Part shown: in pieces, positions 1 to 23,216 of the stretch | Layout of the letters: each line of letters opens with the position of its first letter | How positions within the stretch are numbered: the stretch's first letter is position 1 | Assembly (NCBI GenBank): GCA_016930515.1 | Contig: JAFGGO010000103.1 | Coordinates: 1 to 23,216 of the forward strand | From: Promethearchaeota archaeon | GTDB lineage: Archaea; Asgardarchaeota; Lokiarchaeia; Sigyniarchaeales; SOKP01 | Reading direction: 5' to 3' | Length of the DNA: 23,216 bases | Made by a program: the position numbers and the translations under genes | Notes under the pieces: model-generated | Told to the model about the DNA's origin: nothing | Seen by the model: only the letters and a program-made list of their open reading frames with translations | The model's database searches: none

Positions 1-131
1 ATTGTTCATCTTGCTGAAAATATAACGAAATTTGAAACAAAATTGAGATTAAATCTATAGAATCTAGAGCTAAGATTCAAAAGTGAAACTCAATTATAAA
101 TTGATAAAGGCTTTTAAAAAACTGGATTGTT

Positions 132-686
132 ATGGATGTTAAAAGTGTCATAGAAAAACGTAGAGCTTATCGTTCATTAGATCCCATTGATATCTCTGAC
201 GATACGATCAAGGATCTTTTAGAAGTAGCACGAATAGCACCATCGTGCATGAACAAGCAACCATGGAGGTTAGTGTTTGTTCGAGATAAGATGATACTTA
301 GTCGTTTATTTGATTGTTTATCCTCTGGGAATAATTGGGCAAAAAAAGCTTCGATGATTATCGGAGTTGTGAGCAAACCAGATTATGATTGTGTGATCGG
401 AGAGAGAATGTATTACTTATTGGATGTTGGAATGGCCACGGCTTTTATTCTACTTCGCGCAACCGAGTTAGGATTAGTAGCACACCCGATAGCGGGATAT
501 AACGAGGAAAAAGCCAAGGTGGCATTGAATATTCCGCAAGAAATGAGACTGATAACCTTGGTAATCATTGGAAAGCATTCAAAAGAAATCAATCCTGAAT
601 TATCAGAATCCATGAAATTGGGCGAAAAAAATCGTCCGCCTCGCGTTCCACTCAAGGAGATTGGATTTATGGATCGGTTTGATTAA
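132..686 (+). CDS. Nitroreductase family flavoprotein (FMN-dependent)
   Basis: 184 aa; N-terminal KRRAYRS, APSCMNKQPWR motif, DVGMAT...LRATELGL pattern typical of the nitroreductase fold. Confidence 0.92.
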   Translation: MDVKSVIEKRRAYRSLDPIDISDDTIKDLLEVARIAPSCMNKQPWRLVFVRDKMILSRLFDCLSSGNNWAKKASMIIGVVSKPDYDCVIGERMYYLLDVGMATAFILLRATELGLVAHPIAGYNEEKAKVALNIPQEMRLITLVIIGKHSKEINPELSESMKLGEKNRPPRVPLKEIGFMDRFD

Positions 687-849
687 AGCAGCAATAAAAG
701 TATTCTCCAATAAAATTAGATTTGTTTTTATTAAAAATCAATATTTTAAAACATTTTATTGAATCCAATCTACATTTAATAATCTATTGTTTATTTTTCT
801 CTAGCTTTTTTAACGAAATTCTTAAAATAAGAGCCTTTCCAATATTTCT

Positions 850-2949
850 ATGATGGATAATATAAAAAACATGCTAGGGGATCAATTAAGCCCTTATCTG
901 ATCCAACACGCTAAAAATCCCGTGAACTGGTATCCATGGTCTGAAGAGGCGTTTATAAAAGCCAAGAGGGAAGATAAGCCGATATTTCTTTCTATTGGGT
1001 ATTCTACTTGCCATTGGTGCCACGTTATGGCACACGAGTCGTTTGAAGATCTTGAAGTTGCCCAACTGTTAAACGAATCGTTCATTTCGATTAAAGTGGA
1101 TAGGGAAGAACGCCCTGACATAGACGGAGTTTACATGACGGTCTGTCAATTAATGACAGGATCGGGGGGATGGCCACTTACCATCTTGATGACTCCCGAT
1201 AAAAAACCGTTCTTTGCAGGAACCTATTTTCCTAAAGAAACTCGATTTGGTAAAATAGGATTAATAGAATTGCTTGAAAGAGTAAAAACGATGTGGAAAA
1301 TTCAAAAAGATGAATTGCTTTATTCTGCTGACCAAATTTCGACCGCTCTCCAAAACATCGATCAGGAATCTCCTGGGGCTCTCTTGGACAAGAAAACCTT
1401 AGAAAAAGCTTTCGAGGAATTACAATCGAGATTTGATAAGGATAAAGGTGGTTTTGGAACTCGACCAAAATTTCCAACACCTCATAATTTAATTTTTCTC
1501 TTGCGTTATTGGAAACGTACAGGCGAAAAATCGGCTTTAGAAATGGTTAAAAAAACACTTTTAAGCATGAGGCGGGGAGGAATTTACGACCATGTTGGTT
1601 TTGGAATTCACCGTTATTCAATGGATAATGAATGGTTAGTTCCCCATTTTGAAAAAATGTTGTACGATCAGGCTTTAGTGGCTATTGCGTGCGTTGAAAC
1701 TTTTCAAGCTACTGAAATGGAGGAATTTAAAACTATGGCGGAAGAAATATTTACTTATCTTAGAAGAGACATGACTTCTCCGGAAGGTGGCTTTTATTCT
1801 GCAGAAGACGCAGATAGCGAAGGTGAGGAAGGCAAGTTCTATCTTTGGAAAAAAGAAGAGCTTCAAGAGGTATTAAACGAGGAGCAAGCCAAGCTTTTAA
1901 TAATGGCTTATAATATTGAACAGGACGGGAATTATTTTGAAGAATCGACGGGACAGAAAACAAAACTAAATATTTTACATCTTAAAGAAAATTTTTCAGA
2001 TATCGCCTGGAAAGCAAGTATTTCTGAATTAGAACTTACAAATCAACTTGAAAAGGCTAGAAAAATTTTACTAAAGCATCGCTCGAAGCGCGTTCGTCCA
2101 CATAAGGACGATAAAATCCTTACTGATTGGAACGGATTAGTAATTGCTGCCTTATCTAAAGGATATCAATCAACTAATAATGTTAATTTATTGAAAATGG
2201 CCAAGGATGCCACAGACTTCGTGCTCTTATACTTGAAAAAAGCAAACGGGAGGCTCTTGCACGCTTACAGGGACGGGAAAGCTTCCTTAGACGGATTTTT
2301 AACGGATTATTCATTTTTTATATGGGGATTAATCGAACTTTACGAAGCTACCTTTAATGTGTTTTATTTGAAAACTGCCTTGGATCTTCAAGAAATGCAA
2401 ATAATAGATTTTTGGGACGATAATATAGGAGGGTTTTATTTAACTGCAAAGTACTCTGAAGAGCTTCTAACCAGACAAAAAGATTTATACGATGGAGCAC
2501 TCCCTTCGGGAAATTCAATTGCATTCTTAAATTTATTAAGGTTAAGTTATTTAACTGGAAACCACGAGCTCGAAAAGAAAGCAGATATCTTGAGTAGAGT
2601 ATTTACTGAAGGCATCTTAAAACATCCTAGTTCATATACTCAGATGTTAATTGGCGTTGATTTTATGATAGGACCTACCTTTTCCGTGGTGATTGCTGGA
2701 GATAAAAACGCTCCTGATACTCAACAGCTGGTCAATTATATTCGTGTAAAATACATTCCTAATAAAACATTTATCCTTCGAAACACGGAAAATCATCCCC
2801 CTGAAATTGATGCCTATACAGATTTCCTTAAATATTTCGATAAAAGCGATGATAAAGCTACGGCTTACGTCTGCGCTAATCAGACATGTAAGCCAGCTAC
2901 TCGAGATGTTGGCAAATTACTTGAATTGTTGGACTCAAAATGGTCATAA
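850..2949 (+). CDS. YyaL/SSP411-family protein (thioredoxin-like domain plus (alpha/alpha)6 barrel)
   Basis: 699 aa; [26 protein letters not shown] (CxxC), [52 protein letters not shown] motifs. Confidence 0.93.
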
Positions 2950-3008
2950 CATTAATTAAATGATCTTTTACAATTTCAATATTTTTTATTGATATAATAG
3001 ATGGTACT

Positions 3009-3170
3009 ATGGCAAAATTAAAATGTTTAATCTGCCGAAAAAAAAAAAATATTCTAAAATGTTGCAACGAATCAATGGTACTCAAGGACGAGCTACTATG
3101 TTGTTGTAATGATAGATGTCATTACCAAAACATTCCCGAATGTTGTGGACAAACAATGATTTACATCTAA
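3009..3170 (+). CDS. Small Cys-rich metal-binding protein (53 aa), tandem desulforedoxin-like motifs
   Basis: Hand translation (not in ORF track): MAKLKCLICRKKKNILKCCNESMVLKDELLCCCNDRCHYQNIPECCGQTMIYI; 10 Cys; two CC-x3-M motifs; fits exactly in the intergenic gap. Confidence 0.75.
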   Translation: MAKLKCLICRKKKNILKCCNESMVLKDELLCCCNDRCHYQNIPECCGQTMIYI

Positions 3171-3208
3171 ACTATTAATCTTCAAAGTCTCTTGCTTAAT
3201 TTTCTATA

Positions 3209-3784
3209 TTAACCTGTAATATCAAATTCTAAATATACTAAATTTGACGAGATTTCTTTCTTCTGGTTTTTTAATTCGAATTCGAAGTTTGTTTGAAAAT
3301 AATGTTCAATGATGCGGGTGAACAACTCCGAAAAATATTCATCTAAGTCGTGCAATCCTTTAATTACTAGTGTATTATTATTTAGTGTAAAATCAATGCT
3401 ATTGAACCATTTCAAACCGCCAGCGCCTAAAAATTTAATTATGTTTCTAGAATAACTGGGAAAGTGTTCGCTGTCCATCGGTTTTGACACATCAAATCGC
3501 GTCATGTCGGCAAGTAAGTTAGACATTTCGCTAACGATATTGTCAAGAAGCTCTTCGTCTGCTTGGGAGAGAAGTCTAAAAAATGTCCATTTTGTGATAA
3601 TGATCATGTTGTTTGTTTTCCTAAACGATTCAAGCGTTAACCAATTCTTAACGGCTTGTTTAGCGATTAATCCTCTGGATTTGTTTTCTATTTTTGCTAC
3701 TTGATCTAGCTTTTCTATATCTTTATGTGAAAGTCTAAATCCAAGAAAATTATTTCGTTTTTTTATTTCTCCTTTAGGCGACAT
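3209..3784 (-). CDS. Ribbon-helix-helix (CopG/MetJ-like) DNA-binding protein with an uncharacterised C-terminal domain
   Basis: N-terminal FLGFRLSHKDIEKLDQVAKIENKSRGLIAKQAVKNWL matches the RHH beta-alpha-alpha pattern; ATG at 3784 preferred over TTG at 3790. Confidence 0.7.
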   Translation of the reverse strand: MSPKGEIKKRNNFLGFRLSHKDIEKLDQVAKIENKSRGLIAKQAVKNWLTLESFRKTNNMIIITKWTFFRLLSQADEELLDNIVSEMSNLLADMTRFDVSKPMDSEHFPSYSRNIIKFLGAGGLKWFNSIDFTLNNNTLVIKGLHDLDEYFSELFTRIIEHYFQTNFEFELKNQKKEISSNLVYLEFDITG

Positions 3785-3864
3785 TCTCAAGTACTTAAAA
3801 AAAGATTTTAAATATAATATGTTTTCATTGTTTTTAAAGTTATCATGTCGATCAATTGAAAATG

Positions 3865-3894
3865 TTTTTATACTTTGATTACAATTATAACCAA
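3865..3894 (+). promoter_or_regulatory. Putative TATA box (TTTTTATA, 3865-3872) followed by an imperfect 20-bp palindrome TTGATTACAA|TTATAACCAA (3875-3894), candidate operator
   Basis: Palindrome matches its reverse complement at 16/20 positions; lies in the divergent region between the RHH gene and the peptide gene. Confidence 0.35.
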
Positions 3895-3948
3895 TAACTA
3901 CATCAAAAAAAATAAAAAAACTCTTTAAAAATTAAGGAGGAATAAATC

Positions 3949-4098
3949 ATGAAAGTAGAAATCTTTGGTCCCAAGAAAGGAAAAGGAGAGGACGACGATT
4001 ACGACGATGAAGATTGGGATGACGATGAAGACGATGATTGGGACGACGATGAAGACGATGATTGGGACGACGATGGCGATTGGGAAGAGGATATGTAA
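3949..4098 (+). CDS. Small hyperacidic Asp/Trp-repeat peptide (49 aa)
   Basis: Hand translation: MKVEIFGPKKGKGEDDDYDDEDWDDDEDDDWDDDEDDDWDDDGDWEEDM; strong RBS AAGGAGG at 3934-3940, 8 nt before ATG; synonymous GAT/GAC variation between repeats; T-run at about 4138-4146 downstream. Confidence 0.85.
   Translation: MKVEIFGPKKGKGEDDDYDDEDWDDDEDDDWDDDEDDDWDDDGDWEEDM
4012..4074 (+). repeat. 24-bp coding tandem repeat GATTGGGAYGACGATGAAGACGAT (about 2.6 copies; DWDDDEDD)
   Basis: Units at 4012-4035, 4036-4059 and partial 4060-4074. Confidence 0.9.
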
Positions 4099-4184
4099 GA
4101 AATAATTTCTTAACCGTGTCACATTGTAAATATAAGGTTTTTTTTTCAAATAATTAAATCCAATTAAAAATATCCAAACCAATT

Positions 4185-6155
4185 TTGGTAGAGGAAAAAA
4201 ATAATATAATGAAAACAATCCCAAAAATAGAAGCTAAAAATGGTAAGAATAAATTAAATGCCGCTGAACCCGAAAAAGCAACTAAATGTTTGGGGCCAGT
4301 TCTTAACTTAGAAGAATATGTCCGTAGAGACTGGTGGAACCACATCTTTAACTCTTATTATCTTAAAACGGACGGGGATGTTGTCAACGATAAAAATATT
4401 ACTTCTTCAGAGGTTGATCTTTTTTCCGACATTCTCAAATTACAACCAGATCAAGAGATATTAGACTTATGTTGTGGGCAAGGAAGACATTCTTTAGAGC
4501 TCGCAAGGAGAGGATTTAATCGCGTCAATGGTCTTGATAAATCTCGATATCTCATTCAAAGAGCTAAGCGTGTTGCGAAAAAAGAATTCTTACCTGTTGA
4601 TTATCGTATTGGGGATGCTCGAAAACTCCCATACGAAACAGACCGCTTTGATGTGGTGTTTATTTTAGGAAACAGTTTCGGTTATTTTGATACTATTAAC
4701 GACGATCTTCGTGTCTTAAGAGAGGTTAAACGAACGCTTAAACCTTGGGGTCGGATCTTAATCGATCTAACCGATGGGGAATATTTAAAAAAGAATTTCC
4801 AACCCCGTTCATGGGAATGGATAGATAAAAATCATTTTGTCTGTAGAGAAAGATCTTTATCTATAGATAAGCAGAAATTAATTTCGAGAGAAGTCATCAA
4901 TCATGTGAATGAGGGTGTCTTGGTGGACCAATTTTATTCCGAAAGGCTTTATTCGAGGAATAAGATATCAGAATTGTTGATTAAAGCTGGCTTTACCGAT
5001 GTAATATTTCATCAAGAAATATCCCCCAATTCTACGAGAAACCAAGATTTAGGAATGATGGAGAGGCGTTTAATTATTAGCGCACGCGTGAGAAAGCAAT
5101 GGAAACAAAAACACCATAAAATAGTGAAATCTCCAAAGACAGTTGCCGTCATATTAGGAGATCCTAAAAAACCAGATATCTTAAAACCGTCTAGCGTCTT
5201 TGACGACGACGATTTCTTTACCATTGATAAGCTTAAAGAAGCTTTAATTGAATTAGAAGATAAGGAATTCATATATCTTAACAATCACGACACGCTTATT
5301 GCCGACCTTACGAAATTGAAAGGTAAAATCGATTATGCTTTTAACCTATGCGACGAGGGATACAACAATCACGCCAGGCAAGAGTTGCATGTTCCTGCTT
5401 TGTTAGATCTTCTCAAAATTCCTTATACGGGTTCTGGTCCCCAGTGCTTGGCGTTTTGCTACGATAAATCGTTAGTTAGGGGGATCGCTAAAGAAATGGA
5501 CATTCCTGTCCCTGAAGCTATCTTCATTAAACCCGGAGATACTGTTTTTGATCTTCCGTTATACTTTCCTGCACTCGTTAAACCAAACTTTGGAGATTCG
5601 AGCTTCGGTATAACGCAAGATTGCGTGGTCAATAATGGAGAAGAGTTACTTAACGCTATTTCAAAAATTCGCGAAACTTTTGGATACACATATCCAATTC
5701 TAGTTGAACAATTTCTCACGGGAAAAGATTTAACTCTAGGAGTAATCGGTAATCCTCCAGGAAATCACATTGTCCTTCCAATTGCGGAAGAAGATTATTC
5801 TGATTTACCTCCTGGTTTGCCAAAAATTTGTGGATACGAGGCAAAATGGCTTCCCGAATCACCCTATTGGAATTTAAAATCGATTCCCGCAGTATTACCA
5901 GACAAAACGATAGAAATTATCGAGTCTTGCAGTTTAAAATTGTTTGAAAGGTTGGAATGTCGCGATTACGCTCGTTTTGATTGGAGATTAGACGCTGAAG
6001 GCAATCCAAAACTGCTTGAAGTAAATCCCAATCCTGGTTGGTGTTGGGACGGACACCTCGCAAAAATGGCTAAATTTATGGGCCTTTCGTATAATGAAAT
6101 GCTTAAAGAAATACTGAAAGCGACTGAGAGTAGAATATCAAGTAGTTTACCCTAA
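4185..6155 (+). CDS. Fusion of a class I SAM-dependent methyltransferase and a D-Ala-D-Ala-ligase-like ATP-grasp domain
   Basis: N-half ILDLCCGQGRH, GLDKS, GDARKLP, LKPWGRILID; C-half PYTGSG, YDKS, VKPNFGDSSFGI, LVEQFLTG, YARFDWR, EVNPNPG; start could be ATG at 4209. Confidence 0.88.
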   Translation: MVEEKNNIMKTIPKIEAKNGKNKLNAAEPEKATKCLGPVLNLEEYVRRDWWNHIFNSYYLKTDGDVVNDKNITSSEVDLFSDILKLQPDQEILDLCCGQGRHSLELARRGFNRVNGLDKSRYLIQRAKRVAKKEFLPVDYRIGDARKLPYETDRFDVVFILGNSFGYFDTINDDLRVLREVKRTLKPWGRILIDLTDGEYLKKNFQPRSWEWIDKNHFVCRERSLSIDKQKLISREVINHVNEGVLVDQFYSERLYSRNKISELLIKAGFTDVIFHQEISPNSTRNQDLGMMERRLIISARVRKQWKQKHHKIVKSPKTVAVILGDPKKPDILKPSSVFDDDDFFTIDKLKEALIELEDKEFIYLNNHDTLIADLTKLKGKIDYAFNLCDEGYNNHARQELHVPALLDLLKIPYTGSGPQCLAFCYDKSLVRGIAKEMDIPVPEAIFIKPGDTVFDLPLYFPALVKPNFGDSSFGITQDCVVNNGEELLNAISKIRETFGYTYPILVEQFLTGKDLTLGVIGNPPGNHIVLPIAEEDYSDLPPGLPKICGYEAKWLPESPYWNLKSIPAVLPDKTIEIIESCSLKLFERLECRDYARFDWRLDAEGNPKLLEVNPNPGWCWDGHLAKMAKFMGLSYNEMLKEILKATESRISSSLP

Positions 6156-6844
6156 TTTTTATTTAATACTTTTATCTTTTATTCTTTTCCTATAATTATA
6201 TTTTTATTATTTATTTTTTATTATAGAATCCTGATGATTTCTAACGAATCACTTGTTATCTTTATTATCAAAGGATATCGAACAAAAGCATTGTTAAACT
6301 GATTAGTACTGGCTTTAATCTCTCCTTATATCCGTAATAATCTTCTACAGATGAATATTTTCCGTAAAATCCCGTGGAAGATCTACCTATTTTGATATTA
6401 GAATTTTATTCAGAAAATGTGTGTCAAAAAGCGTTTTAAATGGAAAATATCCAACATAAAACCAAAAAGATTTATTAATATGTATTTTTATTTAGTATAT
6501 AGAAAAGAAATGATGATGTGTAATGCAAAATATCGCGCGTGTTCAATTTTCTCAAAAAATAATTTATTTAGCGGACCGCATCAAATTCATATCAAAAATA
6601 TTTGCTCTTTTATCGCATTTAAAAGGCTTTACTTGATATATTACAGAATTACAGTAATTTAATAGCGTTCTTCTTTCGATGAATTTCCCTTTCGATATAA
6701 GAGTAAGAACTGGTAAAATTACCATCTTTTGTTAGCGTTAACAGTCTTAATGGTCTACAAAAGAACCTATTAGAACGCTTAAAACCAAACAAAAATGCTT
6801 AATGAAAAAAAATCAGAATGCAAGTGAAAAATAAGTGATTATCC

Positions 6845-8086
6845 ATGCAAGTTTTTGAAAAAATACGCGTTACAAGCGAGAAATCGGCCCTTAGATCAAA
6901 AAAAGATCAGAATAAAATCTCCTGTTTAAATATAAAAAAGATCTATATCTTTCAATTTCTCATGGGATCGTACATGATCTCTGGAATTATAATCCCGTTC
7001 TTTTTAACATGGGGAAAATTAAATCTTATTGAATTGAGCTTTTTACAAAGTTATTATTTCATATTAGCCTTTATTCTCGAAATACCGTGTGGAATGATCG
7101 CAGATCGCTTGAAAAGAAAATGGATTTTGTTTTTATCAGGGACAGTGAGCGCCGTGGGTGCCTTTATTTATGGAATAATTCCTAATTTAATTCTATTTTT
7201 TGTTGGTGAATCCTTTTTTGCTCTTGGGACCGCTCTAATGTCGGGTTCATGCGAGTCTTTTATATACGATTCTTTAAGAAAGTCAGGAAGAGAAAAAGAA
7301 TTCACCAGGGTATTGGGAAAGGCAGAAAGCTCGTTCTTGATTGGATTTCTCGTGTCGTCGCCAATTGGATCCTTTGTAGGATATTTTATTTCCTTGCCTC
7401 TGGTAATGATCTTGATGGGGGTCCCATACTTCTCCGCTTCCATCGTGTGCTTGTTCTTTAAAGAAACAAAAAACGAACCAAAATCAAAAAAAATAAAGCT
7501 TCTCACTCCAATTAAAGCCAGTCTAAAAAATTTTAAAAAAAATAAAATACTTCGAGCTCTAGTCAAGGACATGCTTCTTTTAGAAATACTAGTGCTCGTG
7601 TTATTCTTAAATTATCAATATTATCTTCACGCTGTATTAAAGGTGCCATTGCTGTATTTTGGTTTTATTGACTCGTCTTTCGTTTTATTAGAAGTTTTTT
7701 TTACGTATTTACTTGCGACTCATAAAAACAAGTTTAAAAACAATAAGGCTTTGTTCTCGTTATTTAGCTTTATCCCAGGAATTTGCTATGTTTTTCTGGG
7801 GATCGTATTTTTCCTTCCCATGAATATTTTATTAATCCTAATTATCGTTGGATTGGGTCTTTCTCGATATGTTATTTTTGCTGATGGGATAAATAAACGA
7901 GTTGAAAAAGAACACAGGGCTACTTCATTGTCGTTAATTAATATGGTCAGGATGTTTTCAAAAGGAATCGTCTTACCGCTATTTGCCTTATTTATTTTAT
8001 GGGATTTAAATTTCACTTTTGTAATGATTGGGGTTATCATCATAATAATAAGCGTATTTTCGAGAAAAAAGATTAAATACCTTTAA
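6845..8086 (+). CDS. MFS transporter
   Basis: 413 aa, roughly 11-12 hydrophobic segments; EIPCGMIADRLKRK MFS motif A; SGSCESFIYDSL; RATSLS. Confidence 0.9.
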   Translation: MQVFEKIRVTSEKSALRSKKDQNKISCLNIKKIYIFQFLMGSYMISGIIIPFFLTWGKLNLIELSFLQSYYFILAFILEIPCGMIADRLKRKWILFLSGTVSAVGAFIYGIIPNLILFFVGESFFALGTALMSGSCESFIYDSLRKSGREKEFTRVLGKAESSFLIGFLVSSPIGSFVGYFISLPLVMILMGVPYFSASIVCLFFKETKNEPKSKKIKLLTPIKASLKNFKKNKILRALVKDMLLLEILVLVLFLNYQYYLHAVLKVPLLYFGFIDSSFVLLEVFFTYLLATHKNKFKNNKALFSLFSFIPGICYVFLGIVFFLPMNILLILIIVGLGLSRYVIFADGINKRVEKEHRATSLSLINMVRMFSKGIVLPLFALFILWDLNFTFVMIGVIIIIISVFSRKKIKYL

Positions 8087-8122
8087 TCGTGATAAATTTT
8101 TTTATTCGAAGCTAGTTATTTA

Positions 8123-9763
8123 TCAATTATTATTTTGTAAAACATATAAAGGCCATTTCTTTAAAATTCCCTTCGGAAGCAAGCCATCGCGTACTTGGAC
8201 TAATATTTTCGGTCTGGGGACCAAAAAATCAACTGGTACATCGTCGATAGGTCTCAACAGGATTTCATTTTTTTCAATTAATTCTGCAAGAGCCTTTTCT
8301 TCGAGGCATCCAGAAAGCTTCTTTTTATTATCGTTGTTAAATTCCATAATTACATCCCGTGTTGAGAAAAAAAGTTCGGGCTTAAAATTATCATCTCTTC
8401 CTCTCGTAATTAACATGGAATCGCCTTCTAAATGCGCAATTTTCTTCAAGCACTCTAAAAGGTTTTTAGGGTTATTAATCTCAAAACCTGGAAAAGAAAA
8501 ATAATGCCCAACGCTTAGTTCAAAGTTAGAGTTCGTTTTTATTTTAGGAGAAATCTTTATTGGATATCTGAGCTTGAACTCGTTTCGAACGATGGTTCCT
8601 TCAATAATGGGCAATCCATTTGAATTCGGTTTGATGAATATGATGTCTCCCATATCTATGTTAAACCTTGGTTGCTTGAGGTTTACATACGATACAAGCA
8701 AGTTTCCGTGCATACCATTGCCTTCCGAAATGAAAAATCTTTTACCATTGCTTTCGATCATAGGGACCGTTAAAGGAAAAACGTGCATCCCGTTTTCTCT
8801 AGCAATCTCGCTCGTAAGACTACAGGCGAAAGGTCCTATCTCAGATGCCACATATAGATTAGTAAAGTTTTCTTTCCCCCTATCCCAATTCATGAATCTC
8901 GAGATCGAATTCCATTGAAATTCTGTTAAACCGGAAGTGCTAAATATCAGCCTGCAATCTGAGAGCTTATTTGAGAGTTGTTCCTGAATCGTCCGCGCCC
9001 CTTTGTTCAAACCCTCGCTTCTCAAGAGACGGAAGATATGTGATTCTCTTTCTTGATTTTTATTAACATCAATGCTATCGTTTGATACCTTCGAAAGCCC
9101 CTTTTTGAATCTATCAAGATCCGCCCACCCGAGTATGATGGCCGCAGGAGCCGAAATCACTGAAGGATCTTCGATAGACAGGATCTTGGTAATTATCTCA
9201 ATATCGAACGCATCCTTGTATTCTCTAAGAATGTAATCTTTTGGTTTAACGGCAGAAATTACAACTCTTTGTGAAAATTCCGAGGAATAGAGGGAAATGT
9301 ATTCACTATCGTCTTGGATCTTTATTCCATCCATTGATGTTCTTGAAGGCACGAAGATTATAGCCGAAGTCTGCTCATTTAAACCACTTGATTCAAAAAT
9401 AGCTCGCATTCCCGGAATCCACATATTTTTTATTAAATCCTCGTTCATGTGAAACCATTTTAAGTTGGCGATGCTTGAATCAGTAGTTCCCGATGTGTGA
9501 CAAAAAATCTGAAGTCCTTCTTGAGAAATATTTTTGATGTATTGTTGTCTATCGATTGAAAAATCACGAGATGTTGTCTTAATATTAAATATGTTTTTGA
9601 AAAAATGTTTTTGGTTATTTATACCGGACAATTGGAAGGCTAATTGTTCGTATTCTTCCTTCGATTCGATTTCGAGCCATTCTTTCCAATTAGCGGTTTT
9701 AATTTTGTGAATTTTTCTGTTAAATGCTGCTTGAATTACTGGGTCAAAATCATCGCTTTTCAT
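8123..9763 (-). CDS. Divergent adenylate-forming (ANL-like) enzyme, GH3/LuxE/PaaK-like
   Basis: 546 aa; HTSGTT...LKW phosphate loop, NLYVASEIG (YxxSE motif), MGDII (GD motif). Confidence 0.6.
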   Translation of the reverse strand: MKSDDFDPVIQAAFNRKIHKIKTANWKEWLEIESKEEYEQLAFQLSGINNQKHFFKNIFNIKTTSRDFSIDRQQYIKNISQEGLQIFCHTSGTTDSSIANLKWFHMNEDLIKNMWIPGMRAIFESSGLNEQTSAIIFVPSRTSMDGIKIQDDSEYISLYSSEFSQRVVISAVKPKDYILREYKDAFDIEIITKILSIEDPSVISAPAAIILGWADLDRFKKGLSKVSNDSIDVNKNQERESHIFRLLRSEGLNKGARTIQEQLSNKLSDCRLIFSTSGLTEFQWNSISRFMNWDRGKENFTNLYVASEIGPFACSLTSEIARENGMHVFPLTVPMIESNGKRFFISEGNGMHGNLLVSYVNLKQPRFNIDMGDIIFIKPNSNGLPIIEGTIVRNEFKLRYPIKISPKIKTNSNFELSVGHYFSFPGFEINNPKNLLECLKKIAHLEGDSMLITRGRDDNFKPELFFSTRDVIMEFNNDNKKKLSGCLEEKALAELIEKNEILLRPIDDVPVDFLVPRPKILVQVRDGLLPKGILKKWPLYVLQNNN

Positions 9764-9947
9764 CTGTACACCTTAAGGATATCGCTTTTCTTGTAGATTT
9801 TTCCAATCCTTTTATAGCATTTAATCGCCCTATATCGAATTGCATTAGATCGCAATAAATTATCCCTATTTCATTCCACGCTACGGTGAAATAAGGGGTG
9901 ATTCTATAATTTACTCCAATATCGTACCAATCCACGAGCTTTCGCAT
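9750..9947 (-). pseudogene. Possible TPR-repeat remnant
   Basis: 65-aa ORF with ITPYFTVAWNEIGIIYCDL resembling one TPR helix; rest is not TPR-like; overlaps the start of the next gene. Confidence 0.2.
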
Positions 9948-10173
9948 GTTATTTCCATCAGTCTTAGAAAATTAAATTCCAAATTATTCAAGAATTGAAA
10001 ATTAAAACAATTTAATTTTTAATGCATAATTTATATAAATTGTTATTGTTTTTCATCGTTCGAAATTAATAAAATTAATATTTCCAAGCATTTTTATATG
10101 CAAACGATCATATCTGTAATAAGGAATTTTGATCTACATTTAAAACGACTCAAAAAATGAGGGATAATTAATA

Positions 10174-11940
10174 GTGAAAAAGTGGCAAGTTGACGAAGAA
10201 AAAGCATGGTTCAAAAAATGGTGGCCGAAAGATGTTCCAAAAAACATAGAATTCGAAGAAATTTCCGCAGGCGACTATTTCGAACGCCAAAGAAAGAAAT
10301 ATCCAGATAAAAATCTCATGTGGTTTTTAGACACTTGGATGACTTATGAAGAAGCAGGCAAGCATATAGATTCACTCGCAACTGCGATTAATGATATGGG
10401 GATAAAAAAAGGAGATTGCGTTGCTTTAATGCTTCCAAATAGTTTTCAATACGTCATATCTTATTATGCCTGCTTGAAGATAGGTGCTGTTGCCACGGGT
10501 ATCAATCCTACCTACATGCCGCTCGAAGTTCTTCATCACATAGAAACCACAGAAGCCAAATTCCTCGTGACCTTGGATGCTCTTTACCCAACGCTCATTA
10601 AGCCTATTATCGACAAGACCAAGATAGAAAAAATAATATATACGAATGTTGCTGATTTGGCTTCTGGAATCCCTAACGCACTCAAGGTTTTAGGCAAGCT
10701 TATTAAAAAGATACCCAAAGGTAAGGTAGATTTTGAACACTCCTATAAATTTACTGACCTCCTGCTCACTCCTGTAAACCTGCCTAAAGTGGATATAAAT
10801 CCCGTCGAAGATACTGCTACTTACATAATGACTGGTGGGACGACAGGGGTTCCAAAAGCAACGAATTTAACGCATTTTAATATTATTTCAAATGCCATAC
10901 AATGTCTTAATTGGATGGGAGGAGAACAACCCGATCTAGGGGTTGTTGGAGTCTTGCCGTTATTTCACTCGTTTGGCATGACAACTGTAATGAACGCAGC
11001 CGTGGTGTTTGGAGGGTGGATGATGTTATTTCCTCAACCTCCCAAGACAAAAGAATTATTAAAGGAAATTCAGGCGGTTGAGGCACCTCTTGGATTGGCG
11101 TATCCCGGAGCCGAAATACTTTTTAAACGACTTGCAGAATTCCCAGGAATTAAGGAATACGATATTATGGGTAAATTAAGGTTATGCATTGCCGGTGCTG
11201 GACCATTACACGCGCCTGTTCAAAAAGCATTCGTGGAAAACACGGAAGGATCCATAGTAGAAGGATATGGTCTTTCTGAAGCAAGCCCCGTGATTAGCTC
11301 TGGAAACCTTTTTGAAGAAAGCCCTCTTGGTACGATAGGTATGCCCTTCCCCGGAACCGATTGGGCAATTTTCGAGACCGAAGCTGCAGATCTAAGTGGC
11401 GGTCCCATTGCAGATGGTTCGAAAAACTCTAAATATGGCGAAGAGCATACGGGTGAGATATGTGCCTGTGGGCCTCAAGTAATGAAGGATTACCTCAATC
11501 AACCCGAAGAAACCGCAGATACCGTTCAAGAATGGGACGGTCGCATGTGGTTACGGACGGGAGATATCGGATTCATGAGAGAGGACGGACTAATAACCAT
11601 TCGTGATAGAAAAAAACAGTTAATTAAGGTCGCGGGACATTCAGTATATCCAAAAGAGGTAGAGGAACTCATAATGAAGCACGAAGCGGTTTCTGAAGTC
11701 GCTGTTGCCGGTCTTCCCGACCCTCGAGGTAACGTTGGAGAAGTCGTAAAAGCTTGGGTAGAACTAAAAGCTGGTTACGAGGGGAAAATTACCGATATTG
11801 AACTTTTAGAATGGACAAGGCAAAATATGACGGCCTGGAAATGCCCCTACTTGATAGAATTCATCCCTGAAGTTCCAAAAAATGTCTTGGGAAAAGTTCA
11901 GAGGCGAATGCTTCAAGAATCCGATCCTCTATGGAAATAA
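10174..11940 (+). CDS. Long-chain-fatty-acid--CoA ligase (FadD/LcfA-like AMP-binding enzyme)
   Basis: 588 aa; YIMTGGTTGVPK, LPLFHSFG, EGYGLSEASP, GEICACGPQVMKDY, WLRTGDIG, DRKKQLIK, PKNVLGKVQR; GTG start after a GAGGG RBS. Confidence 0.93.
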   Translation: MKKWQVDEEKAWFKKWWPKDVPKNIEFEEISAGDYFERQRKKYPDKNLMWFLDTWMTYEEAGKHIDSLATAINDMGIKKGDCVALMLPNSFQYVISYYACLKIGAVATGINPTYMPLEVLHHIETTEAKFLVTLDALYPTLIKPIIDKTKIEKIIYTNVADLASGIPNALKVLGKLIKKIPKGKVDFEHSYKFTDLLLTPVNLPKVDINPVEDTATYIMTGGTTGVPKATNLTHFNIISNAIQCLNWMGGEQPDLGVVGVLPLFHSFGMTTVMNAAVVFGGWMMLFPQPPKTKELLKEIQAVEAPLGLAYPGAEILFKRLAEFPGIKEYDIMGKLRLCIAGAGPLHAPVQKAFVENTEGSIVEGYGLSEASPVISSGNLFEESPLGTIGMPFPGTDWAIFETEAADLSGGPIADGSKNSKYGEEHTGEICACGPQVMKDYLNQPEETADTVQEWDGRMWLRTGDIGFMREDGLITIRDRKKQLIKVAGHSVYPKEVEELIMKHEAVSEVAVAGLPDPRGNVGEVVKAWVELKAGYEGKITDIELLEWTRQNMTAWKCPYLIEFIPEVPKNVLGKVQRRMLQESDPLWK

Positions 11941-12026
11941 TATCCTTTTTTTTCTTGATAAATCGATTGATTATTTATCGTTGAAAATTCATTTTTAAAA
12001 AATTTATAATTTATAATAATACACCT

Positions 12027-12042
12027 CCCTTAATATTAGGGG
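12027..12042. promoter_or_regulatory. Imperfect palindrome CCCTTAATATTAGGGG upstream of the tusA-dsrE-iscS-iscU operon
   Basis: 14/16 self-complementary with GC clamps in an otherwise AT-rich intergenic region. Confidence 0.3.
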
Positions 12043-12178
12043 TTTTCTTATTTTCTAGGCTTTATTTACTAAATTATAATGCCAATCTTTATTTTTCCAA
12101 CTAAGTGTATATATAACAAGGAAGAATCTTAAAAACAAATTCCTTTCTGAATGTTTACTCCTCAAGGAGGTAATTTAT

Positions 12179-12433
12179 GTGAATGATGAAAATAAGGAAA
12201 ATATTGATATTGCCGAAGAATTAGACACGAGGGGTTTGTTTTGCCCAGAACCATTATTCGAAACGAGGACCTTGTCGGAAAAGCTAGAACCAGGTCAATG
12301 TTTTAAAGTAATTGCGGACGATCCAGCAGCAGACGAAGACCTTCATAGATGGGCCAAGCGAACAGACACTCAAGTGGTTGAATTTAGAAAGGAGGGACAA
12401 GATTTAATATTCATTTTTAAAAAAACCAAATAA
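12179..12433 (+). CDS. tusA: TusA/SirA-family sulfur carrier protein
   Basis: LDTRGLFCPEP (CPxP), VIADDPAA-D-HRW; RBS AAGGAGGT upstream of GTG. Confidence 0.9.
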   Translation: MNDENKENIDIAEELDTRGLFCPEPLFETRTLSEKLEPGQCFKVIADDPAADEDLHRWAKRTDTQVVEFRKEGQDLIFIFKKTK

Positions 12434-12451
12434 AATAGAGATGATAAGAAA

Positions 12452-12808
12452 ATGGCGAAAAAATTATTATATATTCAAACAAGCGACGCTCCAGAACGCC
12501 AATATTCCCCCTTAGTATTAGCACAAACAGCAAAAGCAATGGACCTCGAACCCACTGTATATTTTCTTGGCATGGGTCTTAAAATACTAAAACCAGGGGA
12601 AGCAGAAAAGATTAAACTCGGCAACTTTCCAAGCATGAAAGAAATGATCGATAAAACCTTAGAAATGGGAATTGAAATATTGGTATGTGAAGCCTCAAAG
12701 CGCATGCTTGGATGGGATACGGTTAAACTCATTCCAAACGTGAAAATAGTGGGTGCTGCGACTTTAAACGATCTGGTATTAGAAGCTGATGGAACTTTAT
12801 GGTTTTAA
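12452..12808 (+). CDS. DsrE/DsrF-like sulfur relay protein
   Basis: 118 aa; YFLGMG, GIEILVCEAS (conserved Cys), IVGAATL...EAD C-terminus. Confidence 0.85.
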   Translation: MAKKLLYIQTSDAPERQYSPLVLAQTAKAMDLEPTVYFLGMGLKILKPGEAEKIKLGNFPSMKEMIDKTLEMGIEILVCEASKRMLGWDTVKLIPNVKIVGAATLNDLVLEADGTLWF

Positions 12809-12856
12809 ATCAAATGAAAATAAAAGAAATTTAATTATTAAAAAGAGGTCAAAAAT

Positions 12857-14053
12857 ATGAGCAATTATTTGGATTATCAAGCGGCAAAACCCGTGGATAA
12901 AAGAGTTCTAGATGAGATGCTACCTTACTTTAGCGAAAAATACGCAAATCCTTCCTCCTTACACGCTGATGGAGACGTCGCTACCAGAGCTCTCGACGAA
13001 TCGAGAGAAAAAATATCATTTTTTTTAAACGCTCCGGAGGGGTCGAGCATCGTATTTACTTCAAGCGCAACCGAATCGAATAATTTAGCCATAATCGGAT
13101 CTGCCTTGAGAAATAAAAGGAAGGGCACTCACATTATTATATCAGAAATCGAACACATTTCAATACATAACATTGCCAAATACCTTGAAAGAGAAGGATT
13201 TACAATCAGCAAGCTTCCCGTGGACCAATATGGTATCGTTAAAGTTGAAAAACTCGAAAAATTGATTAGAGACGATACAATTTTAATTTCCATTTCGACC
13301 GCAAGCAACGAGGTAGGTTCGCTACAACCAGTCGAAGAAATTTCAAGGATCGCCCAGAAGCACGGCGTTTTGTACCACGCTGACGCGGTTGCAAGCGAGG
13401 CCACCGTGCCTTTAGACTTGACTAACACTCCCATAGACATGCTCACGCTTTCATCCAACGATATTTACGGCCCTAGGGGCGTTGCTGCCTTATACATGAA
13501 AAAAGGCGTGAGAGTAAATCCACTTATCATTGGTGGTGGTCAAGAAATGGGAATGCGCTCGGGTTCGGAAAATATTCCAGGCATAGTAGGATTTGCGAAA
13601 GCGGCAGAAATCGCAAAATCCGAAATCAAACAAGAAGGGCCTAGGCTTTCTGGACTTAGGGACAAGCTCATAAAAGGCGTGCTTGAAACGATACCTAAAT
13701 CGCACTTAAACGGTCACCCAGAAAAGCGACTTCCGCACAATGCTCATTTTCGATTTGATTATATCGAGGGAGAATCCCTAATTCTTGGATTGAAAGATCA
13801 AAACATTGCTTGCGCCACGGGTTCTGCGTGTAGTTCGAAAACGCTCGAACCATCTCATACACTCATCTCAATGGGACTCTTACACGAAGAGGCACACGGT
13901 AGCTTGGTGGTCACTCTAGGCAGGTTCACGCAAGATTCGCACATTTACGAATTGCTCGAGTCGTTGCCAAAAGTCGTGAAGCGCTTGCGATTATTATCTC
14001 CGTTGACCCCTCCCGATTTACTAAAACAAATAAAAGAAGAAGGTGAGAATTAA
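12857..14053 (+). CDS. iscS: IscS/NifS-family protein lacking the PLP Schiff-base lysine (Archaeoglobus-type)
   Basis: YLDYQA, ANPSSLH, FTSSATESNN, EHISI, GGGQE-RSGSEN, ATGSACSS (Cys325); canonical SxHK reads SSND (Asp202, codon 13460-13462). Confidence 0.92.
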   Translation: MSNYLDYQAAKPVDKRVLDEMLPYFSEKYANPSSLHADGDVATRALDESREKISFFLNAPEGSSIVFTSSATESNNLAIIGSALRNKRKGTHIIISEIEHISIHNIAKYLEREGFTISKLPVDQYGIVKVEKLEKLIRDDTILISISTASNEVGSLQPVEEISRIAQKHGVLYHADAVASEATVPLDLTNTPIDMLTLSSNDIYGPRGVAALYMKKGVRVNPLIIGGGQEMGMRSGSENIPGIVGFAKAAEIAKSEIKQEGPRLSGLRDKLIKGVLETIPKSHLNGHPEKRLPHNAHFRFDYIEGESLILGLKDQNIACATGSACSSKTLEPSHTLISMGLLHEEAHGSLVVTLGRFTQDSHIYELLESLPKVVKRLRLLSPLTPPDLLKQIKEEGEN

Positions 14054-14845
14054 ATGCCAAAATCAACCGATTACACGGATAAAGTAATGGACCATTTTAG
14101 AAATCCCCGAAACGTTGGTTTTATCGAAAAAGCAGACGGTTACGGCAAGGTTGGAAATCCCGTATGTGGAGACCTAATGGAGATTACCCTAAAGATTGGG
14201 AAAAATGACAAGCAAGAAGATATCATTGAAGACATAAAGTTTAGAACATTTGGATGCGGATCTGCCGTGTCAACTTCTTCGATGGTAACCGAAATGGCCA
14301 AGGGCATGACTCTTGACGAGGCGTATAAGATCACTAGATCTGATGTGGCCGAAGAACTGGACGGTCTCCCACCAATAAAAATGCATTGCTCCAACCTCGC
14401 TGCCGATGCCCTCAAAGCGGCCATTGATAATTATAGGAAAGGGTCAAAACCCGAAATAGAAATTGTAACCTCGTGTCAATTAGAAGTACGCGTGATACTC
14501 GGATTTGACGAACTTCTCGGCAAGGGCGCCTATAAAATCGTTCCTAATTTAGAAGTTTTGAAAGGAAAGAGAACATTGGTATCTGATACGGGAGATAAAT
14601 CCCTAGAACTCGCTCTAAATTTAACGGAATACACGGGTCGAGTCATACTCGTGACGTCTGCAAAAGAGATTCCAGGTACCGTTGAGCTTCGAGATCGTCT
14701 TAAAAAATCCGATGTGAAAATCCTACATCAATCCGAATTATTAGAAGTCAAGGGAACCGACGAGGTTGAAAAAGTAATCATACACGATTACGACGAGGAT
14801 AACAATTACGAACTATTCGTGGACGCAGTTGTTGTATTAGAATAA
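14054..14845 (+). CDS. iscU: IscU/NifU-type Fe-S scaffold with a C-terminal degenerate thioredoxin-reductase NADPH-binding-like domain
   Basis: DHFRNPRNVG, NPVCGD, TFGCGSA, LPPIKMHCS (three Cys ligands); about 134-aa extension; ATG directly abuts the iscS stop (TAA|ATG). Confidence 0.9.
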   Translation: MPKSTDYTDKVMDHFRNPRNVGFIEKADGYGKVGNPVCGDLMEITLKIGKNDKQEDIIEDIKFRTFGCGSAVSTSSMVTEMAKGMTLDEAYKITRSDVAEELDGLPPIKMHCSNLAADALKAAIDNYRKGSKPEIEIVTSCQLEVRVILGFDELLGKGAYKIVPNLEVLKGKRTLVSDTGDKSLELALNLTEYTGRVILVTSAKEIPGTVELRDRLKKSDVKILHQSELLEVKGTDEVEKVIIHDYDEDNNYELFVDAVVVLE

Positions 14846-14933
14846 AACCTTAAAAATTCAATTTTTTTTCTTAATTTTTAAAAAACAAATCTAGAAATGT
14901 CCCTATTGCATTTATTCTGATCATTATTCGATT

Positions 14934-15716
14934 TTATTCTACATAAATATGTTTTAAAAGCTCTGAAATCTTGTAATCTTTTTGCCACAGTTCCGATTCT
15001 AAATCCTTGCATCTTATCTTAATATCAACCGTTTTCTCTCTCAACGAATCTAACTCGCTTTCTTTAAGCTCCAAAAGTGCCATTTTTTCCTTTAACTTAT
15101 TATTTAGATACGCCATTTTTTTTTGCTCTGAAGAGTTTTGCACTTCGAGATATAAGATCTCCAAATTCGATAACGAATGCTTTACCGATTCTAATTCTTT
15201 TTCGTTGTTAATAGCTTTTTGTTTTAAAATCTCGTTCTCGACCATTAGTTCTTGAGCTATATGGCATTTATTCTGATAATCGCTTTGAATTCCTTCCAAT
15301 TCGTTTTTGAGGTTTTTAATAAGGAACTTTTGCGAATTTAATTTTGATTGGAGATCGTCGACTAAGACTTGAAATGGTGGTTTTTCCCGATCTATTCGAA
15401 TAACCGAACCGATGGTAGATGTTTTTTTAGTTTCGACTTCAATCTTACGTTTAAGATCAATGTTTTCCTTTCTTAAAAAACCCAATTTGTCTTTTAACTC
15501 TCGAATTTCTAAATCTTTTTCTTCCAAGCGTTTGATAAAATTATCTTTATCTTTTTTTGAAGGTTTGTAATTTGGATCAGCCATCTCTAACTTGCTTAGT
15601 TTTTCCTCCAATTCGCTTATTTTTTCTTTATAGGAATAGATCTCTACTTCTTTTTTTTCCAAGAGAAATTCCAATTCGTCAATTCGGAAATTCGTATTTC
15701 TATTAAATTCTATCAT
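14934..15716 (-). CDS. Hypothetical coiled-coil protein
   Basis: 260 aa, K/E/L-rich heptad pattern, no recognisable catalytic motif. Confidence 0.75.
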   Translation of the reverse strand: MIEFNRNTNFRIDELEFLLEKKEVEIYSYKEKISELEEKLSKLEMADPNYKPSKKDKDNFIKRLEEKDLEIRELKDKLGFLRKENIDLKRKIEVETKKTSTIGSVIRIDREKPPFQVLVDDLQSKLNSQKFLIKNLKNELEGIQSDYQNKCHIAQELMVENEILKQKAINNEKELESVKHSLSNLEILYLEVQNSSEQKKMAYLNNKLKEKMALLELKESELDSLREKTVDIKIRCKDLESELWQKDYKISELLKHIYVE

Positions 15717-15854
15717 TCAAAATCAATGTAATGTTTAATTTAAGCTTATTTTTCAATTGGAAAAATTCGAAATTAAGCGTTTTACATTGAAACTATATAG
15801 TCTATATCGATATTTAATATATTATTAATAAATGTTTGAGTTGTGTTCTATTCT

Positions 15855-15869
15855 AAAAGGTATATTAAG
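15855..15869 (+). promoter_or_regulatory. Putative BRE/TATA promoter AAAAGGTATATTAAG
   Basis: About 100 nt upstream of the CoA-disulfide reductase; near-identical to the element at 19701-19716. Confidence 0.4.
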
Positions 15870-15969
15870 TTGTGCTCTTGAAATCTTTAGAAGGACCTTT
15901 AAATACGGGCCACTATTAATTACAAGTAGAATTATTGATTAACAAGATATTAAAACGATTGGATAAAAA

Positions 15970-18339
15970 ATGGACAAAGTTGTAATCGTAGGAGGCGTCG
16001 CAGGCGGCGCCACTGCTGCCGCTCGTTTGCGGCGCCTTCGAGAAGACGTGGAAATCGTCGTTTTTGAGAAAGGAAGCCATGTTTCATTCGCGAATTGTGG
16101 TTTACCTTATTATATTGGACACGTTATTAAAGACCGGGAACAATTAGAGCTCATGACACCAAAGGAATTTTACGAAAGATTTCGGATCAATATTAAAATC
16201 GACCACGAGGTAATCTCGATTAAACGGCAAGAAAAAGTTGTCGTCGTGAAAGACTTGAAAAGTTCAAAGACATTTGAAGTTGCTTACGATACTTTAGTGC
16301 TCTCTCCGGGAGCCGCACCCATCGTTCCTCCCTTTAAAGGGATTGGAGACGTCCCCGTCTTTAGTTTAAGGACTATTCCAGATTCGGTAAATATTAAAAA
16401 TTATGTCGAACAGAAAGATGTCAAGCACGCAACGATCATTGGTGGCGGCTTCATTGGTCTTGAAATGGCCGAGAACCTGAAGGGTCGGGGAGTGAGAGTA
16501 AAGATCGTCGAAATGCTCGATCAAGTAATGGCCCCGCTTGACAAGGAAATGGCGCAATTCGTTCATCAAGAACTCATTTTAAACGGCGTGTGCCTTCAAC
16601 TCGAAGACCCCGTGGATTCTTTCAAGTGCGAAAACGAATGTAATTATGTGGTTCCTAAAAGTGGTAAAACTATAGAGACGGACATGATCGTTTTGGCAAT
16701 TGGAGTGAAACCGGAAAACGCCTTGGCAAGGGAGACGGGACTTGAATTAGGCCCTCGAGGACATATCGTTGTTGACGATCACATGCGCACCTCGGATCCG
16801 GCAATTTTCGCCGTAGGAGATGCCGTCCAAGTGAAAAACCGGATAACTCAAGCGGAGGCTTTTATTCCACTTGCAGGTCCAGCCAACAAGCAGGGAAGAA
16901 TTGCCGCGGACAACATTGCTGGTAGAAATACTACTTATGCAGGAGTTTTAGGTGCTTCAGTGGTAAAAGTCTTTGACTTGACCGTATCCACCGTTGGATT
17001 GTCCGAAAAACAATTAAAGGATACGACAATTCAATACGAAAAGATCTATGTTCACCCCAACAATCACGCTGGTTATTACCCAGGAGCAGTACCAATAACC
17101 CTCAAGCTCCTTTTTGAAGTACCTTCTGGCAAGATATTAGGTGCTCAAGCGGTGGGAGGTCCTGGCACTGAAAAGCGCATCGATGTGATTGCAACGGTCA
17201 TTAAATTCGGCGGTACCGTGTTTGATCTGGAGGAATTGGAACTCACCTACGCTCCCCCATATGGATCAGCTAAAGGTCCCGTAAACATGGCGGGATTCGT
17301 TGCTTCAAACGTGCTCAAGGGAGACATGCCCATCTGGCACTGGCACGATATTGAAAAGGTCAAATCGGATGATAATAACCTTCTCTTAGATGTGAGGACA
17401 GTTGAAGAATACAATATCGGAACGATTGAAGGCGCTATTAACATTTCTGACCTAGAACTCCGAGATAGATTGACAGAAGTTCCCAAGGACAAGCAAATTT
17501 ACATCTTTTGCGAAGTAGGGTTTCGTGGATACTTGGCAACGAGATTAATGAAACAAATGGGGTACGAGCACGTGTACAATCTCACGGGGGGGTACAAGTT
17601 ATTTGAAATGGCGCAAGCAACAACCGAGGAAATTGCAGCTGCGTGTGCGACGAGCGAAGATGTGGTTGTAGAAATGGTCAAAGAAAAATCCAAGGTATCT
17701 GGCGACGTGGTTGAGATAGACGCGTGCGGGTTATCGTGCCCTGGACCGTTAAACGCCATGATCAAGGGCTTGGAAAACATATCCGATCACAAAAAACTCG
17801 TGATTTACGCCACCGATCCAGGTTTTAAATCGAGCGTCGAAGCTTATGCCAAGCTCAATAAAGCCGTACAGCTACTCTCGCTTGGAAAGTCCGAGGGAAA
17901 GCTAGTAGCAACGCTCCAAAAAGGCGGTGCAACCGAAGAAGATATTTCTGCTCCGGTAAGGATCAAGAAAAAATCCCGAAAAGAGCTCAGGGGTACGAGC
18001 GCTCCCCCGATCTCGGAGATATCTGCAGACGAGCTTTACGAAAGCTTAGAGACGGACCACGCTCCCGCCCTCTTGCTCGATGTGCGCACGCCTAACGAGT
18101 ACTACGGGCCGCACGGACACATAAAATCGTCCAAGCTCATACCTTTAGGAGACATGATGGGAAACATTGCTTCTCTGGAGCAATACGCCAACGAAGAAGT
18201 TGTCACTATCTGTCATAGCGGGGCGCGATCCATGATGGCGGCTCAACTCCTCGCTCAAGCGGGATTTAAGGACGTGAGAAACTTGACCGGCGGCATGATG
18301 GTGTGGAACCGGAAAGGCTTGCCAAAATATCAGGATTAA
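15970..18339 (+). CDS. CoA-disulfide/persulfide reductase (Npsr/Cdr-like) fused to rhodanese, TusA-like and a second rhodanese domain
   Basis: GGVAGG FAD motif, SFANCGLPYY active Cys, IGGGFIGLE, AVGDA, YAPPY; rhodanese 1 LDVRT...IFCEVGFRG; TusA DACGLSCPGP; rhodanese 2 LDVRTPNEY...ICHSGARS. Confidence 0.92.
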   Translation: MDKVVIVGGVAGGATAAARLRRLREDVEIVVFEKGSHVSFANCGLPYYIGHVIKDREQLELMTPKEFYERFRINIKIDHEVISIKRQEKVVVVKDLKSSKTFEVAYDTLVLSPGAAPIVPPFKGIGDVPVFSLRTIPDSVNIKNYVEQKDVKHATIIGGGFIGLEMAENLKGRGVRVKIVEMLDQVMAPLDKEMAQFVHQELILNGVCLQLEDPVDSFKCENECNYVVPKSGKTIETDMIVLAIGVKPENALARETGLELGPRGHIVVDDHMRTSDPAIFAVGDAVQVKNRITQAEAFIPLAGPANKQGRIAADNIAGRNTTYAGVLGASVVKVFDLTVSTVGLSEKQLKDTTIQYEKIYVHPNNHAGYYPGAVPITLKLLFEVPSGKILGAQAVGGPGTEKRIDVIATVIKFGGTVFDLEELELTYAPPYGSAKGPVNMAGFVASNVLKGDMPIWHWHDIEKVKSDDNNLLLDVRTVEEYNIGTIEGAINISDLELRDRLTEVPKDKQIYIFCEVGFRGYLATRLMKQMGYEHVYNLTGGYKLFEMAQATTEEIAAACATSEDVVVEMVKEKSKVSGDVVEIDACGLSCPGPLNAMIKGLENISDHKKLVIYATDPGFKSSVEAYAKLNKAVQLLSLGKSEGKLVATLQKGGATEEDISAPVRIKKKSRKELRGTSAPPISEISADELYESLETDHAPALLLDVRTPNEYYGPHGHIKSSKLIPLGDMMGNIASLEQYANEEVVTICHSGARSMMAAQLLAQAGFKDVRNLTGGMMVWNRKGLPKYQD

Positions 18340-18478
18340 TTTCTTAATTTTTTTTAAATCTTATATGAATTAAAAAGGAATGATTATTTTAATCACTTTA
18401 AATCCCTTGTAGATTTTTTGAACGATTAGACGAGAAATTACACTTCTCGTTTATCTAAAGAAAAATTCTTCCAATTTA

Positions 18479-19525
18479 TTATTCTAAACGATAATCCTCG
18501 AGGAATTGCTTGAATCTTTCTCCATATTTTGAATCTTTTAGACCGTTTTTTTTGATGAAATTCTTTTCTTTTTGATATTTTTTCTTGTAATAGGTTTCTA
18601 CAAGCGAGTGTTGGAGGATCATTATCATCATTGACATTTCCGCAAACAAGGTCAACCACTCGGTGCTTGTTATAGTTAGGCCCAAATAGAGAAACCAAGG
18701 CGGAAAAAGAGTAGATGTGAAATATAAAAGATAAAAAAAGCACAAAACAAAAACCACTACCACGTGAGTGTTTGGAATGCTTTTTATCTTCCAAGCTAAG
18801 ATTCCGTACGATAAAAAAAAACTTAATCCGCCCAAAAAATAAAAAGTAGCGGCTATATTGTGGGACACGGGTTGATTTTCTGGAAAAAAGCCGACTAAGA
18901 ATATGCCAAAGGTGAGAGAAGCGTTCGAAATGATCATGAGCTTGAGGATTATTGGGTGGACGCCCTTCCTTTTCTTTAATTCCCGGATCTCGTACACGTG
19001 AAAACATAGTATGATCCCGGCCGAAAGGACCCACCCCGTGTTAAATACGGCGCTCGAATTGTTGGGACCTACACCTAAATTGCTTATCCAATTGTGAAGG
19101 ATAGAATAATTCGGATCAACGCTTAGGTACAGATATAACGCCATAAAAGTCGAGAAAAAAAACACGAAAATTCCAAGAACTCCAAATAATATTCCTGGGA
19201 CCTTTTCAAATATTATATCGAAAAATCTATCTATTCTACTATCAATTTTACGAAGCCATTCCTCTATCTCGTTGACAAGCAACTCTAATCTAGCGTACTG
19301 GGCTTCCCTTTCCTCCATATCTCCCTTAGACATTGAAATCTCTGGTCCAAGATTATCGACCATTAATGAATTTTCGTGCTTTGACAAACCCTCCATGAAG
19401 GAAATAACTTTATTCACAGTTTCCTCGTGATGTTTTATAAAATTTTTTCGCTTTTTTAGCTTTTGATACGCCTTATGTGATCGCTCCAGAAGAAGCTCTT
19501 CTTTATTTTCGCTACTAACCATCAA
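18479..19525 (-). CDS. DUF998/Frag1-like polytopic membrane protein with a soluble N-terminal extension
   Basis: About 105-aa charged N-terminus, then about 6 TM segments with YSILHNWISNLG, LVGFFP, HNIAA motifs. Confidence 0.7.
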   Translation of the reverse strand: MMVSSENKEELLLERSHKAYQKLKKRKNFIKHHEETVNKVISFMEGLSKHENSLMVDNLGPEISMSKGDMEEREAQYARLELLVNEIEEWLRKIDSRIDRFFDIIFEKVPGILFGVLGIFVFFFSTFMALYLYLSVDPNYSILHNWISNLGVGPNNSSAVFNTGWVLSAGIILCFHVYEIRELKKRKGVHPIILKLMIISNASLTFGIFLVGFFPENQPVSHNIAATFYFLGGLSFFLSYGILAWKIKSIPNTHVVVVFVLCFFYLLYFTSTLFPPWFLYLGLTITSTEWLTLFAEMSMMIMILQHSLVETYYKKKYQKEKNFIKKNGLKDSKYGERFKQFLEDYRLE

Positions 19526-19700
19526 ATTTTCACTTGAATATTATAAGGTTCTTATTTATTATATTTCTTGCAGTTTAAATTCATTAGCATGAATAAATTA
19601 AAACAATTCTATACTAATCGCGTTGATAACTTTAATAAAATCTCTTAAAATAACCACTCTTGCTTATGAACTATAAGTAAAAAATTCATATGCCTTTGCG

Positions 19701-19716
19701 AAAAGGATATATTAAG
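19701..19716 (+). promoter_or_regulatory. Putative BRE/TATA promoter AAAAGGATATATTAAG
   Basis: About 60 nt upstream of the rubrerythrin ATG; matches 15855-15869. Confidence 0.45.
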
Positions 19717-19774
19717 ACTTTGAATAGTAACTTACAATAGTTAACCAAAAATTATTTACAGGAACAAATGAACC

Positions 19775-20359
19775 ATGAAAAAGACAGTAAAAAATTTAAT
19801 GGTTGCCTTCATCGGAGAATCGCAAGCGAGAAATCGCTATACGCAATTCGCAAAGCTGGCTAAAAAGGAAGGATACGCCTTAATTGCAAGCATATTCGAA
19901 GAGACGGCAAATCAAGAGAAAGAACACGCAGGTTGGAACTACAAGATGCTTCAAGATCTCAAAAAAGAAGAAGAATTTGACGAGCTTGAGGTAAAAGCTG
20001 ACGGCCCCACTACCTACGGATCTACGGTCGAAAACTTGACTTCCGCCATTGCAGGAGAAGACTACGAGTGGAAGGAAATGTATCCCGGATTCGCCGATGT
20101 GGCCGAAAAAGAAGGACATCCAAAAATTGCTGCTCGATTTCGAGCGATCGCCAAGGCTGAAAAACACCATTCCGAGCGATACGGCAAGCTTTTGAAACTC
20201 GTGGGGGACGATGCGTTTTTCAAGCGCGGCAAAAAAGTCGTTTGGGTATGCATGGAATGCGGCTACGAGGTAGAAATGGACTCTCTTCCCGAAGATTGGA
20301 AGTGTCCTTCGTGCGACCACCCAAGAGACAACTTTAAAATCAAGTGCGAGGAGTTCTAA
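19775..20359 (+). CDS. rbr: Rubrerythrin
   Basis: [33 protein letters not shown] di-iron motifs; C-terminal rubredoxin-like CMECG...CPSC. Confidence 0.96.
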
Positions 20360-20456
20360 TCCTTTTAACTCCCATTAAATCCATTTTTTATTATAAGTTA
20401 AGTCTAAACCAAAAACAACTAAGTCAAAAAAGAATCAAACAAGGAAGTGAATAAAC

Positions 20457-20846
20457 ATGCAAAAGAAAGAAATTTATAAGTGTCAAGTATGCGGAAAAGT
20501 CATCGAAATCCTGAATCCCGGCGCTCCCGAAACGATTTGCTGCGGCCAGGCGATGACCCTCATGAAGGAACAAACCGCAGAATGGAAAGGAGAAAAACAC
20601 GTGCCCAAAATCACGATCGACGGAAATAAAGTCACCGTGGATGTTGGAATTTCCATGGGCACCCCCCACCCAATGACCGCAGAGCATTGGATCATGTGGA
20701 TCGAGCTAATCTGCAAAAACGATTGCTACAAGCGCAAGTTTCTCAAGCCAGGGGACGAACCCAAGGCAACCTTCGTGGTGGCCGATACCACGGGATTAAT
20801 CGCCCGAGAATATTGCAACATACACGGACTTTGGAAGTATCAGTAA
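20457..20846 (+). CDS. dfx: Desulfoferrodoxin (class I, 2Fe superoxide reductase)
   Basis: CQVC...CCG desulforedoxin domain; EKHVP, HPM...H, CNIHG active-site ligands. Confidence 0.95.
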   Translation: MQKKEIYKCQVCGKVIEILNPGAPETICCGQAMTLMKEQTAEWKGEKHVPKITIDGNKVTVDVGISMGTPHPMTAEHWIMWIELICKNDCYKRKFLKPGDEPKATFVVADTTGLIAREYCNIHGLWKYQ

Positions 20847-21006
20847 ACATCTTTCGCTTATTTCAACCATAAAAATTACTTCTCACCTTTTTTTTTATAA
20901 GTATTAAACCTTAAGTTTATAAGTTATTGACAAAAGACCTAAACAAGAAAATTATCAAAATAAACAAAAGAGGTATAGAAAAACGACATTATCGAACATC
21001 CCCATC

Positions 21007-21270
21007 ATGCTGGAAAAAGTCAAGAAGGAAGACTTGGACAAGCAGATCTTGCGAGCGGGAATTTTGGCTGAGCTTGATGCCATCAACTTGTACGAGCAGA
21101 TGGCCAGCTTGACCGAGAACGCCGACTTGAAAAAAGTACTTTTAGACGTGGCCAAGGAAGAAAAAGAGCACGTGGGCGAATTTCAATACCTGCTGCTCAA
21201 GTACGACGCCCAGCAAGCGAAGGAATTGGAAGAAGGAATGGACGAGGTAAAAGAATTACTTGGTGAGTAA
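21007..21270 (+). CDS. Encapsulated-ferritin (EncFtn/Flp)-like ferritin-family protein; true start may be ACG at 20983
   Basis: ILRAGILAELDAINLYEQMA and DVAKEEKEHVGEF...LD motifs as in the Pyrococcus furiosus encapsulin-fused Flp domain. Confidence 0.85.
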   Translation: MLEKVKKEDLDKQILRAGILAELDAINLYEQMASLTENADLKKVLLDVAKEEKEHVGEFQYLLLKYDAQQAKELEEGMDEVKELLGE

Positions 21271-21447
21271 TTCCTACTCGTTAAATTATTATTCTTTTTT
21301 TTTTCTTACTTTTACCACTCTAAAATGATATTTTCAAGTTATTTTTCGTTTTTATTTTAAAAATATAAACTTTTAAACGAATACGCGATAATTATTTTTC
21401 ATTGTAAAAGCATTTCATTTCAATTTAAATAGCGATCGAGAACCACG

Positions 21448-22800
21448 ATGGATGTCGTACTTCAAATAATCGTCATTGCCTGCTTTGGGCTGGTCATCGT
21501 TGCCCTGTTCAGGGAAAAAACGGATTTTCTCACCTGTAGCTTCTTGGCAATGTTCGTTGCCGTTGTTGCCACGTTCGTGCTCATGCCAGAAGCCATCTCG
21601 ATTGAAGGGTTAGTCCAGCACATCGAATGGGAGGTAGTGTTTTTCTTGATCTCCATATTCGGTATCGTGGAAATCCTCGACGACAAGAAGATTTTCCAAG
21701 AAGTCGCCTTGAGAATCACGTCAAAATTCAAGACGAAGACCAGGAGTTTTTTCTGGGTCATATGTTTAATTTCCACCCTTTCGGCAGCGTTCATCAACGA
21801 TTTATCGGTTGCCATTATCTTTATCCCAATGATCATTAACACGAGCGAGAAAATGAAAATCAACCCTGCTCCAATCTTGTTGGGAATGACGATATGCATT
21901 AATTTGGCAGCAACCCTCACCCCGTTCGGATCCGCACAAAATATCTTGATCGCGAGCGATTTCGGTCTTTCTTCGGCCTGGTTCTTCTCAAACTTGGGAA
22001 TTTATTTCGTGCTTGCCACCCTTTTGACTTTATTTCTGCTCGATCGTTTCGTGCTAAAAAAAAATCTAAAACAAATATGGGTTCCTCATTGCAAGGAATA
22101 CATGGAAACGGACGAAAAAAACCACCTCGAAGAGCACGAACTCCACATAGTCGAAGAGCACATCGATTCGAAAACCTTTTATCGTAACCTTGGCGCATTA
22201 TTCGTTTTCGTTGTCATGTTGATCGCCATTCCCAACATCGTGTTCGTGGGCCTTTTAGGGCTCTTGCTCTTCATCTTCATCAACCCTCGTGAGCATCGCC
22301 AGGGCGAAAGTCGGGTGGACATCTCGCATTACCTCACGAAGATCGATTACAAGCTCGTGTTCTTCTTCATCTGCTTGTTCATTCTAATCTATTGCATGGA
22401 GGTTAACGGTACCATTGATTTACTTGACAACCTCGTCCTGCTCATCAAGCCGAACGATCTTTTCTGGTTGAGCGTGTTCATTCTCGTAATCACATCTGTA
22501 TTGTCTGGGTTCCTCGACAATGTTCCCATCACCGTGCTCTTCATCCCGATCATTCGAGCGCTCGTCGGGGCAGGATTTGCGTCAGGGCCGCTACTGGTTG
22601 CGTTCGTTTTGGGCATCAACTTGGGAGGAAACATCTTCCCTCAAGGCTCAGCTGCGGACATGATGACGCTCGAATTGTCCGAAAAATATTGCGTTGACGA
22701 CATGAACTACAAGAGGCTCTTAAAAGTCGGAGGATTGTTTGCCGGCTTACACATTCTCTTAGGCATGGGATATCTTGCCTTGCTCGTGTTTGCATTTTAA
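21448..22800 (+). CDS. ArsB/NhaD/SLC13 (CitMHS, IT superfamily) permease
   Basis: 450 aa, many TM segments; LSAAFIND, TLTPFGSAQN, LSGFLDNVP, NLGGNIFPQGSAAD motifs. Confidence 0.88.
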   Translation: MDVVLQIIVIACFGLVIVALFREKTDFLTCSFLAMFVAVVATFVLMPEAISIEGLVQHIEWEVVFFLISIFGIVEILDDKKIFQEVALRITSKFKTKTRSFFWVICLISTLSAAFINDLSVAIIFIPMIINTSEKMKINPAPILLGMTICINLAATLTPFGSAQNILIASDFGLSSAWFFSNLGIYFVLATLLTLFLLDRFVLKKNLKQIWVPHCKEYMETDEKNHLEEHELHIVEEHIDSKTFYRNLGALFVFVVMLIAIPNIVFVGLLGLLLFIFINPREHRQGESRVDISHYLTKIDYKLVFFFICLFILIYCMEVNGTIDLLDNLVLLIKPNDLFWLSVFILVITSVLSGFLDNVPITVLFIPIIRALVGAGFASGPLLVAFVLGINLGGNIFPQGSAADMMTLELSEKYCVDDMNYKRLLKVGGLFAGLHILLGMGYLALLVFAF

Positions 22801-22964
22801 GGTTTAAACAATCTTCATCTAATCTTTCCCTTTTTGTCTTTTTTTACTAAAAGTTCAAGTTCGGCAACCCCTGTTCCTCAAGAATAAATCCTATATTCAA
22901 TTAAGTTCCAGCTCGATATAAATCGTGTCGCAATTTGCATTAGTTCTTAGTTGTAATGGGAGTC

Positions 22965-23128
22965 ATTTCAAACTATTTTTAGGTGGTTAGAAAAAGTGCA
23001 ACGAGTAGAACTTTACGAGTATCAAAATGAAGTCTCAATCTATTTCTAGGTATTTACAAAACAATAAAAATATGGGATCTTAATGCACCTTTGATTGGTT
23101 TCAATCTATTTCTAGGTATTTACAAAAC
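22965..23128 (-). CRISPR. Mini CRISPR array: three 31-bp repeats (minus strand GTTTTGTAAATACCTAGAAATAGATTGAAAC) and two spacers (35 and 36 bp)
   Basis: Repeats at 23098-23128, 23032-23062 (1 mismatch) and 22965-22995 (7 mismatches); unique spacers 23063-23097 and 22996-23031; 3' ATTGAAAC handle. Confidence 0.85.
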
Positions 23129-23216
23129 TGGTACTTTTTTCCTCGCAGGCGCGGACTAGGGGCGGTCTTCGCGATCGAGTTGCACGATCTCGGTTCAAAT
23201 GTCACGCGTATTTAAA
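23129..23216 (-). promoter_or_regulatory. Probable CRISPR leader (possibly truncated) with TATA-like TTTAAATA at 23216-23209
   Basis: Non-repeat sequence next to the best-conserved repeat; no further repeat at the expected spacing; about 80 nt from TATA-like box to first repeat. Confidence 0.45.

Follow-up and report, generated by a model that had tools for sequence, protein, structure and literature searches.

Two neighbouring genes of a Promethearchaeota (Loki-type Asgard) MAG, one for an acidic miniprotein with repeated DW motifs (P0001) and one for a methyltransferase fused to a Ddl-type ATP-grasp ligase (P0002), are best explained, with about even confidence, as separate genes whose side-by-side position is conserved in one Lokiarchaeal family. 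The enzyme would stand alone and act on small molecules, and the peptide would not be its dedicated substrate. A dedicated peptide-modification system, as a sequence-only reading of this DNA had proposed, is unlikely, because other phyla have the enzyme but no such peptide, and because members of the peptide family are found where the enzyme is missing. The two-gene reading further draws on the separate transcription units, the full Ddl fold of the ligase with its invariant omega loop, the NmbA/CcbJ-like methyltransferase, the acidic ATP-grasp half and the variable C-terminus of the peptide. Against it stand the persistence of the pair through changes of its flanks, the fact that the peptide tracks the fusion and not its other neighbour, and a pairing of the fusion with a LysW-like protein in Chloroflexi. 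The features of the locus are collected in Table 1.

Table 1. Features of the window, i.e. the whole analysed stretch of 23,216 nucleotides
Feature	Position	Strand	Basis
193-aa protein (cluster c3)	3209..3790	-	no Pfam/NCBIfam match
Shine-Dalgarno-like AAGGAGG, 8 nt before the P0001 ATG	3934..3940	+	direct reading
P0001, acidic DW miniprotein, 49 aa; basic GPKK head, Asp/Glu/Trp tail	3949..4098	+	translation
Tandem repeat of 24 nt (8 codons), encoding WDDDEDDD units	3990..4075	+	Tandem Repeats Finder (3.5 copies, 88% match)
T9 run, likely archaeal oligo-T terminator of the peptide transcript	4139..4147	+	direct reading
P0002, bifunctional, 648 aa: class-I SAM methyltransferase (N-terminal) and three-domain Ddl-type ATP-grasp (C-terminal)	4209..6155	+	Pfam, PDB sequence matches, AF2 model, Foldseek
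Methyltransferase domain, ~residues 60-295	4386..5093	+	NmbA sequence match; fold matches
Ddl-like ATP-grasp ligase, ~residues 309-645	5133..6143	+	Dala_Dala_lig_C, E 2e-25; invariant motifs; Foldseek
MFS transporter downstream of the fusion	6845..8086	+	MFS_1, E 2e-25

P0001 consists of a basic head of 13 residues, which contains GPKKGKG and holds all lysines of the peptide, and of a 36-residue tail. Asp/Glu account for 29 residues of this tail, which includes four DW motifs and, in addition, one Y, one G and a terminal M. Direct reading and translation bear out what had been described before: the strong ribosome-binding site, the basic N-terminus, the composition of the tail and the T-run that follows. 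Small ORFs (<100 aa) with at least 15 D/E per 25 residues are rare, with only five in the 4.0-Mb genome, and many related genomes have a peptide-like ORF in this place; P0001 is therefore more than a chance ORF. GGAGG- or GAGG-like motifs precede the peptide start in 12 of 18 orthologues, and all 18 orthologues checked carry an oligo-T run (five or more) at most 80 nt past the stop codon. Rfam, terminator and promoter scans of the locus returned only the T-run, with neither an Rfam element nor a terminator hairpin. We conclude that the 49-residue ORF is genuinely coding and separately terminated. P0001 matches no Pfam or NCBIfam family, 19 DW peptides compared with Pfam at E-values up to 10 gave noise without a convincing match, and the matches of an ESM Atlas look-up are nameless and all below 0.85.

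The fusion starts either at the ATG at 4209, which is preceded by GAGG and leaves a gap of 110 nt to the peptide, or at a TTG at 4185, with which the gap is 86 nt. The ATG is the more likely start, so that the previously reported spacing of 86 nt holds only for the less likely TTG. The assignment of the protein as a SAM-methyltransferase joined to a Ddl-type ATP-grasp stands, with Pfam and the predicted fold in agreement: Methyltransf_25/11 match residues 80-190, and Dala_Dala_lig_C (PF07478) matches residues 450-636 with an E-value of 2e-25. The latter is the sole strong ligase match, that of ATP-grasp_4 lying below the cut-off. In an alignment of 46 sequences, the GYEAKW omega-loop motif and the Mg-ATP motifs RFDW and EVNPNPG are invariant. 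Compared with whole Ddl structures in Foldseek, the AF2 model reaches TM-scores (normalised to the target) of 0.66-0.80, and its best ligase folds are all Ddl or VanA. The ligase is thus Ddl-like and not RimK-like, as had been noted.

P0002 has the complete three-domain fold of Ddl and Van ligases as well as their Mg-ATP motifs and an omega loop, but differs from them in several respects. Its best NCBIfam Ddl model, NF002378, scores 119.4 bits, well below the curated cut-off of 243, and the Ddl models as a group, with cut-offs of 243 or more, are all missed by a wide margin. The omega-loop motif of Ddl is YEAKY, compared with YEAKW in the fusion, and the N-terminal amino-binding motif Gly-Gly-x-Ser-x-Glu is, judged by eye, absent. 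Moreover, P0002 is fused to a methyltransferase, its host is an archaeon, and the 19 scanned ORFs of the window include no peptidoglycan genes, in line with the earlier description.

The closest solved relative of the methyltransferase half is NmbA, a bacillithiol N-methyltransferase (9ri2; E 5e-25 over residues 41-291), albeit at an identity of only ~24-30%. In Foldseek, the predicted model matches 3d2l, 1wzn, 1y8c, CcbJ and NmbA, of which the last two methylate amino groups of small molecules. NmbA is the N-methyl-bacillithiol synthase, and no complete bacillithiol pathway has been found in archaea (PMC12719100).

These affinities suggest how the fusion might work. Its Ddl-type ATP-grasp would turn a carboxylate into an acyl-phosphate and couple it with an amine, while the methyltransferase domain, of the type that N-methylates small molecules, would methylate the substrate or the product. 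Free metabolites would most likely be converted into an N-methylated amino-acid conjugate or dipeptide. The caveat of the sequence-only reading that such fusions may act on free amino acids has become the better-supported view. Related layouts are known from Ngg, a GNAT fused to an ATP-grasp that makes NAGGN, and from GshF, in which GshA is joined to a Ddl-like ATP-grasp; in both, a single polypeptide combines an N-modifying or first-step domain with a dipeptide-forming ATP-grasp, and the genes are stand-alone and transferable. The C-terminal domain of GshF has been described as ATP-grasp-like (PMC7278568). By contrast, the partner domain of P0002 is a methyltransferase.

Relatives of the fusion are found in at least 545 GTDB species genomes. 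In ~65 bacterial and other archaeal loci, they are 62-72% identical to P0002, and none of these loci has an acidic small ORF within 4 kb of the fusion gene. The phyla in which the fusion is present without such a peptide number at least ten in addition to that of the window, all of them named, and include Planctomycetota, Atribacterota, Thermodesulfobacteriota, Cloacimonadota, Nitrososphaerota and Odinarchaeota. In the fusion tree, bacterial and archaeal sequences are interleaved, and no gene is a universal neighbour in the loci compared. The fusion thus appears to be a self-contained, horizontally mobile bifunctional enzyme that would not need the peptide. Other candidate partners fared no better: the only conserved non-acidic small ORFs beside bacterial fusions are out-of-frame shadows of trmD, and five peptide-less bacterial genomes contain no LysW-family protein above the cut-off. 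We also considered the tail of S16 as a substrate, given the ffh-rpsP-trmD context in Planctomycetes, and rejected it because this extension is Ala/Lys/Glu-rich rather than strongly acidic.

We found neither the fusion nor its pairing with the peptide described in the literature. The fusion is an uncharacterised and, with 62-72% identity across bacterial and archaeal phyla, unusually conserved enzyme. The gene spreads singly, and most of its hosts belong to lineages known from the subsurface and from anoxic sediments. The product of the enzyme, once known, would fill a gap in the metabolism of these lineages, Asgard archaea included.

Within Asgard archaea, the association with the peptide is real and confined. 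Of 38 Asgard loci, ~21 have an acidic DW peptide beside the fusion; nearly all of these are from Promethearchaeota, and all fall within one clade of the fusion tree. The check suggested earlier, a search for acidic DW peptides upstream of fusion homologues, is therefore positive for these loci and negative for the ~65 others. The two genes diverge in 11 loci, and in most genera, and share a strand in eight; the window's genus has the same-strand order of ORF, T-run and enzyme. There, the usual upstream neighbour of the peptide is the 193-residue protein of cluster c3, which adjoins it in the loci L001, L003, L004, L006, L011 and L012. The peptide-fusion pair is the most persistent adjacency of the neighbourhood. 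It is kept with at least four upstream flanks (the 193-residue protein, a MobA-like NTP transferase, a PALP enzyme and a CitMHS permease) and at least three downstream flanks, the gene after the fusion being an MFS transporter, a CitMHS permease or a PAN ATPase depending on the lineage. In the window's genome, a block of CitMHS and MobA-like genes lies on another contig without a peptide, which has remained beside the fusion. Likewise, MobA-like loci include the peptide only in the three genomes in which the fusion is also adjacent, and in none of eight fusion-less genomes. The adjacency appears to go back to one ancestral arrangement in a Lokiarchaeal family, followed by one inversion and several losses, and may reflect co-regulation.

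This persistence also bears on a different explanation, in which the peptide is a LysW-type carrier or substrate without the LysW head. The ligase would phosphorylate side-chain carboxylates of Asp/Glu in the DW tail, or the C-terminal carboxylate, and load it with an amine or amino acid for methylation by the fused domain; the peptide could serve as a multivalent carrier of amino groups or end up as a stably modified protein. Enzymes of this family from other phyla would work on free Asp/Glu-like acids or on an acidic tail to which they are not linked. We consider this rather unlikely. It accounts for a pair that is kept across rearrangements of its flanks and for a peptide that follows the fusion and no other neighbour. 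Acidic tails are known targets of the ATP-grasp enzymes LysX, RimK and TTL/TTLL, and in the LysW/LysX (AmCP) system, too, a small protein with an acidic, Trp-containing tail adjoins an ATP-grasp ligase. The tail of P0001 has several copies of (E/D)DW, an element from the EDWGE terminus of LysW, as found in the canonical LysW that the same genome encodes on contig C70. P0001, however, has neither the Zn-ribbon domain (PF21344) nor an EDWGE end with its terminal Glu, and its C-terminus varies, from EEDM in P0001 itself to DEEY, EDFY, EDFF, DDD, GYYD and others in its orthologues. The ligase is of the Ddl type with a conserved closing omega loop instead of the RimK/LysX type, the window contains neither LysZ/Y/J/K-like enzymes nor a releasing hydrolase, and the neighbours there are the 193-residue protein and the MFS transporter. 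The ATP-grasp half is strongly acidic in all groups. Its net charge is -12.4 for the Loki enzymes with a linked peptide, -13.7 for lineages without the peptide and -20.7 for Chloroflexi, and the peptide-linked groups share no basic substitutions except in two terminal columns. The enzyme mostly occurs without any carrier, as in the ~65 loci described above. A complex prediction for the fusion and the peptide yielded a score of 0.00, which counts neither way.

A parallel for a carrier comes from Chloroflexi, a second and unrelated lineage. Eight of nine genomes there encode a LysW-like Zn-ribbon protein ahead of the fusion (110-230 nt upstream in seven and ~740 nt in the eighth), and in most cases its tail is long, acidic and Tyr/Phe-rich. 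This neighbour is a true LysW-family protein (PF21344, 48.6 bits), and the three fusion-paired genomes tested have no RimK/LysX-type ligase. By a rough, post hoc estimate, the probability of two such chance adjacencies among ~45 independent contexts is near 0.01. Acid-tailed LysW-like genes, however, also exist in Chloroflexi without fusion and RimK (G047), where a Trans_reg_C protein and a LysE exporter accompany them in every case. The LysW-like family is likewise multi-copy, with other conserved contexts, and present in fusion-less genomes. The connection drawn earlier between peptide and enzyme as substrate or carrier thus keeps the conserved Asgard pair and the Chloroflexi parallel on its side, and is weakened by the wide occurrence of the enzyme without the peptide, the further copies of the peptide elsewhere, its own oligo-T run and the acidic ligase. 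If it were true, amino-group-carrier logic would extend to a new ligase class, Asgard archaea would have a previously undescribed protein-templated pathway or post-translational modification, and Chloroflexi would provide an independent parallel through an acid-tailed Zn-ribbon homolog of LysW. If it is false, the locus cautions against inferring a RiPP system from the adjacency of ATP-grasp and acidic-peptide genes.

The partnership could also be non-covalent, with the polyanionic peptide acting as a substrate mimic or inhibitor, or buffering or sensing a cationic substrate or product, for instance a basic amino acid or a compound of the polyamine type. Apart from the conserved gene pair, several neighbourhoods fit this idea: a paralogue of the peptide and pyruvoyl arginine decarboxylase show synteny in two genomes, the fusion adjoins spermidine synthase in two bacterial loci, the basic-amino-acid exporter LysE lies within the Chloroflexi block, and permeases follow the fusion in Loki loci. 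These points are circumstantial, no common neighbour marks a polyamine or basic-amino-acid pathway, and the enzyme is acidic overall; we regard such a role as distinctly improbable.

On paper, an ATP-grasp, a methyltransferase and an Asp-rich peptide follow the known RiPP logic of fuscimiditide and the imiditides, whose clusters contain an O-methyltransferase. In a graspetide-like system, the basic head would be a leader or Lys donor, its lysines could form lactams with Asp/Glu, and the acidic repeats would be a core that is cross-linked or methylated and then exported, in line with the MFS transporter downstream. Yet both enzyme halves belong to other clades: the ligase is Ddl-type and not MdnB/C-like, and the methyltransferase is not of the PIMT type. 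The core offers no nucleophile, being free of Ser, Thr and Lys, and the scanned ORFs of the window include no protease or ABC-type peptide exporter, their only transporters being the MFS permease and a CitMHS/ArsB-type permease. Furthermore, the precursor is not co-conserved with the widespread enzyme family, being adjacent in one Lokiarchaeal clade only and divergent from the fusion in most of its genera, and the peptides are multi-copy and found in housekeeping contexts. The interpretation as a RiPP precursor, put forward in the sequence-only reading, is hence very doubtful.

We judge a link to the proteasome to be just as improbable. The disordered acidic miniprotein would here serve as a tag or adaptor resembling Pup or DSS1, which the fusion ligates or modifies and the PAN ATPase recognises. 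A PAN-type AAA ATPase does follow the fusion on the same strand in eight Promethearchaeota loci, and we take the composition of P0001 to recall that of DSS1/Sem1. In the window, however, PAN is not adjacent, its orthologue lying on contig C43. None of the 19 peptides matches the DSS1_SEM1 profile even at E-values up to 10, a test that is weakened by the composition filters of HMMER, and the peptide has no conserved C-terminal ligation motif. Most bacteria that carry the fusion are not known to possess a proteasome.

Still less probable is attenuation by a leader peptide, in which translation of the Asp/Trp-rich ORF would sense charged tRNA and set the read-through of the T-run into the fusion gene. 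The window's genus has a suitable order, with ORF and T-run on the strand of the enzyme, which begins 110 nt after the ORF. In the 11 divergent loci, however, such a mechanism is incompatible with the orientation of the peptide gene; its paralogues lie far from any such enzyme, and the locus shows no Rfam element or terminator hairpin.

In the favoured reading of two separate genes, the peptide would be an independent polyanionic miniprotein with its own transcription unit, and its family can be followed beyond the fusion. A profile search across 41 genomes was judged too insensitive for this because it missed the window's own peptide, probably through composition correction, and a DNA pattern was used instead. 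The DW miniproteins are an unannotated, multi-copy family of polyanionic micro-proteins of Lokiarchaeia with interspersed Trp/Tyr, which evolves through the expansion of repeats and whose members are probably disordered. The role of P0001 is probably electrostatic, namely the binding of basic proteins, polyamines or cations. The window's genome encodes further members on contigs C3, C64, C54 and C106, and DW-repeat ORFs are also found in the fusion-less genomes G008, G011, G014, G019 and G023. Besides pyruvoyl arginine decarboxylase, the other conserved contexts of these peptides comprise cyclophilin/ADP-forming acetyl-CoA synthetase and DUF255.

The peptide encoded ahead of the methyltransferase-ATP-grasp fusion has, on translation, a basic head that includes GPKKGKG and then a tail of 36 residues, 29 of which are Asp or Glu; the tail contains four DW motifs, a single Tyr and a single Gly. 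The acidic core is built from a 24-nt tandem repeat (3.5 copies, 88% match). AAGGAGG lies 8 nt 5' of its start and a T9 run 41 nt 3' of its stop. The features on which the sequence-only reading had built a dedicated peptide-modification system (RBS, basic head, acidic DW tail, T-run, downstream fusion) are present, and the window ORFs scanned include no murein genes, as it had stated; its 86-nt gap between the two genes holds only with the alternative TTG start of the fusion, not with the ORF in the table. Besides transporters, the rest of the window, which is contig C156 of a 4.0-Mb MAG, carries sulfur, Fe-S and oxygen-defence genes.

Features in the window and in compared genomes (G, genome, G000 being the window's own; C, contig; L, locus)
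Feature	Location	Strand	Remarks
Peptide ORF	3949-4098	+	49 aa
Fusion	4209-6155	+	648 aa; alternative TTG start at 4185
Small ORF	6417-6662		81 aa, between fusion and MFS transporter; no family match
Paralogue 1	G000:C3:12519-12665 (L112:4020-4166)		GPKK head; beside pyruvoyl arginine decarboxylase
Paralogue 2	C64		GPRR head
Paralogue 3	G000:C54:1885-2136 (L114)		83 aa; N-terminal Zn-ribbon (Zn_Ribbon_1), DW-type acidic tail
Paralogue 4	C106		acidic small ORF
DW paralogue	G023:C6 (L118:2402-2647)		GP(K/R)(K/R) head
Canonical LysW	G000:C70:34636-34743 (L143:1444-1674)	-	ends EEDWGE
PAN-type ATPase	L009, L017, L035, L038, L041, L049, L051, L075; e.g. L035:5966-7183	same as fusion	just downstream of fusion
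Leu/Ile/Lys-rich ORF	L037, L041, L049, L051; e.g. L049:3835-3981		~48 aa, non-acidic; directly upstream of fusion start
Chloroflexi block	L148-L154, L086:1981-3716		LysE exporter, Trans_reg_C protein, LysW-like Zn-ribbon protein

Stop-to-stop ORF scanning around fusion orthologues revealed similar ORFs, with a short basic head, often GP(K/R)(K/R), and a D/E tail broken by W, Y or F. Within the window's family, 12 of 17 genomes have one beside the fusion, and a GTDB-wide scan adds 8 more Promethearchaeota loci. As GGAGG- or GAGG-like motifs precede 12 of 18 such ORFs and an oligo-T run follows all 18 within 80 nt of the stop, the peptide is a conserved, independently terminated gene; attenuation, a different reading of this region, seems to us highly improbable. 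On the fusion tree, all archaeal peptide-linked loci fall into one well-supported clade of 31 sequences, with the peptide on the same strand and 100-560 nt upstream in the window's subclade, divergent and ~380-900 nt off in the second, and lost several times, a pattern consistent with a single ancestral arrangement that was inverted once and later lost in some loci.

The pair persists while its flanks change; these include a 193-aa unknown protein, a MobA-like NTP transferase, a PALP enzyme and a CitMHS permease upstream, and MFS, CitMHS and a PAN-type ATPase downstream. In the window's genome, the CitMHS and MobA block lies on contig C14 without the peptide; among 30 MobA-like loci only three have it, each with the fusion also adjacent, and it is absent from those of eight fusion-less genomes (0/8). 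That the peptide follows the fusion rather than the MobA-like gene speaks most strongly for a functional link. The PAN-type proteasomal ATPase (AAA + Prot_ATP_ID_OB_C) adjoins the fusion in eight Promethearchaeota loci, and its orthologue in the window's genome lies elsewhere, on contig C43; a role of the peptide as proteasome tag has very little probability. One Lokiarchaeal subgroup has a conserved Leu/Ile/Lys-rich ORF before the fusion, which could be a conserved 5' region and not a gene.

Named homologues of the fusion come overwhelmingly from Promethearchaeota and other Asgard groups, and a GTDB scan detects its relatives in at least 545 species genomes. Among the 80 best are ~65 loci from Planctomycetota, Atribacterota, Thermodesulfobacteriota, Cloacimonadota, Sumerlaeota, Spirochaetota, Thermotogota, Nitrospirota, Nitrososphaerota, Methanobacteriota, Odin- and Jordarchaeia, each sharing 62-72% identity with the window protein. 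On the tree (loci L032-L111), bacterial and archaeal sequences are intermixed, which at such identity implies that a single-gene function has often been transferred horizontally. Acidic DW peptides, expected beside fusion homologues, occur in the Promethearchaeota clade, but these ~65 loci all lack an acidic small ORF within 4 kb, and they have neither another conserved small ORF beside the fusion nor a universal neighbour. The fusion follows ffh-rpsP-trmD in Planctomycetota only; elsewhere its neighbours are scattered amino-acid, peptide and polyamine genes. Five bacterial genomes with a peptide-less fusion contain no LysW-family protein above the cut-off. Because this identity is kept while the gene moves alone between phyla, the fusion is most simply a self-sufficient enzyme acting on ubiquitous substrates.

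Likewise, the peptide family occurs without the fusion. Small ORFs with at least 15 D/E in 25 residues number only five in the window's genome, and the four besides the peptide itself seem to be its paralogues; the 83-aa one shares the architecture of LysW-like carriers, but has a different ribbon family. A search of the DNA for a pattern of two W-(D/E)-(D/E) units also detects DW-repeat ORFs in five fusion-less genomes (G008, G011, G014, G019, G023; 89-98% complete) and on other contigs of three genomes in which no peptide adjoins the fusion (G007, G016, G018). Since many share (N/D)DG(D/E)(W/Y), these ORFs are a genuine family and not random low-complexity sequence. DW paralogues are syntenic with cyclophilin and ADP-forming acetyl-CoA synthetase (G006, G014, G018), with DUF255 (G024) and with pyruvoyl-dependent arginine decarboxylase (G000, G023); deoxyhypusine synthase is also near the C3 paralogue, which hints at a link of polyanionic peptides to polyamine metabolism.

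The fusion combines a class-I SAM methyltransferase domain (Methyltransf_25/11, residues 80-190) with a Dala_Dala_lig_C ATP-grasp domain (residues 450-636), and scores far too low against NCBIfam Ddl models (119 bits, cut-off 243). Its AlphaFold2 model (pLDDT 74.8) matches complete Ddl/VanA structures (TM-score 0.66-0.80, normalised to target) and, in the N-terminal half, small-molecule methyltransferases; the top solved sequence relative of this half is the bacillithiol N-methyltransferase NmbA (E 5e-25). In an alignment of 46 sequences (79% identity per column), RFDW, EVNPNPG (Mg-ATP) and GYEAKW are invariant, the last aligning with the Ddl omega-loop motif YEAKY, a loop that closes over small substrates. 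The Ddl N-terminal amino-binding motif is absent from the alignment as judged by eye, and the acyl donor is therefore probably not plain D-Ala.

LysW is bound by its enzymes through basic surfaces, of which the fusion sequence gives no sign. The ATP-grasp half has a net charge of -12.4 in peptide-linked and -12.6 in peptide-less Loki sequences, -13.7 elsewhere and -20.7 in Chloroflexi, and the two peptide-linked groups share no basic substitutions save in two poorly aligned terminal columns. The proposed modification system is partly borne out: the pair is real, conserved in one archaeal family and has a Chloroflexi analogue, but distribution, separate termination and enzyme character speak against it. 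From where the two partners occur, from the separate termination and frequent divergence of the peptide gene and from the Ddl-like, acidic character of the enzyme, we favour, at about an even chance, that the fusion stands alone as a small-molecule ligase/N-methyltransferase and that the polyanionic miniprotein beside it is independent. That the two are linked non-covalently, through regulation or buffering, is improbable, and a RiPP precursor, as once suggested, scarcely credible.

The main rival to a stand-alone enzyme, that the peptide is a LysW-like carrier or substrate of the fusion, is rather unlikely, and draws on Chloroflexi. There, the gene directly upstream of the fusion in L086 encodes a 68-aa LysW Zn-ribbon protein (PF21344, 48.6 bits) that has an ELDW element and whose long acidic tail is rich in Tyr; no LysX/Z/Y/J/K genes are nearby. 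Of 61 relatives of this genome, nine have the fusion. In eight of these, a LysW-like gene precedes it on the same strand, at 110-230 nt in seven (the acidic tail long in six, weaker in one) and at ~740 nt, with a non-acidic tail, in the eighth. Three tested genomes with both genes have no RimK/LysX-type ligase. This is a second, independent case in which a small protein with an acidic tail and Trp is encoded beside the fusion; for two such adjacencies among ~45 independent gene contexts we estimate, post hoc, a chance probability of about one in a hundred. The parallel is weakened, however, because genes for acid-tailed LysW-like proteins exist in several copies, are also found in many relatives without the fusion (one of them, G047, lacks RimK as well) and always lie in the LysE/Trans_reg_C block, with or without the fusion.

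An ELDW element and, for the most part, a long acidic tail mark the LysW-like proteins of this block, of which there are up to six copies per genome, also in genomes without either RimK/LysX ligase or fusion; we know of no described function for such use of the LysW family. The canonical LysW of the window's genome has no obvious LysX beside it, its neighbours being an unannotated 417-aa protein and a multi-pass membrane protein.

Follow-up and report, generated by a model that had tools for sequence, protein, structure and literature searches.

The IscS encoded in a Lokiarchaeal locus has no Schiff-base lysine and is therefore predicted to be unable to desulfurate cysteine, and proteins of this kind are almost always encoded beside a gene for the sulfur carrier TusA. 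The best overall explanation, with a probability of about one half, is that TusA and DsrE feed the dead IscS of a minimal ISC-type (MIS) Fe-S assembly pair, with a neighboring reductase as an accessory. The first-pass annotation had read the locus as a cysteine-independent system in which the usual relay runs in reverse, from polysulfide through rhodanese, DsrE and TusA to IscS and IscU, with the reductase supplying electrons. That interpretation is partly supported.

The window is a 23,216-nt stretch of DNA from a Promethearchaeota archaeon (GCA_016930515.1 JAFGGO010000103.1), a Lokiarchaeon, and the part analyzed comprises positions 12,179–18,339 (Table 1). The genes tusA, dsrE, iscS and iscU, followed by a gene for a CoADR–rhodanese–TusA–rhodanese fusion, have the coordinates first annotated and the same gaps of 18 nt (tusA/dsrE), 48 nt (dsrE/iscS) and 0 nt (iscS/iscU). 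The distance of about 1.1 kb from iscU to the reductase gene also holds, but this interval is occupied by an antisense coiled-coil ORF. In L022, L026, L027, L117 and L119, homologues of this ORF are found 4–5 kb before the start of the cassette, and L023 has one at the same place as in the window, but frameshifted. A repeat search around the gap revealed no mobile-element boundaries, a relocated coiled-coil gene being found there instead. A bacterial promoter and terminator scan, whose models exclude archaeal promoters, returned sites no more numerous than in shuffled sequence.

Table 1. Features of the analyzed part of the window, with the matches and residues that characterize each.
Feature	Position	Strand	Matches and residues
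tusA, 84-aa sulfur carrier	12179..12433	+	PF01206 67 bits; Cys22 in CPEP; ADDPAAxED motif resembles E. coli TusA
dsrE, 118-aa DsrE/TusD-family protein	12452..12808	+	PF02635 57 bits, PF13686 58 bits; single Cys79 (VCEAS)
Lysine-less iscS (MisS-like), 398 aa	12857..14053	+	PF00266 228 bits; class I desulfurase fold
iscU scaffold domain (iscU total 263 aa, 14054-14845)	14054..14458	+	PF01592 160 bits; TIGR03419
IscU C-terminal domain, degenerate thioredoxin-reductase NADPH-domain	14459..14845	+	PF00070 23.3 bits; TIGR01292 1e-10
Antisense 260-aa coiled-coil ORF, not counted as part of the system	14934..15716	-	Weak coiled-coil Pfam matches only
CoADR-rhodanese-TusA-rhodanese fusion, 789 aa	15970..18339	+	Pfam domains; Cys43, Cys514, Cys590, Cys748

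Judged by its sequence, the window IscS is of the inactive type already known from Archaeoglobus fulgidus (PDB 4EB5/4HVK). It is a member of class I (IscS/NifS) with an aminotransferase-V fold, and nothing in the PDB matches it better than A. fulgidus IscS2 (E 1.7e-134, about 60% identical along the whole protein). The active site reads S199-S200-N201-D202 where active enzymes carry S-x-H-K, with Asp202 in place of the Schiff-base lysine and Asn201 in place of the preceding histidine; the SSND motif is identical in 4EB5, and ND or NE occupies the Asn201–Asp202 site in 118 of 120 close homologues. The mobile-loop cysteine, Cys325, is kept in GSACSS, as the loop cysteine is in all lysine-less IscS compared, and iscU starts right after the iscS stop, so that the SSND motif, the loop cysteine and the adjoining iscU of the A. 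fulgidus type are found together. With TIGR03402 it scores 453 bits, short of the 530.75 set for the equivalog, which fits a divergent member. The loss of the lysine noted at first is thereby confirmed, although it is not new, this type being already known and crystallized. A. fulgidus IscS has been reported to be inactive as a desulfurase, its cysteine ligating a [2Fe-2S] cluster on IscU; the same publication leaves open where that pair obtains its sulfur, with sulfide as its guess (PMC8918507).

The IscU domain has the features of a scaffold, with the ligand set Cys38, Asp40, Cys68 and His111-Cys112 plus LPPIK, and it scores 190.6 bits with TIGR03419 (cut-off 187.9). The C-terminal extension described in the first reading is present and can now be given an identity: aligned with a true thioredoxin reductase, only the NADPH sub-domain is left, without CxxC or HRR, and its glycine motif is weakened to SDTGDKS in place of GGGNTA, whereas Cys141 in the linker is conserved. 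A functional thioredoxin reductase was rejected as an assignment for this domain, in which the FAD domain, CxxC, GxGxxA and HRR are not found. Separately, a candidate selenocysteine in an IscU-like gene on contig C32 was discarded, as the in-frame TGA lies upstream of the start codon.

The association of tusA with lysine-less IscS was assessed on 143 IscS loci placed on a tree, 53 lysine-less and 90 lysine-bearing, with adjacency defined as tusA within 600 bp. The first-pass annotation had proposed comparing tusA/dsrE linkage between lysine-less and canonical IscS, and the outcome is clearly positive: tusA adjoins iscS in 48 of the 53 lysine-less loci and in none of the 90 lysine-bearing ones, and in seven genomes that carry both kinds of paralogue, tusA/dsrE stand beside the lysine-less copy only. 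The exceptions are L108, L111, L141 and P0210, together with L138, which has dsrE only. The order with tusA directly upstream of lysine-less iscS recurs, and the link is kept through rearrangements that move tusA to either side of iscS, whether dsrE and iscU are present or absent. It extends over Asgard archaea, Bathyarchaeia, Thermoplasmata, relatives of Archaeoglobi and Methanosarcina-like genomes and, among Bacteria, over Actinomycetota, Spirochaetota, Nitrospirota and Thermodesulfobacteriota. Across 201 Asgard genomes, the cassette TusA subtype and lysine-less iscS match in their family-level presence and absence, and tusA lies at most about 0.7 kb upstream of this iscS in at least 95 of them. 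No description of the link was found in the literature searched. As the IscS tree shows just two changes of lysine state, the association is an old clade trait and not the product of many independent events: it goes back to one or two early events followed by long retention, and an independent-pairs test on the trees is powerless, since only 1–2 independent contrasts are available.

Both carriers are sound members of their families. TusA exceeds the PF01206 cut-off (28.6 bits) and scores 44.6 with the E. coli TusA equivalog NF001423, below its cut-off of 78; none of 15 cassette TusAs deviates at Cys22, Pro23, Pro25, Asp47, Asp48 or Asp54. DsrE, whose gene is found in roughly half of the cassettes, has its Cys79 invariant in 18 cassette DsrEs. 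An identity as DsrE2 was rejected (NF047629 35.5 bits, cut-off 210). When E. coli TusA docks on IscS, its Cys19 comes within about 4 Å of IscS Cys328, and the Cys loop that meets TusA is contributed by the second IscS subunit (PMC2854127). This docking distance makes reverse trans-persulfidation sterically plausible. The IscS counterparts of E. coli Asp52 and Arg55 are kept in both lysine-less and lysine-bearing IscS and so do not discriminate between them, and a possible charge swap between IscS Arg44 and TusA Glu34 showed no covariation across 47 pairs. A 1:1 complex prediction of the window IscS with TusA, run with its own alignments, gave no answer (score 0.00) and bears on binding in neither direction; the 1:1 set-up may be wrong, given that the Cys loop contacting TusA in E. 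coli comes from the other IscS subunit.

The model preferred here proposes that the locus would be a MIS pair of the A. fulgidus kind, in which the lysine-less IscS sits on IscU and TusA, with DsrE where present, would act as its dedicated sulfur carrier. Sulfane sulfur would most likely be passed as a cysteine persulfide to IscS Cys325, to the IscU cysteines or to both, so that carrier-delivered persulfide would replace the PLP half-reaction, and the scaffold would then be where the persulfide sulfur is reduced to sulfide. The parts of this model that we infer are physical contact between TusA and IscS, the way in which sulfur moves, its source and the role of the reductase.

Alternatively, free sulfide could feed the IscS–IscU pair, and TusA and DsrE, instead of being donors to the scaffold, could use the lysine-less IscS as a docking hub or buffer while serving other sinks such as Moco, thiamine, tRNA thiolation or ThiS/MoaD-type carriers. 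This is considered rather unlikely, yet several lines of evidence agree with it. H2S rescues E. coli lacking iscS, with IscU being required (PMC13015791), the ability to use sulfide has been ascribed to SMS and MIS systems (PMC13066941), sulfide has been suggested for A. fulgidus itself (PMC8918507), and source names place the organism in anoxic sediment-type settings. Moreover, in some clade-B loci, the lysine-less iscS and tusA stand with ThiS, MoaE, ThiI, Mrp/ParA or MoaA and without IscU, and the neighbors ThiS, MoaE, ThiI and Mrp hint at thio-cofactor roles; ThiS and ThiF are also found near the cassette in L107 and L022. However, TusA cannot be loaded by an inactive IscS and would still require persulfide from elsewhere; nearly all clade-A iscU genes are translationally coupled to a lysine-less iscS that has tusA directly upstream; and the active IscS, which is the feeder of TusA in E. 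coli, is without an adjoining tusA in 90 of 90 loci.

No canonical cysteine desulfurase was found in the window genome (G000, 94% complete) or in the sole sampled congener (G168). The term cysteine-independent used in the first-pass annotation is weakened, however: it fails for the family, most relatives also carrying a lysine-bearing IscS–IscU pair, and the window genome has an SMS SufB-like gene. HscB (PF07743) and IscA/SufA (PF01521) were not found in this genome. The locus thus has only the S and U components of a MIS system, with no chaperones or A-type carrier, but its S component lacks the lysine and the preceding histidine of an active cysteine desulfurase.

By sequence, the reductase is a true member of the CoADR-RHD/Npsr type, and its four carrier cysteines are all in place, in line with the first reading. 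Residues 1–550 match the B. anthracis CoADR-RHD 3ICR (E 4e-181; aligned to its residues 38–579), Npsr 3NTA and the CoA-persulfide reductase 8A56, and the characteristic motifs are present: Cys43 (SFANC), GGVAGG, GGGFIG, VGDA and, in rhodanese-1, Cys514 within CEVGFR. Cys590 (CPGP) belongs to the TusA domain and Cys748 to rhodanese-2. The TIGR03385 score is 520 bits, below the cut-off of 578.8, and among the best 120 database matches, all those with a source name come from Asgard MAGs and bear generic annotation only. In the preferred model, the fusion would be a lineage-specific accessory for NAD(P)H-dependent persulfide or polysulfide handling, and its two extra domains, TusA and the second rhodanese, could feed the relay with sulfur or trim it.

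The link between the reductase and the cassette holds in part: in each of the 25 genomes of the Lokiarchaeal family f1 that could be assessed, the fusion gene comes after iscS–iscU in the same orientation, but the arrangement is confined to this one family and is embedded in a larger syntenic block. Usually, iscU alone separates the fusion from iscS, with a fusion–iscU gap of 120 nt in L022. The fusion is absent from about a quarter of f1 genomes and from all other cassette-bearing lineages. The block, of about 12 kb and including rubrerythrin, desulfoferrodoxin and OsmC neighbors, is syntenic as a whole in f1.

An alternative is that the fusion works outside the Fe-S system, as a CoA-persulfide/polysulfide reductase for reactive-sulfur or oxidative-stress defense or for sulfur respiration, its adjacency to iscU being inherited synteny. 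Its closest solved relatives (3ICR, 3NTA and 8A56) are indeed stress or sulfur-reduction enzymes; downstream of it, the window carries rubrerythrin, desulfoferrodoxin and an EncFtn-like gene; and these genes follow it likewise in L023, L167 and L168, where OsmC and an HdrD-like gene lie between the fusion and iscU. Unrelated flanking genes (those for a B12-binding protein, a CitMHS transporter, a HAD phosphatase and an acyl-CoA dehydrogenase) are equally syntenic, the antisense gene separates the fusion from iscU in the window, family f5 has a two-domain form of the enzyme without lysine-less iscS, and the f1 genera g4, g6 and g8 carry the cassette but not the fusion. A role apart from Fe-S assembly is nonetheless judged improbable, as in most f1 genomes the fusion directly follows iscU on the same strand, and full-length matches to the form with TusA and the second rhodanese come only from the family in which the gene adjoins the cassette. 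In addition, a flavoprotein reductase is fused to IscU itself, at full length, in other lineages (L124 and L138), which shows a recurrent tie between the scaffold and a pyridine-nucleotide flavoenzyme. A bolder role within the system, which appears quite improbable, would make the fusion the sulfur-activating step: working near equilibrium with NAD(P)+/NAD(P)H and CoA, it would convert sulfide or polysulfide into rhodanese/TusA persulfide, handed on to free TusA/DsrE and then to IscS Cys325 and IscU. If this were true, Fe-S biogenesis in the closest archaeal relatives of eukaryotes would have a flavoenzyme in place of cysteine desulfurase.

The sulfur supply of an IscS–IscU pair with a dead desulfurase bears on ancestral minimal Fe-S machineries, before cysteine served as donor, and the presence of tusA beside nearly every lysine-less IscS, in Archaea and several bacterial phyla, offers concrete, purifiable proteins. 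If TusA and DsrE are donors, many anaerobes, among them Asgard archaea, methanogens and sulfate reducers, would run the textbook transfer from IscS to TusA backwards, and the reductase fusion and the IscU–flavoprotein fusions would suggest a source of reducing equivalents or of activated sulfur.

Among known systems, A. fulgidus IscS2–IscU (4EB5, 4EB7 and 4HVK; D199K variant 4R5F) is of the same clade and shares SSND, the loop cysteine and the adjacent iscU. The likeness extends to close relatives of A. fulgidus, with a roughly 75% identical Archaeoglobi-type relative (L136) having the order tusA–iscS–iscU, its iscS being lysine-less. The published work covers IscS–IscU alone (PMC8918507), whereas the window adds dsrE, the thioredoxin-reductase-like stub of IscU and the downstream reductase fusion. 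The MIS system (MisS–MisU; Garcia et al., reviewed in PMC13066941) likewise joins an IscS-like and an IscU-like protein without HscAB, an A-type carrier or an IscR context; its published description is of a functional cysteine desulfurase and a scaffold and nothing else, while in the window a dead desulfurase is accompanied by sulfur carriers. Two loci (L163 and L164) with an SHT motif, tusA, a double dsrE and IscU ORFs of 225 and 214 aa resemble, and presumably correspond to, isc1 of Methanosarcina acetivorans (IscS1 MA0808, IscU1 MA0807), which differs from the window in having no reductase fusion and whose neighbors are unnamed and uninterpreted in its paper. The E. coli IscS–TusA relay (3LVJ) and TusBCD/DsrEFH offer the same families and carrier cysteines, and Arg30, Asp48 and Asp54 of the window TusA correspond to E. 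coli Arg27, Asp45 and Asp51. However, in E. coli, an active IscS passes sulfur to TusA and then to TusD from unlinked genes, whereas in the window the genes form one cassette and IscS is inactive, so that sulfur flow must start elsewhere. Lastly, the solved CoADR-RHD, Npsr and CoA-persulfide reductase enzymes align end to end with the first part of the fusion, including Cys43 and the rhodanese cysteine, and the fusion departs from their two-domain architecture by the TusA domain and second rhodanese (residues ~570–789) added at its C-terminus.

The gene set and the state of its active sites, as read in the first-pass annotation, were confirmed in the window, which is contig C156 of genome G000. 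The IscS is lysine-less (iscS*) with loop Cys325 present, the gaps of 18, 48 and 0 nt in the tusA-dsrE-iscS*-iscU cassette are correct, the IscU is extended, and the reductase (CoADR) gene encodes two Cys-containing rhodanese domains and a TusA domain. The 1.1-kb interval that separates iscU from the reductase is not empty: it contains an antisense ORF for a coiled-coil protein. Other Lokiarchaeal loci carry homologues of it 4-5 kb upstream of the cassette, and the closest relative (locus L023) has a frameshifted copy at the same place as in the window, so that its position looks like a local rearrangement rather than a mobile-element insertion; a repeat search found no terminal repeats around the gap. 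The closest IscS and reductase homologues carry Asgard source names (Promethearchaeota/Lokiarchaeota, and some Hermod-, Hod- and Thor-labelled MAGs). Upstream of the cassette, the window also encodes a 699-aa DUF255 thioredoxin-like protein (850-2949) and a methyltransferase-ATP-grasp (Ddl-type) fusion (4185-6155). The reductase is followed by rubrerythrin, desulfoferrodoxin and EncFtn-like ferritin-fold genes (19775-21270), a trio found, at least in part, after the fusion in L023 and in two Asgard MAGs (L167, L168).

Features of the cassette, of its genome and of related loci
Feature	Location	Strand	Characteristics
tusA	window 12179-12433	+	Cys22 within CPEP; E. coli TusA-like ADDPAAxED motif
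dsrE	window 12452-12808	+	sole Cys is Cys79, invariant across 18 cassette homologues
iscS	window 12857-14053	+	S199-S200-N201-D202 where S-x-H-K expected; DAVA where DATQ/DAVQ expected; His100, Asp176, loop Cys325 kept
iscU	window 14054-14845	+	Cys38, Asp40, Cys68, His111-Cys112, LPPIK
coiled-coil ORF	window 14934-15716	-	260 aa, between iscU and reductase
CoADR-rhodanese-TusA-rhodanese	window 15970-18339	+	789 aa; Cys43, Cys514, Cys590, Cys748
tusA-dsrEFH-dsrE2-like-hdrCBA-mvhD cluster	G000 contig C94 ~23100-33640 (L165 3106-13641)	-	
short IscU-like gene	G000 contig C166 12070-12435	-	N-terminal extension
short IscU-like gene	G000 contig C32 27477-27839	+	N-terminal extension; first cluster cysteine missing
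IscU-TrxR-like flavoprotein fusion	L124 (Asgard family f19) 8007-9353		449 aa, stop-to-stop ORF
IscU-TrxR-like flavoprotein fusion	L138 (Methanoperedens genome G201) 6109-7485		459 aa, stop-to-stop ORF

The linkage of tusA to lysine-less IscS was examined in four samples: named species, other lysine-less clusters, further Asgard loci and a second archaeal phylum. Among 80 loci with an IscS alignment from named species genomes (13 lysine-less, 67 lysine-bearing), tusA is adjacent in all 12 of the 13 lysine-less loci that have upstream DNA, and 0/67 lysine-bearing loci gave a TusA match anywhere in the fetched ±10 kb, iterated HMM included. Eight other lysine-less clusters (50% identity) have tusA and/or dsrE adjacent in 5/8, in new arrangements (iscS*-dsrE2-tusA without iscU; ThiS-MoaE-iscS*-tusA-Mrp-ThiI); in one, another aminotransferase-V gene takes the place of the carriers, and two have neither. 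The further Asgard loci have tusA in 10/10 lysine-less cases and in neither of two lysine-bearing paralogues. In the second phylum, centred on a Methanoperedens genome (40 loci), tusA accompanies 19 of 21 lysine-less loci, dsrE alone one and nothing the last; tusA or dsrE stands by 0/19 lysine-bearing loci, and in the 7 genomes with both kinds of paralogue the carriers occur only beside the lysine-less copy. Pooled in a single tree of 143 sequences, tusA lies within 600 bp in 48/53 lysine-less versus 0/90 lysine-bearing loci, a positive outcome for the co-occurrence proposed earlier, and the loop cysteine is kept in all lysine-less proteins. Across 201 Asgard genomes the family-level profiles of cassette-type TusA and iscS* match, both being present in families f1, f2, f3, f4, f7, f12, f13, f16 and f19 and both found in 0/21 sampled genomes of f5; by a hand tally of listed coordinates, tusA is within ~0.7 kb upstream of iscS* in at least 95 of the 201.

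The lysine-less proteins fall into two well-supported clades in each of the two trees, with only two changes of lysine state, so that an independent-pairs test is without power and the plain counts suggest more independent observations than there are. The linkage is a long retention of the neighbourhood over very wide phylogenetic distance, through rearrangements, and not a repeated convergent origin. Neighbourhoods conserved in this way still usually point to functional coupling. Two Actinomycetota MAGs (L029, L030) and one Spirochaetota MAG (L051) also have the complete Asgard-type cassette with the TrxR-like stub on IscU, which suggests a transfer between domains, because their IscS proteins are 59-62% identical to that of the window and branch inside the Asgard group. 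Locus L108 (3897-6635) has a lysine-less IscS (GSD motif) and iscU without tusA; another aminotransferase-V gene comes after them and an FeS-domain gene lies upstream, and sulfur may be supplied there by another route.

From the components, their cysteines and their linkage, all directly observed, we infer binding of TusA to IscS*, a direction of transfer, a sulfur source and an electron donor. Sulfane sulfur, in the form of cysteine persulfide, would leave an entry enzyme (possibly the reductase fusion, through its rhodanese/TusA domains), be taken up by TusA, with DsrE as an additional carrier, and pass on to Cys325 of IscS* and the IscU cysteines; after reduction there it would become part of a [2Fe-2S] cluster that IscU and Cys325 hold between them. 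This carrier-fed relay, taken as a whole, is the most likely reading, with a probability of about one half. The main rival, that free sulfide feeds IscU directly while TusA and DsrE serve other sinks, is possible but rather unlikely; such direct feeding does occur in E. coli lacking iscS (PMC13015791). The earlier interpretation, in which sulfur passes from polysulfide through rhodanese, DsrE and TusA to Cys325 and IscU with the reductase supplying electrons, is partly supported.

The proposed search for other desulfurases or SufBC/SMS systems in G000 (4.0 Mb, 190 contigs, 94% complete) gave no other desulfurase and one SufB-like (SMS) gene. The other seven aminotransferase-V proteins are, by inspection, AGXT-like, MfnA-like decarboxylase, aspartate-aminotransferase-like and KBL-like, and the desulfurase Cys loop is present in 0/7. 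Most genomes of the same family have, in addition, an IscS that bears the lysine, accompanied by a short IscU. This second IscS was found neither in G000 nor in its only sampled congener G168 (90% complete), and since it is missing from both, its loss in the genus may be real, the alternative being assembly incompleteness. Neither HscB nor an A-type carrier was found in G000. In the IscU-like gene of contig C32, a TGA inside the match falls ahead of the start codon. The genome holds three further TusA and three further DsrE-family genes, and the cluster on contig C94 is a second, Hdr-linked sulfur relay, with tusA, two dsrE-family genes, dsrH, DsrE2-like, HdrC-like, HdrB-like (CCG), HdrA-like, MvhD, an Oxidored_q6 protein, an 823-aa FrhB/GltD-like fusion and a second tusA; given this gene content, cytoplasmic sulfane-sulfur traffic appears to be extensive.

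The window IscU ends in a domain that matches, by alignment, the NADPH sub-domain of thioredoxin reductase (TrxR); CxxC and HRR are absent from it, as is most of the glycine motif. Linker Cys141 is conserved among long IscUs. Directly after lysine-less iscS, L124 and L138 encode IscU fused to a complete TrxR-like flavoprotein, in which the glycine motifs for FAD and NAD(P)H are intact and CxxC is absent; it resembles TrxR-type ferredoxin-NADP reductases. The window stub is a degenerate version of the NADPH sub-domain from such a fusion. That the scaffold is repeatedly tied to a pyridine-nucleotide flavoenzyme is in keeping with the need for persulfide sulfur to be reduced to sulfide on IscU, and implies nothing direct for the CoADR fusion.

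Over their whole length, residues 1-550 of the CoADR fusion align with CoADR-RHD of B. anthracis, Npsr of Shewanella and the Enterococcus CoA-persulfide reductase, and residues ~570-789 add TusA and a further rhodanese domain. Full-length matches in the 201-genome sample occur only in f1 (~31/40 genomes), and f2 has a different 840-aa form. The fusion lies downstream of iscS* on the same strand in 25/25 cases with both on one contig, at a distance of 0.9-3.3 kb; the commonest spacing, ~1.0 kb, can accommodate iscU only. In L022 (a 2.27-Mb contig) the genes run tusA-iscS*-iscU-fusion, the last of them after a gap of 120 nt. Where it stands by the cassette, a ~12-kb block is syntenic as a whole (B12-binding protein, cassette, fusion, rubrerythrin, desulfoferrodoxin, CitMHS transporter, HAD phosphatase, acyl-CoA dehydrogenase), and the iscU-fusion interval takes variable inserts, the coiled-coil ORF in the window and an HdrD-like gene and OsmC elsewhere. 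The HdrD-like gene (Fer4_8 + CCG) is antisense in L167 (5110-6900) and L168 (5738-6871), and L167 has the OsmC gene as well. Three f1 genera (g4, g6, g8) have the cassette and no fusion, and f5 has a two-domain CoADR-rhodanese without iscS*. On account of the block-wide synteny, the variable inserts and these separate occurrences, the reductase is plausibly a lineage-specific accessory and not an established part of the system; its link to the cassette is real within one family and may be inherited synteny. A second rival reading, in which only the reductase is detached and is grouped with the neighbouring stress genes, is improbable. In most of the 21 f5 genomes the two-domain enzyme has 570 aa and is 56-61% identical to the N-terminal part of the window fusion (e.g. 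G026:C1:2333835-2335484).

Lysine-less IscS is already known, the lysine being likewise absent from M. acetivorans IscS1, and current reviews describe the minimal ISC system (MIS) as desulfurase and scaffold, with no further parts. The carrier-iscS* linkage appears to be undescribed in print, as no paper tying TusA/DsrE to lysine-less IscS was found in the literature searched. The proposed relay makes the question of sulfur supply to an inactive IscS directly testable with purified proteins. The window IscS falls in the clade of A. fulgidus IscS2 (4EB5/4EB7/4HVK; E 1.7e-134) and shares the SSND motif of that crystallised protein, to which the IscS of L136, in the order tusA-iscS*-iscU, is ~75% identical. 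A. fulgidus IscS2 is described as a desulfurase paralogue without activity that contributes its Cys as a ligand to the [2Fe-2S] cluster on IscU, and the sulfur source of this cluster has been stated as open, with sulfide offered as a guess (PMC8918507).
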